64,000 nucleotides of DNA from Leptonemataceae bacterium (GCA_965227295.1 OZ245742.1:2720001-2784000); one strand, 5' to 3'. Numbered from the stretch's first letter, positions 1 to 64,000 are shown. The notes: generated by a model not told the origin, from the sequence alone. Program-made: numbers and translations.

Positions 1-70
1 GGGTATTGGCAACCCGCGTCCATCCGAGCTGCGGCAGGATCCTGTGAACTTTCTCAAACGGGAGGTTCAT
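1..70 (-). CDS. 5' end of hypothetical protein, runs off window; probable partner of the DUF4365 gene
   Basis: ATG at 70 overlaps the end of the 54..614 ORF; reads MNLPFEKVHRILPQLGWTRVANT with no stop to the window edge. Confidence 0.55.
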   Translation of the reverse strand, partial: MNLPFEKVHRILPQLGWTRVANT

Positions 71-614
71 GCGAACTCCAAAGCTCCGCAAAGTATGTCT
101 GCAATCTCTCCATTGTCAACAAATCCTCGCTATGTAGTTTGACACGAATGGTATGCTTGTTACTGGATAAATCGGCTCCGCGGTCGAGATTGAACATGTA
201 CGCCGAGTACCGAGTTTCCAGATGATCCTCAGTTACCAGGACGACCTGGTCTCGGTCCGGGGGGTAAATAAAGACGATCGTTATAAGTGGTTTAATTCGT
301 TGGGTCCGAGTGATTTCATTCTTCCGAACGAGTAGATCATTGTAGTTCCTGACTTTTAGAGAATAGAGAAAGCCACCAGCGACTCGCCGAACATAGCGTT
401 CTGAAGTTGCCTTCAACTGAATGTCGATGGCCTTGCCTGTGCTCACATAACGCGTCGCCCCGTTCGGGTCAGGGTAGCTGTCCACTTCATCAATCGTCAG
501 ATCCACTCCAAAATCATTCTCGGGCTTTGAGGCTACGTAGCCCGCTCTCGCCGCGATGAGGCTCACAAAGCTACGTGAGACATTTTCGATAGTTGTGCTG
601 AATGGAACAGGCAT
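54..614 (-). CDS. DUF4365-family (PD-(D/E)XK nuclease-like) protein
   Basis: Motifs 'DFGVDLTI' and 'IDIQLKAT'; visibly lower GC than neighbours. Confidence 0.75.
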   Translation of the reverse strand: MPVPFSTTIENVSRSFVSLIAARAGYVASKPENDFGVDLTIDEVDSYPDPNGATRYVSTGKAIDIQLKATSERYVRRVAGGFLYSLKVRNYNDLLVRKNEITRTQRIKPLITIVFIYPPDRDQVVLVTEDHLETRYSAYMFNLDRGADLSSNKHTIRVKLHSEDLLTMERLQTYFAELWSSHEPPV

Positions 615-910
615 GGTGCTCGAAGTATCTTATCATGCGTTTCGTGTCATTCAAGTCGAAAATTGTCTTTTCGGATCGTTTACCGGCGTGGCGTGCAAGC
701 CAGGTCGTGGAGATGTCTATCATGATCATTTCGACCGACGCCAGAAAGTCTATGATGCATGCCCCGGTCCCAATCCGTCCCGCCGGATAAAAATTTTTCA
801 ACACGGCCCCGTCATCTGCCGATAATCCCATAGAGAACGCATGTTCTCACGTAAGTAATGAAAAAAACGGGGCTTTTTCGATGAACATTGCCGCAGAAAT
901 GGTTGGTTCC

Positions 911-1957
911 ATGCATACTATCGCGCAGCAGGCGCCGCGCTGGACGGCGCGCGTCTTGTTGCTCGCGATCGCGTTTTCATTTTTCACGGCGTGTGCGACC
1001 ACGACGATCCAGACCGGCGAAGGCCATCGCCTGGATCGCGAGGACATGTTCGGGAAAGACGAAGCCGCCACGCGTGACGCCAACGATCCGGAAGAGCAGT
1101 TCTTCAATGAACTCTCCGCGCAGGACGACGCCTTCGACGGCGTCCCGAACGATTCGGTGGCCGCGGTGGAAGAAGACGATTGTCCGTGCGAAGCGGATAA
1201 GCCGCAAAAAGAAGAAGAAAACGTCGCCGACGCGAACGATTCCTACTTCGACAACGCCGAGAAACCGGCCGAAACGACGACGGACGATCCCGGCAAGTAC
1301 GCCCCGCCGGCCAGCGGAGACTTCAACGAGGTGGGCACGGCCTCCTGGTACGGCCGCGACTTCGACGGCAAACCCACGGCCTCCGGCGAAATTTACGATA
1401 GCCGTAAGTTAACGGCCGCGCATAAAGAGATCCCCCTGGGCAGCATAGTACTCGTACGCAACCTGGAGAACAACAAAGAAGCTCTGGTTACGATCAACGA
1501 CCGCGGTCCGTTCGTCAGTGGCCGCGTCCTGGACATGAGCGAGTACGGCGCCGAACTGCTGGGCTACAAAGAGCAGGGCCTCACCACGGTGGGCATTCGT
1601 GTGGTGCGTCAGGGCAAGTCCGCAAAGAAGACCGACGGTCTCACAAAGAACTTTTATAACGAAAACGGAGCCACCGGTGCCATGGGTTCCAATGATCAGG
1701 ACCTCGACGCCTCGTCGGTGGCGAACGAATCTTCGCTGCAACAGTACAGCGTGCAGGTCGGTGCGTTTTCGGAACTCAAGAACGCCCGGAACCTCGAGCG
1801 TTATCTGAAACACTACGGTCAACCGGTGCACGTTGTCCGCCGGGACGGCACGTTTCTGGTGAAGGTCGGTTCCTTCGGCGCGCGTTACGACGCGGAGCAA
1901 ATGAAGTTCAAACTCACCGCCGACGGCTACAGCGCGTTCGTTAGTGAGCCGGAGTAG
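911..1957 (+). CDS. rlpA: Septal ring lytic transglycosylase RlpA-family lipoprotein (DPBB + SPOR); start may be 881
   Basis: Lipobox FFTAC; 'GTASWYG..F.GKPTASGE', 'TAAHK', 'INDRGPF'; C-terminal SPOR 'YSVQVGAFS'. Confidence 0.9.
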   Translation: MHTIAQQAPRWTARVLLLAIAFSFFTACATTTIQTGEGHRLDREDMFGKDEAATRDANDPEEQFFNELSAQDDAFDGVPNDSVAAVEEDDCPCEADKPQKEEENVADANDSYFDNAEKPAETTTDDPGKYAPPASGDFNEVGTASWYGRDFDGKPTASGEIYDSRKLTAAHKEIPLGSIVLVRNLENNKEALVTINDRGPFVSGRVLDMSEYGAELLGYKEQGLTTVGIRVVRQGKSAKKTDGLTKNFYNENGATGAMGSNDQDLDASSVANESSLQQYSVQVGAFSELKNARNLERYLKHYGQPVHVVRRDGTFLVKVGSFGARYDAEQMKFKLTADGYSAFVSEPE

Positions 1958-1968
1958 AGACTCTTTTC

Positions 1969-2796
1969 TCAGACCTCGAGTTCCATGCCCTCACGGGCGA
2001 GAAAGGCGCCGGGAAATCGTTCCTGCGCCTGTTTCTCCACGTCTTTCAGAAACAGATCGTCGTGATCCGGGTCGTGATGCGTGATGCACAGGCGTCCCAC
2101 GCCCGCGGCCTCGGCGACTTCGATCGCCTCGAGCCAGGAGCTGTGCCCCCAGCCGCGTTTCGTTTCGAGTTCTTCCGGAGTATACTGGCCGTCGTGGATC
2201 AATAAATCCGTGCCGCGAATAAATTCCAGGAAACCCGGATCGATGTTGCCGGCGTGTTCGACGTCCGTCGCGAATACGAACGAACGCCCGGTCTTCAGGT
2301 CCTTGATACGATACGAGTAGGCCGTGCCGGGATGCCGGTGCGGGAGTACGCGAATGGAAGCGCCCTGGGTGAGGTGATGATCGTCTTCGCTCTGCTTGAA
2401 CAAAAATTGGGCGCCCATTTTCTTGAGCGGAACGGGGAAGTACTCCGCCTGCATCTGTTGTTCGAAGATGGCTTCCAGATCCAAATGTCCGCGCCCCCGA
2501 CCGATGGCGCCCAGGGTGATGTGCCGCCGCGGATCGTAGGCCGGTTCGAAGAACGGAAAGCCCTGGATGTGATCCCAGTGAAAGTGCGTGAAGCCGATGT
2601 GTATGTTGTCGAATTGCTCGAAACGACCGGCCACGATGTCCTTGCCCACCTGGCGAATGCCCGTCCCCGCGTCGATGATGCCGAAGCGCCCACCGCTGTC
2701 CGTAACGAGTAGACACGTGGTGTTGCCGCCGAATTCCTGAAACTCCGGATGCGATACGGGGATCGAACCGCGTGTTCCGTAAAAGTTCACTTTCAT
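1969..2796 (-). CDS. MBL-fold metallo-hydrolase (RNase Z/phosphodiesterase-like)
   Basis: 'GTRGSIP', 'THFHWDHIQG', 'WGHSS', 'HHDP'. Confidence 0.9.
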   Translation of the reverse strand: MKVNFYGTRGSIPVSHPEFQEFGGNTTCLLVTDSGGRFGIIDAGTGIRQVGKDIVAGRFEQFDNIHIGFTHFHWDHIQGFPFFEPAYDPRRHITLGAIGRGRGHLDLEAIFEQQMQAEYFPVPLKKMGAQFLFKQSEDDHHLTQGASIRVLPHRHPGTAYSYRIKDLKTGRSFVFATDVEHAGNIDPGFLEFIRGTDLLIHDGQYTPEELETKRGWGHSSWLEAIEVAEAAGVGRLCITHHDPDHDDLFLKDVEKQAQERFPGAFLAREGMELEV

Positions 2797-2843
2797 TACA
2801 GTGGTAACCTCACAGCCGAAATCCCATCGAAACACATTAGATT

Positions 2844-3434
2844 ATGCAAGAAGTCTTGAACAGTATTTTCACGAGCACCTATCCCTGGTATGTCGCAGGT
2901 CCGCTCATCGGAGCGATCGTTCCGGTGCTGCTCTACTTCGGCAACCGGCACTTCGGTGTTTCGTCGTCGTTGCAACATCTCTGCCGGTTGGTGCTGCCCG
3001 GCAGTCGCGCGCGGCTCATCGAGTATTTCAACTACGACCTGCGCAGTGTCGACTGGGCCCTGGTCTTTACGATCGGTCTCGTGCTCGGCGGCGGCCTGGG
3101 CGCGTATGCCTCCCTGCCGGACGGCAACGACATTGCCATGAATACGCAGGAAGATCTGGCCGCCCTGGGCATTACCGACCTGGCCGGCCTGGTTCCGGCG
3201 CAGGTCTTTTCGCTTGAGAACCTGGCGAGCTGGCAGGGCATGCTGATCATGATTCTCGGCGGTTGGATGATCGGCTTCGGCACGCGCTACGCGAACGGCT
3301 GCACCTCGGGGCACGCCATCATGGGGCTGTCGTTGCTGTCCCCGGTATCGCTGATTGCCACGGCGACGTTTTTCCTCGCGGGGATCCTGGCCACGCACTT
3401 CCTGTTTCCCTTTATCTTCGGAGGCGCGCCGTGA
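2844..3434 (+). CDS. YeeE/YedE sulfur-transport family membrane protein
   Basis: 'FGVSSSLQHLC', 'GFGTRYANGCTSGHAI'. Confidence 0.9.
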   Translation: MQEVLNSIFTSTYPWYVAGPLIGAIVPVLLYFGNRHFGVSSSLQHLCRLVLPGSRARLIEYFNYDLRSVDWALVFTIGLVLGGGLGAYASLPDGNDIAMNTQEDLAALGITDLAGLVPAQVFSLENLASWQGMLIMILGGWMIGFGTRYANGCTSGHAIMGLSLLSPVSLIATATFFLAGILATHFLFPFIFGGAP

Positions 3435-3853
3435 AACATCTTGCGAAGTATTTGTTTTACCTGGTCGCCGGAACGTATTCAGGATTTGTCTTTATGCGCG
3501 GCGAGGTCATCTCGTGGTTTCGCATCCAGGAAATGTTTCGTTTCGATGCCTTTCATATGTACGGCGTCATCATGTCCGCCGTCGTGACGGGGGCACTTTC
3601 GGTCCTGGTGCTGCGCCGGTTGGGCGGTCGTGATTTTGCGGGGGAGCTCTTAGATTTATCTCAGAAGAACTTTACGAAAGGCACGGTGATCGGCAGTGTT
3701 TTCTTCGGTCTCGGCTGGGCTTTCACCGGCGCCTGTCCCGGCCCGCTGTACACGCTCGTGGGAGCGGGGCAGTGGATCATCCTCGTTCCGCTGGGGGCGG
3801 CGGTACTGGGGGCGTTTACGTACGGTGTGCTGAAGCCGAAGTTACCGCATTGA
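3431..3853 (+). CDS. YeeE/YedE family membrane protein (second half of the pair)
   Basis: GTG start overlapping previous stop; 'SWFRIQEMFRF..FHMYG', 'FGLGWAFTGACPGP'. Confidence 0.88.
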   Translation: MKHLAKYLFYLVAGTYSGFVFMRGEVISWFRIQEMFRFDAFHMYGVIMSAVVTGALSVLVLRRLGGRDFAGELLDLSQKNFTKGTVIGSVFFGLGWAFTGACPGPLYTLVGAGQWIILVPLGAAVLGAFTYGVLKPKLPH

Positions 3854-3869
3854 AGGCTGCTCAGAAATC

Positions 3870-5504
3870 TTACACCACTTTACTCCACGAACCTTCCCCG
3901 GCCTGGTTGACCGCGCGCACGCGATAACGAAAGTTTCCCGTATCCGCGTCGGAATCCAGCAGTGACGTCGTTTCCACGCAGGCGTGCAGCATTTCCCAGT
4001 GCATGTCGTCGGTGCGGCGGCGTTCCACCTGGTAGATGGCCGCGCCGTCCGTGACGGACCAGTCCACGCGCATGCCGTTATCGTCGACCCGGGTGTGGAC
4101 GTCGTGCACTCGCCCCGGTGGTTCCGCGCGCACCAGGATTTCTTCGAGGGCCTGCGGGCCCCACGAGTCCTGACGTTGCCGGGCCAGCTCGCGAACCTCG
4201 TGGGCGAACTCGGGGTAGTCGGTGAGGATCTCATGAAACGTATCGTAATCCAGGACGTAGAGATCGCAGTAGTCCAGGGCGCGGACACTTGCGGTTCGCG
4301 GGCGGTCGAGCAACAGGGCAATCTCACCGAAGAAACTGCCCTCGGTCAGGGTCGCATAGACCGTGCGACCGTCCTCGCCTAAAATCTCCACGCTGCCGCG
4401 GCTGATGAAGAACATGGTCGTGCCGTGCTCGCCGTGCCGGAAGATGAAGTCGCCCGGTGTATAGACCGCCGGCGAAAGTTCGAGCACGAGCCGGCGAATG
4501 AGATCCTCGTTTGCGCCTTTGAAGATGGGCACCTTTTCGATGATGTCCTGATTTAGGAACAGCGCCACCTTGAGTTGCAACGACGGCGGCAGTTCGTGGA
4601 TGACGTCGGCCTCGTCGTAACCGCGACGGGACTCCCATAGATATTCGTAGTAACTGCGAATGTTTGCCTGGATCTCCTCGGGGATCTTGCGGAGCTTCAT
4701 GAAGGTGTTGATCTTCTCCATCTTCTCCATGTATTGGGCGCGCGCGATGTTTACGTTCGCGAGCAGGCTCGCAATGTTACCGATGACGTAACCGTACATG
4801 CCGGCGCCCACGATCTGTAAGACCACCGTGTAAATCGTTTGAAGGTTCGTACTGGGCGTGATGTCGCCGTAGCCGATGGTGGTGATCGTGGTGATGGCCC
4901 AGTAAAACGAGCGCAGATAGTAGCGGTACGGATCGGCCGTGTCCTCGGGCGGCATGGCTTCCGTACCGAGGATCATCCAGCCGCAGGCCATCCAGTGCGA
5001 GAGCAGGAGGACCCAGAACGCCAGGAAGATCATCCGCAGCACGCTGACGTTCACCATGGAGGCCCGGCTGATCTCCTGCATGAGCTGGACGATGCGCGCC
5101 AGACGAAAGAGGCGCAGCAGGCGGACGATGCGCGCCGTATCCGTGAGCGCGCCGACGGTGTTCTGGAGGATCAACTGAAACGGGAAGGCCGCCAGGAAGT
5201 CGAAGACGAACCAGCTCCGGAGATAACGCCCGGCAATGTCGCGGCGTCGGGTGATCAACTGCCCCTGGGCATAGACGGCGGTCTGGAACGTCAACAGGAT
5301 GTCCACGGTGAACGAGGTGCTGAGCAAGGTGTCGACGTAGGGCAGGAGGCCGGTGGCCTCGTAGTCCAGGACCAGGCGCAGCGGGACCTCCACGGCCGCG
5401 TAGACGGTCAGCAGCAGGATGTAGGCGTCCCAGAGTTCCTTGATGAGACTGTTCGGGCGGAGCAGGGGCCAACCGCCTTCCCGGACCAGAATGCGACTGA
5501 ACAT
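3870..5504 (-). CDS. Cyclic-nucleotide-gated cation/K+ channel (6TM + CNBD) with C-terminal fibronectin-III-like domain
   Basis: S4 'RIVRLLRLFRLARI', filter 'TIGYGD', CNBD 'FFGEIALL..PRTASVRA', tail 'YRVRAVNQAGEGSWS'. Confidence 0.9.
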   Translation of the reverse strand: MFSRILVREGGWPLLRPNSLIKELWDAYILLLTVYAAVEVPLRLVLDYEATGLLPYVDTLLSTSFTVDILLTFQTAVYAQGQLITRRRDIAGRYLRSWFVFDFLAAFPFQLILQNTVGALTDTARIVRLLRLFRLARIVQLMQEISRASMVNVSVLRMIFLAFWVLLLSHWMACGWMILGTEAMPPEDTADPYRYYLRSFYWAITTITTIGYGDITPSTNLQTIYTVVLQIVGAGMYGYVIGNIASLLANVNIARAQYMEKMEKINTFMKLRKIPEEIQANIRSYYEYLWESRRGYDEADVIHELPPSLQLKVALFLNQDIIEKVPIFKGANEDLIRRLVLELSPAVYTPGDFIFRHGEHGTTMFFISRGSVEILGEDGRTVYATLTEGSFFGEIALLLDRPRTASVRALDYCDLYVLDYDTFHEILTDYPEFAHEVRELARQRQDSWGPQALEEILVRAEPPGRVHDVHTRVDDNGMRVDWSVTDGAAIYQVERRRTDDMHWEMLHACVETTSLLDSDADTGNFRYRVRAVNQAGEGSWSKVV

Positions 5505-5615
5505 GATGATATGATTGCGGTTAATGGAGTGGATCTGCGTAAAGCGAAAATCCGCGGCGGCGAAACTGCGCGAACTTGCTTGACTCAAACGCGGCGCGTT
5601 CTTCCATACAGAACG

Positions 5616-6269
5616 ATGGCGAAACGCAAAGAGAAGCGCAGGAGTCGGGCGGTCTCGCCCCGGGCGCTCTACGAACTGGGCAATGAACGCAATAAGGTGC
5701 ACATCCGCTGGCTGCTGGTCGTGCTCATCACGGGCTATCTTTCCTACTTACTGAGAGCCGACAAGGGCCAGGAAATCGGCACGAACCATCTGTTCTCCTG
5801 GGAGTACATCATCGCCATTACGGCGTTCATTGTCATCGCGAACATCCTCTTTGCGACCTACCTGCGCCTGGTCGCCGCGGACCGCCTGCCCATGCTGCGC
5901 ATCCTCAAGTATCTGAGCATGATCGTGGACTTCATCGCCGTTTCCCTGGTGCTCATCCCCACCGGCGGCGACCGCAGCATTTTCTTCGTCGTGTACTTCA
6001 TCGTCATTGTTTCGAACAGTCTGCGCTACGGCATGCGCCTGGCCGTGGCCGGCCTCTTTGCCTTCAACTTTTCCTACGTCGGCGTCCTCATTTACCAGTA
6101 CTGGCCGGACCTGGTCGTGCCGAACTTTCAGGGCGAGATCCTGAAAGTCGGCGCCTTCTGGGTTGTCGGCCTCTACTGCGGCTACATCGCCCGGCGTTTT
6201 GAAGTGTTGCAGGGCGAGGTGGAGAAGTATCAAGAACTTGTCCGTAAACTTATGGAACCTAAGAGTTAG
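5616..6269 (+). CDS. Multi-pass membrane protein, sensor-like, with no output domain
   Basis: Several hydrophobic segments in the 3' part of the 4839..6269 ORF; ATG at 5616; short coiled-coil-like tail. Confidence 0.75.
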   Translation: MAKRKEKRRSRAVSPRALYELGNERNKVHIRWLLVVLITGYLSYLLRADKGQEIGTNHLFSWEYIIAITAFIVIANILFATYLRLVAADRLPMLRILKYLSMIVDFIAVSLVLIPTGGDRSIFFVVYFIVIVSNSLRYGMRLAVAGLFAFNFSYVGVLIYQYWPDLVVPNFQGEILKVGAFWVVGLYCGYIARRFEVLQGEVEKYQELVRKLMEPKS

Positions 6270-7235
6270 CCGAAGTTCGAGAGTTGTGGTTCGTTGCGTT
6301 AGTCGTGAGACACACAAGGTAAGTTGCGCAATGGTCAAGGGGTTGATTTGGCTACAGCTGAGCGGGAGTTGTGGAGTTTCGTATTGCAAACATCGTCCGC
6401 ATCGACCCGGACGTTGGTTTGTGACTCAGCTATCGTAACGTATCTTACGGCGAAGACGCCGTTCCGGTGCGCACCCCACATTTCCCCGGGACAACCTCCG
6501 TGGTCGCCTGGAACCAGCCGTACCCATAAAAGTCTTAATGTACATTGGCCGCTACTTACACCACAATTCGGGGCGTGTTCGAACGAATAAAACGTTTCCG
6601 GTAGTTCAAGAGCTGCGGTTCGTTGCGTTGGCCGTGAAAAACAGAAAGTAAGCCGGCAAATGCTGAAGGGCCTTTTTTGGCTACGGCTCTTCGGAGTTGT
6701 GGATTTTCGTTTTGTTAAGCACGCTGGAGTCGACCCGGGCGCTGGTTGTGCGGATCCGCTATCGTAAACTTGCGGTGAAGACGCCGTTCCGGTGCGCGCC
6801 CCACATTTCCCCGGCATAACCTCCGCACGTGAGCTGGAACCCGCCGTACCCATAAAAGTCTTAATGTACATTGGCCGCTACTTACACCACAATTCGGGGC
6901 GTGCTCGAACGAATAAAACGTTTCCGGTAGTTCAAGAGCTGCGATTCGTTGCGTTGGCCGTGAAAAACAGAAAGAAAGTTGCGCAACGGTTAAGGGCCTT
7001 TTTTGGCTACGGCTCTTCGGAGTTGTGGATTTTCGTTTTGTTAAGGATGCTGTGCTCGACCCGGACGCTGGTTGTGCGGATCCGCTATCGTAAACTTGCG
7101 GTGAAGACGCCGTTCCGGTGCGCGCCCCACATTTCCCCGGCATAACCTCCGCACGTGAGCTGGAACCAGCCGTACCCATAAAAGTCTTAATCCAAACTGG
7201 CCGCCACTTACACCACGATCCGGGGCGTGTGCGAA
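6270..7235. repeat. Tandem array A of a ~326-bp non-coding repeat (units start ~6275, 6604, 6930)
   Basis: GAAGACGCCGTTCCGGTGCGC at 6452/6777/7103; TCGACCCGG at 6402/6730/7056; GGGGCGTG at 6570/6896/7222. Confidence 0.97.
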
Positions 7236-7661
7236 TTACTTACGAAGATATCGAATGAGCCGCAGGGCCGGTGTCGGGGAAAACACGCCGCCGCCGATCA
7301 GAAGGTTCATGCTGTCCGCGGCCGGATCGCGCAGTTCGGGTTTCCAGACGTAGCCGCAGGAACCGGCGCGGAGACACTGGAGGATCGTCTCGGTGCGCGC
7401 CGATCGTGAGATGATCGCGGGGATCGGCGACAGGCGTCGCCGCCGCAGGCGACCGAGGAAGGCCGTCGCCGGCATGCGCGGCAGGAGGGCCTCAAGCCAG
7501 AGGATGTCGCAATCGCCGGGCTCGCTCAAGAAATGCTCGGCGGATTCGTACTCCAGGATGCCGGCCGTGCGCGGGTCCTGGTTCAGGCGCTCCCGTAGAC
7601 TGTAACGGAAGCAGCGATCCGGATCGATGATGGCGGCGATGTAGGTGCGGAATCCGGACAT
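7236..7661 (-). CDS. Degenerate NarL-type receiver domain lacking the LuxR HTH (possible pseudogene)
   Basis: Resembles the N-terminal part of 51918..52553 ('SAEHF', 'GYVWK', 'SPTPA'); acceptor Asp position reads 'WLEAL'. Confidence 0.55.
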   Translation of the reverse strand: MSGFRTYIAAIIDPDRCFRYSLRERLNQDPRTAGILEYESAEHFLSEPGDCDILWLEALLPRMPATAFLGRLRRRRLSPIPAIISRSARTETILQCLRAGSCGYVWKPELRDPAADSMNLLIGGGVFSPTPALRLIRYLRK

Positions 7662-7910
7662 GCCCGAATCATTGGACGCGGCGTTTCCGTGCCGTCACGC
7701 CGTCCGCGCGGGAAATCCAGGGGCGGCTAAGATTCTTTTGCAAAAAGTTACTCATCATCATGAAAGTGAGGGGTGTCGGAAACAGTATTCGGTCGCGGGA
7801 ATGTGAGTGAAAAAATTTACCCGCGCGGTCCTTTTCCATTGCAATTTTCGTCCAATCCTCTAGTATCATCAAAGTCCCCGGAATCATCAAATTGGCAACC
7901 GGACCGGCCG

Positions 7911-9182
7911 ATGGCACACGATTCGATGCTGCTCACCGACGAAATCCCCGTCCTCCTGGAAGCCGAGGCTGAATCCGCCTCGGTCCTCGTGGTGGACGAC
8001 AGCAAGTTGAACCGCCACGTTCTGTCCGATTTGCTGCGGGACGACGGCCACCGGGTTACCGCCGTGAGCGACGCCCGGGAGGCCCTGGAGCTCGTGGCGA
8101 AGCGGGACTTCGATCTGGTCCTCCTGGACGTGGTCCTGCCGGACATTGACGGCCTGCACGTCCTGGCCCAAATGCGGCGGGACGCCCGGCTGCGGGAAAT
8201 CCCGGTTATTATGATCACCGGTCTGGCGGAACTGGAGAGCGCTGCACGCTGCATCCAGATGGGCGCGGAGGACTATATCTTCAAACCTTTCGATCCGGTG
8301 CTCCTGCGCGCGCGGATCGGGGCGTCCCTGGAGAAGCGGCGTCTGCGGACCCTGGAGCGGGCCTACCTGGCCCGGCTGGGCCAGGACAATCGTCGCAAGA
8401 CGGAAGAGATCGAGCAGGCCCGACTCATCCAGGATGCGTTGTTGCCCGGGACCGCGCCCGCGTGCGCTTTTCTGGAAATCGCCTCGCGCCAGCTGGCCGC
8501 TACCGAGGTCGGCGGGGACTACCACGATTTTCACTCCCACGGCGAAAATCATCTGGGCTGCGCCGTCGGCGACGCCACCGGTCACGGCGTCGGTGCCGGA
8601 ACCATGGTGGCCATCACGAAGGCGCTGCTCATCTCCGCGGTCCGGGCGGCGGAAGCCGGGAATGTGAACACCCACGAGATCGTCAACCCGCGCCGCAATC
8701 GGCTGCCGGGCGTCGTATCGCACTTAAACGAATCCATCTACAAGACCGGGCTGGGCGAGCAGTCCAACATGGCGCTCATGCTCTTCGACTTCTTCCGCGA
8801 TGAGCGCGGTGTCCGCGTCCACGCCTCGGGCGGGGCCATGCCGCCCGTCTATATTGTGCGCGCGTGCGGCGTTCTGGACAGCGTCGAAATCTGGGGCGCG
8901 CCGCTGGGCATTACGAAGAGCGCGAACCTGGAGTACGACGACATCGCTTTCTTCCTGAATCCCGGCGATGTAATGGTGCTCATGAGCGACGGCCTGCCCG
9001 AAATGGTGAATCCCCTGGACGTCATGCTCGATTACGATCGCCTGGAAGAACGCCTGGGTCACATCGATCCCGGTCAGAGCGCGGCCGCCATCCTCGAAGA
9101 TGTCTGGCAGATCGGCGCCGGTTGGGCCGAGGCCGTCCCCCCGCGCGACGATATGACCGTCGTCGTTCTCAAAGCCAGCTGA
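7911..9182 (+). CDS. Response regulator receiver + PP2C/SpoIIE phosphatase (RsbU-like)
   Basis: 'VLVVDD', 'LLDVVLP', 'VGGDYHD', 'GDATGHG', 'SDGLPE', 'DDMT'. Confidence 0.92.
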   Translation: MAHDSMLLTDEIPVLLEAEAESASVLVVDDSKLNRHVLSDLLRDDGHRVTAVSDAREALELVAKRDFDLVLLDVVLPDIDGLHVLAQMRRDARLREIPVIMITGLAELESAARCIQMGAEDYIFKPFDPVLLRARIGASLEKRRLRTLERAYLARLGQDNRRKTEEIEQARLIQDALLPGTAPACAFLEIASRQLAATEVGGDYHDFHSHGENHLGCAVGDATGHGVGAGTMVAITKALLISAVRAAEAGNVNTHEIVNPRRNRLPGVVSHLNESIYKTGLGEQSNMALMLFDFFRDERGVRVHASGGAMPPVYIVRACGVLDSVEIWGAPLGITKSANLEYDDIAFFLNPGDVMVLMSDGLPEMVNPLDVMLDYDRLEERLGHIDPGQSAAAILEDVWQIGAGWAEAVPPRDDMTVVVLKAS

Positions 9183-9305
9183 TCGCTACGCTTGCGCTTG
9201 CCGGACGACCGGTCGTTCAAGAGCGGGCAGGCGTCGGTATTCTTTTCTTGCTTCTCTGCTACCGCGACGTTGAATTCGGTCCTCGTCTTAACGACGGACC
9301 TCGCT

Positions 9306-10223
9306 ATGAACGCCGAAGCCTATCAGGAGATCGTCGACGTGGTGCGGCGGATGAATCGTGAGCATGCGAACGATCCGCTGCCCACCGTCCCGGATCTGGT
9401 GCCGCAACTGGATCAACGTTTTTATCGGGACAGTGTTGCACTAAATGCGGCGTTGAAGGCCCTGGTGGAGTCGAACATGTTGTTCGTCCTGCATCTCGTG
9501 GAGCCGGACGAACGTTTGAAGATCGAAGCGGTGAGCGCTTACGTGACGGCCGAGGCTTCCGTGGTGAACGAGCTGCGCGACTTCGCCGACGCGCGTCTGG
9601 AAGCCGCCTACGAACGCCAGTTCTATCGTCGCCGCGGCGCGGCGAGCATCATTAAAGAACTTTTTCCGGAGATTAAGAAATACAACAATTCCCCCCTGGG
9701 CCGCATCCTGAACGCCGCGGTGATGCTCGGCCAGTTCGCGAGTGTGCTGGACCGGGATCCGAACTCTTACTCGGAAGCCGAAAAACGCCGCCGTCTTAAA
9801 GAGTACTTCGCCGAAACTTACGAGGCCCCGGGCCCGGATGCCGCGGCCCCCGCGCCGCCCGTGGATGAGGACGGAGAACCGCGCCGCGCCGTGGACGCCG
9901 TCGCCGGTCTCGAAGCCGAGGAGATGGATCTTTCCGGGGCCTGGGGCGAGGCCGTGGAAAAGTTCGGCGTGGAGTTTCTATTGCGCATTCATTTCCGCAA
10001 GCACGAGTTCAACAAGATCAAGTTCCTGGTAAATACGCGCAAGATCGCCCGGGAGACGGATTTGATCTTCATTCGCGATACGGTGCGCACGTTGCAGACT
10101 CGCGCCATGGAAGGCCGCGACCCGCAGTTGCGCGGTTCCATTACGGCCATGCAGAATCTGTTAAGTTCCGTGCATGTGAAGTTACAGATCATTCAGCTGG
10201 AAAAAGAAGAGAAGGGGCTGTAA
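9306..10223 (+). CDS. Hypothetical protein
   Basis: Long ORF with normal codon usage; no recognised motif. Confidence 0.75.
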   Translation: MNAEAYQEIVDVVRRMNREHANDPLPTVPDLVPQLDQRFYRDSVALNAALKALVESNMLFVLHLVEPDERLKIEAVSAYVTAEASVVNELRDFADARLEAAYERQFYRRRGAASIIKELFPEIKKYNNSPLGRILNAAVMLGQFASVLDRDPNSYSEAEKRRRLKEYFAETYEAPGPDAAAPAPPVDEDGEPRRAVDAVAGLEAEEMDLSGAWGEAVEKFGVEFLLRIHFRKHEFNKIKFLVNTRKIARETDLIFIRDTVRTLQTRAMEGRDPQLRGSITAMQNLLSSVHVKLQIIQLEKEEKGL

Positions 10224-10290
10224 GGCGGAAGCCCCGAATCATGGGGTAGTGCTTCGGGTTCTTTCTTACGATCCGGTGCGATTAAGAACC

Positions 10291-11019
10291 TCAGATGTCC
10301 GTCCCGGAACCTTTTGCCAGGTGCGGGGTGCCGTTGAAGTTCACGACTTCGAGCGCGTCCAGGTCTTCGGAGTACTGGAAGACAGTCACCGACGTGTTCT
10401 GAATAAAACGCATGAGCCGCAGCGAGCGGGGGAGATCCAGACCGAACGCTTCGCCCACCATCAGCGCGATGGGCGTGCCGGAGCTGATGGCGATGTGTTG
10501 TTCGCCGTCGGCGGCGGACTGCAAACGTTCGCTTAGCTGCGCGAAGGCACCGCGGACGTCGGCGTGAAACTGCGCGAACGACGGAATGTCCGTGCGTTCG
10601 TACTTGCCGGCGACCCAGGTTTCGAGGATGCGCCGCAGTACGGAGATGTAGGCCTCTTTCGAGACGCCGCGCTTCTCGCTGTCGCGCAGGGACGACAGCC
10701 ATTCGCGGAATTGATCGCGGAAGTTGTCGTCGTCGTGGCGCAGTTCTTCGGCGATGCCGAACCAGATCTCCGGTGTGATCTCGTCGAGGCCGGGCAGTTC
10801 GTCCGCGGACGGGGCCGCCTCGCCGTAACGTTCGGCGAAGAGTTCGTAGGTTTCACGCTGACGGCCCAGGCTGCCGTGGGCCGCGCGATCCAGGCGCAGG
10901 TCTTCAGCGGCGAAGTGATCGCCCAGGGCCCGGGCCTGGATCTCACCGGCCGGGGTGAGTTTGTTGTAATTCTGTCCGCCGGCCTGGCCGTGACGTACGA
11001 GATAAAGTCTGCGTGCCAT
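10291..11019 (-). CDS. Histidine phosphatase family protein
   Basis: 'LVRHGQ', 'SSGTPI'. Confidence 0.9.
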   Translation of the reverse strand: MARRLYLVRHGQAGGQNYNKLTPAGEIQARALGDHFAAEDLRLDRAAHGSLGRQRETYELFAERYGEAAPSADELPGLDEITPEIWFGIAEELRHDDDNFRDQFREWLSSLRDSEKRGVSKEAYISVLRRILETWVAGKYERTDIPSFAQFHADVRGAFAQLSERLQSAADGEQHIAISSGTPIALMVGEAFGLDLPRSLRLMRFIQNTSVTVFQYSEDLDALEVVNFNGTPHLAKGSGTDI

Positions 11020-11047
11020 AAGTAAATCTTACTGAAAGTTAGCGGGC

Positions 11048-11443
11048 TTACTCCAGGGAGAAGCGCGGGTTCGAGACGGCCAGCGTCTTTTGCAGCGTGT
11101 CCTTCGCGTGTTTCCAGATTTCCGCGTTTTCGGGACCGATCTTTTCGTTCGCGATCTTCTGCGCGAGCTTCGCGTTCAGTTCGCGCGTCGCCGCCATCTT
11201 TTCCATGTAAGATCCCGCCGCCGGCACGCCTTCGCCGAGCAACTTCGCCAGGTTCGCCAGCTCTTCGTTGAGCAGGCCCTCGCCCTGGCGCAACTCCCGG
11301 GCGACGACGCCGAGCATGTTCCAGCTCACCAGCGTTTTGTAGGCCAGGGCGTCGTCGTGTTTTTGTGCGAGCGGCAGGATCTCTTTGATCAACATCTCCG
11401 CGATGGCGTCCATCAGGTCCGCCGCTTCCGGTCTATTTTGCAT
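11048..11443 (-). CDS. DUF6285-like protein
   Basis: 'MQNRPEAADL', C-terminal 'LAVSNPRF'; follows an APH-family phosphotransferase gene. Confidence 0.75.
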   Translation of the reverse strand: MQNRPEAADLMDAIAEMLIKEILPLAQKHDDALAYKTLVSWNMLGVVARELRQGEGLLNEELANLAKLLGEGVPAAGSYMEKMAATRELNAKLAQKIANEKIGPENAEIWKHAKDTLQKTLAVSNPRFSLE

Positions 11444-12497
11444 CTTCGATCAACCTCATCGCTTCGTACTCCATTTCACAGCAGCGCCGGCCGATGGCGG
11501 CGAGCTCAATGCCCCGGTCCGCCCCGGAGAGATGGCGTTCCGCCTGCTGGATCGATCCCACCGCCCAGCGCACGTTGCCCATAATTTCCCAGAAACGTAC
11601 CTTAGAGGGATCGATGCCGACGTCATTGCCGCGTTCCTTCGCGGCTTTTTCGTAGGCCTCGTAAAACTCCGGCCGGTCCGCGAAGCCGCCGACGTGTTTC
11701 GCGGTTTTGCCGAAACGCCAGTCGCGCATGCAGATCCAGGCAATGTCCTCGTGGCGATCGCCCCAGTGCGCGAACTCCCAATCGATGATGCCCTGCAAAC
11801 CGTCCGGCGTTACCATGAAGTTGCCCGTGCGAAAATCGCCGTGCACGAAGACCGGCGCATCGAGCACCGGGGCGTTGGCCTCGCACCAGTTCAGCGCCAG
11901 TTCGATGGCCGGATGAGCCTCGGGCAATTCCGCTAACAAATTGCGAACGTCAGTTACGGCGTTGACGGCGAACTCTTTGGATCCGGCGGGCGTATTCGCG
12001 CCGTCGCCGAGCACACCTTTCAGTTCGTCGTCCGCTTTCGCCGGCACGATGTCGTGGAGCGCCGCCAGGTTTTTCGCGAGATCCTGCGCCAGGGTTTTCC
12101 GCACGTCGTTCAAGCTGCGGTCTTTGACGATGTAACGCCCGCGCGCGTTCCCGTCGATGCGTTCCATGAAGTAAAACGGCCGGCCGATGGCCGCGGCGTC
12201 GGCTTCGAGCCAGTAGGGTTTCGGAGTCCGTACGCCGTTCGCGTAGGCCGCCGCCGCGACGATGTACTCTTCGCGCCGGCCCAGGCTGGCGAGCAACGAC
12301 GCGCCGGCGTCCGTGCGCAGGACGAGTTCGTAGTTCCCCGCTTCGCTGCCGCCGTCCACCGCCAGGTCGACGAGATAGTTGTCCTGGCAGGCTCCGCCGG
12401 AGAGCGACTTCATGTGCGTGATCTCAGCTTTGCCGCCCAGGCGTTTGCTTAAGTACTCCTCAACGTTTGTTTTGAGTTTCGCGCTTTCCGCATCCAT
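11433..12497 (-). CDS. APH/choline-kinase-like phosphotransferase (ACAD10-type)
   Basis: 'VHGDFRTGN', 'IDWEFAHWGD'. Confidence 0.9.
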   Translation of the reverse strand: MDAESAKLKTNVEEYLSKRLGGKAEITHMKSLSGGACQDNYLVDLAVDGGSEAGNYELVLRTDAGASLLASLGRREEYIVAAAAYANGVRTPKPYWLEADAAAIGRPFYFMERIDGNARGRYIVKDRSLNDVRKTLAQDLAKNLAALHDIVPAKADDELKGVLGDGANTPAGSKEFAVNAVTDVRNLLAELPEAHPAIELALNWCEANAPVLDAPVFVHGDFRTGNFMVTPDGLQGIIDWEFAHWGDRHEDIAWICMRDWRFGKTAKHVGGFADRPEFYEAYEKAAKERGNDVGIDPSKVRFWEIMGNVRWAVGSIQQAERHLSGADRGIELAAIGRRCCEMEYEAMRLIEDAK

Positions 12498-12498
12498 C

Positions 12499-13674
12499 CT
12501 AAAAGTCCTCTTTGCCGCTTAAAAGATTGCGGCCGATGACCATCTTATGAACTTCCGACGGTCCGTCGGCCAGGCGCGCGGCCCGGGCGTCCCGGTAAAA
12601 CAAAGCGAGGGGCATGTCCTGGCTGTAGCCCGTGCCGCCGCAGATTTGAATGGCGTCGTCGATGGTCTTGCACAACGTCTCGCTCACGTGCCACTTCGCC
12701 ATGGATACGACGTGACGGGCGTCCATCTCGTTCTGGATCATCCACGCGCTTTTTAACGTGAGCATCCAGCCCATCTCGATGTCCCGGGCGCGCTCGGCCA
12801 TCATCCACTGAATGCCCTGGTGATCCATGATCTTCTGCCCGAAAACCTCGCGTTCTTTCGCGTACTCCCGCGCGATTTCCAGTGAGCGCCGGGCCAGGCC
12901 TAACCAGCGCATACAATGAGTTAAGCGCGCCGGTCCGAGACGCACCTGGGATAAGCGAAAGCCCTGGGCCGGTCCGCCGAGGATCATGTCCTCGGGCACG
13001 ACGACGTTTTCGAATTTTAACTCGCAGTGACCGCCGGGGCCGTGGGAACCCATGGTCTCGACCTCGCGGACCATGGTATAACCCGGCGAGTCGGTGGGCA
13101 CGAGAAAGAGCGTCGACTTACGAAAGCTGCCGCCGACGCGCGCGAAGACGATGAGAAAGTCCGCGCCGTTCGCGCCGGTGCAGTACCACTTGTGGCCGTT
13201 TAAGATGTAGCGGTCGCCGTCTTTCACGGCGTTGGTTTGTAAGAGCGAGGGGTCCGAGCCGGCTCCCGGCGGCGGTTCGGTCATGGCGAAGCCGGAGCGA
13301 ATCTCGCCGGCGATGAGCGGTTCGAGAAAACGTTTGCGTTGTTTCTCGTTGGCCGCGTGGTTCAGCACGTGCATGTTGCCTTCGTCCGGCGCGTCGCAGT
13401 TGCACGAAAACGCGCCGACGGCGGAGCGCCCCAGTTCACTGAAGATGATCGACGTGCCTACGAGGTCCAGGCCGAAACCGCCCAGGTCTTTCGGCAGATG
13501 CGGCGTCCACAGGCCGCGGGCTTTCGCTTTCTTACGCAGTTCATCGGTGACGTCTTTCGGAAAACGCCCGTCGGCATAGTCGAAGTGTTTCTCCGCCGGA
13601 ATGCATTCCGAGTTGATGAAGTCGCGGACTTTCAGTCGCAGTTCCTGTACTTCCGGTGCTATCGCAAAATCCAT
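12499..13674 (-). CDS. Acyl-CoA dehydrogenase
   Basis: 'FAMTEP', 'NGHKWY', '[12 protein letters not shown]', 'DGPSEVH'. Confidence 0.95.
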
Positions 13675-13707
13675 GTGTGTTTCCTCTAAAATAAAATCGC
13701 AGTGTGC

Positions 13708-14583
13708 TTAAATCAAACCTTGCTCTTTTAGTACCTGGTCCTGGATCTCAAACCCTTCGCCGATCTCAGGCAGCTCGTACTCTTCCCACATCCAATCGCC
13801 GATGACACTGATCACCGGGGCTTTCGATTCACCGGTGATAATTTTTTTTGCGGCCGCTTTTAAGTCGTCGCGGTTCGTGGGGCGATGCGGTGTGTCGAAA
13901 CGATCACCGAAGGCCGCGTCCTCCTGCGAGAAGGCGTACTCGAAAAAGAAGTCCGAGAACTTGCCGCCCTTGTCTTTGTAGCGCGCGCCCAGGTCCTTCA
14001 ACTCCTGATGCGGGGTCTTTCTTAAGGCGCGTTGTAACAGCAGGCCGATGCCGCGCGTCGCCGGGGAACGGAACGTGCCGCCGCGAATGGCCCGGAACTG
14101 CCCCGGTTTCCGGAACACGGTGTAATCCAGCGCGAGCTTGGCGTAGGCCATGGCCCCGTAGCCGACGCGGGTATGCGGCAGCCAGAAGAACGCGGAGTAG
14201 CCGACCGTCACCTGCGGTTTAAGGAGTTCCGCCGTGCGCATCATGGGCGTGTACGAAAATGCGAGGGCCTCCCGCACGTCTTCGATGGGCGCGGCGGGGA
14301 TGGGATAACCGATGGGACCGAAGGCGGGCGTAAAAAACAAAGCGGTGACGGCCCCGGGCGCTAATGTACCTCCGGCGTAACTCAGCATTCCGTCCCGAAT
14401 CTTTTCGGGAGCCTGCGCATCGTTCAGGTCGATGCCGGGAATGGTGTGATCGTAGCCGTCGATGTTTTTATCGCCGGACGTGGTGCCGATGACGCTCGCG
14501 CCGCCGGCTTCGCGCGCGGCCTCAAGGGCGCTGCGACCGGCCTCGCTGCTGCCGCCGACGATCAGGATGTACTTCGAACTCAA
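13708..14583 (-). CDS. Rossmann-fold/SDR-like hypothetical protein
   Basis: N-terminal 'ILIVGGSSEAG'; TTG start overlapping the TetR stop. Confidence 0.6.
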   Translation of the reverse strand: MSSKYILIVGGSSEAGRSALEAAREAGGASVIGTTSGDKNIDGYDHTIPGIDLNDAQAPEKIRDGMLSYAGGTLAPGAVTALFFTPAFGPIGYPIPAAPIEDVREALAFSYTPMMRTAELLKPQVTVGYSAFFWLPHTRVGYGAMAYAKLALDYTVFRKPGQFRAIRGGTFRSPATRGIGLLLQRALRKTPHQELKDLGARYKDKGGKFSDFFFEYAFSQEDAAFGDRFDTPHRPTNRDDLKAAAKKIITGESKAPVISVIGDWMWEEYELPEIGEGFEIQDQVLKEQGLI

Positions 14584-15254
14584 GTCAGGGCCTCCGTAAT
14601 CAACTTTAAGTGCAAACGATAGTGACGATGTAGATCGCGCGGGCGCAGTTCCCCGCCGGTGTGCCGGGCGAGGGGCGTGCCGTAAAAGATGGTGAGCAGT
14701 AGCTGCACGACTTCCCGTTCGCTACAGCGCGCGCCGATTTCACCGGAACGTCGCGCTTCGCTTACGTGGTTCGTGAGCAGGTCTTTCAAATGCGGAACTT
14801 CCAGGTCAAAGACGGCCGGATCGTCGGGGTACAGGACCGCGCGTTCCGCCGTTTCGATTTCCACGGGCGGCGGCGGTACGGTGAGCGCGGCGATCCAGCC
14901 GATGAGATCGAGAAACACCGCGGACGCTTCCCGGGCCTCGGCGGCGCGGCGAAACAAACGATCGAGGGCGCGCAGGCCGGCGAGGGGCTGGTGATGCTGC
15001 TCCACCGCGCGATGAAAACACCACAGGCGCATGAAGTAATTGAGCAGGTCGTCTTTGCGCGGAAAATAGTTGAAGAAGGTCATGCGCGAGACCTCGGCCC
15101 GTTCACAGATCGCTTCGACAGGAAGTTCGGCGAGTGAAGACGAATGGCCCCGGCCGATTTCACGCATGGCCGCATCGAGCAGGGCAAGCTTCAAACGAGC
15201 GCGCTTGCGTTCCCGCAGGCCGATGGCCGGAGCCGGTGTCGCTTCCACATTCAC
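14580..15254 (-). CDS. TetR/AcrR family transcriptional regulator
   Basis: 'GLRERKRA', HTH 'ICERAEVSRMTFFNYFPRKDDL'. Confidence 0.9.
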   Translation of the reverse strand: MNVEATPAPAIGLRERKRARLKLALLDAAMREIGRGHSSSLAELPVEAICERAEVSRMTFFNYFPRKDDLLNYFMRLWCFHRAVEQHHQPLAGLRALDRLFRRAAEAREASAVFLDLIGWIAALTVPPPPVEIETAERAVLYPDDPAVFDLEVPHLKDLLTNHVSEARRSGEIGARCSEREVVQLLLTIFYGTPLARHTGGELRPRDLHRHYRLHLKLITEALT

Positions 15255-15297
15255 GCGGCCAATCGATCACGGAAAAACTTGTCCTGCAATAAAAAAA

Positions 15298-15328
15298 TAT
15301 ACCCGAGTATAAAATTATTTCATCGGGT
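15298..15328. promoter_or_regulatory. Candidate TetR operator (palindromes upstream of the tetR operon)
   Basis: TATAC-n4-GTATA (15298-15311) and ACCCGA-n16-TCGGGT (15301-15328) in an AT-rich divergent intergenic region. Confidence 0.4.
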
Positions 15329-15401
15329 GAGTGCGCGAGCAGGCGTGTGCCGGGTTGCGAAATCTGCTTGCCTGATATAAGAATGCGAAGCAATCTGCGG
15401 C

Positions 15402-15761
15402 ATGGGCGAGACGCAGGAAGAAGCGACAAAGCGGGATTTTCGGAAGGGTAACATCAACTTCGACTTTCTGCAACCGGAGCAAAAGGTCTTCGATCGCCGG
15501 CTGGAACGTCGCGGGCCGGATCGCCGTCGGGGCAAACGCGAGGGCAAGCGCGGCCTCTTCGATCGCGGTCGCCCGCCGCAGCCGGTGGGCCTGGTGCAAA
15601 TCGTCCTCTGGATGTGCCTGTTGATTGTATCGACGGCGGGCGCGGTGTGGATCGTGTTTCTCGGCGAGTCGCTGGTTATGTTGTTGCTGTTGCCCTTTGC
15701 CCTGGCAATGGCGTGCTGGTCGTTGTTGATGGTGGTGTTGTTTCAGGCACGGCCCAGGTGA
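15402..15761 (+). CDS. Small membrane protein (2 TM)
   Basis: Basic N-terminus followed by two hydrophobic helices. Confidence 0.6.
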   Translation: MGETQEEATKRDFRKGNINFDFLQPEQKVFDRRLERRGPDRRRGKREGKRGLFDRGRPPQPVGLVQIVLWMCLLIVSTAGAVWIVFLGESLVMLLLLPFALAMACWSLLMVVLFQARPR

Positions 15762-15767
15762 CGGCCG

Positions 15768-16643
15768 TCACTGAAATCGTTGGAGTTTGTCGGGATTGCG
15801 CAGGGCGAAGATTCCGGCAATCCGATCGTCTTCCATGCGAAAGCTGAACGCCGTAACGGGCCGGCCGTTTGCATACAGGACCCATCCCGGCGCGCCGTTG
15901 TACCAAACATTGCGGAAGTGCGGTTCTCCCTGCAGCGCCGGGCCGATCCTTTGCAGGAGAAAGTCCATCACCGCGCTGCGCCCGCGAATGACTTCCAGCG
16001 CCGCAGCAGCTTTGCCGCCGCCGTCGGATACGAACTGCACGTCGTCTTTCAACAAACGTTCCAGGTCTTGCATCGTACCATGTTTGGTCGCCTCAAAGAA
16101 GGCGGTGCTCAGCCGCATGTATTGTTCTCGGTTCGGAACCTGCGCTGACGCTGCGCGTTGTTCGGGACGCAGGCGAATTTTTTCCCGGGCGCGACTGGCG
16201 AGCTTCCGGCACGTCGCCTCCGATTTATCCAGGGTGGCCGCAATCTCCGTAAACTGCATTTGAAACAAATCGTGCAGAATGAACGCGGCGCGTTCGCCGG
16301 CGGACAGACGTTCGAGCAGGACCATCAAGGCCATGGACACGCTTTCGTCCAACTCAAGATCGCTTTCCGTTTCTTCGCTGACGTACGGCTCGGGCAACCA
16401 CGGGCCGATGTAGGTTTCGCGTTGGACCCGCGCGCTTTTGAGATGATCGAGCGCCAATCGTGTAACCACGCGGGCCAACCAGGAAAACGGAGCACGGATG
16501 TTTGACTGGTCCGCGTGGTGCCAGCGCAGGAAGGTTTCCTGCACGATGTCCTCGGCCTCGCTGACCGATCCCGTGATTCGGTACGCGAGGCCCATGAGCC
16601 CTTTGCGGTGCGATTCGAAGACGTCGACGGAGTTTGATGTCAT
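15768..16643 (-). CDS. sigJ: ECF41/SigJ-type RNA polymerase sigma factor with SnoaL-like C-terminus
   Basis: 'LAYRITGSVSEAEDIVQE', 'YIGPWLPEP', 'SDGGGK', 'RNPDKL'. Confidence 0.92.
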   Translation of the reverse strand: MTSNSVDVFESHRKGLMGLAYRITGSVSEAEDIVQETFLRWHHADQSNIRAPFSWLARVVTRLALDHLKSARVQRETYIGPWLPEPYVSEETESDLELDESVSMALMVLLERLSAGERAAFILHDLFQMQFTEIAATLDKSEATCRKLASRAREKIRLRPEQRAASAQVPNREQYMRLSTAFFEATKHGTMQDLERLLKDDVQFVSDGGGKAAAALEVIRGRSAVMDFLLQRIGPALQGEPHFRNVWYNGAPGWVLYANGRPVTAFSFRMEDDRIAGIFALRNPDKLQRFQ

Positions 16644-16668
16644 GCTGCTTCCTGCGCCGGCGGCCGGA

Positions 16669-17184
16669 CTACGATACCGCGATTTCGATGAGCCGGCAAC
16701 TCTTTGCGTAACCGACGGCCCGCTTGATCGTGGGAAAGATCTTCGTGGTACTGATGCAAAGACCCAGTTCCAGAAGTTGGCCTTTATCAAAGCGGGCTTC
16801 GATGCGTTCGATTAGAGCTTGGTCGCTCAGGTTGTTGGCGGCGACGGCTGTCGCAAAATCGTAAACGTCTCTCAGCGCTTCCGGCAGTTCCGCGGGCGTA
16901 CGGACGGCCGCGCTCACCAGTTCGCGATCCACGCCGGCTTCCAGTGCCATGCGCACGTTCAACTGCAAACACGCGCCGCAATCTTCGCTGCGCATGCCGG
17001 CCAGCTTTGCGATCCAGAAGTCGTCCCGGTCGAGCAGCTCGCGGTGGCCGGCGAGCGGCAGGAAGGCGGCAAACTTTTCGTATCCGTCCGGCGACGTCTC
17101 CAGTAACTCACGCATGTACGTGGAGTCGTAGTCGTAATGTTTTTCGAAGTCATCGATCTGTTGACGATGTCCCGTTGTATTCAT
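16669..17184 (-). CDS. Carboxymuconolactone decarboxylase/AhpD-like protein
   Basis: 'EDCGAC' CxxC motif; usual ECF41 neighbour. Confidence 0.8.
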   Translation of the reverse strand: MNTTGHRQQIDDFEKHYDYDSTYMRELLETSPDGYEKFAAFLPLAGHRELLDRDDFWIAKLAGMRSEDCGACLQLNVRMALEAGVDRELVSAAVRTPAELPEALRDVYDFATAVAANNLSDQALIERIEARFDKGQLLELGLCISTTKIFPTIKRAVGYAKSCRLIEIAVS

Positions 17185-17204
17185 AAGTATTTCTCCGTTA
17201 AATG

Positions 17205-17490
17205 TTAGTGGTTTTCCAACTGCCAGGTCGTCGCCTTAAAGTACTCGCGATTGTGGATGTGCACGTCCCGGCGTTTGTCGTCTAACTCCGGCAGGTCGTG
17301 GCCTGGAAATACCAGCAAGTCCGGTTCCAGTCCGCAGTCGAATACGATGAGGCCGGCACGCGGGTGTTCCACGACAAAGGCCGGGGCCGGCCACGTTCAC
17401 CGGTGAGTAGCAGCCGGCCGCCATGAGCGCGACGGCGATCATCACGCACGCTCGAATCACATTTCGTGATCTATGTATAAAATCTGTCAC
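17205..17490 (-). pseudogene. Internally deleted, frameshifted MBL-fold (lactonase-like) lipoprotein remnant
   Basis: Lipobox 'MAAGC', then in another frame PAFVVEHPRAGLIVFDCGL joined directly to EPDLLVFPGHD...ENH* (TAA at 17205-17207). Confidence 0.65.
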
Positions 17491-17663
17491 AGTCTTTCCT
17501 CCTGCGCCGGACGATTCGCGACTGCGATTCAGCCGGTGCTACGAGAAAGACGATCGGGCGCGGGAAAATGTGACGGGTTCGGACCGTGAGGCCGATTTTT
17601 TTACGGCTCGCTGAATCAGGCCTCGAAGCGGATCTTTCGGCGAATCCCGTAACGGCCTTGACC

Positions 17664-20600
17664 TCACTTCTCTCGCAAATCACTCAAGTGCGACCACTCG
17701 GGACCGGGGGGATTGTGCAACCAGTAGTTGCAGCGCTGGATGTACATCGAACTTACGGCGTCGTCGGGCAGAGAACGTTGCACGCTTTCGAAACCGGCCA
17801 GGGCCGCGGCAAAGTCGGCGGCCTTGTATTGTTTCAGAGCGGCGTCGTAGGCCGGCAAAGTGCGGCGTTTCTTTACGATGGAGTCGGCATCTTCATGGTC
17901 GTAGACCTCGAACAGGACCGAGGCGTTCTTTTTGCCTTTGAGGCGGACGTGATCCAACTCGCGTAAGTGAAAGTTAGCGCGATCTTGCAAACGATACGCC
18001 GTCTCGCCGGAGATTAAAATCGCCACACCGTACTTCTTCGTCGCCGATTCCAGGCGCGAAGCGGCATTCACCGTATCGCCGATCACCGTCGTACTCAGGC
18101 GATCCTCCAGGCCCAGCGTACCGAACATCGACATGCCCGTATGCAAACCGACGCCGATGTGAACCTCGGGCTCGTTTTTCGCCGCGCGTTCGCGGTTGAA
18201 CTCGCGTAACTCGCGCATCATGTGCACCGCGCCGCGCACGCCGTCGTCCGGTGACTTCGGAAACAGCGCCATGATGGCGTCGCCGATGTACTTGTCGATG
18301 AAGCCGTTGTTCTGCATGATCGGCGGGGCGATGCGTTCCAGGAGTTCGTTCAGAAAACGGAACGTTGCCGCCGGATCGAGGCTCTCCGAAAGCGTCGTGA
18401 AGCCGCGGATGTCCTGAAAGAGGACGGTGATCTCGCGATCCACCGCATCTCCGCGGTGGATGTCGCGGATGGTTTGTTTGTGCAGAACGTCCAGGAATTC
18501 GTTCGGCACGAATCGCGCAAAAGAATCGGTAAGTTTCTTTTGTTCGTCGTAGAGCATGGCGTTCTCCAGGGAGATAGCCGCCTGGGTTCCCAGGATCTCC
18601 AGGAGTTCCACACGATCCGGCGTGAACGCGCCGATGGACAGGTTGTTTTCTAAGTACAACACACCGGCGATTTGTCCGTGCATTTTGACGGGCATGCACA
18701 GGATGGAACGCGCGCCGTGATGGCTGATGTAATCGACCCGGGCGAACATGCCCGTGGTTTCACCGGCGGCGTCGGCCAGGACCACCGGCTCCCCCGTGCG
18801 ACGCACATACTCGATCAACGGCACCGGAAGTTTCGAGGAGGCTTCTTTCGTTTCCAGAGGAATGTGCATCAACGAACGCGAGATGTTGCGGCCGGGATGT
18901 TGCTCGGCTTCGATATAGAGTCGCCCGCTCTCGGCGGATGGAATCAAAAAGAGCCCGCGCTCGGCGCCCGCGGCTCGCAGGAGGATGCCGATCAACCGTT
19001 CCAGAAGCTTTTCGAGTTCGATTTCACCGGACAGCGCCTGGGTCGCCTGGAGGACCGTGTCGAGGTCCAGGGAATCCGTGGTGCTGCTCGTTCGCGTGTT
19101 TTCCACAACGGTACTTTCGCGTAGTTTCCGGGGAATCCGGGCGCCGTGTTCATGGGCCATTGCGGCGCCCAGGAAGTTCGGGTAGTGCTTCGACAGGTTT
19201 TCGGTTTTGGCCTGGGCACCCCAGCGCGCGTAGCCGATGCGAGCATCGTTTAAGTACGTGCGGGCGATCTTTTCCCGGCCCAGGCGCAGATAGAATTCTC
19301 CGGCCAGCTCGTTGCCCAGGGCCTCGTCATTCAGAAAACCGTTCGTCCGGGCGAGAGCCAGGGACCGATCATACATTTCGGCTGCGTGGCGTTCGTCCCG
19401 GCGTTCCGCGGCCAACTCCGCCTGGAGCAACGATACCGCGTGAGCCTGGTTGTGCGGGCAGCTCTCGTGCCATTCCTGGAGCTTGCGTAACTTTTGATTT
19501 GCAGAACTTAATAAAGCGCGCCGTTCTCGTCCGGAGGCGCTCCGGGCGGCTCCGACTTCGACCAGGCCGGAAATGAAATACTGCCGCGCCTGGGAGAACG
19601 ATGAGGCCGTATACTCCAGGTATCCCTCGGCCTCCCGGGAAGCGCGGAGGGCGCCGGGAATGTCCCGGAAGAGAAACGAGAGATAGGCCTGCATGCTGTA
19701 CGTATAGAAGATGCCGCTCAGGCCGCCGAGCTGCTCGAAGATCATCTTTCCGACGGTGGCGGAGAACCGGCCGCCGTCCAGGTCCGTGGGTTCGTGCGCG
19801 GGGTCCGTACCGCGAATGTTTGCGAGCACCTGGCCGATGCAGTCCAGGTGGTGGGCCATTAAGTGTTGTTTGTACGCACCTACGGAGACCCGGAGGCGCG
19901 AAAACTCGGCGTCGACGGTGTCCAGATTCGCCCCGCGGAGCAGGCCGTAGGTGATCATGTGAAACACGGCGTAGGCGTAGTAGACGTAGTCGCCGCTTTC
20001 AAGACACATGCGCGCGGAGGACTCCAGGTCGCGAATGCTGTTGTGAATCGGTTCTTTCCAGTGCTGCACGAAGGCGGCGTTCGTAAAGAGCACGCGATGG
20101 CGTACTTCCCTGGCGTTGATGAGATCGGTGAGTCGCAGCGCGAGACGAGAGGCGCGCACACCTTCGTCGATGTGTCCCGAGGCACATTGCAACAGGGCGT
20201 AGGCGGAAGCGATCGTGGGAGCGTACGGCGTGAGGCCGTTCTCTTCAATGAGTCGCATGCCCTCGTGGATTAAGAGCGGCATGTGCTCCGGGCTGGCCAC
20301 GTAAGCATTGGGTACGATCAATCCGAGCAGGCGCACCGCGGCGGCATGGTGCGGATCCTGCATCCGCGGTAGATGATGAAGTTCGCGGATGTGACGTTTA
20401 CTGGAGAACATGCGGCCGAGGAGTTGCGAAAAAGACGGCCACTGGTTGCCGGGGTCCATGGGGATGCGTACGCCGAGTTGCTCCAGAACGTCGAGTCCCG
20501 TCTCGAGGCCCTTGCGCAAATCACCGACGCCGTTGTAGGCGCGGATCTGTTCGTCGTAAACGGGAATGCGATCGAGCAGATTGTGCGTGCGATTCAGGAC

Positions 20601-23150
20601 TTCCCGTGCGAGGTTGTGGCCGTCCGCGGCCCGGCCTTCGAGAAAGAGGATCTCCACCTGTTCCCTGTGCAACGCTAAGGTTAACTCGTACGCACTTTGC
20701 CAGGGGTCCTCGGGCAGCAGGGCGTGTCCGGACTCCACGTACCGGGCCGAGGTTTCATAGGCGGCGGAGCGTTTCGCCTTGCGGGCCGCCTCCAGGTTGA
20801 GCCAGGCCAGCTCCAGGCGTTGCTCCGTACTCTGCAACAAAGCCGCGCCCAGGTTGAGGTGATTGACGATGTCGATGAGGTGTTCGTCCCGTTCCTCCGC
20901 GGGGATCGTGCGCAACAGGTGCCGGCCGACAATCACGTGACCGAGAATCTTGCGGTCCTCATCCAGGAGGACGTATGCCGCCTGGAGGACGCGATCGTGC
21001 ATGAAGCGATAGCGAACGGAGAGCAGCGCCTGGTCTTCGCCGGCGCCGGGTCGCAAAAGAGAAAGTCCGCTCTCATCGACCAGGGGGACGATCATGCCTT
21101 CTCGCAGCGGTGCGGCGAGCAGGCGCGCGGTTTCGCCCTCGGTTTTTTGATGCATGATCGCTAAGTTGTAAAGATCGAACGTTTGTCCGATGCACGCGGC
21201 CAGTTGCAGGACCGCCTGGCTCTCTTCCGGCAATCGCCGGATGCGTTCGGTCAGAAGATCGGCGACGTTCTCGGTAATATTCCGGGAACGGATGCGCGGC
21301 AGGTCCCACTCCCAGATTCCCTCGGCGGAGTTGAAGTCGATGAGTTTGTCCTGGTATAACGTACGCAAAAATTCATTTAAGAAGAACGGATTGCCGCCGG
21401 TCTTCGCGAGCACCAGTTTCGCCAGGGCCGCCGTCTCGTTAAGCCGGGCCTGCAAGGCGTCGGCGACGAAGGCTTCGACGTTGTCCTCGCTCAGCGGGCC
21501 GAGCAGGATGGCCTCGGGTTCCCGGGACGAACGGGCCAGGTCCACCGCGAGCTGCGTGATGGAACGCGTTTCCGCCGTGTCGCCGTCACGATACGCGCCG
21601 ATCAACAGGATGTGCCGCGTATCGGGATCCGTGACCAGGCTTTTGATCAATTGCAACGACGCGGCGTCGGCCCAGTGCAGATCATCGAGGAACAGAACGA
21701 GGGGACGATCGGCATCCGCGAAGCCGCGGACGAATCCGCGAAAGACCGCATGAAAGCGGTTCTGGGATTCCGCGGCCGGTAGTTGCAAGGCCTCGTCCTG
21801 TTTGCCGATGATCAACTCAATGTCCGGAATGACGTCGGCGATAACCGAACCGTTCGGCCCCAGGATCTCCCGCAGTCGCCGCCGCCAGCGATCAATGGAG
21901 GCTTCGGATTCCATCAGAATTTGCCGAACTATATCACGAAACGCCTGGATAAAAGCGGTATACGGAACGTCCTGCCGCAGCTCGGCGTAGTTTCCGGAAA
22001 TGAAGAAACCGCGGTGTTCGGCCACGTACCTTCGGACGTCGTGGACCAGGGAGGACTTGCCGATGCCGGTTACGCCTTTGACCAGCAGGAAGCAGGTCTC
22101 ACCGTGGCGCGTGCGGCGAAAGAGATTGCGCAGGGCGTGAATCTCCTGCTCGCGGCCGTACAAACGTTGCGGCAACAGAAATTTACCGGAGATGTCGCTG
22201 GCGCCGATTTCGAAGTTCGAAATCGAACCTTCGTCCTTCCAGAGGGCCAGGCATTTCTGTAGATCGGCCTTTAGGCCGAAGGCGCTCTGGTAACGATCCT
22301 CGGGATTCTTGGCGAGGAGCTTCATGATGATGTTTGCGATGGGCGCGGGAATTTCATCGAAGCCGTCGCCGGCGCGGTCCCGGCTACGGCCGAGGACGGG
22401 CGGTTCGGGCTGAACGGCAATGTGACAATGAATGATTTCCAGGGGATCGGTGTTGCCGTCGATCAGGAACGGCGGGCGGCCGGTAAGCATTTCGTAGAAT
22501 GTGGCACCCAGAGAATAAAAATCGCTGCGCTGATCCACCGTACGATTCATGCGGCCCGTCTGTTCCGGTGAGATGTACGGCAGCGAACCTTCCAGGATGC
22601 TCGCGGATTCGTCTTCGGAAAACGAAGCGCCGGCATGGGAGCGCTGCTGCCGGGAGAGCAGTTTGCTGATGCCGAAGTCTATGATCTTAATATCACCTGT
22701 GTCACGGTTAATAAGAATGTTCGCCGGCTTCACGTCCTTGTGGACGATGTCCTGGCCGTGAATGCGTCCGAGGGCCTCGGTGATGCGAATGGCCATGCGC
22801 AGAAAGGCGAGGACCCCGGGCAGGCGACGCTTCAACATGCTGCGCAGGGAGTCGCCGCCCGTATCTTCCATGACCAGAGCGAAGCCGTTGTCGCAGGGTT
22901 CCAGGGCCATCACCCTGGGAACCTCTTCGATGCCCAGGCCGCGGGCGATTTCATACTCCCGGCGCAGTCGATTCAATTCCTCCGGGCCGGGGAACGGAGA
23001 CTTCAGTGTCTTAATGATCAGCGGGTGCGGGCTGTCGTCGTAGTATCCGCGGTAGATGCGGGTCTTCTCGCCTTCGTGAACCAATTCCGCAATCCGGTAG
23101 TTTTGCAGGGTGATTCCGTCCATAGTGTTCTGAGTCGCGGCGCCGTGCAT
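17664..23150 (-). CDS. Ser/Thr kinase - AAA ATPase - GAF - class III adenylate cyclase multidomain protein
   Basis: 'HKDVKPAN','DFG','SPEQTGR'; 'GVTGIGKS','LFLDDLHWAD'; GAF 'VLYLENN'; cyclase 'DIRGFT','DKYIGDAIMA','GDTVNAASRLE'. Confidence 0.95.
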   Translation of the reverse strand: MHGAATQNTMDGITLQNYRIAELVHEGEKTRIYRGYYDDSPHPLIIKTLKSPFPGPEELNRLRREYEIARGLGIEEVPRVMALEPCDNGFALVMEDTGGDSLRSMLKRRLPGVLAFLRMAIRITEALGRIHGQDIVHKDVKPANILINRDTGDIKIIDFGISKLLSRQQRSHAGASFSEDESASILEGSLPYISPEQTGRMNRTVDQRSDFYSLGATFYEMLTGRPPFLIDGNTDPLEIIHCHIAVQPEPPVLGRSRDRAGDGFDEIPAPIANIIMKLLAKNPEDRYQSAFGLKADLQKCLALWKDEGSISNFEIGASDISGKFLLPQRLYGREQEIHALRNLFRRTRHGETCFLLVKGVTGIGKSSLVHDVRRYVAEHRGFFISGNYAELRQDVPYTAFIQAFRDIVRQILMESEASIDRWRRRLREILGPNGSVIADVIPDIELIIGKQDEALQLPAAESQNRFHAVFRGFVRGFADADRPLVLFLDDLHWADAASLQLIKSLVTDPDTRHILLIGAYRDGDTAETRSITQLAVDLARSSREPEAILLGPLSEDNVEAFVADALQARLNETAALAKLVLAKTGGNPFFLNEFLRTLYQDKLIDFNSAEGIWEWDLPRIRSRNITENVADLLTERIRRLPEESQAVLQLAACIGQTFDLYNLAIMHQKTEGETARLLAAPLREGMIVPLVDESGLSLLRPGAGEDQALLSVRYRFMHDRVLQAAYVLLDEDRKILGHVIVGRHLLRTIPAEERDEHLIDIVNHLNLGAALLQSTEQRLELAWLNLEAARKAKRSAAYETSARYVESGHALLPEDPWQSAYELTLALHREQVEILFLEGRAADGHNLAREVLNRTHNLLDRIPVYDEQIRAYNGVGDLRKGLETGLDVLEQLGVRIPMDPGNQWPSFSQLLGRMFSSKRHIRELHHLPRMQDPHHAAAVRLLGLIVPNAYVASPEHMPLLIHEGMRLIEENGLTPYAPTIASAYALLQCASGHIDEGVRASRLALRLTDLINAREVRHRVLFTNAAFVQHWKEPIHNSIRDLESSARMCLESGDYVYYAYAVFHMITYGLLRGANLDTVDAEFSRLRVSVGAYKQHLMAHHLDCIGQVLANIRGTDPAHEPTDLDGGRFSATVGKMIFEQLGGLSGIFYTYSMQAYLSFLFRDIPGALRASREAEGYLEYTASSFSQARQYFISGLVEVGAARSASGRERRALLSSANQKLRKLQEWHESCPHNQAHAVSLLQAELAAERRDERHAAEMYDRSLALARTNGFLNDEALGNELAGEFYLRLGREKIARTYLNDARIGYARWGAQAKTENLSKHYPNFLGAAMAHEHGARIPRKLRESTVVENTRTSSTTDSLDLDTVLQATQALSGEIELEKLLERLIGILLRAAGAERGLFLIPSAESGRLYIEAEQHPGRNISRSLMHIPLETKEASSKLPVPLIEYVRRTGEPVVLADAAGETTGMFARVDYISHHGARSILCMPVKMHGQIAGVLYLENNLSIGAFTPDRVELLEILGTQAAISLENAMLYDEQKKLTDSFARFVPNEFLDVLHKQTIRDIHRGDAVDREITVLFQDIRGFTTLSESLDPAATFRFLNELLERIAPPIMQNNGFIDKYIGDAIMALFPKSPDDGVRGAVHMMRELREFNRERAAKNEPEVHIGVGLHTGMSMFGTLGLEDRLSTTVIGDTVNAASRLESATKKYGVAILISGETAYRLQDRANFHLRELDHVRLKGKKNASVLFEVYDHEDADSIVKKRRTLPAYDAALKQYKAADFAAALAGFESVQRSLPDDAVSSMYIQRCNYWLHNPPGPEWSHLSDLREK

Positions 23151-23341
23151 CTCTGGCCTCGTTAAACTTCCGATGAATGATTGTTAAGTATAGACTGACA
23201 TTCCTTAACTATTATTTCGGCGCATGCGCAGAAAATGCGAAAATCACGCAAAATATGAAAACTGCGCAGTTGTTGAGATTTCGAAACTAATACGATGGTA
23301 TTAGTCGGGCAGGGGGCGACCGGTACGAATACGGGGCCGAT

Positions 23342-24157
23342 TCAGTTCCGGAGTTCGGACTGTTTTTTGCGGCCCTTTTTGCCGAGACTACCGGCGAGGA
23401 ACGCGGCCAGGCCAGGGAAGGCGGAGCCGAGTTTGGTAAGCACGCCGCGATAGCCTGGAATCAGGACCTCCGGCGGTTTTTTGGGCAGCACCTTGTTCAG
23501 GATCACCCGCTCCACGTCTTCGACGGTCAGGAAACGATCACCGGAAAACGTGAGCGCGGCTTCGTCGTACTCGACCTGGAGGTCCAGCATCGGCGTTTGC
23601 ACGGCGTCGGGGCATACGACCGTAACATACACTCCATGAGACTTAAGCTCCTGAGCGGCGGCCAGGCTGTAGCCGCGCACCGCATGTTTGGAGGCGCTGT
23701 AGAGGGAAATGCCCGGAATGCCGGCCACACCGGCCAACGACGCAAAGTTTACGATGTGTCCGCGGCCGGCCGCGACCATGATTCGTGCGGCGGCCATCAT
23801 GCCGAAGATGAGGCCTTTGCTGTTGATGTCCAGGTGGCGGTCGACCTCTTCCGCGGGGCTTTCGTGGCAGTAGCCGGGCTTGATGTAGCCGGCCACGTTG
23901 AAGAGCACATCGAGGCGGCCGTGTTTTTTCCAGACGCTGTCGAGGAACTTTTTCCATTCGGCGGCTTTGCGAACGTCGAGTTTTTTTGTTTCGAGGGACC
24001 AGTTCTTCTCTTTCGCCAGGGCGGCGAGGGCTTTTAGGCCCTTGTCGTTGATGTCCGTGGCGACGACGTGCACCCCGCGTCGGGCGAAAGTTTCCGAGAG
24101 TCGCCGGCCGATGCCGCTGGCCGATCCGGTAACGATGTAAACTTCTTTTGCGTTCAC
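23342..24157 (-). CDS. Short-chain dehydrogenase/reductase
   Basis: 'TGSASGIG', 'YSASK'. Confidence 0.93.
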   Translation of the reverse strand: MNAKEVYIVTGSASGIGRRLSETFARRGVHVVATDINDKGLKALAALAKEKNWSLETKKLDVRKAAEWKKFLDSVWKKHGRLDVLFNVAGYIKPGYCHESPAEEVDRHLDINSKGLIFGMMAAARIMVAAGRGHIVNFASLAGVAGIPGISLYSASKHAVRGYSLAAAQELKSHGVYVTVVCPDAVQTPMLDLQVEYDEAALTFSGDRFLTVEDVERVILNKVLPKKPPEVLIPGYRGVLTKLGSAFPGLAAFLAGSLGKKGRKKQSELRN

Positions 24158-24187
24158 GTTAGTCTGCCCTGGCGATGCGTCGCTCCA

Positions 24188-25330
24188 CTACGCCGCGGCC
24201 CGGCGGCCGCGTTTCGAAGACGCCTTCGCGGCCGCAGCTAACAACGTCCCGTGTTCGATGGGGCCGAACGTAAACGTCGGTTTGATGCCGGGAAAGCCCC
24301 AGTAGCGCGTGAGTTCGGAGGAGGGCACCACGTTAAAGAAGCGCTCGTCCCGCGGTGAAGGCCCGGCGAGTTCTTTCTCCAGCACCATGCTGATGTACTG
24401 GTCCAGTCCGCCTTCTAATGTATTGCCGTTGAGGATTACCTCCATGCCGGTCTTCTTCGCGTAACTTTTTACGCCCGGAATCTTAGAATGGAGCGGGGAG
24501 TAGCTGTCCGCGGAAACCCCGTTTTCGCTTGTGACTAACACTCCCTCGGGAGTTCTTACGGCCAGGCTGTGGTTGCCCTCGGTGTGACCCGGCGTGTGAA
24601 TGAAGGCCACGCCGTCGCCGAGCATCATGTCGCCGTCGAGCAGGATGATCTTCGCCGGGTCCACGCCCTCGGTTCCGTGCGGGCAGTACCAATCGGCCTG
24701 GGGCGGGAGCAGGCCGCCGTCGGCCGATTCCCATTCCTGGCGCATCACCAACAGCTTCGCGTTCGGAAAGAATGCCGGTCGTCCGCCGAACTCCGGCGTG
24801 GTGCCGAGCCACTTGCGGAGTTCCTGGGTGTGCAGATGATCGTACGAAATGTAGTCGATGTCCTCGGGGTCCAGGCCCAGGTCTCTGAGCACGTCCTCGA
24901 CGGTGGCGAGGGTCGGCGCGATGAAACGCCGGCCGAGTTCTTTGAACGGGCCGAAGGAATCGGCGAGCCGTTTGAAGAAAGGCGTCTCCGCGTTGCCGGT
25001 GAGGTCCGACGGAGAAAAGAGCAGGGTCTTAATGCCCGCGCTCGTTTGATACTGGACGACGAAGAGGCGATTCAGGATGTGCATGAACGGCGTCGGCAAC
25101 GAAAACGCATTCAGCAAACCGTACTTCGTGGGATACGGAGCGCGAATCAAATCGAACGTGCGATAATACAGGGCCGGCGGTCCGTCGTGCATCTTTTCGC
25201 GCAGGCGTCGCGCGGCCCGGCGCACGTCGTCCAGGCGATTCTGCGGCACCGACGAAGAGCGTGCGCCCTTGAAATCGGGGATGCGTTTGATCTCGGCGGG
25301 GACTTTTGCGAACTTACTGCGAGCGGCCAT
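24188..25330 (-). CDS. MBL-fold hydrolase-like protein (start may be 25357)
   Basis: 'DIDYISYDHLHTQE', 'HTPGHTEGNHS'. Confidence 0.8.
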   Translation of the reverse strand: MAARSKFAKVPAEIKRIPDFKGARSSSVPQNRLDDVRRAARRLREKMHDGPPALYYRTFDLIRAPYPTKYGLLNAFSLPTPFMHILNRLFVVQYQTSAGIKTLLFSPSDLTGNAETPFFKRLADSFGPFKELGRRFIAPTLATVEDVLRDLGLDPEDIDYISYDHLHTQELRKWLGTTPEFGGRPAFFPNAKLLVMRQEWESADGGLLPPQADWYCPHGTEGVDPAKIILLDGDMMLGDGVAFIHTPGHTEGNHSLAVRTPEGVLVTSENGVSADSYSPLHSKIPGVKSYAKKTGMEVILNGNTLEGGLDQYISMVLEKELAGPSPRDERFFNVVPSSELTRYWGFPGIKPTFTFGPIEHGTLLAAAAKASSKRGRRAAA

Positions 25331-25422
25331 GACTGAGGGGAACGCGGATTGACGCATGTGTCAACAAATTACTGCGCGGCCCCGCGCGATGGTTGGATGT
25401 CAAAGAGATCGCGGCGTGCATT

Positions 25423-27102
25423 TCAGTCCCGGTATTCCACGTTCACCGGAAACTCCGCGGCGGCAATTTCAGCCACGTAACAGGCCTTGCGAACGTTCGG
25501 AGCCGGATCACCGAAGCGGGCGTTCGTGCACGCCACACGTCGGCCGCGCGAAGTTTTATGAAAGGCGAAGTTTTTGTTAGATTCTCCTGAACCGTACTTA
25601 AAGAGCGCGGTCTTTGCTTTCACGGCGCAGTTGCCGCCTTCGTCGGCGCACTTCAGCCAATCGAGGGGTTTCGTTTCGCAGCCGCCGTTCGGACAACGCA
25701 CTCGTTCGCCGCCGGAGACCAGCTGTATCGGTCGGCCCGGCCCGTCGCGAAAGAGCACCTGGAAAGACGGTTCGCCTGGAATCGCGCACAGCCCGTCCGC
25801 GTCGCAACGTTCCCAGGTCAGCTCCGTCGGTGCCGTGTCTTTTTTCTCGACGCGCACGCTGTAATAGTAACGCTGCGAACCCTCGAAGTGCTCGGGCATG
25901 GCGGCGACGATGAGATAGAGCTGCCGATCGCGTTTCGTCGCGCGCACGCTTACAAGGCCGTCGCGATGATTGCGCAACGGCACATCCGTATAACGATCTT
26001 TGCCGGGGGTCGATTTCAACACGCGGGCGCGAAAGATCGCGGGGGTTTCGTCGTCGCCCTGATCGTCGCCGTCGATGTGAAACGTATAGATTGCATCGCT
26101 CTTGTTGTTGATGCGAATGACGTTGTAGCCCCAGCCCCGCGGCGCGTGATTGCGATCGGGGCGAATGTTGCCGGCGTTCGTGCCGCGATCCTCCAGGACC
26201 GCGACGTACTGCTGGCGGTCGTTCGGATAGTTGCGCATCTCACGCGCGTACTCGCCCTTCGCAATCGAGCGCTGCTCCGGTGTAAGAAAGGCGAGATCCA
26301 GGGTCACCTCCGATGCGAAGTCCAGCCAGTGCTCGCGCAGTTTGTTTGCGCCCAGCTTTGTGTAGAGATAGTGCTGCGGCGATGTGGTGATGCCGGCGTA
26401 AGAACTGTTGCCGACCACGAAGCGCGGTACGCCCTTGTGTTCGGTCAAGTAGAACAAGAACATGTTCATGGAATACTGGTGCATGCCGCGGCCCCAGTTT
26501 TTGACCTCGGCGTTAAAGAATTCGGAGTGCCACATTTGCAATTGCGGATGATTCACGAACGAGTACGCGCCGGGAAAATTCCAGGGGTGCCCCGGATAAC
26601 GCACCGCCGCGTTCCAGGAAGCCGCCGCCTCAATGAACCAACCCGTGTCGCCGCCGTAGGGCAGCCGGCCGCTGTACTGGAAGATGTGAAAGCCCTCGTG
26701 ACTGAGGTTGATTTTGTCCGTGTGGGCGCCGTAGGGCAGCGTCATGAACGGGTTCTTGAATTTATCCGTGCCCACGCCGTTGCCCCAGCCGTCCGGAAAT
26801 ACGTCCTCGCGCGGATGGTGGATGTAGATGTTCACATAGTTGCCGCGGCCGACGTTGGGCGGGTCCTGCATTTTGTAATCGTTCAACGCCTGGGTGCGGA
26901 CCGCGTTCAGTTCTTTCAAGGCTGCGCGAGCGTCGTCGCGATGATCGTACTTGCGGTCCCACCAGGCGATGAACACGCCGTCGATGAGATGTTCGCAGCG
27001 CCGCGTATCGCAGAACTCGGTCTTGATCGTGAGTTGCCGCTCTGAAAAGCCGGGGCTGTACACGAGGAAAAGAAAAGAGAACAGGATGATCAGCTTGCGC
27101 AT
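25423..27102 (-). CDS. Secreted zinc metallopeptidase-like protein (DUF6055-like) with a Cys-rich C-terminal module
   Basis: Signal peptide MRKLIILF; 'HEGFH' followed by 'WFIEA'; tail 'CADEGGNC...CTNARFGDPAP..KAC'. Confidence 0.7.
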   Translation of the reverse strand: MRKLIILFSFLFLVYSPGFSERQLTIKTEFCDTRRCEHLIDGVFIAWWDRKYDHRDDARAALKELNAVRTQALNDYKMQDPPNVGRGNYVNIYIHHPREDVFPDGWGNGVGTDKFKNPFMTLPYGAHTDKINLSHEGFHIFQYSGRLPYGGDTGWFIEAAASWNAAVRYPGHPWNFPGAYSFVNHPQLQMWHSEFFNAEVKNWGRGMHQYSMNMFLFYLTEHKGVPRFVVGNSSYAGITTSPQHYLYTKLGANKLREHWLDFASEVTLDLAFLTPEQRSIAKGEYAREMRNYPNDRQQYVAVLEDRGTNAGNIRPDRNHAPRGWGYNVIRINNKSDAIYTFHIDGDDQGDDETPAIFRARVLKSTPGKDRYTDVPLRNHRDGLVSVRATKRDRQLYLIVAAMPEHFEGSQRYYYSVRVEKKDTAPTELTWERCDADGLCAIPGEPSFQVLFRDGPGRPIQLVSGGERVRCPNGGCETKPLDWLKCADEGGNCAVKAKTALFKYGSGESNKNFAFHKTSRGRRVACTNARFGDPAPNVRKACYVAEIAAAEFPVNVEYRD

Positions 27103-27212
27103 GTCGAACTCCAGGATGTGCGGACGATGTTGAGTTGGACGAAACAGCGGCGCAAAAGTCATCCCGTTTTTGCGCTTTTCAAGAGATACGTTTGCATGGT
27201 CGTCGTGCGTGT

Positions 27213-27827
27213 TCATAGAGATTTTTGCGGCAACCGCGTCGCAAACAGAAACCACAGCGAAACGATCAACCAGCACGCAAGCGTCAGCTCCGCGCCGAGG
27301 GAATCCGGATAACCCGCGAGAAAGGCGGCGCCGGACGCGCCCACGCCGACGCCGAGAAACACGGTGCCGTGCCGCAACTTACGCGCGGCCAGGCCGATCA
27401 GTAAGATTGCCACGCCGAACATTAGCGCGATCATATGCATGCCGCCGTAGAACAGCGCGAGCGTGAGCGCGGCGTTGTCCGCTGTGTTCGCCGTGATTCC
27501 TGAGACCGGATACACCAATCGTCCCTGCACCACGCACGCCATGAGCATGAGCGGCACCGCCGCGGCGAAGATGCCGCAGCCACTGATCGTGAGCGACGGC
27601 GTCTCATGATACAAAGCGCGAAAGATTCCCGCAATGCCCGGAATCAAGAGCACGGCTCCGATGCCGAGTGCCTCGTTGCTCAGTGCGAGTGCGAGATAGT
27701 GTGATTCGACCCACGCAAACATTGCGCCGGGTTCCGTGGGGATGGGCGCGCTGAGGTACTCCAGCACGGCGCGCCCGCCTAAAAGCAGGGAGGCGAGGAT
27801 GAGCGTGATGCGGTCGGGAGTGTTCAT
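27213..27827 (-). CDS. Multi-pass membrane protein (DUF4386-like)
   Basis: About six hydrophobic segments. Confidence 0.6.
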   Translation of the reverse strand: MNTPDRITLILASLLLGGRAVLEYLSAPIPTEPGAMFAWVESHYLALALSNEALGIGAVLLIPGIAGIFRALYHETPSLTISGCGIFAAAVPLMLMACVVQGRLVYPVSGITANTADNAALTLALFYGGMHMIALMFGVAILLIGLAARKLRHGTVFLGVGVGASGAAFLAGYPDSLGAELTLACWLIVSLWFLFATRLPQKSL

Positions 27828-28027
27828 GATTGCGCGGAATCGTGGATCAGGCTGCTCGTGCTCAGAATCATGGAACGCGAACGGAATCTGCAACACCTTC
27901 TCGAAAAAAATTGCGGGCATTGCCGGTCGTCGACACCGCACCCGCGTGCAATTTCCCGTCGCTCCGGTGCCGCCGCCGGGAAACTCGCGCCTTTGCGAAT
28001 CGCAGAAGCATCCTGTAGCATCGGCGC

Positions 28028-28888
28028 ATGACCATCACACTTCATCGTCCGCAAGCTTCTTCCACATCGCTCACACCCGCTGCATCGATCGCGCCCAATC
28101 ATTTCGACGCATCTCCCTGGCGGGACTTCTTAACATACTATCAGAGCAACCTTGACGACCGTCACTATCGCGCGTCCCTGGCGCGGCTCGATCACGAACC
28201 GCCGTCTCGTTCGCTGGACGCATTGCAGCGCCGGCAATTGCTGCGGAGCCTGGCCGTTTTTCAGCTCGGCGAGTCCGGTGAAGGGCGCATTGCCCACGAG
28301 ATCGACGGCGTGAGGTACCGCGGTATGGACGATACGTATCGCCGGTGCCTGAAGTACTTCGTCGCCGAAGAAGGTCGCCACGGCGCCGTGCTCGGCCGCC
28401 TCATCCGCCGGATGCACGGGCCGCTCTTGTCGCGCAACTGGACCGCGGTGCTGTTTACGGCGGCACGGCGATTGATGGGCGTGCGCTTTAAGCTGCTGGT
28501 GCTGTTCGCGGCGGAGGTCGTCAGCATGGTGCCCTACGCGATGCTCGCGCGGCGCGCCGGCCGCGGCCCGGTGCGTACGATCTTGCGCGCGATTGCCCGG
28601 GAAGAACGCGCGCATCTTAAGTTTCACGCGGCTTTCTTTAAGAAAAATGCGCGCGGTCGCGCAGCACGGATGATGACGGCGGCGGTGTTCGCGGCGGTCT
28701 GTGTTGCGGCCTGCGGCGTGGTCTTAATTGATCACCGGCGTACGTTTGCAGTACTGCGCATTCCGCTGCGCCGCGTAACGGGCCTGTATGCGGTAACGAT
28801 TCGCCGCGCGCTGCGGCTGTTGCTCGCAGCGGAGGGGGGACTCAGTAGTCTGCGGCCTGCGGTAACTTTCCGGCGGCCGGCGGCGTAG
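28028..28888 (+). CDS. Ferritin-like domain protein
   Basis: 'FQLGESGEG', 'EEGRH', 'EERAH' ExxH pairs. Confidence 0.8.
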   Translation: MTITLHRPQASSTSLTPAASIAPNHFDASPWRDFLTYYQSNLDDRHYRASLARLDHEPPSRSLDALQRRQLLRSLAVFQLGESGEGRIAHEIDGVRYRGMDDTYRRCLKYFVAEEGRHGAVLGRLIRRMHGPLLSRNWTAVLFTAARRLMGVRFKLLVLFAAEVVSMVPYAMLARRAGRGPVRTILRAIAREERAHLKFHAAFFKKNARGRAARMMTAAVFAAVCVAACGVVLIDHRRTFAVLRIPLRRVTGLYAVTIRRALRLLLAAEGGLSSLRPAVTFRRPAA

Positions 28889-29285
28889 CGCCGTGTTTCT
28901 CGGCGTACTCGGCGTCGTACTTCGAAGCGCACTTGGCTTCGACCTTCGTGGCGATGAGCTTGCCTTCTTTTAAGTGGCCGTCCACGCGGACGGGGGCGCT
29001 GTCGGTGAAGGTGTCGGGGAGCTGGGTTTCGCCCGTGAAGTGGACCGGCAGTTCGCGCCCGTCCTGTTCCACGATGAACTCGGCCTCGTCGCCGTAACGC
29101 AGGACCGACCCGGGTTTCACGAAACCGCGGACCCGCAGTTCGTCGGCGGTGTACTTTCGCGGATTGTCGACCACGGCGGTGGTATCGACGATGACGATGG
29201 AGTCGGCCGAGCTGCCGGTGCCGAAGGCGAGCAGTCCGAGCGAACCGAGGATTACGAGGGCAATGATGAAAAAGCGGGCTTTCAT
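28842..29285 (-). CDS. ccmE: Cytochrome c maturation heme chaperone CcmE (CxxxY variant)
   Basis: N-terminal TM, 'LRVRGFVKPGS', 'LPDTF', 'AKCASKY'. Confidence 0.88.
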   Translation of the reverse strand: MKARFFIIALVILGSLGLLAFGTGSSADSIVIVDTTAVVDNPRKYTADELRVRGFVKPGSVLRYGDEAEFIVEQDGRELPVHFTGETQLPDTFTDSAPVRVDGHLKEGKLIATKVEAKCASKYDAEYAEKHGATPPAAGKLPQAADY

Positions 29286-29402
29286 GTAGAACGTCTCCGG
29301 CGCGGGCGGTATGATGTTGGACGCGCGGTGCAAGATCAGGGTTTCGCGAATTGCGAGGCGCGCAAGTAGAAAATCAGCGCGCGCCCGGCGGCGTCTCATC
29401 TT

Positions 29403-29639
29403 TCAATCGCGCTCCGCGAGCAGCAGAATGGAGCGCACCGGTTCCACGAGTTCGTTGCCGAGGACAGCGACGCGCTCCAGGACACCGCGTGCCACGGGCC
29501 AGTTGATATCCTGCAACCATTCGAGTAACTCCGGCAGAACGGCGATGACCCCGGCATCGCCGACGGTGTGCAGTCGTTCTATAGATGCAAGATCGGATTT
29601 GTGTGCGGGGACAATGATCAACGCTTTGCGTCCTTTCAT
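29403..29639 (-). pseudogene. Probably truncated DUF5071-family protein
   Basis: 'LPELLEWLQDINWPVA' motif but only 78 aa. Confidence 0.55.
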
Positions 29640-29724
29640 TCCAGATACCTCCGCTCACGATCCGCTCCCGAACTGCGGCGCGTTTGCTGTTGACTTCTGA
29701 TCCATCGCACTTGCTCTTGTTATC

Positions 29725-31563
29725 ATGTCCGAACTATCGCGCAAAGATTTTTTGAAGAACGCGGGGAAGGTTGCCGGTGGTGTCATCGGTGCCGGAGCGG
29801 CCGCGGGCTTCGGTTATCCGTTGCTGTTTACCGGTCGTTATCAACAGCAATTCCCTGAGTTGACGGAAAACCAGGTGAACCTCGATCCGAACGGACAGAG
29901 CGTGTTAATTCTCGGCGGCGGCCTCGCGGGACTACAGGCCGGCTGCGAACTGGCCGATCGCGGATTCAAAGTCACCATCCTGGAAAAGAGCGGCGTGCCC
30001 GGCGGCAAGCTGCGCGCCTGGAAGGACCACCAGTTTGCGAAGAAGTACTTCCCCGACGGCTATACGCGCGAACACGGCATGCACGGCATCTGGGGTTTTT
30101 ACAAAAACCTGCGCGAGTTCATGGGCCGGCACAACGTACCCATCAATCGCATGGCTGACGAGCATTCATTCTACACGTTCATCAATCGCGAAGGCCAGTA
30201 CGACATCTTCAACAAGATCCACACCGCCACCTGGCGCCATCCCTTCGATCGCATTCAAATGATGTTAATGCCCGGGCCGCACATCCCGTCGGCCTTCAAT
30301 CCCACGGAGCCGCTGGATACCATGACCTGGGGCAACCTCCGCACCATGATGAAGCTCTGGGGCTTCGACTGGTACAATGATCGCGAGCGGCTTTACCTGG
30401 ATTCCATGAGCTTTCACGAGTGGGCCGTGCGCGGCGGCATGCAGCGCGCTTACATCAAGCACTACTTCGACGCCGTCGCCGAGATGGGTTACTTCATGAC
30501 CGCGAAGGAAGTGAGCGCGCTGGCCATCGCCAACTTCATCAAACTGCCCAGTGTGCCCCGGGACGCCCGCGTGGATTACTTCCGCTGGCCGCCGGACGAA
30601 ACCTTCCTCGTGCCCATGGTCAAACACATCGAAAGCAAGGGCGGCCAGGTCGTCTACATGAGCGAGGCCACCGGCCTTAAAATGGAAAACGGACGCGTCG
30701 CCGGAGTGTATACGAACCAGGGCCTGCCGAAAAACAAAAAGGTGCGGCGTTGTCGCGCGTGCGGCGGCATCATCGAGGGCGATCATCATCACGACCACTG
30801 CCCGTACTGCGGCGCGCACCATGAGATGCTGGAAGTCCTGGACGGCAAGGGCAAGACTCCCGGCTTTTACAGCGCCGATCACGTCGTCGTCGCCATGGAC
30901 GTTCCCGGCGCGCGAAACTTCGTGGCGAACACGCCGTTAAAAGAAACGGACTACTTTCGAAAGATCATGCGACTCAGTACGGCGACGATCCTGTGCGTGA
31001 ACTTACTCTACGAAAACACCGACGCCTGGGAGAACCGCTTTCCGGATCGCAGCAACATGAACGCCATCGATTTTTTTCCCACGGGCATGAAGGTCCTCGG
31101 CTGGACGAACAACTGGTCCTCCATGCAGATCCCGCACTTGCGCGAGAAGCGCGTGGATTTGATCGAGGTCCAGGTCGCCAACTGGCAGCAGTTTGCCGGC
31201 TCGTCCTGGCGCGACATCGCGGAGGCCGTGCACAAGGAACTGAAAACCATCGTCACCAAATTGCCGGAGCCCTCGGATTTTTACGTAAACCGCTGGGACA
31301 ACTACACCGGCTGGCGGCCCGGCGATGAACTGAATCGCCCGGGCGTGCAGTCGCCGGTGGAAAACCTCATGTTCATCGGCGACTGGGTCTTCGTGCCGCA
31401 GCAGTCGGTGTTCATGGAACGCACGAACGTCGCGGCGAAGATGCTCACGAACCTGTTGCTGGACAAGATCGGCCAGAGCCGGGGCAAAATCAAAATCCTG
31501 AAGAGCGGCACGCCGGACTGGCCGGTGGATCTCCTGACTAAGTTCACGAGTGTGAAAGTTTAG
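29725..31563 (+). CDS. FAD-dependent oxidoreductase (amine oxidase/carotenoid desaturase superfamily) with Tat-like leader and rubredoxin-like insert
   Basis: 'SRKDFLK' leader; 'GGGLAGL', 'EHGMHGIW'; 'CRAC...CPYC'; 'IGDW'. Confidence 0.85.
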   Translation: MSELSRKDFLKNAGKVAGGVIGAGAAAGFGYPLLFTGRYQQQFPELTENQVNLDPNGQSVLILGGGLAGLQAGCELADRGFKVTILEKSGVPGGKLRAWKDHQFAKKYFPDGYTREHGMHGIWGFYKNLREFMGRHNVPINRMADEHSFYTFINREGQYDIFNKIHTATWRHPFDRIQMMLMPGPHIPSAFNPTEPLDTMTWGNLRTMMKLWGFDWYNDRERLYLDSMSFHEWAVRGGMQRAYIKHYFDAVAEMGYFMTAKEVSALAIANFIKLPSVPRDARVDYFRWPPDETFLVPMVKHIESKGGQVVYMSEATGLKMENGRVAGVYTNQGLPKNKKVRRCRACGGIIEGDHHHDHCPYCGAHHEMLEVLDGKGKTPGFYSADHVVVAMDVPGARNFVANTPLKETDYFRKIMRLSTATILCVNLLYENTDAWENRFPDRSNMNAIDFFPTGMKVLGWTNNWSSMQIPHLREKRVDLIEVQVANWQQFAGSSWRDIAEAVHKELKTIVTKLPEPSDFYVNRWDNYTGWRPGDELNRPGVQSPVENLMFIGDWVFVPQQSVFMERTNVAAKMLTNLLLDKIGQSRGKIKILKSGTPDWPVDLLTKFTSVKV

Positions 31564-31574
31564 AAAAAGATATG

Positions 31575-31719
31575 ACTCCGAGGACCGAGCAATCGAGGAA
31601 CAAAACGGAGCAGTGGCGGTAGCAGGCCGGCCGGCGGGATATGATCGCACTCATACCTGGAAAGACCATGCGCAAAATCTACTCTTGCTTCTCCCCCTCG
31701 TCCCCTCGGTCCTCGGAGT
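31575..31719. mobile_element. 145-bp MITE-like element with perfect 15-bp terminal inverted repeats
   Basis: ACTCCGAGGACCGAG (31575-31589) / CTCGGTCCTCGGAGT (31705-31719). Confidence 0.5.
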
Positions 31720-31741
31720 AAAAAAAAATCAGAACCACATC

Positions 31742-32524
31742 ATGCAAGATCTCAGCAACGTATATCTCCTCATCACGAAAACCATCGACGGCACGGCCTT
31801 TTTCGTGCAGCTCCTGGTGGCCGCCGCCGTCTATTACCTGGAGTCTTCCGATCGTTTTCACCTGGCATACTCCAAATTTCGCAAGGGCGGCGGTCTGCCC
31901 ACGCGCATCGGCATGCTGATCATCTACGGCCTGCCGTTGCTTACGGCCGTGGTTTGCTACAACGCCATGTTCCGACCGGACAGCGTGTATCACATCGTGC
32001 TCTTCGTGGCCTTCGTGGCTCACTTCGGCAAACGCATCGTAGAGGTTTTGTTCGTGCATCGTTACTCGAAGCCCATGGGTTGGGGCACGGCCTTCGTGAT
32101 CGGCGGACTCTACAGCTACTTTGCGCTTTCGGCGCACTTCCAGCAGAACATGATGCTCTCTCCCTTCGAGGGCGATACGCTGCCGCTGTTTCCGCTCCTG
32201 TTCGGCGGCCTCATCTTTCTCTTCAGCCAGGCGCTGAATCTGTATCATCATTTGCTGTTGCGCAATCTGCGCAAAGCCGGCGAAAGCGGCTACGTTGTAC
32301 CGCAGGGCGGGCTCTTTGCGTACGTCACGTGCCCGCACTACTTCTTCGAGATCCTGGCGTGGATCGGTTACGCGATCATGGCGCGACATTTGAATATCTG
32401 GGGCATCGTGTTTATCATTGCGGCGTATCTTGCTGGACGCGCGCGGCAGACCAGGGAATGGTATCTGGAGAAAGTTCCGGGCTATCCCGAAGAACGTAAG
32501 GCCCTCGTCCCCTTCGCCTTCTAG
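31742..32524 (+). CDS. Steroid 5-alpha-reductase/enoyl-CoA reductase (Steroid_dh) family membrane protein
   Basis: 'HFGKRIVEVLFVHRYS', 'HLLLRNLRK', 'GGLFAYVTCPHYFFEI', 'RKALVPF'. Confidence 0.88.
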   Translation: MQDLSNVYLLITKTIDGTAFFVQLLVAAAVYYLESSDRFHLAYSKFRKGGGLPTRIGMLIIYGLPLLTAVVCYNAMFRPDSVYHIVLFVAFVAHFGKRIVEVLFVHRYSKPMGWGTAFVIGGLYSYFALSAHFQQNMMLSPFEGDTLPLFPLLFGGLIFLFSQALNLYHHLLLRNLRKAGESGYVVPQGGLFAYVTCPHYFFEILAWIGYAIMARHLNIWGIVFIIAAYLAGRARQTREWYLEKVPGYPEERKALVPFAF

Positions 32525-32539
32525 CCAGGACCAACGCTC

Positions 32540-32755
32540 ATGCGATTCAACGGCTCCATCGTCAAACAGTTGCGGGAGGACCGGGAGTGGACGCAGCTCG
32601 AAACGGCGAGGCGTCTCACCGCCACGGGCAAGTTCAAGGGCCGCACACGCCAGCGCATCCACCAGATCGAGTCGGGCAATCATGCCAGCGCCCGCACCAT
32701 CTGCGCCCTGTGCGAGGTCTTCGACGTATCGCCGAACGTGTTCTTCGAAGATTAG
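32540..32755 (+). CDS. XRE-family HTH transcriptional regulator
   Basis: 'LREDREWTQLE...IHQIESG...LCEVFDVS'. Confidence 0.8.
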   Translation: MRFNGSIVKQLREDREWTQLETARRLTATGKFKGRTRQRIHQIESGNHASARTICALCEVFDVSPNVFFED

Positions 32756-32768
32756 TCGATCCGCAATT

Positions 32769-34079
32769 ATGAAACATTCCATTCAGTCCATCATCGTACC
32801 CGCAGTCCTCTTGATCGCGACGTCCCTCGCCGCCGAAACCCGCACGTCCAAAGAGGTCTTCGGCAAATGGCTGGACTGGCAAAAACTGCACAGCGATGTC
32901 AATCTCTCCGATTTCGCCGATGAGCAGGTCAGCATGGACTACGCGCGTCATCTGCACGGCAACGTGCCCGAGGCCGCGCGTCCCCAGATCGCCACGCTGC
33001 TGTCCATCCCCGCGGCCCCGTCGCCGCCGGACGCCGAATACGCGAAGATGCGCAACGCCCTGCGCACTACTATAGAAGAAATCGACGACGACGTGCCCGA
33101 CCTCGTCGATCGCATGCGCAAGCAGGGCTTCGTGCCGCCGGGCCTGGACCAGCGCGAGCGTGAAGGCCCCTTCCGCGATGTAACGACGAAGTACCGCGAG
33201 ACCCTGGCCTGGCTTTTGCAGCCCGGCGACGTGAATACCGCGGTCTTCCGGCGGCGGGCGTTGCGCGTTGCGGCCGCGAATCGTTTTTTCGAGTACTGCT
33301 TCGTCGACCATCACGCGCACTTTCGCCGCCTCGTCGGGAACAAGGCGAATCATCCCATCGGAAGATTTCTCTATGCCAACATGTGGTACAACCTTTCCGG
33401 GGACGGCTGGCGCGTATGGCACACCGATGCCCTGGCGCGATTGCGCGAAGCCTCCGCGGACGGCGACGAGATCGTTTACATCGCCGGCGGCAGCGACATC
33501 TATCAACCGCTGCTGCACGGGGTTCGGAAGCTGACCGTCATCGATCCCATGTTTCCGTCGCAGACGAAGTACTACAGCGAGGGCTGGGAGTTTCTTATTC
33601 GCGGCAAGAGCACGGATACAACCCTCGCCGGCGTGGGGGATCGCATCGTCTTCAGCGAAGAAGAGGTTGCCGGTGGATTGGTGATGATCCGACGTTCGGT
33701 GAGTGCGGAGGGTACGATTCGAACGGGCATCCTCTCCAACGATGCCAGCGAAGAGTATCCCGAGACCGTGACCGTCTGGGACCTGCAGAACGCCGCGGGC
33801 AAACGCATCGGTCGATTTACCCTCGAACGACGCTTCGCAAAACAGGAAGATTTTACGAACCTGAAGCGCCGGCGACTGCTCATTTCGTTCAACGAGCTCG
33901 CTTACGTCGCCGCCGCCGGTGACGACGGCTGGGGCCTGGACGTCGAGGCCTTTCCCGGTAACTTCGAGATCGAGGTCAAGCAACTGCGCCGCCCGGTGTC
34001 GCGCCGTACCATGATTAACATCCGCTCAATGAACACTACGGATTTCTATTACATCAAGCTCGGTACGTCCGTAGACTGA
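32769..34079 (+). CDS. Secreted hypothetical protein
   Basis: Signal peptide MKHSIQSIIVPAVLLIATSLAA; 'YIAGGSD..IDP' is loosely Rossmann-like. Confidence 0.7.
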   Translation: MKHSIQSIIVPAVLLIATSLAAETRTSKEVFGKWLDWQKLHSDVNLSDFADEQVSMDYARHLHGNVPEAARPQIATLLSIPAAPSPPDAEYAKMRNALRTTIEEIDDDVPDLVDRMRKQGFVPPGLDQREREGPFRDVTTKYRETLAWLLQPGDVNTAVFRRRALRVAAANRFFEYCFVDHHAHFRRLVGNKANHPIGRFLYANMWYNLSGDGWRVWHTDALARLREASADGDEIVYIAGGSDIYQPLLHGVRKLTVIDPMFPSQTKYYSEGWEFLIRGKSTDTTLAGVGDRIVFSEEEVAGGLVMIRRSVSAEGTIRTGILSNDASEEYPETVTVWDLQNAAGKRIGRFTLERRFAKQEDFTNLKRRRLLISFNELAYVAAAGDDGWGLDVEAFPGNFEIEVKQLRRPVSRRTMINIRSMNTTDFYYIKLGTSVD

Positions 34080-34088
34080 GGCGCCGGA

Positions 34089-34796
34089 ATGGCCGTCGAT
34101 CCGCGTACGTCTCCTCCGGTCGATCTGCCGCCGGAGTTCCTGCCCCGCCCGGTGTACCGCGGTCGGCCGGTGCGGCGTTGTCCGCGTTGCGCCATGGTGG
34201 AACGTCACTGTCTCTGCGCGGAGATCCGTCCCGCACACACGCACTGTCGGTTGCTGCTTTTTCTGCACCGCCTGGAGCTCAAGCGTACGACGAACACCGG
34301 CCGCCTGCTGCTTCTTGCGTTAAGTAATAGTGAGGTGATGTTAAGGGGCCTGCGTCCGGAATCCGCCGCCCCGCCGGCCGAGGCACCGCGAACATTCTCG
34401 AACGCCTTCGTCCTCTACCCTTACGACGACGCCGAAGAACTGACGCCCGCCACGGCGGCCCGGCTTCTGGGGCAGGGACCGCCGACGTTGATCGTGCCCG
34501 ACGGCAACTGGCGCCAGAGCGCGAAGATCGCAAAGCGCGAACCGATATTGCGCGGCCTGCGCCGGTTCCGCCTCGCCCGCGCGGCCGACGGGCCGTCCAT
34601 CTACACCCTGCGCCGTCGGCATCGCGAGGACGGCCTGTGCACCCTGGAGGCGACGGCCCGGGCCCTCGAGCTGATCGAAAACGCCGCCGGAAGAGACGGC
34701 GGCGGCATCCGCCGGGACCTGGAAGCGTTGTTGCGTACCATGGTGGATCGCACCGAGGACTCGCGCAACGGAACCCGGCCGGCGCGCCGCATGTAA
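34089..34796 (+). CDS. DTW-domain tRNA-uridine aminocarboxypropyltransferase (TapT-like)
   Basis: 'CPRC...CLC', 'TNTGRL', 'PDGNWRQS', 'LCTLEA'. Confidence 0.85.
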   Translation: MAVDPRTSPPVDLPPEFLPRPVYRGRPVRRCPRCAMVERHCLCAEIRPAHTHCRLLLFLHRLELKRTTNTGRLLLLALSNSEVMLRGLRPESAAPPAEAPRTFSNAFVLYPYDDAEELTPATAARLLGQGPPTLIVPDGNWRQSAKIAKREPILRGLRRFRLARAADGPSIYTLRRRHREDGLCTLEATARALELIENAAGRDGGGIRRDLEALLRTMVDRTEDSRNGTRPARRM

Positions 34797-34797
34797 G

Positions 34798-37008
34798 CTA
34801 TGGGCAGGGGGCCTCGTCGATCCATACCGGTCCTGTCGCGGTGACGCCGACGAAGAACGCCGCCGCCCCATCCTGCTCAGCGTGAATTGCCTGCCCCGTC
34901 TTCGGAAGGGTGAGGCTCAAGTACTCCGGTGAGGTCGACACCGCCTCCGTATTTGCCACGGTGGCGTAGATCTTTACAATGATTTCCGTGGGCGTTTCCG
35001 TATGCTCCGGGCGGACGTGAAAATCCAGGCGCTCCCTGCGCCCGCAACTGACAGCCGTGAATTCGCAGCCCCCCGGGCAACGCCGCGCAGTGGGACAGCC
35101 GTTGCCGGCTCCCGGGAGGGCTTTGTAGGAACTCTTACAAATCTGGGCGGGTTCGAGGCCGTGACTGCGCAGGATACCCAGGTCCGTGCGCGCAGGGGGA
35201 TAAGCCGCCATGGCCGCCACGAAGCGAGTGCTGTCCGGAAAGCCCTGCGAAAAACGAATTCGGTGGCGGCGCGGAAGGAACTCGCCGTTCGTGAGGACCA
35301 GTGAAGCCCGATCGATGGCTTCCTCGCTCCAGGCCACTCGCCTGCCGTCGTGTTCGTACGTCCCGGGGCGGACCATGGCAACCAGGGGATGTACCGAGTA
35401 AGCCTTGCCGCTGCCGGCCGAGAATGCCGTGAGAGTGACATCCGGCGAGAGCCAGCGCGAGAGTACGCTGTGCTCGTCCGCGGGAGCGCGATGGGCCGGA
35501 GCCTCGTAGGCGGAGGCGCCCCAGGAAAACAGTGCGAGGGCCAGTGCTGCCAGGCCGCTGAAGCCGACGGCTCCCCCGGCCCAGGCGGCCCGGGCCACGC
35601 GCGGTGATTCCGCCGCCGTGCAGGAACTCCGACCGCCGTCGATGCCGGTCAGGCCGCCCCAGAACGCCGCGGTCAGGTAGAACGTCGGCAATATGTAATC
35701 CACCTCCTGGATCAAGGTGGCCGTGAGAAACGACGCGAGCCCCAGGGCCACGAGCAGGCGCAGGTCCCGTGACTCGCCGGCCTGACCGGCGTTGTGCCAG
35801 GCCGACCGGCCGATCGCCGCGAGCAGCGCGAGACACACGCCGCCGTGAATCAGCCCCAGTTCGGCAAAGAGCTGAAGATACAGATTGTGCGCCGTATCGT
35901 AGAGCACGCCGTCACCGGCGGCACTGCTCTCCACATATTCGCGAATCAACTGAAACCAGGCGGCGTAGCCGTGCCCCGTCCACGGAGCCCGGACGATGAA
36001 CTCTCCGGCCGCGGCCCAGATGCGCAGGCGGGGTTCGGCAAGGCCGAGAACGTACGCCGCCACCAGAGCGACGACTGCCCCACTAATCGTCAGTAAGATG
36101 ATGTTATGCGGACGCAGCAGAAAACCGGCGGCGCCGGTCTCGCTCAGAGCCGGTACGCGCCGCCGCAGGACGTAAACGCCGGCCGTGCCGATCATGAGCG
36201 CCGTCATGATCCAGGCGCCGCGCTGCCCGGTCACCAGCAGGGCGGCGAGTACGGCGAGGGCGGCCACGGCGCGGAGCAGGAGTACCCGGTGGTGTCTCGC
36301 GGAATCATTGTTCGTCAGCAAGGACGCAAACCGGTACAGCACCCAGGCGAAGAGCGGTCCCAGATACGGCCACACCCAGCTCGGATTGCCGATGATCTGG
36401 GACATGCGTCGGCGACCCCAGGCGTTGAACATGAGATTCTCCGGAAGCAACTGCTGCAGGCCGGGCAACTTCACGGCGGCGAAGATCGCGGAGACGTAGC
36501 CGACGAGTACCACTGTTGCGCTCGCGAGGATCAAACTCGTCGCGAGGACCGCGGCGCCGTCGATTCGCCGCCGGACCAGAACAAAGGCCGACATACCGTA
36601 GAGCACCGCCGCGGTGAGCGCGTAATATGTACGCAACGCATAGTGCTGATTCACGCCGGCATGGAGCCGGCATTCCAGTTGCAATACGAACGACTGCAAA
36701 GTGTTACACGGCACCCACTGTTGCGAGGGGATGTGTTGGAGCGCGGATACGGCACGCGGCCCGGTCCACGCGCACAGCACCAGGAGTACGGCCGTACAGA
36801 GTAAGAGTTCACGCCTCGATAGCGCCGCCTGGTTGTGTCGGAGTACACACAACGCCGTGCACATGCAGGCCAGGCCCGCGAGAGTCGTAATGGGGCCCGG
36901 ACCATGCGATGGATTGACCGCGCTTAGCAGATGTTGAAGAAATCCGAGCGAAACGATGAAAATTCCCGCTGTTTTTCGGGAAAACCAGGGGCCTTCGAAG
37001 ACACGCAT
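34798..37008 (-). CDS. O-antigen ligase (Wzy_C)-family membrane protein
   Basis: Many TMs; 'GNPSW', 'TGQRGAW', 'RLRIW', 'AHNLYLQLFAELG'. Confidence 0.8.
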   Translation of the reverse strand: MRVFEGPWFSRKTAGIFIVSLGFLQHLLSAVNPSHGPGPITTLAGLACMCTALCVLRHNQAALSRRELLLCTAVLLVLCAWTGPRAVSALQHIPSQQWVPCNTLQSFVLQLECRLHAGVNQHYALRTYYALTAAVLYGMSAFVLVRRRIDGAAVLATSLILASATVVLVGYVSAIFAAVKLPGLQQLLPENLMFNAWGRRRMSQIIGNPSWVWPYLGPLFAWVLYRFASLLTNNDSARHHRVLLLRAVAALAVLAALLVTGQRGAWIMTALMIGTAGVYVLRRRVPALSETGAAGFLLRPHNIILLTISGAVVALVAAYVLGLAEPRLRIWAAAGEFIVRAPWTGHGYAAWFQLIREYVESSAAGDGVLYDTAHNLYLQLFAELGLIHGGVCLALLAAIGRSAWHNAGQAGESRDLRLLVALGLASFLTATLIQEVDYILPTFYLTAAFWGGLTGIDGGRSSCTAAESPRVARAAWAGGAVGFSGLAALALALFSWGASAYEAPAHRAPADEHSVLSRWLSPDVTLTAFSAGSGKAYSVHPLVAMVRPGTYEHDGRRVAWSEEAIDRASLVLTNGEFLPRRHRIRFSQGFPDSTRFVAAMAAYPPARTDLGILRSHGLEPAQICKSSYKALPGAGNGCPTARRCPGGCEFTAVSCGRRERLDFHVRPEHTETPTEIIVKIYATVANTEAVSTSPEYLSLTLPKTGQAIHAEQDGAAAFFVGVTATGPVWIDEAPCP

Positions 37009-37054
37009 AAAATTATTGATTGATCTATTCCCTCTATTTGCAGATCTTTGTAGT

Positions 37055-37756
37055 ATGGCCACGAAAAAGAAGTCGAAAGCAGCAAAAAAGACGGCAAAGA
37101 AAGCCAAAAAGAAGACAGCGAAGAAATCTTCGAAGAAGACCGCCAAAAAGGCGGCAAAGAAAACCGCGAAAAAATCCACGAAAACCCAAAAGAAATCATC
37201 GAGCAAAAGCAGCGGTTCGTCTTCCAGCAGCTTCGCCGCACCGGCGCGCTCCTCGGAACCGGATGGTGAGTTCGTCTCTCTCTCTTCGTCGCCGTCACCG
37301 TCTTACAGCAGCCCGTCTCCCGCGTACAGCTCTCCGGGAATCTCCGAGGAGGAGAATCAGGGATCGCTGGGACGAGTCGCTCTCCTGGCCGTGCTGGGCG
37401 TCGTCATCGCCGTATTCATCGTAATGACGTTGACCGGCGGTGACAGCGATTCCGTCGCCGACGGTAGCGACGTTGAGAAGAGCGCGGTGCAAGAGCCGGC
37501 ACCGGAGCCCGAGAAGGCAGCCGAAGAAGCCGCCGAGCCGGAGCCGGAAGCCGAAAAAGTTGCGGAACCCGAAGCGACTCCGGAACCCACCCCGGAAGCC
37601 GGCGAGCGTTCTTACACGGTGAAGAGTGGCGACACGCTCTGGGGCGTGGCGCAGAGCCAGTTGGGCGACGGCGGACGTTGGAAGGAAATCATGCAGGCGA
37701 ACAACCTGCAGTCACGGGAACTGAGCGCCGGCCAGGTACTCAAGCTTCCGAAGTAA
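37055..37756 (+). CDS. Histone-H1-like Lys/Ala-rich N-terminus + single TM + LysM domain protein
   Basis: Repeated AAKKT/AKK; TM VALLAVLGVVIAVFIVM; LysM 'YTVKSGDTLWGVA...ANNL..LSAGQVLKLP'. Confidence 0.85.
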   Translation: MATKKKSKAAKKTAKKAKKKTAKKSSKKTAKKAAKKTAKKSTKTQKKSSSKSSGSSSSSFAAPARSSEPDGEFVSLSSSPSPSYSSPSPAYSSPGISEEENQGSLGRVALLAVLGVVIAVFIVMTLTGGDSDSVADGSDVEKSAVQEPAPEPEKAAEEAAEPEPEAEKVAEPEATPEPTPEAGERSYTVKSGDTLWGVAQSQLGDGGRWKEIMQANNLQSRELSAGQVLKLPK

Positions 37757-38540
37757 TCGAATCCTCTACAATCTTCTCCATCGCGGGCAGGCCTTCGAGA
37801 AAGAGGGCCGGCCCGGGTTGGAGGATGATGCTTGAGTGAATTTCGAACAACCGATCGTCGCGTACGGCCGGTGTCGCTTGCCACTTCTCTTTCACCCAGT
37901 CGAAGTCCACGGCTTTGCCGCACCACGACCCCACAATCGCTTCCGGCCGCCGGTCGGCCACGGCCTCCACACTGACAATGCGATCCTTCGCCAGGGACGC
38001 TTCTTTAAGTTCGCCGTAACAGTCTTCGCCGCCGCAGATTTCGATCAGCTCTGAGACCCAGCGAATGCCGGTGATCACCGGCTCGTCCCATTCCTGAAAG
38101 AAGATGCGCGGTCGCGTGCCGTTGTTCCGGGTGATGCGTTCCGTTGCTCGTGCCTTCGTCGCCTGCATGGCCGCACGCCAATCGTGGATGAGCCGCTGTG
38201 TGTCCTCCCGGCGGCCGACGATCGTGCCGATCAGCAGCATGGCGTTCAGAATCTCCTCGATGGAGCGCTGATTCAGAATCAAAACGTTCAGACCGGCCTT
38301 GATGAGGTCCCGGGCGAACTCGGCCTGGATGTCCGAAAAGCCGATCACGAGGTCCGGTTCCAGCTTTTGGATCTTCGACAGGCTGCCGGAGATGAACGCC
38401 GAGACGACGGGCTTTTCCTGCCGGGCGCGCTCCGGTCGCACGGTATAGGCGGTAATACCGGCGATGCGATCTTCCTCGCCGAGCAGGTACAGGAGCTCGG
38501 TGGTTTCTTCGGTGAGGCAGACGATGCGTTCCGGCAGCAT
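37740..38540 (-). CDS. Cobalamin/iron-siderophore ABC substrate-binding protein (BtuF-like)
   Basis: 'RIVCLTEETTE', 'EWDEP', 'GSWCGK', 'ILQPGP'. Confidence 0.85.
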   Translation of the reverse strand: MLPERIVCLTEETTELLYLLGEEDRIAGITAYTVRPERARQEKPVVSAFISGSLSKIQKLEPDLVIGFSDIQAEFARDLIKAGLNVLILNQRSIEEILNAMLLIGTIVGRREDTQRLIHDWRAAMQATKARATERITRNNGTRPRIFFQEWDEPVITGIRWVSELIEICGGEDCYGELKEASLAKDRIVSVEAVADRRPEAIVGSWCGKAVDFDWVKEKWQATPAVRDDRLFEIHSSIILQPGPALFLEGLPAMEKIVEDSITSEA

Positions 38541-38690
38541 ACGAACAAAAACGCCCCCGGTTTCCCTGGGGCAAGTACGCTTTCGCGCTGGATGGGGGGA
38601 TGTTTAGTTTTTTATATGTTCTTGCCGACGTCGTTACGGCAGCGTACGGCATGCCGGCATCGCACGGGAATTTCTTGTATTAGCCTTATT

Positions 38691-38732
38691 AAAAGTTAAC
38701 CCCGCGCCATTAGTGAATTCAGGCACGGGGTT
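38691..38732 (-). terminator. Candidate intrinsic terminator of the lipoprotein gene 38830..40740
   Basis: Minus-strand stem AACCCCGTGCC/GGCGCGGGGTT (one G.U) followed by AACTTTT. Confidence 0.5.
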
Positions 38733-38829
38733 TCGGGAAATCATTAACGCTTTTTAACTTTTCTACTATGAGGCAGTCACAACTACGCTTTATCCTGTCA
38801 GTAACCAGTGCTTAAACATTAGTTGTTGA

Positions 38830-40740
38830 TTAAGGGGTGTGGACCAGCGGGACCCGCAAGATATAGGCGTTGCTATCCGTCCCGGTGTAGATGGAGCGAC
38901 CGTAAACGAAGAGCGCGTTCTCTTGAGGTACGTAGAGCGGAGACATCAGCACTCCGAAGCCGCCGCCGCCGGGGGCGTTCAGAACGTGCGTGACGCAGTC
39001 CGTCCCGTCGCCCTTGCAACTGTAGATCGTATTGCCGGGGTTCGGGGCCGGATTGCCCGGGGCCTGGTATCCCGCAAAAAACAGTCGGTCGGCCTGGGGC
39101 GCATAGGTCATTTCGCGGAGATGATTCGCGCCCTGCATGGGCGCCGAGACAACTTCGCTGCAATTGGTGGCGTCGCGGTCGCAGTTCGCAATCACGCTAC
39201 GATATTCATAGGCCGGATGTTCGCGATACGAACGTGCGGAGATGTAGCGATCGTTTTTCCGGTCCAGCGCTGCGAACCGGTTGGTGCCCGGGACCACGCT
39301 GTTCCTGGAGCGCAGCACGCATTGAGAGCCGGTGGCCGTGCAGGCCAGGGTGTCGTCCGTTTGGCTAATGCTCAACTGGACCAGCAGCCGTCGCTCTTTT
39401 TCATCGAGAACGGGATGAATCTCCATGGGATGGTTTACGGGCAGGCTGCGGATGCTGCACTGGCTGCCGTCCGTTTCGCAGCGATACAGCACAGCGGAGC
39501 CGATATCGGGGTACGAAAGCCAGTGATAGCCGGAGACGATGACCAGGAGCTTGTTGTCGAGGGGATCGATGATTGCATCCACGGACATGTAACTAGTCGG
39601 GTTCAAATCGGGGCCGGCCAGGGTTACCGGCGCATCGCAGCTTGAAAGGTCCGGTTCGCAGTTCAATATATACTGCCCATCGTGTGTGGCCTCGACGAAG
39701 ATCACACGATTCGTCAGCGAGTCGTACGTCGCGTCCTGAGCATTCCAATGAGACGACGACGAGAGGTTCGTGTTTGCCGCGAGTACACTCTCATCGCAAC
39801 TTCCCACGAGCGATGCGGGGCAACTGACTCCGATGCTACCGGGGTCTACCAAACCGCCGATGATCTGCCGGTAGCCGCGCCCGATGACTTTTGCGTCGAC
39901 GCTGGCGGTCGTGAGCACACCGGAACTCGTGCCGTCGATTGCCGCGACGGCCATGCCGGAGGGATCGATGTCATAGTCGACGAGCATCGGTGCGTCGGTG
40001 TCGTAGAATAATGCGTAAGTGGTCACGCTGTTTCCGCGCCGGGGATCCAGCAGGATCTCGACCGTACGATCAAAGGCTTTGCCGTCCGCCGTGGAGCTGA
40101 CCGTGATGGTCTGTGGTTCGTCGTAGCGGGACGGTTGAAACGTAAGTTCCTGCGGCGATACATGAAAGCCGGCGGTGCCGTCGGTGGCGCGCACAACGCT
40201 TACGTCGAACTTCACCGCGCCCTTCGGACGATACTTCAAACGGACCTGGAGTTCGGCGTCCTGGCCTTCGTCTACCGCGCGGTCGCCGTCGACAATGAGC
40301 CGGAGCGGCGGGTTCCGGCGATCCCGACCGACGAATACGCCTGCGGTGCCGCTCTCCACGGTGCCGTCGCTGTACACGACCAGTTCGAACGTAAGATTGC
40401 CGGCCGTGGCGTTGTAGGTCTGCGGCGCCAGGAGCACCGAAAAGAGGCCGTCACTGTCCGTGGTGGCCGTATTCACCCGCGCGGAGCGTACGCCGGCCTG
40501 TGCGAAGTTCACCGTCGTATTCGCAACCGGAGCGCCTTCACTGTCGGCCAGATAAGCGGAGATGGATTGCGTGGACTGATTCGTGCTGGAAGTGGTCGAG
40601 GGCAGGCCGAGCAGAGCCAGGGCTGAGGCGTCCGTTGCCGCAGAACCGCCGCCACAGGATAGCATGATGCTGACGGCCGAAACAGCAGCGAAGCGCCGGA
40701 TCAGGGATGGGGTAGATGGGGTCGCGGTCATGTGTCTCAT
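38830..40740 (-). CDS. Large lipoprotein, paralogue 1 (Ig-like region + CxxDGxxC-repeat region)
   Basis: Lipobox IMLSC; repeats NCEPDLSSC, RCETDGSQC, ACTATGSQC, NCDRDATNC, SCKGDGTDC. Confidence 0.8.
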   Translation of the reverse strand: MRHMTATPSTPSLIRRFAAVSAVSIMLSCGGGSAATDASALALLGLPSTTSSTNQSTQSISAYLADSEGAPVANTTVNFAQAGVRSARVNTATTDSDGLFSVLLAPQTYNATAGNLTFELVVYSDGTVESGTAGVFVGRDRRNPPLRLIVDGDRAVDEGQDAELQVRLKYRPKGAVKFDVSVVRATDGTAGFHVSPQELTFQPSRYDEPQTITVSSTADGKAFDRTVEILLDPRRGNSVTTYALFYDTDAPMLVDYDIDPSGMAVAAIDGTSSGVLTTASVDAKVIGRGYRQIIGGLVDPGSIGVSCPASLVGSCDESVLAANTNLSSSSHWNAQDATYDSLTNRVIFVEATHDGQYILNCEPDLSSCDAPVTLAGPDLNPTSYMSVDAIIDPLDNKLLVIVSGYHWLSYPDIGSAVLYRCETDGSQCSIRSLPVNHPMEIHPVLDEKERRLLVQLSISQTDDTLACTATGSQCVLRSRNSVVPGTNRFAALDRKNDRYISARSYREHPAYEYRSVIANCDRDATNCSEVVSAPMQGANHLREMTYAPQADRLFFAGYQAPGNPAPNPGNTIYSCKGDGTDCVTHVLNAPGGGGFGVLMSPLYVPQENALFVYGRSIYTGTDSNAYILRVPLVHTP

Positions 40741-40811
40741 AACTGAATCGTGACAGATTAGTTAGGTCTATCACAAAATTTCGGTTTTTTTCCCGTCGGG
40801 CACTTCGGCCA
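40603..40811. repeat. Near-identical duplicated segment (upstream region + signal-peptide coding), copy 1
   Basis: Matches 42647-42856 with about 5 substitutions plus a poly-T length difference. Confidence 0.95.
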
Positions 40812-40885
40812 GGTGAATGCGCCGGATGTTTGGAACCCGGCGGTCGTAGGCGAAGCGAGACGCGTTCATCGCGGAACGGATCTCA

Positions 40886-42784
40886 TCAGGGCGTCAGCGG
40901 AAAGCGGTACAGGTTCTTTCCCGATCCTTCCCCGCCATACGCATACACGGCGCGCTGCTGTATTGAATACACGGGTGAGCGCACGAAACTGATCGCCCCG
41001 CCGCTGCCTGTGAGAAGTTGCGCCAGGCAGTTTGTGCCGTCACCGCTGCAACTGTAGAGGGCGTACCCGGGGGCCGGTCCGGGGCGACCCGGATCGGTGG
41101 AAGCCGTGAAGATGAGTCGATCCGCCTGAGGAACATAGATCATCTCCTGGAGGAGGTCCGTGTTTTGCATGGGCGGGGAGACGACTTCCGAACAATTTGT
41201 GGCATCCCGGTCACAGGTGGAGACCACGCTGCGATAGGCGGAACTCGGGGATTCCGGGACTTCCCGGAAGGAACGTGCGGTTATGTAGCGGTTGTTTTTG
41301 CGATCCAGGGCGGCATGGACGAGATTCGTTCCGTAGCGCGGGCTGAACGTGCTGCGCTGCACGCAGTTTGCACCGCGGTCGTTGCAAACCAGGACGTCCG
41401 CCGTGGCATCGAGGCTGAGTTTCACCAGGAGCCGGCGATCCCGTTCATCGAGAATCGTGTGGAGTTGCATGGGCGTCCCCACGGGCAGGCTGCGCACACT
41501 GCAACGGCTACCGTCCATCTCACAGCGATACAGCAAAGCGAACGCCGGGTCCGGTGGATCAAACAAACCGAAGCCGGAGATGACGATCAGCAGCTTATTT
41601 TCCAGTGGATCGATGAGGACTTCCACGGATTCATACTGCGGCTGATTGGCCTGGCCGGGCAGGGGCACCGGCGTCGCGCAACTGCTGAGGTCGGCCGCGC
41701 AGGAAAGCATGTAACGACCGTGTTCGAGAGTGGCCTCAGCGAAGATCATTCGATTCGAGAGCGAGTCATAGACGGCGTCCTGGGCGTTTATGCCGGCGGT
41801 GGCGGCCATGGCGGTGCCGGCCGCTAATGTTTGCTGAGCGCAACCTGAGAGCGCAGCATTGCAATCGATGCCGAGGGTGCCGGGGCCGGCCACACCGCCG
41901 ACGATTTCGCGGTAGGCCCGGGCGGCGACGCGATCCGCGACGTTGTTCGCGGCCAGGACCGCCGTGCGTGTTCCAGCGGCGGCGGCCGCGGCGTCGGCCG
42001 TGTCTGTGACATCGTAACCGGGCAGCGACGGCTCATCGCTGTCGTAAAAGAGGGCGTAGGTCGTGACGACGGTTTCCCGGCGGCGCGCGTCCAGGAGGAC
42101 CTCGACGGAACGATCGTATGCTTTGCCGTCCGCGCTCGAGGTCACGGTGATCGTCTGCGGCTCGTCGTAATCGGACGGCTCAAATTTTAACTGTGCGGGC
42201 GATACCGTGAAGCTGTTCGTGCTGCCGGTGAAACGACCGGGGCTGAGATCGAAGAAGACTGTCCCCCTGGGGCGGTACATGAGGCGGACTTCGATGGAGG
42301 CCGTCTCGCCCTCGTTCACCGCACGATTGCCGCTGGATACCAGTCGCAGCGGCGGTTCCCGGCGATCCGTGCTGACCAGGATGCCGTCGGTGCCGCTCTC
42401 CAGGCTGCCGTCGGTGTAAACGATCAGTTCGAACTCCAGGTCTCCGGCTGTAACATTGTAGGTCTGGGGCGGCAGATCGATGAAGAAAAAGCCGTCCGCA
42501 TCCGTCTCGCTGGTATAGACGACGGCCGTGGCCCGCACGCCTGCGGTCTTGAAACTCAACGCAGTATCCGCAACCGGTGCGCCGTCGCTATCGGCGAGGT
42601 AGGCCGAGACGGATTGCGTCGCACCTGAGACCGTACCGCCTGGAGTCAGGCCGAGTAGAGCCAGGGCGGAGGCGTCCGTTGCCGCAGAACCGCCGCCACA
42701 GGACAGCATGATGCTGACGGCCGAAACAGCAGCGAGGCGCCGGATCAGGGATGGGGTAGATGGGGTCGCGGTCATGTGTCTCAT
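40886..42784 (-). CDS. Large lipoprotein, paralogue 2
   Basis: Same architecture and Cys spacing as 38830..40740. Confidence 0.8.
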   Translation of the reverse strand: MRHMTATPSTPSLIRRLAAVSAVSIMLSCGGGSAATDASALALLGLTPGGTVSGATQSVSAYLADSDGAPVADTALSFKTAGVRATAVVYTSETDADGFFFIDLPPQTYNVTAGDLEFELIVYTDGSLESGTDGILVSTDRREPPLRLVSSGNRAVNEGETASIEVRLMYRPRGTVFFDLSPGRFTGSTNSFTVSPAQLKFEPSDYDEPQTITVTSSADGKAYDRSVEVLLDARRRETVVTTYALFYDSDEPSLPGYDVTDTADAAAAAAGTRTAVLAANNVADRVAARAYREIVGGVAGPGTLGIDCNAALSGCAQQTLAAGTAMAATAGINAQDAVYDSLSNRMIFAEATLEHGRYMLSCAADLSSCATPVPLPGQANQPQYESVEVLIDPLENKLLIVISGFGLFDPPDPAFALLYRCEMDGSRCSVRSLPVGTPMQLHTILDERDRRLLVKLSLDATADVLVCNDRGANCVQRSTFSPRYGTNLVHAALDRKNNRYITARSFREVPESPSSAYRSVVSTCDRDATNCSEVVSPPMQNTDLLQEMIYVPQADRLIFTASTDPGRPGPAPGYALYSCSGDGTNCLAQLLTGSGGAISFVRSPVYSIQQRAVYAYGGEGSGKNLYRFPLTP

Positions 42785-42856
42785 AACTGAATCGTGGCAG
42801 ATTAGTTAGGTCTATCACAAAATTTCGGTTTTTTTTTGCCGTCGGGACTTCGGCCA
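42647..42856. repeat. Near-identical duplicated segment, copy 2
   Basis: Direct repeat of 40603-40811, offset 2044 bp. Confidence 0.95.
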
Positions 42857-42962
42857 ACTGGATGATGACAGACAGCAAGGGGGCGCTTGCGCATAACCAT
42901 GCATCCTGGGGTAAGTTATCACCAGTGTCAACGCCCATTGCATAAAGTTCCTGCACTATTGT

Positions 42963-43898
42963 ATGACAAATGGTCAACAAAGAGAAGCCGCCAGCCTGCC
43001 CGTCGAACTGCGCGTTTGGGAAGAAAGTGGAAGTTATGTTGCGTTGAGGAACGGCCAGGCGGACCTACAGGTCTTCGTTCGGGACAGCGGCGACACCGAT
43101 GCCCCGGCTTCCGAGACCCTGCTCATCCTGCACGGCTTTCCCGAATCATCGTACTCTTTCCATAAAAACGTCGCCGCCCTGGGCGAGCGCTATCGTCGCG
43201 TGGTGGTGTTCGATTTTCCCGGCTACGGTTTCAGCGATAAGCCGGACTGGTGCACGTATTCGCTCTTTGAACAGGCGGACGCGGCCCTGGCCGTCTGGAA
43301 ACATCTCGCTATCCGTGGCGGGCACGTGCTGGCGCACGACATGGGCACCAGTGTTCTCACGGAGTTGCTGGCCCGGGGCGTGCGCGGCCTGCTGCCGGCC
43401 TGGTTTGCGGACGGCATCCAGTCGGCGACGTTTTGCAACGGCAACATGGTCATGGAGCGCGCGAAGCTGCGGATCATGCAGGTTCTGCTGCGCACGCGGC
43501 TCGGCAGGATCATGTCGCGGTTGTCCACGCGGCGCATCTTTCATCGCCAGGTGCGCAGCGCGAACGGCGGCACGGGGCTAACTTCGAAAGACATTGACTT
43601 AATGTTCGCGGCGCTGTCTTACAAAAACGGCAAACGCCTGGGCTGGAAGCTCATCAAGTACCTGGACGAACGCGAGCGTTTTCAGAACACACGCTGGTTG
43701 CCGGCGTTGCGCGATGCGGACTGTCCCGTGCGCATCATCTGGGGGGACGCCGACGCCGTGGCGCCCGTGGCGATTGCGCGTTACTTAAAAGAACACGTCT
43801 GCCCCGCGGCGGAGTTGAAGATTCTTCCGGGCGTCGGTCATTTCGCGCAACTGGATGCGCCGGATGTGTGGAACGCGGCGGTGTGTGCGGAACAATAA
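42963..43898 (+). CDS. Alpha/beta hydrolase (epoxide hydrolase/MEST-like)
   Basis: 'LHGFPES', 'DFPGYGFSDKP', 'AHDMG', 'GVGHF'. Confidence 0.9.
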   Translation: MTNGQQREAASLPVELRVWEESGSYVALRNGQADLQVFVRDSGDTDAPASETLLILHGFPESSYSFHKNVAALGERYRRVVVFDFPGYGFSDKPDWCTYSLFEQADAALAVWKHLAIRGGHVLAHDMGTSVLTELLARGVRGLLPAWFADGIQSATFCNGNMVMERAKLRIMQVLLRTRLGRIMSRLSTRRIFHRQVRSANGGTGLTSKDIDLMFAALSYKNGKRLGWKLIKYLDERERFQNTRWLPALRDADCPVRIIWGDADAVAPVAIARYLKEHVCPAAELKILPGVGHFAQLDAPDVWNAAVCAEQ

Positions 43899-43979
43899 TT
43901 TTCCATTTTCCCACTTAAAGGGCGGTTGCATTCTTTCGGATTCGGTGTACCATTACGACCGGGTGACAAGGCTTCAAGG

Positions 43980-44639
43980 ATGGATATCTCAGCATTTGCC
44001 ATAGTACTCGCAGTCCTTTCGCTGCCGGGGTTGACGAGCATCGTCATTATCAATCATCTTACGGTCTATCAAACCCGTACCCCTTTCTTTTTTATTGTTT
44101 TTGCATTCATACTGGGTGTTGTAAACTACCTGATCTTTTCTGTTCTGTATTTACTGATCCTGAGTCTTGGCTGCAATCCATTTGGAATCTTTGACGGAAG
44201 GCTGGATGTTTGGACTATATTATTGACTGAGAGATCGGATACCTTGCCGTTCCTGGAGATTATCGGGGCCTGGTTCGTGTCAGTTATTACAGGTTGTATT
44301 CTCACTGCCGCACTGTCGAATACCGTATTTCTGAGGCTGGCGACGGCTCTAAAGCTTACGAAAAAAGCTGGCGATGACGATATCTGGTTCTATTTTGTCA
44401 ATGCGGAAGAGACCACATGGGTGTACGTTAGAGATTATAAAAATGAACTAACATACTTTGGCGCAGTCAGAGCATATTCAGAACCATTCACAGAGCGCGA
44501 GATTGTCCTGTCGGATGTCTCCGTATATCGGACTAATAATCGCAGAGAAAAAGATACGACTCCTCTTTACGAAGTGCCGAGCGTGTATTTATCGCTCGAA
44601 AAAGGTATGTTTACGATCGAGCACGCTATACAGGACTGA
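43980..44639 (+). CDS. DUF6338-like membrane protein on an AT-rich islet
   Basis: 'LSLPG' near N-terminus, three TMs, 'DIWFYF', 'YFGAV..YS', 'IVLSDV'; low GC. Confidence 0.6.
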   Translation: MDISAFAIVLAVLSLPGLTSIVIINHLTVYQTRTPFFFIVFAFILGVVNYLIFSVLYLLILSLGCNPFGIFDGRLDVWTILLTERSDTLPFLEIIGAWFVSVITGCILTAALSNTVFLRLATALKLTKKAGDDDIWFYFVNAEETTWVYVRDYKNELTYFGAVRAYSEPFTEREIVLSDVSVYRTNNRREKDTTPLYEVPSVYLSLEKGMFTIEHAIQD

Positions 44640-44642
44640 ATC

Positions 44643-44771
44643 ATGGCAGACAAAGCAAAACAGATCATCAAAGAGAGCTTTCAGAAGAGTAATATTAAGT
44701 CTCAGCAGGCGATCCAGAAGAAGCCGGCTACCCCGCCCCCTTCCCAGGATGGTACGGGCAAAAAAAATTGA
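44643..44771 (+). CDS. 42-aa Lys/Pro-rich small protein (absent from the ORF track)
   Basis: AGGA then ATG 3 nt after the DUF6338 stop; MADKAKQIIKESFQKSNIKSQQAIQKKPATPPPSQDGTGKKN*. Confidence 0.55.
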   Translation: MADKAKQIIKESFQKSNIKSQQAIQKKPATPPPSQDGTGKKN

Positions 44772-44784
44772 TGCCAGGCATACT

Positions 44785-45273
44785 CTACAGCGCTTTCACC
44801 AGCCAGTACGATTCTTCACCGGGCGGCACATCCTGCAAAGTGCCGAGCACCTCGTAGCCCCGCGAGCGATAGAACTCGTGATCGTGAAGCGTCGAAGTGC
44901 TGACGACGGCCTTCGTGCAGTTCATCCCGCGGGCGTCCTCTTCCAGGCGATCGTAGAGTTCGCTGCCCGCTCCGGCGCCGCGGCAATCCTCGTCGATCCA
45001 GGTGAGGTGCACGAACAACGCCCCGTAGGCCACGGTGCCGATGACGCCGCCGCGCGGGGCGCCGTCGGCATCTTTCAAATACAGGTTGATTCGCGTGGAG
45101 CCGTGCAGTTCTTCGGGGAGCTTCGCCGCCTCGTAGTTCCGCAGCTTCGCGTCGATGTAGATGTCGAGGTTCGGATCGGCCTCGTCGCTGATGTGCAGGA
45201 CGGGAGCGGGGACCGGCGGGGCTTCGTCCACCGGGGTTGTTTCGGTGGCTGGTGTTTCCGTGGTTTCAGACAT
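44785..45273 (-). CDS. GNAT family N-acetyltransferase
   Basis: 'WIDEDCRGAGAGSEL', 'FYRSRGY'. Confidence 0.85.
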   Translation of the reverse strand: MSETTETPATETTPVDEAPPVPAPVLHISDEADPNLDIYIDAKLRNYEAAKLPEELHGSTRINLYLKDADGAPRGGVIGTVAYGALFVHLTWIDEDCRGAGAGSELYDRLEEDARGMNCTKAVVSTSTLHDHEFYRSRGYEVLGTLQDVPPGEESYWLVKAL

Positions 45274-45424
45274 GCACTCAGCGCATCTTAAGGCGACGGG
45301 GCGACAATCATAATGCCCGGCCACCGGACAAGAAATCGTAATATTCCCAAAAATCTTGAACTATGTGAATGCTTTTTGAAATGGCTTGTCGAAAACGCAC
45401 GCCCTGGCCTTTGTGCAAAATCAT

Positions 45425-46270
45425 ATGCAAACATTATCAATCCTCTCCCGTCTGGTCGCGATCGCAGTATTTATTTGTTGCGCGGGCTGTTCCAATCTGG
45501 ACGTATTCGGCTTTTTTTCAGAAGAGGACTCGTCCGAGGAAGAGGACATCGCGTTGCTGGCAGCCCTGGGCGGCGCAGTGGTCTACACGGACGCCGTGAG
45601 CGGTACCTGCACGGGGACCAGCGTGGGGGCGGTCGCGTTGAGTGAGACGGCCGCGGAGTACTCCATTGCCGGCACGGGTGATGCCCGCGTATTCAGCGAT
45701 ACCGTTCCCGGCTCCAGGCAGCGGACATACATCCTCTACGCCTATGATGTTTCCGTGGGGCTCGATGTTTCCATAGATTTCTGCAATCAAACCTTTGATC
45801 GATTCGGCTCCACGGACAACCGTAACGGTGCCGGTGGAGCCGAAGTCTCCGCTTCCAGGGTGACGGTGGCGACGGACTCCGGGCTCATTTTTATTTCAGT
45901 GAGCGGCGTGGGCGTGGGCACTTTTCGATTTGATGCGGAAGACATCTCCGCTTTTTCGGACTATCGCGGCGTGAGCGGCGGCGGTTCGTGCACGGGCTTC
46001 GACGGTGCGCTGACTTCGGAATGCCTGGACTTCGATTTCGATTTTTTGAATTCGCAGGTCTACTGCACTTCCACCCTGGGTGGCACGTACTTCGCGTCGG
46101 CCTGTAGCGCGAGCGCCGTAGAAGGGGAATGCTCTTCCGGTGAAAGCAGCTCATCCGGCGGCGGTATCGTCACGTACGTCGGCTACACGGCGGATTTCGC
46201 TTCGGACAGTCTGCTGCAATCACATTGCGATGCGCGGTATCCTGCGTACGTATACGAAAGCACGCCTTGA
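45425..46270 (+). CDS. Cys-containing, Ser/Gly-rich lipoprotein
   Basis: Lipobox 'CAGC'; Cys-rich C-terminus. Confidence 0.65.
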   Translation: MQTLSILSRLVAIAVFICCAGCSNLDVFGFFSEEDSSEEEDIALLAALGGAVVYTDAVSGTCTGTSVGAVALSETAAEYSIAGTGDARVFSDTVPGSRQRTYILYAYDVSVGLDVSIDFCNQTFDRFGSTDNRNGAGGAEVSASRVTVATDSGLIFISVSGVGVGTFRFDAEDISAFSDYRGVSGGGSCTGFDGALTSECLDFDFDFLNSQVYCTSTLGGTYFASACSASAVEGECSSGESSSSGGGIVTYVGYTADFASDSLLQSHCDARYPAYVYESTP

Positions 46271-46284
46271 GATGGCCCCGCGCA

Positions 46285-48258
<1,974 letters not shown>

Positions 48259-48339
48259 AAGCACTGTGCTGCCACGGCCGTGGCCGATCTGTCTATTACT
48301 TTTGCAAAAACGATTGCTGCGAAAAATGAGGCGGGCTTT

Positions 48340-48544
48340 TTTGGGCGCCTCGCCGCTGGTCCGCTCTCAGCATCCATGCCTCCGCGGACACTTCCAACGT
48401 CCTGTTGGTCGCGCGGCGACCGGGCTTTCGGTGGGGAACCAACTGGCGCAGCCCCGACAGGCGGGGCTGCGCCGGCATCCGCCTTCGGCTTCGGTCTCGC
48501 CTGGCGGCGAGACTCGCTTCGCGACCCTTCCAATCCCTGGCGCG
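48340..48544 (-). ncRNA. Flavo-1-like structured intergenic element, copy 1, with nested hairpin inserts
   Basis: Minus strand CGCGCCAGGGATTGGAAGGG...AGCCCG...GGCGCCCAAA; same scaffold as 63727-63859; stems at 48445-48473 and 48494-48513. Confidence 0.5.
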
Positions 48545-48571
48545 GAAGAGTCGCGCATCTCAATCAAACCT

Positions 48572-48838
48572 ATGAATCAAAACCAGCGCGCAAAATCATA
48601 CTGGCGCAAAAACGTAACGTATCTCATCATCTTACTCAGCATCTGGTTCGCCGTGTCGTACGGCGCGGGCATTCTCTTCGCGGACGTTCTGGATCAATTT
48701 CGCGTGGGCGGTTTTCCCGTGGGCTTCTGGTTCGCGCAGCAGGGCTCCATCTATGTATTCGTCGTGCTCATCTTCGTCTACGTGATTCTCATGAACCGCC
48801 TGGACGACGAGTTCGATGCGGAGGATCGCGAGCGCTGA
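48572..48838 (+). CDS. DUF4212 small subunit of a solute:sodium symporter
   Basis: 'YWRKN', 'GFPVGFWFAQQGSI'. Confidence 0.9.
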   Translation: MNQNQRAKSYWRKNVTYLIILLSIWFAVSYGAGILFADVLDQFRVGGFPVGFWFAQQGSIYVFVVLIFVYVILMNRLDDEFDAEDRER

Positions 48839-48862
48839 AAAATTGCCGCGCGCGAATTATTT

Positions 48863-50638
<1,776 letters not shown>

Positions 50639-50684
50639 TTGGAAATCCCTTGCTTCAAGTCGTGCTGTTGTTTCTCTGTATGCC

Positions 50685-50963
50685 ATGCGAAGCAAAATGA
50701 TTTACCTGTCGATCTTCATGGCCGTCGTGCTGGGCGCGCCCGGGCTGCTCTCTGCGGAGCACTCCTGCGAGAGCTATCGCAAGGAGGTCTGCGGTCTGTG
50801 CGGTGACGATGCCGAGATCTGCGTCAACGCGAAGGAAGCCGAAAAAGAATGCAAGGCGAAGCCGGAGTACTGCCCGGTGAAGGCCTGCGCCCCGGCCCTC
50901 GAAGCCCTGAAACGTATGCCTCCGCAGTACCGGCAGAAGATTTGCACCGAGGACGCGGGCTGA
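50685..50963 (+). CDS. Small secreted protein with 8 Cys
   Basis: Signal peptide followed by a ~68-aa mature part with eight cysteines. Confidence 0.7.
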   Translation: MRSKMIYLSIFMAVVLGAPGLLSAEHSCESYRKEVCGLCGDDAEICVNAKEAEKECKAKPEYCPVKACAPALEALKRMPPQYRQKICTEDAG

Positions 50964-51083
50964 TCGGCGCATAGATGGCTTGAACAATCCACCGGGCCGT
51001 GGTTCTCTGGTGAAAAGTGTTAAACCATGTCCGCCGGGGCATCGTCCAATAGCGTGCAATTTCCGGCGGAGAGAACCACGGCC

Positions 51084-51782
51084 ATGTCAAAGCAAATCAC
51101 CAATCGTTTCATCTTTCTTCTATTAATAAGCTTCTTTGTTTCCGGCGCGCTGAGCGGGTTAACCGCGGCCGGCCACGCCCTGATCGTGGGAGTGAAGGGC
51201 AGCGCGAAAGTTGAACAGTCAGGCAAGACGAAAGCGGCGCGCAAGGACATGCTGGTGAAAACCGGTGCCGTGGTGCGCACGGCGAAGAAGGCCTTCGTAA
51301 TGATTCAACTTTCGAAGACGCTCATCGTGCGGGTGGGCGAAAGTACCGTGGTAACGCTCTCGGAATTAAAAGAGGGCGGCAACGGTCAGCTCACGCTTTC
51401 GAAGGGCAGCGTCGGTGCAAAGGTCGACTCGTCCACGAAACACAAATTCTCGGTCGCCACGCCCACGGCGACAGCCTCCGTGCGCGGCACGGAGTTCATC
51501 GTTGAAACGCCGGAGGAGAATCCGGAAGAAGAAGCCACGGTCCTGGTAAACGAAGGCGAGGTGGCCGTGGAAGACGAGGCGGGCAACAGCGCCGCCGTCG
51601 GTGAAGGCAGCAAGGCCGAGGTGAGCGCCGAGGGCCTCAAGACTTCGATTATGGAAGAATTCGAAAAACAAAAGTTCGAAATCTTTGCGGAATTCGAGAA
51701 ATTAAAGAAACTAAACTACGAAGCCTTCGTAGAGCAGTTACGCCGCAACGAAGAGCTGCGGGAACAAATGCGCAATCGCTGA
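51084..51782 (+). CDS. Secreted FecR-domain protein
   Basis: 'TPTATASVRGTEF', 'VNEGEVAV'; signal peptide. Confidence 0.85.
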   Translation: MSKQITNRFIFLLLISFFVSGALSGLTAAGHALIVGVKGSAKVEQSGKTKAARKDMLVKTGAVVRTAKKAFVMIQLSKTLIVRVGESTVVTLSELKEGGNGQLTLSKGSVGAKVDSSTKHKFSVATPTATASVRGTEFIVETPEENPEEEATVLVNEGEVAVEDEAGNSAAVGEGSKAEVSAEGLKTSIMEEFEKQKFEIFAEFEKLKKLNYEAFVEQLRRNEELREQMRNR

Positions 51783-51917
51783 CATGCGAACGCACGGACC
51801 CATGCGCGAAATGAAACCGCGAGTCAATGCGTTGCAACCGTTGGTCAACGGTTTGCGCGGCCTGTACTCGTAAAAACTGTTGATGCTCTCTGTGTGAATG
51901 TTAACGTCGGTCGCACT

Positions 51918-52553
51918 ATGGGATGGCACATCGGCGTAATCGAAAACGAAGAACTCTATCGCGAACGAATTCACAACATACTCAATATTGGGGATCAGAT
52001 TGAGTCAGTAATGTTCTGGAATTCCGCGGAGGAATTCTGGAAAGAAAACTCACCGGAGAAGGATCGCCTCGATCTACTCTACGTGGACATCATGTTGCCC
52101 AACATGAGCGGCACTGATCTGGTGGAACTCATTTCAAAGGAACACCCCGATCTCAAGACGGTGGTGCTTTCGAAAGTCGCCACGGACGAGGTCGTACTCA
52201 AGGCCTTGAAGGGCGGCGCCCTGGGTTACGTGCTCAAGACCGAGCTGGAAGATCTCAACCAGACCACGGAAATCATGATGAGGGGCGGCGCCATCATTTC
52301 GCCGACGATCGCTTATCACGTCCTGCGTACCTTTCGCACGCCGCGCAATACCGAAGACGATTCCGATCTTACCAAACGTGAGCGCCAGGTCCTGGAACTC
52401 TTGAGCCAGGGCTACTCACCGAAGAAGGCGGCCGACCTGTTGGAACTCAAAGAGAGCACCCTGCGGACTCATGTCCGGCACATCTACAAAAAGCTGAACG
52501 TGCGCACGCAATTGCAAATGGTCCGCAAGGCCAGTGAGCTGGGCATCATATAA
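51918..52553 (+). CDS. NarL/LuxR-family response regulator
   Basis: 'VDIMLPNMSG', 'LTKRERQVL', 'THVRHIYKKLNV'. Confidence 0.93.
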   Translation: MGWHIGVIENEELYRERIHNILNIGDQIESVMFWNSAEEFWKENSPEKDRLDLLYVDIMLPNMSGTDLVELISKEHPDLKTVVLSKVATDEVVLKALKGGALGYVLKTELEDLNQTTEIMMRGGAIISPTIAYHVLRTFRTPRNTEDDSDLTKRERQVLELLSQGYSPKKAADLLELKESTLRTHVRHIYKKLNVRTQLQMVRKASELGII

Positions 52554-52614
52554 CAGAGCAGGCGCACGCATTGCCGGGTGCGCGGCGCGAACCTGGCAAT
52601 GGCGCACCCGGGAT

Positions 52615-53439
52615 TCAACATCCCGGCCGTGATCCTGCCGATGCCGGCGACGGCAGCCAGCGCTCGAAGCGTTGCTGTAGTTCTTCCGCATCGTCCACGA
52701 GCAGCTGTCGTTGCAACGTTTCCCGCGCGGGCATCGGCTCCGCTCGCAGCCAGCGCCTGAGGAAGCGGCCCAGTTCCCGTTCGTGCCACAAAAAGAAGAC
52801 CATGTATCCGGACAGCGCCGTCGCGTACGGCCCTTCGAGATCGGCGTGCAACGGTTGCGTACTTTCGCGCGAGCGGCGCATGAGTTCCGGGCGTACGGCC
52901 TGGATGCGTTCCGGCAGCGCCGTGCGAATCGGCGCGGCGCAATCGAAGCGCGCGGATGCCGGTAGCTGTAGGCCCGCAAAGTCTTCGAGAAACAAGGCGA
53001 GTCCTTCGTGCAACCAGTACGGTGATCCGGGCCGCAGGTCTTCGAGCAGGACATGCACCCATTCGTGACGCCAGTCAGCCGGAGTTGCGTCGGCGGGGAG
53101 GTGCAGCTCGCGATGACGGGAATCGTAACGCGCGAGGGACTCCGGTCCCGGCGGCGCGTAGCGCGCGTAGTCCGCGGCGTCGGTATAAAGGATGATGCGA
53201 ACCGGAGCCGGTACATCGTGCCGGCCGGCACGGAGCGCGCGAAAGATGCGCTCAATGGAATCCCGTGTGCGTACGGCCCGGGGGGCGACGGACGGATCGA
53301 GGCCGGGACGCGCGGCGATGGTAATGCCGGGAGCGGGCTGTGAAACTACGGGAAAGCCGCTGCGATCCGGAGAACCCCGGCAGGTCACCAGGGCGAGGAC
53401 GACAAGGATCGATGCGAAGATCGGCGAGCGGATCGACAC
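52615..53439 (-). CDS. Lipoprotein with peptidase MA-like (gluzincin) motif; start uncertain
   Basis: Lipobox-like 'LALVTC'; 'HEWVH' followed by 'WLHEGLA'. Confidence 0.65.
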   Translation of the reverse strand: MSIRSPIFASILVVLALVTCRGSPDRSGFPVVSQPAPGITIAARPGLDPSVAPRAVRTRDSIERIFRALRAGRHDVPAPVRIILYTDAADYARYAPPGPESLARYDSRHRELHLPADATPADWRHEWVHVLLEDLRPGSPYWLHEGLALFLEDFAGLQLPASARFDCAAPIRTALPERIQAVRPELMRRSRESTQPLHADLEGPYATALSGYMVFFLWHERELGRFLRRWLRAEPMPARETLQRQLLVDDAEELQQRFERWLPSPASAGSRPGC

Positions 53440-53467
53440 CGCGAAGATGCGCCCCCGCGACCGGCGC

Positions 53468-53797
53468 TCAGTCTTCTTCGGTTTTGAGCTCAATGTCCGC
53501 AATCTTTTGCATTTCGACGAGTTCGAGAATGGCGTTGACCTTGCGTTCGACATTGAGCAGGCGGAGACGGGTGGTGTTGCCTTCGTCGATGAACCGGCGA
53601 TGGATGTTCACGAACTCGGTGATACCCAGGGAGTTGAGGTATTCGACGTGTTCGAGGTCGATGTCGACGTACTCGAATTCGCCCCGGAAGTAATTGCCCT
53701 CCTGGAGGGCCCGCAGGATATGATTCTCCCCGTCGATCCTGGGGTGCGTCACTTCAACGTAAAGATTGCGACCGCGTTTTTCTATTCGAACCGGCAT
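53468..53797 (-). CDS. STAS-domain anti-sigma-factor antagonist
   Basis: 'IDLEHVEYLNSLGI'. Confidence 0.8.
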   Translation of the reverse strand: MPVRIEKRGRNLYVEVTHPRIDGENHILRALQEGNYFRGEFEYVDIDLEHVEYLNSLGITEFVNIHRRFIDEGNTTRLRLLNVERKVNAILELVEMQKIADIELKTEED

Positions 53798-53886
53798 TCC
53801 GTTGATCAGTCAATCAGCTCTATACAGGGCACAGCCCCGGCTTAATTATACAAGAGAAAAGCGGTTTTCGACCGCACAAATTCTTA

Positions 53887-54987
53887 GTGACACAATTCAT
53901 CCGGAAACTCACTGCATTTTGCGCCCGTCGCCCGGAAATTCCGCTGACGATCGTCGCCGGCGTCTTCTATGCGGTAAGTCTCCGCCATCTTCCGTCGTTC
54001 TGGATCGTACTGCTCACGCTTCCAGTAATGATTCTCAACTATTTGCTGCTGTACCTGGGGCGGCGTTTCCTCCGGGCGCGCCTTGCTCGCGGGGAACTGC
54101 GGATGGGCCTCGAGCTCTTGCTCGCCGCCGTCGCACTGCTCGGCCTGCATCTGACCGACTTTGTGAAAGACGATCTGCTCGCGGCCTGGCTTTCCGCGGC
54201 CGCCCTGCTCTGGCTGCTCGCCCTGGCCCGCTTCGGCCGGCCGGGCCCGTTCTACACGGTATTCATCGGCATAATGCTCTTTACCCTGGGAGTATTTTCC
54301 CAGCGCTTCGTTTTCCTCGAGGAACGCCTGGCGGCCGTCGCCGCTCGTTACGTCGCGGAGTACCAGGCGCGGGCGGAGCGGGAGAACGCGTATCGCTGGG
54401 AAGAAGGCAACGACGGCCTCCGCGAACTCTATGTCCGCGGCCGGCGGGTCATTCGCATCGTGGTTCCCGAGAACCTGCACTTTCATGACGGCCGCACCAG
54501 CGCCGATCCTTACGACGTGCCGCGTCCCGGGCTGCCGGTGTTTTATCTGTCCGGCAGTCCCACGGATCCCTTCGCCGCCCCGGCCGTGGGCGTGTACTTT
54601 CTCGACGCGGAACATCCGCCGGGCATGCTCACGCGGCCCCTGGAGTCCGGCGGCGATCTGCACCCGGCGCAGTTTACGCCGCTCTTTCGCGAGGCCTTCG
54701 GTCGCCGACGTAATTCCGGCGAGGTGGATGAGATTCCCGAACCGGAGCGGCTGAAACTCCCGGCGGACCTGCTCACGGGCAGCTTCGTTCCGGATTACGG
54801 CGTCGCCTATCGTTACTATGATCGCATCTACGAGCAGGACTTTCGGCTCAGTTTATTTCTCTCGGCCCCGCTCCCGCCCGACGGCCTGCGTTTCGCGGTG
54901 ATCCTCGAAGAGCAGCAGCCCCAGGGCTTACCCTTTACCTGGCCCATTGCCGCGGCGTTGCGGTCGTTGCGATTTACGGTGGAGTAG
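53887..54987 (+). CDS. Membrane protein with a soluble C-terminal domain
   Basis: About five N-terminal TMs. Confidence 0.7.
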   Translation: MTQFIRKLTAFCARRPEIPLTIVAGVFYAVSLRHLPSFWIVLLTLPVMILNYLLLYLGRRFLRARLARGELRMGLELLLAAVALLGLHLTDFVKDDLLAAWLSAAALLWLLALARFGRPGPFYTVFIGIMLFTLGVFSQRFVFLEERLAAVAARYVAEYQARAERENAYRWEEGNDGLRELYVRGRRVIRIVVPENLHFHDGRTSADPYDVPRPGLPVFYLSGSPTDPFAAPAVGVYFLDAEHPPGMLTRPLESGGDLHPAQFTPLFREAFGRRRNSGEVDEIPEPERLKLPADLLTGSFVPDYGVAYRYYDRIYEQDFRLSLFLSAPLPPDGLRFAVILEEQQPQGLPFTWPIAAALRSLRFTVE

Positions 54988-54990
54988 GGC

Positions 54991-55048
54991 GCGAAGGCGC
55001 ACTCGCTCCGCCCCGCGGATAGAGCGGGGCTCCGGAGTGCGCCTTCGC
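54991..55048. repeat. GC-rich palindrome (REP-like or bidirectional terminator)
   Basis: GCGAAGGCGCACTC (54991-55004)/GAGTGCGCCTTCGC (55035-55048); inner GCCCCGC/GCGGGGC. Confidence 0.75.
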
Positions 55049-55066
55049 TTGATGGATTTCCCGAGT

Positions 55067-55700
55067 TAAAAATCTTAATGTACACTGGCCGCCACTTACT
55101 TAACGATCCGGGGCGTGGTGGAACAATCAAAGAGTTCCCGGTATTTCAAGAGCTGCAGTTCGTAGCGTTTGCCGCGAGACACAGAAGGTAAGTTGCGGAA
55201 TGGTTCAGGGGTTGATTTGGCTACAACTGAGCGGGAGTTGTGGATTTTCGTTGTGTTAAGGCAGTCCGCCTCGACCCGGACGTCGGTTTGCGGCTCAGCT
55301 ATCGTAACGTTTCTTACGGCGAAGACGCCGTTCCGGTGCGCGCCCCACATATCCCCGGCATGACCTCCGACCGTGAGCTGGAACCAGCCGTGACCATAAA
55401 AGTGTAAATCCAAACTGGCCGCCATGTACACCACGATTCGGGGCGTGCTCGAATGCATAAAAAGTTCCCGGTAGTCCAGGAGCTTTGGTTCGCGGTGTTT
55501 GCCGTGAGACACATAAGGTAAGTTGCGCCATGGTTAGGGGTTTGATTTGGCTACGGCTCTTCGGAGTTGTGGAGTTTCGTGTTGTTAAGATTGTCCGCCT
55601 CGACCCGGACGTCGGTTTGCGACTCAGCGATCGCGAATGCGCACCCGCGCCGGCGTCCCACACCATTTCTTACGAAGAAGACGCCGTTCCGGGGCCGCGC
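55067..55700. repeat. Tandem array B of the same ~330-bp repeat family (partial + full + partial unit)
   Basis: GGGGCGTG at 55110/55440; TCGACCCGG at 55271/55600; GAAGACGCCGTTCCGG at 55321/55677; collinear with 6270-7235. Confidence 0.95.
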
Positions 55701-55707
55701 ATTCGAG

Positions 55708-56796
55708 TTAGTCTCTGACCGGCAAAGATAAAAACGACAGCGGCTCCACGGGCACGCGGCGAATGTATACGGCGATGTGCAGATGCGCGCCGGTAACGGC
55801 GCCGGTGGCCCCGGCCAGGCCGATCTTCTCGCCGGCATCGACCACGGCGCTTTCTTTTACCAGGATCTCGCTCTGGTGCATGTACATGCTGATGACGCCC
55901 TGGCCGTGGTCGAGGACCGTGAACTTGCCCTCGTAATAAAACGGCTCGGCGATGAACACGCGGCCGCGGGCGAGGGCGTGGATCGGTGCGCCCCGGACCG
56001 CCCGCAGGTCGAGACCGCCGTGCACGCTCTTCTTCGGTTTCAGGTAGACCCGCTTGCCGTTCTTTACGGTGTAGCGTTGTTTGATGCGCGTCGCCCAGAA
56101 CGGCGAGGTGATCTTATGCAGATCGCGCGGGTGTGAGAGTTCGTCGGCGATGTTCGCGTCGGTTACCAGAGCGAAGGCGCGGTTCTTTTTCGCGCGGCCC
56201 TCGCGGATCATCCGGAGCTGTTCCTGCGTCGGTCCCTTCGATTGGTCCGAAAACTTGCCCAGGTTCATGGCGGACTTAAAGACCGGAAACTTCGTGTCGG
56301 CGATTTGGACGGAATGTTTGCCCGTGTGAATCTTCGGCGGAATGCCCGCGGTGACCTGGATCTGATGCGCGCCGATCTTTTCGTACGGTGAGATGCCGAT
56401 GAAACCGCGGTAACCCCAGGCGTGTTTGCTGAGCGGTACGTTTTTGTTCTGAAAACGAAGATGCGCCTGGAATTCGTCGGCCGCGGCGTTCCCCGCCGGC
56501 AGGACCTCGACGTAGACGGCCCGGCCCTGGGCGAACTCCTGGGCGTAGAGATCCAGGACGTAGCCCGGCGACGAAAACGATCGTTTCTGCGCCGTGACCG
56601 GTCGATAGCCGTCCGGCAGGGCGATGCGTCCCGCCCCGCGATCGTGCCAGCGTCGTACGCCGCTCTCAATCTTTGTCTCCGTGGCCTCGCCTTTGCTCTG
56701 GGCCTCGCCGCTGGCGGGGGCCAGACACAGGCCGAAAACGGCTGCCAGAGCCGTGATCTGGAGCAGGAATCTGGTGGATTTTGCGAACCCTTCCAT
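55708..56796 (-). CDS. M23-family metallopeptidase
   Basis: 'HGGLD', 'LDHGQG..SMYMHQS', 'TGAHLH'. Confidence 0.9.
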   Translation of the reverse strand: MEGFAKSTRFLLQITALAAVFGLCLAPASGEAQSKGEATETKIESGVRRWHDRGAGRIALPDGYRPVTAQKRSFSSPGYVLDLYAQEFAQGRAVYVEVLPAGNAAADEFQAHLRFQNKNVPLSKHAWGYRGFIGISPYEKIGAHQIQVTAGIPPKIHTGKHSVQIADTKFPVFKSAMNLGKFSDQSKGPTQEQLRMIREGRAKKNRAFALVTDANIADELSHPRDLHKITSPFWATRIKQRYTVKNGKRVYLKPKKSVHGGLDLRAVRGAPIHALARGRVFIAEPFYYEGKFTVLDHGQGVISMYMHQSEILVKESAVVDAGEKIGLAGATGAVTGAHLHIAVYIRRVPVEPLSFLSLPVRD

Positions 56797-56915
56797 TATT
56801 ATGAGCCTCAAAAGAAAAGATCGGCCCGTTCCGGGACGATATTCATAGAAATACCGGTGAATCGCCGCCGCCGTTCCGAAGCGCGCGCGCACCGGTGCGC
56901 ACAGGGTATTAGACG

Positions 56916-58457
56916 ATGAGTCTTCACAAGCATTTTCGAAAAAGTACGCCTGGCCTGGCCTGCCTGCTGGGTGCCGCGCTGACGGTGAGCCCGTTGCACG
57001 CCCAGTTCGGCGGCCTCCTGGACAGCGTCGAGGAATCCGCGAAGAAGGCCGCCGAAGATACCACGAAGAATCTCGAAGACTCTGCGAAAAAAGCGGCCGC
57101 GGACACCCGGAAGAACCTCGAAGACTCCGCGAACAAGGCCGTGGACGATGCAACATCCGGCGTTAAGAAGTCCGTAGAGGATACGCAAAAGAACTTAGAG
57201 AAGAGCGTCAAGGACGCCGAGACCAAGGCGCGGGGTCAGGTCCAGAAGGCCGTGGACGATACCGCGGGCAAAGCGGTGCGTGAGGCGAACAAGGCCGTCA
57301 ACGACGCGACGGAAAGCGTGAACGATGCAACGAAGAGCGTGAACGACGCCGCGCGAAGCATCAACGATGTTACCAAAAGCGTGAACGATGTTACCAAGAG
57401 CGTCGACGAAACGAGCAAGTCGCTCAACAAGGCCGTCGACGACGTGCGTCAGGCGCCGGCGAAAATGGTAGACGACGCCAATCAGAACTTAAACACGGAA
57501 ATCAACAAAGCCTCACGCGATGCGGTACCCGGCTCGCTTCAGTCCGGCGACAAAACGGAAAGCACCGGTCGTTCCGTCGGCAACAGCGCCGCCGTCGAGG
57601 ACAGTGCAGCCGAGAACGAAGCGGCCGCCGAAGAAATGGCCGGCTTCGAAACTCGTAACGCCGGCGGAGTGGAACTTTACGAACTCGACATCAATCACAC
57701 GCAAATCCTGTTTACGCAGGACCTGGGTCCGGAGATTAAACGCATTCGTGCTTCGCTGCGCGACGGCCTGGTCTCCCTCGATACCTACTTCGAAAGTCCC
57801 GGCCTGCCGCAAAAGCCGCAGTTCTTCTTGGTAACCGGAGACGAGGACCTCCAGGCCGTGATCAAGTCCGAGGTGCCGTCGATCTCGGCGCAGGATCTAA
57901 AGATCGCCGTCCAACTCCAGGTCTACGTCAAAGACTCGAAGTACTTCCTGGTATACAAGGCCGGGCTCGCGCGCAAGCGGCTGTATCGCCTGGTCTTCAA
58001 CGAGTACGCGGCCATGCACCTGGCCACCATGACTCCGGGCGGCGAATCGAAAAAGGTCGGCTGGTTCCACACCGGCATGGCCGCCTATCTTTCCTGGCGC
58101 ACCGAGGGCGAGGTGAGCGGTCGCAGCGAAGCCGACACGATGCGCATGTTTCAGAAGTTCTACAGCCGCCACTTTGATCCGGACCAGGCCGTTTATTTGA
58201 AGACCCTGGAAGACGCGAAGGACTGGCGCGCCGCCGTCCAGAAGGACCATCGTGCGACCTACGCTCAGGCGGCGCTGGCGTTCTCGTACTTCGTGGAGCG
58301 GACCGACGCCGCCAACGGCGTAATGCTCGTGCGCATTATGGGCACGCCGGAGCCGTTCGAAGACGCCTTCGCCCGGGCCTCGGGATTGCGCCTGGGACAG
58401 TTCGAGAAAGATCTGCGCGACGAGTTCTACACAAAAGTGCGCGAGTTAAGAAAATAA
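56916..58457 (+). CDS. Secreted protein with long amphipathic helical repeats and a degenerate peptidase-MA-like domain
   Basis: Signal peptide; repeats NLEDSAKK and VNDATKS; 'NEYAAMH...WFHTGMA'. Confidence 0.7.
   Translation: MSLHKHFRKSTPGLACLLGAALTVSPLHAQFGGLLDSVEESAKKAAEDTTKNLEDSAKKAAADTRKNLEDSANKAVDDATSGVKKSVEDTQKNLEKSVKDAETKARGQVQKAVDDTAGKAVREANKAVNDATESVNDATKSVNDAARSINDVTKSVNDVTKSVDETSKSLNKAVDDVRQAPAKMVDDANQNLNTEINKASRDAVPGSLQSGDKTESTGRSVGNSAAVEDSAAENEAAAEEMAGFETRNAGGVELYELDINHTQILFTQDLGPEIKRIRASLRDGLVSLDTYFESPGLPQKPQFFLVTGDEDLQAVIKSEVPSISAQDLKIAVQLQVYVKDSKYFLVYKAGLARKRLYRLVFNEYAAMHLATMTPGGESKKVGWFHTGMAAYLSWRTEGEVSGRSEADTMRMFQKFYSRHFDPDQAVYLKTLEDAKDWRAAVQKDHRATYAQAALAFSYFVERTDAANGVMLVRIMGTPEPFEDAFARASGLRLGQFEKDLRDEFYTKVRELRK
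57297..57422 (+). repeat. Coding 21-bp tandem repeat (about 6 x VND[AV]TKS)
   Basis: gtgaacgatgcaacgaagagc-like units. Confidence 0.85.
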
Positions 58458-58553
58458 CGACGGAGTCTCGTCCATGCGCGATCCTCCGTTTCCCCGGCGC
58501 GCAGTAACGGTCTTCTTCCGTAACCTCGTGCATCCTGTCGTTTCATAAGTTCC

Positions 58554-59315
58554 ATGCGCTCATACCTCCTGTTCGCGATCATCCTGCTCGCATCTTTAAC
58601 TTTCGGCGCCCTGATCCTTGTCTCCGTTGCGCCGTATCTTCCCGGCGCGGACGTGCCGGTGCAGTTTCGCATCTACCACTGGCAGAGCGGCGTTTTCTTT
58701 TCGTATCTGCTCGCGGCCCTGGCCGTCTTCGCCGTGTCGCGTATGCTCTTCGCGTACGGCTACGTCAGCGGTCGGGACGCATCCGGGCGGCCGTCCGCGT
58801 GGAACGGCGCGGCCACGGGCCTGGCGCTCGCCGCATTGCTCGTGTCGCTCTCCGGCTTTGAGCTGGATCGGCCGCAGCGCCTGGACTGGACGGCTCTGCG
58901 CGCCGAGACTACGCCGGGAGAGGCGGCTGCTCCGAACGCGCCGGACGCCTTCTGGTTGCCGCAGCAGGTGCGCCGCTCGGCCGTCCTGGGTCGCGAGGAA
59001 GGTCGGCCGGTCCTGTACTACGTTTACGCCGACTGGTGTCCGTCGTGTCCGGACTTCGAAAAGTTCGTGCTGGGCAGCCCGCAGATTCGGGACGAATTGC
59101 AAGAGTACATCAAAGTAAAGTTAGACGTCAGCGACTACGACCGCTGGGGCGGTTACGTCGAGAAGACCTTCCGAACGCACGGCGTCCCGGCCCTGGCCGT
59201 TCGTGATCGGAGCGGAAAGATTCTGCCGCGTTCCATTACCGGCGAACACGTTGCCATGGAGGCCGTGCGGTCGTTGCTCCGCGCCGGTCTGGAAACGGAA
59301 CCGCGCAGCAGGTAA
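58554..59315 (+). CDS. Membrane-anchored thioredoxin-family protein (DsbD C-terminal-like)
   Basis: Three TMs then 'YADWCPSC'. Confidence 0.8.
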   Translation: MRSYLLFAIILLASLTFGALILVSVAPYLPGADVPVQFRIYHWQSGVFFSYLLAALAVFAVSRMLFAYGYVSGRDASGRPSAWNGAATGLALAALLVSLSGFELDRPQRLDWTALRAETTPGEAAAPNAPDAFWLPQQVRRSAVLGREEGRPVLYYVYADWCPSCPDFEKFVLGSPQIRDELQEYIKVKLDVSDYDRWGGYVEKTFRTHGVPALAVRDRSGKILPRSITGEHVAMEAVRSLLRAGLETEPRSR

Positions 59316-59317
59316 AC

Positions 59318-59950
59318 ATGTCCGTTTTTATCTGCGGCACGGACACCGGTATCGGCAAGACCATTACGTCCGCGGCGCTGCTCGGGCGTTATCCGCGGGC
59401 CGTGTACTGGAAGCCGGTGCAAACCGGAACGCCCCCCGATGACGATCGCCGCACGGTCCTGGAACTTTCCGGGGCGGACGAATCGCGCTGTTTGCCGACG
59501 ACGTTTCGGTATCGCGAACCGCTGAGCCCGCATCGCGCGGCCGAACTGGAAGGCGCGCGCATTGAGTTGGAAGATCTTACGGCCGCGTACCGGGAGCACG
59601 CGTCCCGGTCGTTGATCGTCGAAGGGGCGGGCGGTCTGCTGGTGCCGCTCAATCGCACACATACCTGGCTCGATTTCTTAACTGCCACGGAGTTGCCGTT
59701 AGTGCTCGTGGCACGCAATTCCCTGGGTACGATCAATCATACGCTGCTCACCGTGCGTGTGTTGCGGAATGCCGGTGTGCCGATCGCGGGTTTGATCTTT
59801 TGCGGCCGGGCGCACCCCGCCGCCGACGACAACGTGCGGACGATTGCCGATTTCAGCGGAGTGCCGGTGATCGGCCGATTCGCCTGGAGCGACGGCGACG
59901 CGTTGCCGGCGGATTTGGACGCGGGCGGAATTCTGGAAGCGCTGCTGTGA
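59318..59950 (+). CDS. bioD: Dethiobiotin synthetase
   Basis: 'GTDTGIGKT', 'WKPVQTG', 'EGAGGLLVP', 'LGTINHT'. Confidence 0.95.
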   Translation: MSVFICGTDTGIGKTITSAALLGRYPRAVYWKPVQTGTPPDDDRRTVLELSGADESRCLPTTFRYREPLSPHRAAELEGARIELEDLTAAYREHASRSLIVEGAGGLLVPLNRTHTWLDFLTATELPLVLVARNSLGTINHTLLTVRVLRNAGVPIAGLIFCGRAHPAADDNVRTIADFSGVPVIGRFAWSDGDALPADLDAGGILEALL

Positions 59951-60016
59951 TTCGAACGGATCGTAAGGATCTTATCCGGCTTTCGGGCGGCCCTCGATTC
60001 CGCCGGACGGAGGCTG

Positions 60017-60300
60017 CGGCAAGCCTGAAGAGCTTCCAGAAAAAGACGGCGGGCGATCTCCCTCGGATGACGATCCGGGCAATGCGTCCGTAAGTTTTCA
60101 CGGTGAAAAACGCCTCCGCGATGCGGCAGCCATCTTCATGAAGGAACTACGCCGAAGCAATCATCGCCGCCGCGTCACTCCGGGCGCCGACAAAGGCTAC
60201 GATGCTAAAGCTTTCGTAGAAGAACTTAAGGCAATCCGGATTGTGCCGCACATCGCACAGAAGAGCCGCTCCAGCGCCGTCGATCACCGCACCGCTCGCA
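60017..60300 (+). mobile_element. IS5-family transposase remnant (frameshifted, internally deleted)
   Basis: Fragments ASLKSFQKK, DDPGNASVSFHGEKR and GADKGYDAKAFVEELKAIRIVPHIAQK..SAVDHRT. Confidence 0.7.
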
Positions 60301-60585
60301 AATGTGCAGGGTGCCGCGCAGCGCCACCGGCCCAGCCCGATCACGGACGCAACTCCGGGTTCTCCTGGAATAGATTGTAGCTGTTCGTAAGATCGGGCGA
60401 GATCAGAAACTCGAACGCGGCGAAGGGCTCGCGGGCGACATAGGGGGTTCGGGAGTCGATCTTCAATCGTTGCAGCAGTCGTTGTTCCAGCCCCGCGAAT
60501 TCCGGGGCGTCTTCGGGCGGCTCAAGACAATTCCAATTGACCGCTGCGCAGTGCCCGCAGAATTTCCGAATCCAGGAGAGGAAGG

Positions 60586-60948
60586 ATGACCTACGTAGAC
60601 GGATTTATGGCCGCGGTTCCGAACGCGAACAAGGCGAAGTTTATCGAACACTCCCGGGTGTTTACGGAAGTGATTCTGGAATGCGGGGCGCTTACGGTTG
60701 TCGACTGCTGGGGCGACGACGTTCCCGACGGTGAGGTTACGTCCATGCCCATGGCCGTGCAGAAGAAAGATGACGAAACCGTGGTCTTTTCCTGGATCAC
60801 CTGGCCTTCGAAAGCTGCGCGGGACGCCGGCATGGAGAAGATGATGGCCGACCCGCGCCTGCATCCCGAAAACAATCCCATGCCCTTCGACGGCAAACGC
60901 CTGATCTACGGCGGTTTCCAGGTCGTACAGTCCGGTGAATCCGGCTGA
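60586..60948 (+). CDS. DUF1428 (YbaA-like) protein
   Basis: 'MTYVDGF', 'CWGDDVPDG', 'VVFSWI.WPSK', 'MPFDGKRLIYGGF'; GGAGAGGAAGG RBS. Confidence 0.92.
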   Translation: MTYVDGFMAAVPNANKAKFIEHSRVFTEVILECGALTVVDCWGDDVPDGEVTSMPMAVQKKDDETVVFSWITWPSKAARDAGMEKMMADPRLHPENNPMPFDGKRLIYGGFQVVQSGESG

Positions 60949-61098
60949 CGGGCACGGTTCGTTAAAAAACGATAGCGTATTCGCGAAAATAATGTCGCCA
61001 ATTGCCGGTTCCTGGTTACATTTCTCGAAACCGATTCGATTTGAGAAGGGAAATTCGCGGGAACTTTCATTGCCTGCGGCGCCCCCGCTACCGGCGAC

Positions 61099-61255
61099 GT
61101 GGTCACCGCCGATGACCAGGCAAAGTTAACACCGGCGTCGGTTCTGGCCGATCTAAAGGCCGGCAACGAGCGCTTCGTTTCGGAGCAGATGATCAACCGC
61201 GATTACGATGTGCAGGTCGAAGGGACGGCCGACGGTCAGTTTCCGAAAGCGTTGC
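61099..61255 (+). pseudogene. N-terminal fragment of a beta-carbonic anhydrase
   Basis: 'QAKLTPASVLADLKAGNERFV...GQFPKA'; similarity ends before the CxDSR motif. Confidence 0.65.
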
Positions 61256-61381
61256 CGGCGCATCTTACCGCTTCCCCGCGGAAAGATGCGTCGTGCCCGC
61301 GCCTGCGTTCGTCTCCGGCCCGATCGTAACGCCGGGCAAATCCCCCTTGCGAATCCTGGTTCTCCGGCGTCCGTGGTTCTC

Positions 61382-62803
61382 ATGCCTTTATCCGCCGAAA
61401 CTCTGTTAGAGTACCATCGCAAACATGCGTGGCAGCCGTTCACGCAGATGAAGCTCGCTCCGGATCCGGTGTTCATTGAACGCGGGGAGGGCGTGTATCT
61501 CCACACCCGCGACGGTCGCAAGCTGATCGACGGCGTTGGTTCCTGGTGGGTGAACGTACACGGCCATGCGCATCCGTACATCAACGCGAAGCTGCGTGAA
61601 CAGAGCGAGCGGCTGGAACACGTCATCTACGCCGGCCTGGCCCATGAACCGGCGACGGTGCTCGCCGAACGTTTGAGCGCGGCGACGGGCCATGCACTCC
61701 CGCGCGTGTTTTACTCGGATAACGGCTCCACCGCCGTGGAGATCGGCCTCAAGATGGCGTTTCAGTATTTTGCAAACGGCATCAAAAGTAAGTCGTCAGC
61801 GAAAAGCGAGTTCATTGCTCTCGGCGACGGCTATCACGGCGACACCCTGGGAGCCATGTCCGTCGGTGCTCGCGGGGTTTTCCACAAGATGTTCGAACCG
61901 CTGCTTTTCCCGGTGCATCACGTGCCGGCGCCGAAGATCGCGTTCGCGGATTTCGACGATGCATCCGCCGTGGATACGGGGCTGGCGCCGGTGATCGATC
62001 GCCTGGAACAACTGCTGAACGGACGCGCGGACAGGATCTGCGCTTTGATCCTCGAGCCCCTGGTCCAGGGCGCTTCGGCGGGTTTCAACATGTATCCGCC
62101 CGCGTTGCTGAAGACCGTTCGGGAGTTGTGTGATCGGCACGAGGTCTTTTTGATCGCCGACGAGGTCTTCACCGGTTGCGGCCGTACGGGGACATTCTTC
62201 GCCTGCGAGCATGCTAACATTCAGCCGGATATTCTTTGCATTTCCAAGGCGCTCTCCGGCGGCTATCTGCCGTTCGCCGTCACCATGGCCACGGAGCAGG
62301 TCTTCGCCGGATTCTACAGCGACGATCGGCGGCATACCCTTTTTCACGGCCACAGCATGACGGCGAACCCCCTGGGCTGCGCCACGGCCCTGGCCAGCCT
62401 GGATTTGATTGAGGGCGTCCTTCCGGCGGACGCAAGCGGTAAGGTACAGGTACAAGATATTTACGAAAATGATCTAACATTTTCGCGCAGCGATCTAATG
62501 CAGGTCCGTGAACTGGAACGCCGACATGCGGGCCACCAGGAACGCCTGATCTCGGGACCGGCCGGTCGTTTTCTCAAAGAAGTGCGCTGCCTGGGGTCCG
62601 TGGGCGCCGTGGAGCTGGAAGCCGACGAGCGGTACATTTCCGAATTCTCGTGGAAGCTCATGTCCACGGCCGTTTCGAAAGGAGCGCTCCTGCGTCCCCT
62701 GGGCAACGTCGTCTATCTTACTCCGGCCTACAACATCGGCGACGCCGAACTGGGCCGGCTCTACGAAGTTCTGCAAGACTGCCTCACCGAACTCCTGGGC
62801 TGA
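61382..62803 (+). CDS. bioA: Adenosylmethionine-8-amino-7-oxononanoate aminotransferase
   Basis: 'WQPFTQM', 'SWWVNVHGH', 'DNGSTAVE', 'YHGDTLG', 'SKALSGG', 'LRPLGN'. Confidence 0.95.
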   Translation: MPLSAETLLEYHRKHAWQPFTQMKLAPDPVFIERGEGVYLHTRDGRKLIDGVGSWWVNVHGHAHPYINAKLREQSERLEHVIYAGLAHEPATVLAERLSAATGHALPRVFYSDNGSTAVEIGLKMAFQYFANGIKSKSSAKSEFIALGDGYHGDTLGAMSVGARGVFHKMFEPLLFPVHHVPAPKIAFADFDDASAVDTGLAPVIDRLEQLLNGRADRICALILEPLVQGASAGFNMYPPALLKTVRELCDRHEVFLIADEVFTGCGRTGTFFACEHANIQPDILCISKALSGGYLPFAVTMATEQVFAGFYSDDRRHTLFHGHSMTANPLGCATALASLDLIEGVLPADASGKVQVQDIYENDLTFSRSDLMQVRELERRHAGHQERLISGPAGRFLKEVRCLGSVGAVELEADERYISEFSWKLMSTAVSKGALLRPLGNVVYLTPAYNIGDAELGRLYEVLQDCLTELLG

Positions 62804-62859
62804 GCGCGGCAAAAAAAGGTGACGTAAACCTGGGCCGACCGTATTCTGGAATCGTGACC

Positions 62860-63693
62860 GTGTCGTACCAACAGAGCGAACTCTATCACCTGCTTGAACA
62901 GAACCCGCCGCCGGTAAACCAGATTAAGCAGGCCCTGGAAAGCGTGGAACCGGCCCTCGTCGCCGAGCTCGTGGAGAACGAGCCGGAGGTCACTTTCCTG
63001 GTGGACTACTACTTCCGCCTGTTGCCGGATCACGTCGGCGCTCGCGTGGTAAGTGCGCCTGAGTTTACATTACGGGCCGCGCTGGAACTCTTTAACTGTC
63101 AGATCCTGCGTTACCAGCGCCGCAGCCTGCACAGTGACGACTACGACGTGGCCTATGCGTCGATGATGGAGTCCTACTGGCGCGAGGTGAACCCGGAGAA
63201 ACTCACACAGATTTTTCAGGAGATGCTGAACCTGGGCAAGTCGAATCATTTCGCCGCGCTCATGATCCTGCAACAGATGGACCTGGACAACCTGGTGTTC
63301 ATGCAGCAGCAACCGCAGTTTCGTTCGAAGGCCATGCTGGCTTTGTTCAAGGACCTCGGCGGCAATGTGCGCAAGCTCATCTCCGAAAACCTGGACCTCT
63401 TCGACTTCGTGTACCGCCTGGCCTCGGACGTCGACGATCAACAGTATCTGGGTTTCCTGGACGAGTTCACTTCGTTCATTATGGAAATTCGCATTGCCCG
63501 GACCCTGGCCGACGACGCCGCCCGGCGCGCGGATGAGCGCGGCAAAGTCCCGTTGAACACGCTCGTCCATTTGCTGGACGGCATTCCGGACGAAAGCCGG
63601 CGCATGACCCTGGAACTCCTGCGCCAGCGCGGCCACATCGATCCGGGCTTGATGCAGGGACTCATGCAACTGCAGGCGGACTTGAAGAAGTGA
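62860..63693 (+). CDS. Hypothetical helical protein (start 62854 or 62860)
   Basis: 3' part of the 62650..63693 ORF with normal codon usage. Confidence 0.7.
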   Translation: MSYQQSELYHLLEQNPPPVNQIKQALESVEPALVAELVENEPEVTFLVDYYFRLLPDHVGARVVSAPEFTLRAALELFNCQILRYQRRSLHSDDYDVAYASMMESYWREVNPEKLTQIFQEMLNLGKSNHFAALMILQQMDLDNLVFMQQQPQFRSKAMLALFKDLGGNVRKLISENLDLFDFVYRLASDVDDQQYLGFLDEFTSFIMEIRIARTLADDAARRADERGKVPLNTLVHLLDGIPDESRRMTLELLRQRGHIDPGLMQGLMQLQADLKK

Positions 63694-63726
63694 ATTCAGC
63701 CACCGGGGGCACGGAGAACGGTTTTT

Positions 63727-63859
63727 CGCGCCAGGGATGCGAAGGGTTGCGCGAAGCGCAATTCCGGAGCGCGAAGCGCGGAGGAACGAAGCGATAGCGG
63801 AGCCCGTAGCAGCCCGACGGGCCGCCGCCTCCGCGGCGCGGCGGCCCGGGGCGCCCAAA
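63727..63859 (+). ncRNA. Flavo-1-like structured intergenic element, copy 2
   Basis: CGCGCCAGGGATGCGAAGGG...AGCCCG-[stem 63818-63848]-GGCGCCCAAA. Confidence 0.5.
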
Positions 63860-63928
63860 TAGATTTCTACTGAACCACACTTAAGCCTCGGGCATTGTTC
63901 GAATATGAAATACTAAAAGGACCACGTT

Positions 63929-64000
63929 ATGAAACAAAAGATCGGCATACTCGGCAGCGGCATCGTTGCGCAGACTCTGGGCAGCGGTTGCATCGGCGCC
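63929..64000 (+). CDS. 5' end of an NAD(P)-binding oxidoreductase (F420-dependent NADP reductase-like), runs off window
   Basis: MKQKIGILGSGIVAQTLG Rossmann motif; AAGGA RBS. Confidence 0.7.
   Translation, partial: MKQKIGILGSGIVAQTLGSGCIGA

What the first reader, a model, noticed from the sequence alone, without database searches (positions are those of the whole stretch)
6270..7235. Head-to-tail array of a ~326-bp non-coding unit filling a convergent intergenic gap
Seen: three collinear units (starts ~6275, 6604, 6930; anchor spacings 325-329 bp) with invariant blocks (TTTGGCTAC, GGAGTTGTGGA, TCGACCCGG, GAAGACGCCGTTCCGG, CTGGAACC, CCATAAAAGT, GGGGCGTG). Unit lengths differ by non-multiples of 3, so it is not a coding repeat. 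There are no unique spacers, terminal inverted repeats or adjacent transposase. The unit is much longer than REP or CRISPR repeats and matches no family I recognise. Inference: an undescribed element that propagates as concatemers (for example rolling-circle or retro-type) or a tandem ncRNA locus. This is the best candidate for a new system in the window.
Basis: partly seen in the sequence, partly recalled or inferred. Interest (0 to 1): 0.88.

Follow-up and report, generated by a model that had tools for sequence, protein, structure and literature searches.

The report
Orphan 330-bp intergenic tandem repeat
The flagged stretch is three head-to-tail copies of a non-coding 326-bp unit that occurs about 300 times at some 120 gene ends of this one bacterial chromosome; it is likely a very long relative of the selfish intergenic repeats of other bacteria rather than an RNA gene or a rolling-circle product, and this scan had already met the family in other windows.

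Summary
Window 6274-7241 holds 2.9 head-to-tail copies of a 326-329-bp unit. They fill a convergent gap from 4 nt after one stop codon to the other stop codon.

It is one of about 115-120 loci of a family (about 300 unit hits, 75 kb, 1.25% of a 5.94-Mb chromosome). This scan had already reported the family from at least eight other windows of the same genome.

- **Not coding or a known RNA:** no frame stays open, there is no Rfam match, and almost no conserved fold on either strand.
- **Not rolling-circle or retro:** array ends cluster at fixed positions, no ribozyme is present and no RT gene is adjacent.
- **Placement:** arrays favour gene 3' ends in either orientation.
- **Hairpin cap:** many arrays are capped 5' by a family-specific GC-rich hairpin with compensatory stem changes.
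- **Origin:** the unit contains an ~80-nt boxed core that two sister species carry only as 16-27 solo copies; 39 genomes of 20 other genera in the family have none.
- **Enzyme:** none identified. No Y1/RAYT or TnpB gene, and the IS1595-like ends differ.

Verdict: a new, unusually long, tandem variant of REP/BIME/MIRU-like intergenic repeats. Function is unproven and moderately interesting.

The parts
6274..6602 (+). Unit 1 (329 bp), the most diverged copy; it begins 4 nt after the TAG stop of the upstream gene
   Evidence: 81% identical to unit 2
6603..6928 (+). Unit 2 (326 bp), full length
6929..7241 (+). Unit 3, ending at unit position about 313-318, the family's commonest 3' terminus. Its last bases overlap the stop codon (7236-7238) of the minus-strand gene
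   Evidence: 92% identical to unit 2
6340..6423 (+). Ancestral boxed core inside unit 1 (boxes GGCTAC.GCT / GGAGTTGTGG / TCGT.TTG / TCGACCCGGACG)
   Evidence: core model R1, 64.4 bits, E 6e-21
6669..6749 (+). Ancestral boxed core inside unit 2
   Evidence: R1, 70.6 bits
6995..7076 (+). Ancestral boxed core inside unit 3
   Evidence: R1, 71.5 bits
6352..6374 (+). Terminator-like hairpin that forms on the + strand only (its G-U pairs become mismatches on the other strand), followed by a T-rich tail; unit 1 copy
   Evidence: pairs 79-85/95-101
6681..6702 (+). The same hairpin with a TTCG loop (CTACGGCTC-TTCG-GAGTTGTGG) followed by ATTTTCGTTT; unit 2 copy
7007..7028 (+). The same hairpin; unit 3 copy
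5652..6269 (+). Upstream flanking gene, about 205 aa, membrane-like with no family match. The listed ORF 4839-6269 is over-extended at its 5' end
7236..7661 (-). Downstream flanking ORF, 141 aa, weak receiver-domain similarity below Pfam's cut-off
54991..55049 (+). GC-rich imperfect palindrome H capping the window's second array of the same family; by my crude gene calls it starts 3 nt after the end of the same-strand upstream gene
   Evidence: genome position 2775005
55067..55695 (+). Second array of the same family in this window (unit positions 251-326, 3-326, 1-193)

Best explanation
The flagged DNA is a three-unit head-to-tail array of a non-coding 326-329-bp repeat belonging to a family of about 300 units at about 120 intergenic loci of this chromosome, and it is most likely a REP/BIME-like selfish or domesticated DNA repeat that was probably seeded at gene ends by an unidentified sequence-specific DNA enzyme and then likely lengthened in place by tandem duplication.

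Shown:
- the family, its size and its restriction to one genus;
- the lack of coding capacity and of a conserved RNA fold;
- the preference for gene 3' ends;
- the modular unit, with a conserved ~80-nt boxed core, an optional or alternative GC-rich hairpin module H, and fixed preferred array ends;
- the fact that neighbouring units are on average closer to each other than to units elsewhere.

Inferred:
- the near-invariant boxes and the covarying hairpin are recognition sites for a protein acting on DNA (possibly single-stranded DNA);
- that protein dispersed the element;
- growth of arrays is by unequal recombination or slippage;
- any host benefit (mRNA 3'-end protection, termination or topological buffering between convergent genes) is secondary.
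For: - **Family and abundance:** 318 HMM hits in 115 loci, 74,368 bp, 1.25% of the genome. A better HMM gives 303 hits in 120 loci.
- **Non-coding:** at least 1.86 stops per unit in every frame over 79 units, 1- and 4-nt indels between units, and no Pfam or NCBIfam match for the ORFs inside the array.
- **No RNA signature:** no Rfam hit at E<=1. Alifold gives -11.6/-16.3 kcal/mol with no double compensatory change. The sister-species cores give about -1.7/-1.6 kcal/mol.
- **Gene-end placement:** 49 of 115 loci lie in convergent gaps against a 19% background, and 7 of 115 in divergent gaps against 19%. In co-directional gaps, 31 arrays have the genes' orientation and 28 the opposite (crude gene calls).
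- **Sequence-level constraint:** 115 of 330 columns are >=95% conserved among copies that are about 79% identical, and conserved columns cluster (longest run 10, p=0.005). The boxes occur outside arrays only at chance level.
- **Modular ends:** starts fall at unit positions 1-20 (40 of 120) or 121-175 (47 of 120). Ends fall at 301-330 (66 of 120) or 151-195 (33 of 120).
- **Hairpin H:** 42 of 44 copies are in or at arrays, always co-oriented with the unit, 19 of them capping array 5' ends. Three stem pairs show compensatory variants around a conserved internal loop.
- **Local growth:** within-array identity is 85% against 79% between arrays. The nearest neighbour is an array-mate for 28 of 52 units. 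The closest between-locus pair is only 91% identical. U2/U3 are 92% identical against 81% for U1/U2.
- **Mobility in the genus:** the core is present in the 3 genomes of the genus and in 0 of 39 genomes of 20 other genera. Only 1 of 12 sister-species core loci has a flank orthologue within 1 kb of an array here. The orthologous gap of the flagged locus is 28 bp and 126 bp in the sisters, with no repeat.
- **Replication bias:** moderate; 30 of 86 arrays >=300 bp are co-oriented with the leading strand (p=0.007).
Against: - **No enzyme found:** no Y1/RAYT and no TnpB. The one IS110-type gene and the 10 RT genes are not next to arrays. The IS1595-like element has unrelated ends. Genes between neighbouring arrays are unrelated housekeeping genes.
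- **Not clearly active:** the closest units at different loci are only 91% identical, so recent transposition is not seen and the family may be extinct as a mobile element. The strong box conservation would then need another explanation, such as a host function or gene conversion.
- **This array lacks H:** the flagged array has no H hairpin and no palindrome of REP type.
- **Possible RNA role:** a + strand-only hairpin with a T-rich tail in every unit, and H sitting within 15 nt of a stop codon in 9 of 19 capped arrays, leave room for a role at the RNA level.
- **No insertion site defined:** no clean filled/empty pair could be aligned, so target site and duplication are unknown.
- **Crude gene calls:** context counts rest on a crude gene caller that misclassified the flagged locus itself.
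Confidence: 0.6

Rival explanations
1. Host-level RNA element: the units (and the H cap) would act in the 3' untranslated region of the upstream gene as transcription terminators or exonuclease-blocking hairpins, or as small RNAs processed from read-through transcripts.
For: Each unit has a 9-pair hairpin that can form only on the + strand (three G-U pairs), with a TTCG or 7-nt loop and a T-rich tail. The scan found 5 terminator-like sites against 2.3 +/- 1.4 in shuffles, and three of the five are this hairpin. The stem is >=99% paired in 79 units, with a G-U to A-U change in 18 of them. H begins within 15 nt of a same-strand stop codon in 9 of 19 capped arrays, and 14 of 19 have a same-strand upstream gene. 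Arrays are enriched at gene 3' ends.
Against: In co-directional gaps arrays point with the genes 31 times and against them 28 times. There is no double compensatory change in the unit. In the sister species the same boxes are conserved but the stem is not complementary. One hairpin would suffice, so arrays of 2-7 units are not explained. No promoter-like site was found. No RNA data were available.
Confidence: 0.17
3. One reading: concatemers made by rolling-circle replication or rolling-circle reverse transcription of a circular ~326-nt template and then integrated.
For: The arrays are head to tail with partial first and last units. Among 45 solo or partial loci, 25 share the 3' terminus while their starts are scattered, which faintly resembles 5' truncation. 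The genome has 10 RT genes.
Against: Ends cluster at two start and two end positions rather than random phases. 7 of 15 solo copies with an intact 5' end are truncated at the 3' side. Units within an array are unequally diverged. No self-cleaving ribozyme or other Rfam family is hit. No RT lies within 6.5 kb of an array. There is no HUH/Y1 enzyme and no endless reading frame.
Confidence: 0.05
4. Assembly artefact or decayed protein gene.
For: None beyond the general difficulty of assembling repeats.
Against: The three units differ at about 8-19% of positions, with indels. 115-120 loci have unique flanks on a single-contig chromosome. There is no family match for any ORF and stops occur in all frames.
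Confidence: 0.02

Closest known systems
REP elements, BIMEs and REPINs with their RAYT transposases (enterobacteria, Pseudomonas). I saw the abstracts of PMC3337134 and PMC3116915; further properties are recalled.
   Same: Both are high-copy and extragenic, concentrated behind gene ends, and clustered into mosaic arrays of alternating modules. Both are lineage-restricted and involve an imperfect GC-rich palindrome with an unpaired internal part (H here).
   Different: The unit is 326-330 bp, against about 20-40 bp for a REP or about 100 bp for a REPIN. Copies are strictly head to tail, not inverted doublets. The palindrome is present in only 42 places and is absent from the flagged array. No Y1/RAYT gene is in the genome.
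MIRUs, mycobacterial interspersed repetitive units. They are described as minisatellites with copy-number variation in the abstract of PMC3635867; unit size and number of loci are recalled.
   Same: One non-coding unit is repeated in tandem at many dispersed intergenic loci of one lineage, with different copy numbers per locus.
   Different: MIRU units are several-fold shorter (40-100 bp, recalled). The arrays here have defined modular ends and a hairpin cap, lie in either orientation, and make up 1.25% of the genome.
Neisserial intergenic mosaic elements (NIMEs) and pneumococcal BOX elements. These were named by earlier agents of this scan; their properties are recalled and I did not check them.
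   Same: Both are composite intergenic repeats built from a few box modules in variable number.
   Different: Their modules are much shorter. Nothing here resembles dRS3/RS or boxA-B-C at sequence level. This comparison was not tested.
Eukaryotic dispersed satellite DNA, such as newt satellite 2 (330-bp tandem unit spread over all chromosomes; abstract of PMC2114352).
   Same: Similar unit length, head-to-tail arrays at many dispersed sites, and no coding capacity.
   Different: The host is bacterial, the arrays hold only 1-7 units, no ribozyme family is hit, and nothing is known about transcription.

Membership tests
REP / BIME / REPIN-RAYT | The repeat is a short imperfect palindrome (REP), or two of them in inverted orientation (REPIN) | tested here: not met
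   The flagged units have no such palindrome. The only internal inverted match is 17 nt (71-87 against 243-259). An inverted second core is not significant (z=1.4; minus-strand box 1 only, E about 0.1). The family's hairpin H exists at 42 sites elsewhere but not in this array.
REP / BIME / REPIN-RAYT | A cognate Y1 (RAYT/TnpA-REP) transposase gene in the same genome | tested here: not met
   PF01797 gave 0 matches in the own genome, while 6 of 14 control genomes were detected. Genome completeness is 93.55% by marker genes, on a single contig.
REP / BIME / REPIN-RAYT | High-copy, extragenic, enriched behind gene 3' ends | tested here: met
   115-120 loci; 49 of 115 in convergent gaps and 7 of 115 in divergent gaps, each against a 19% background.
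MIRU-type dispersed minisatellite | The same unit in tandem at many intergenic loci with variable copy number | tested here: met
   Loci range from fragments to 7.3 units.
MIRU-type dispersed minisatellite | Unit of roughly 40-100 bp (recalled) | tested here: not met
   Period 326; model length 330.
Structured non-coding RNA gene (any Rfam family) | Match to a covariance model, or a conserved fold supported by compensatory changes | tested here: not met
   No Rfam match at E<=1 on 5500-8000 or on 11 sister-species loci apart from one chance snoRNA hit at E 0.6. Alifold gives -11.6/-16.3 kcal/mol with no double changes in 79 units.
MITE of a resident insertion sequence | Terminal inverted repeats, and ends shared with an autonomous element in the genome | tested here: not met
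   No terminal inverted repeat. The ends of the IS1595-like element are unrelated. The full-unit HMM hits nothing outside the arrays. Target-site duplication could not be assessed.
Rolling-circle or retro concatemer (retrozyme-like, DRT2-like) | Self-cleaving ribozyme or associated RT/HUH gene, random array phase, or a stop-free frame through the concatemer | tested here: not met

The most novel reading that the evidence does not exclude
This is a true bacterial satellite DNA: a 330-bp unit assembled in one species from an ancestral 80-nt boxed element plus a covarying hairpin. It would be dispersed to over a hundred gene ends by an enzyme of a kind not yet linked to repeats (no Y1, TnpB or adjacent RT or transposase), and kept by selection because a protein reads its boxes, for example to insulate converging genes. 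Under this reading the array's orientation bias relative to replication reflects a single-strand DNA step.
Probability: 0.15. Interest if true: 0.75.

Novelty: new variant of a known kind. Interest (0 to 1): 0.45.

Why it matters
Bacterial genomes rarely tolerate repeats, and the known intergenic families (REP, BIME, REPIN, MIRU, BOX) have units of tens of bases. Here a 330-bp non-coding unit fills 1.25% of a chromosome in tandem arrays. Its ancestral 80-nt core is still solo in sister species, so the birth and growth of a satellite-like repeat in a prokaryote can be followed step by step. The near-invariant boxes and the covarying hairpin predict an unknown sequence-specific partner. If found, it would be either a new repeat-spreading enzyme or a new DNA-organising protein. 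The practical value is modest: the arrays are likely hypervariable markers and hot spots for recombination and island insertion.

Tried and rejected
2. **Exact 21-mer in the species genome collection:** 0 hits.
3. **Exact 18-mer in metagenome contigs:** The unit HMM shows that 0 of the 80 fetched loci hold more than the seeded word and a few adjacent bases.
4. **Plasmids and phages,** distant blastn: no match.
5. **Coding:** rejected. A weak period-3 hint in column variability (0.12 against 0.16) is not backed by any open frame.
6. **Unit as a back-to-back doublet of the core** (an earlier agent's reading): only a 17-nt box is shared in inverted orientation, so I do not adopt it. Two sister-species loci do show tail-to-tail core doublets.
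7. **MITE of the IS1595-like element that piles up at gene ends** (lead): the ends are unrelated.
8. **Recurrent gene between neighbouring arrays:** none among 35 proteins in 19 gaps.
9. **5'-truncation signature:** weak and contradicted by 3'-truncated copies.
10. **Filled/empty site comparison at the L039 locus:** the intergenic DNA is too diverged to align. The supposedly empty site in this genome holds two tiny inverted fragments of the unit's 3' box.
11. **Sigma-54 promoter reading of box 1** (GG-N10-GC spacing, by eye, consensus recalled): the -12 element is poor and is absent from units 2 and 3. Dropped without a formal test.
12. **Integron attC reading of hairpin H:** its ends do not resemble the attC boxes as I recall them. 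Not tested.

Full report
**Observation.** Tandem Repeats Finder reports one array at 6274-7235: period 326, 2.9 copies, 87% matches. I cut it into U1 6274-6602, U2 6603-6928 and U3 6929-7240. U2 and U3 are 92% identical, and U1 is 81% identical to U2.

The array starts 4 nt after the TAG (6267-6269) of a + strand gene. Its last bases include the stop (7236-7238) of the minus-strand ORF 7236-7661, so the convergent gap is filled completely. The upstream ORF listed as 4839-6269 is over-extended, because the orthologues in two same-genus genomes match only residues 272-475 at 68-69% identity. The real gene is about 5652-6269.

**It is one locus of a large family.**
- BLAST of U2 against the window's own genome (5,938,550 bp, one contig) gave 155 matches.
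- An HMM of the three units gave 318 hits in 115 loci, 74,368 bp or 1.25% of the genome.
- An HMM of 79 full-length units gave 303 hits in 120 loci.
- A second array lies in this window at 55067-55695.

The scan's earlier notes show that at least eight other windows of this genome were reported for the same family. Those agents mostly filed it as an orphan REP/BIME/NIME-like repeat. I treated the notes as leads and repeated the key tests.

**Not coding and not a recognisable RNA.**
- All six frames carry 1.86-4.89 stops per unit over 79 units, and the units differ by 1- and 4-nt indels.
- The ORFs that run through the array have no Pfam or NCBIfam match.
- Rfam gives nothing at E<=1 on either strand of 5500-8000, which also covers the self-cleaving ribozyme families.
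- RNAalifold on the 79 units predicts about 20 pairs at -11.6 kcal/mol (+ strand) and -16.3 kcal/mol (- strand), with no pair changed on both sides.
- No sigma-70-like promoter is found in 5900-7700.
- The only recurrent structure is a 9-pair hairpin in each unit (6352-6374, 6681-6702, 7007-7028). Its three G-U pairs mean it can form only on the + strand, and it is followed by a T-rich tail.

**Where the arrays sit.** I used a crude GC3-based gene caller (4471 genes).
- 49 of 115 loci lie in convergent gaps, against a 19% background.
- 7 of 115 lie in divergent gaps, also against 19%.
- 59 lie in co-directional gaps, where 31 arrays point with the genes and 28 against them.

The caller misclassified the flagged locus itself, because it missed the 205-aa gene, so these counts are approximate. 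Loci are spread evenly along the chromosome. GC skew places the origin near 1.18 Mb and the terminus near 4.09 Mb. Of 86 arrays of at least 300 bp, 30 are co-oriented with the leading strand (binomial p=0.007), while 53% of genes are. This is a moderate bias from a single test, and I read it with care.

**Anatomy.** Array ends are not random:

| | Position in unit | Loci (of 120) |
|---|---|---|
| Starts | 1-20 | 40 |
| Starts | 121-175 | 47 |
| Ends | 301-330 | 66 |
| Ends | 151-195 | 33 |

The flagged array runs from position 1 to about 313-318, which is the commonest combination. The 3' ends have no cap.

Many arrays that start near 130-170 are preceded by a GC-rich imperfect palindrome, H. 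Allowing up to 6 mismatches, its 31-nt core has 44 matches in the genome. Of these, 42 are in or at arrays, always in the unit's orientation: 19 at array 5' ends and 23 internal. Internally it is either inserted after unit position ~163 or ~198, or it replaces positions 119-165.

Among 36 distinct H copies, three outer-stem pairs show compensatory variants (CG 16 / GC 11; CG 25 / TA 8; GC, CG and TA) around a conserved internal loop. Of the 19 capping copies, 14 have a same-strand upstream gene, and 9 begin within 15 nt of its stop. The flagged array has no H; the window's second array has one (about 54991-55049).

Conservation is uneven. 115 of 330 columns are at least 95% conserved, and they cluster (longest run 10, p=0.005 against shuffles). 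The boxes occur outside arrays only as often as base composition predicts.

**History.**
- Units of one array are on average 85% identical, against 79% between arrays. The nearest neighbour is an array-mate for 28 of 52 units. The closest pair at different loci is 91% identical.
- So arrays grow by local duplication, U2/U3 being an example, while dispersal is old.
- BLAST finds the unit in 1 of 40 related genomes, and only as weak partial matches.
- Those matches led to a short boxed core (GCTACGG / GGAG.TGCGG / CGTTTTGCAA / TCGGCCCGGACG) that corresponds to unit positions ~73-150.
- The core has no consensus fold on either strand and no Rfam match.
- In each flagged unit the model finds one forward core (6340-6423, 6669-6749, 6995-7076). 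On the other strand it finds only a marginal box 1 match, so I do not adopt the earlier back-to-back doublet reading (see, z=1.4).
- The sister species' cores are mostly at other loci. Of 12 distinct loci, one has a flank orthologue within 1 kb of an array here.
- At the flagged locus the sisters have gaps of 28 bp and 126 bp without any repeat, although their downstream neighbours differ.
- One syntenic pair could not be aligned across the gap. The site in this genome holds two tiny inverted fragments of the unit's 3' box.

**Search for a driver.**
- The genome has no Y1/RAYT gene (controls were detected) and no TnpB.
- It has one IS110-type gene and 10 RT genes. None is closer than 6.5 kb to an array.
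- The unit HMM hits nothing beside any of them.
I found it at 34.4-40 kb, but its ends are unrelated to the unit's.
- The 35 genes lying between neighbouring arrays are unrelated ordinary genes, apart from one rve-type IS that splits a unit.
- There is no match in plasmids or phages. None of the 80 metagenome loci fetched with a conserved 18-mer holds the family.

**Interpretation.** I commit to a DNA-level intergenic repeat of the REP/BIME/MIRU kind. In this reading an ancestral 80-nt boxed element of the genus became part of a 330-bp composite in this species. It was seeded behind genes and then lengthened by tandem duplication. The boxes and hairpin H would be the recognition sites of an unidentified protein; all of this last part is inferred.

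It fails the membership tests for REP/REPIN-RAYT (no short palindrome in the unit, no inverted doublet, no Y1 gene), for MIRU (unit size), for MITEs and for any Rfam family. So it is a new variant and not a member of those families.

The rolling-circle or retro reading is disfavoured by the fixed array phases, the unequal divergence of units, and the lack of a ribozyme, an adjacent RT or an endless frame. An RNA-level role as a terminator or 3'-end stabiliser, and a host protein-binding role, both remain open. They cannot be settled without expression or binding data, which I could not obtain.

**Literature.** I saw the search listings and abstracts of PMC3337134 and PMC3116915 (REPINs and RAYTs), PMC3635867 (MIRUs as minisatellites) and PMC2114352 (newt 330-bp satellite). 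I read no full text. Searches found no description of a bacterial 326-330-bp dispersed tandem repeat or of such a family in Leptospirales. The library lacks most subscription journals, so this is not proof of absence.

Noticed in passing
window 54991-55695: A second array of the same family in this window. It is capped at its 5' end by the GC-rich palindrome H, which by my crude gene calls begins 3 nt after the end of the same-strand upstream gene.
   Followed up: partly
window 3870-6269: The 476-aa ORF 4839-6269 (+) overlaps the minus-strand cyclic-nucleotide-gated ion-channel gene 3870-5702 and is over-extended. Orthologues support only its last ~205 aa (5652-6269).
   Followed up: yes
window 2000-5660 and 6270-9190 against L028/L029: Compared with the two same-genus genomes, two blocks have no counterpart at the syntenic place: the sulphur-transport genes plus the channel gene, and the block array + 141-aa receiver-like ORF + response-regulator/SpoIIE phosphatase (7773-9182). 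The flanking genes at 1286-1951, 5661-6272 and 9303-10214 are collinear.
   Followed up: partly
own genome C1:34459-40060 (outside the window): Head-to-tail pile-up of ~1255-bp IS1595-like units with ~24-bp terminal inverted repeats and a TGTTCTAG-like junction. More copies lie at 8.7-11.3 kb and 5.896-5.927 Mb.
   Followed up: partly
own genome C1:1034576-1036050: A repeat unit is split at about position 76-83 by a 1.15-kb insertion that encodes a 356-aa rve-type (IS481/IS3-like) transposase.
   Followed up: no
own genome, 10 loci (e.g. C1:32821, 40883, 765390, 3743265): Ten reverse-transcriptase genes fall into about five groups, several as identical multi-copy genes of 456, 472 and 624 aa, which suggests active group II introns. 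One 341-aa RT at 3069061 is single-copy.
   Followed up: no
L035:1387-1623 (G001) and G002:C9:1499042-1499299: In the sister species two loci carry two cores tail to tail on opposite strands about 30 nt apart, a REPIN-like doublet. Two cores (L031, L035) also carry extra hairpins inserted between box 1 and box 2.
   Followed up: partly
own genome C1:1419405-1419714: An intergenic site without an HMM-detectable unit holds two inverted ~22-nt fragments of the unit's 3' box flanking a small GC hairpin. The orthologous gap in G001 holds a solo core instead.
   Followed up: partly
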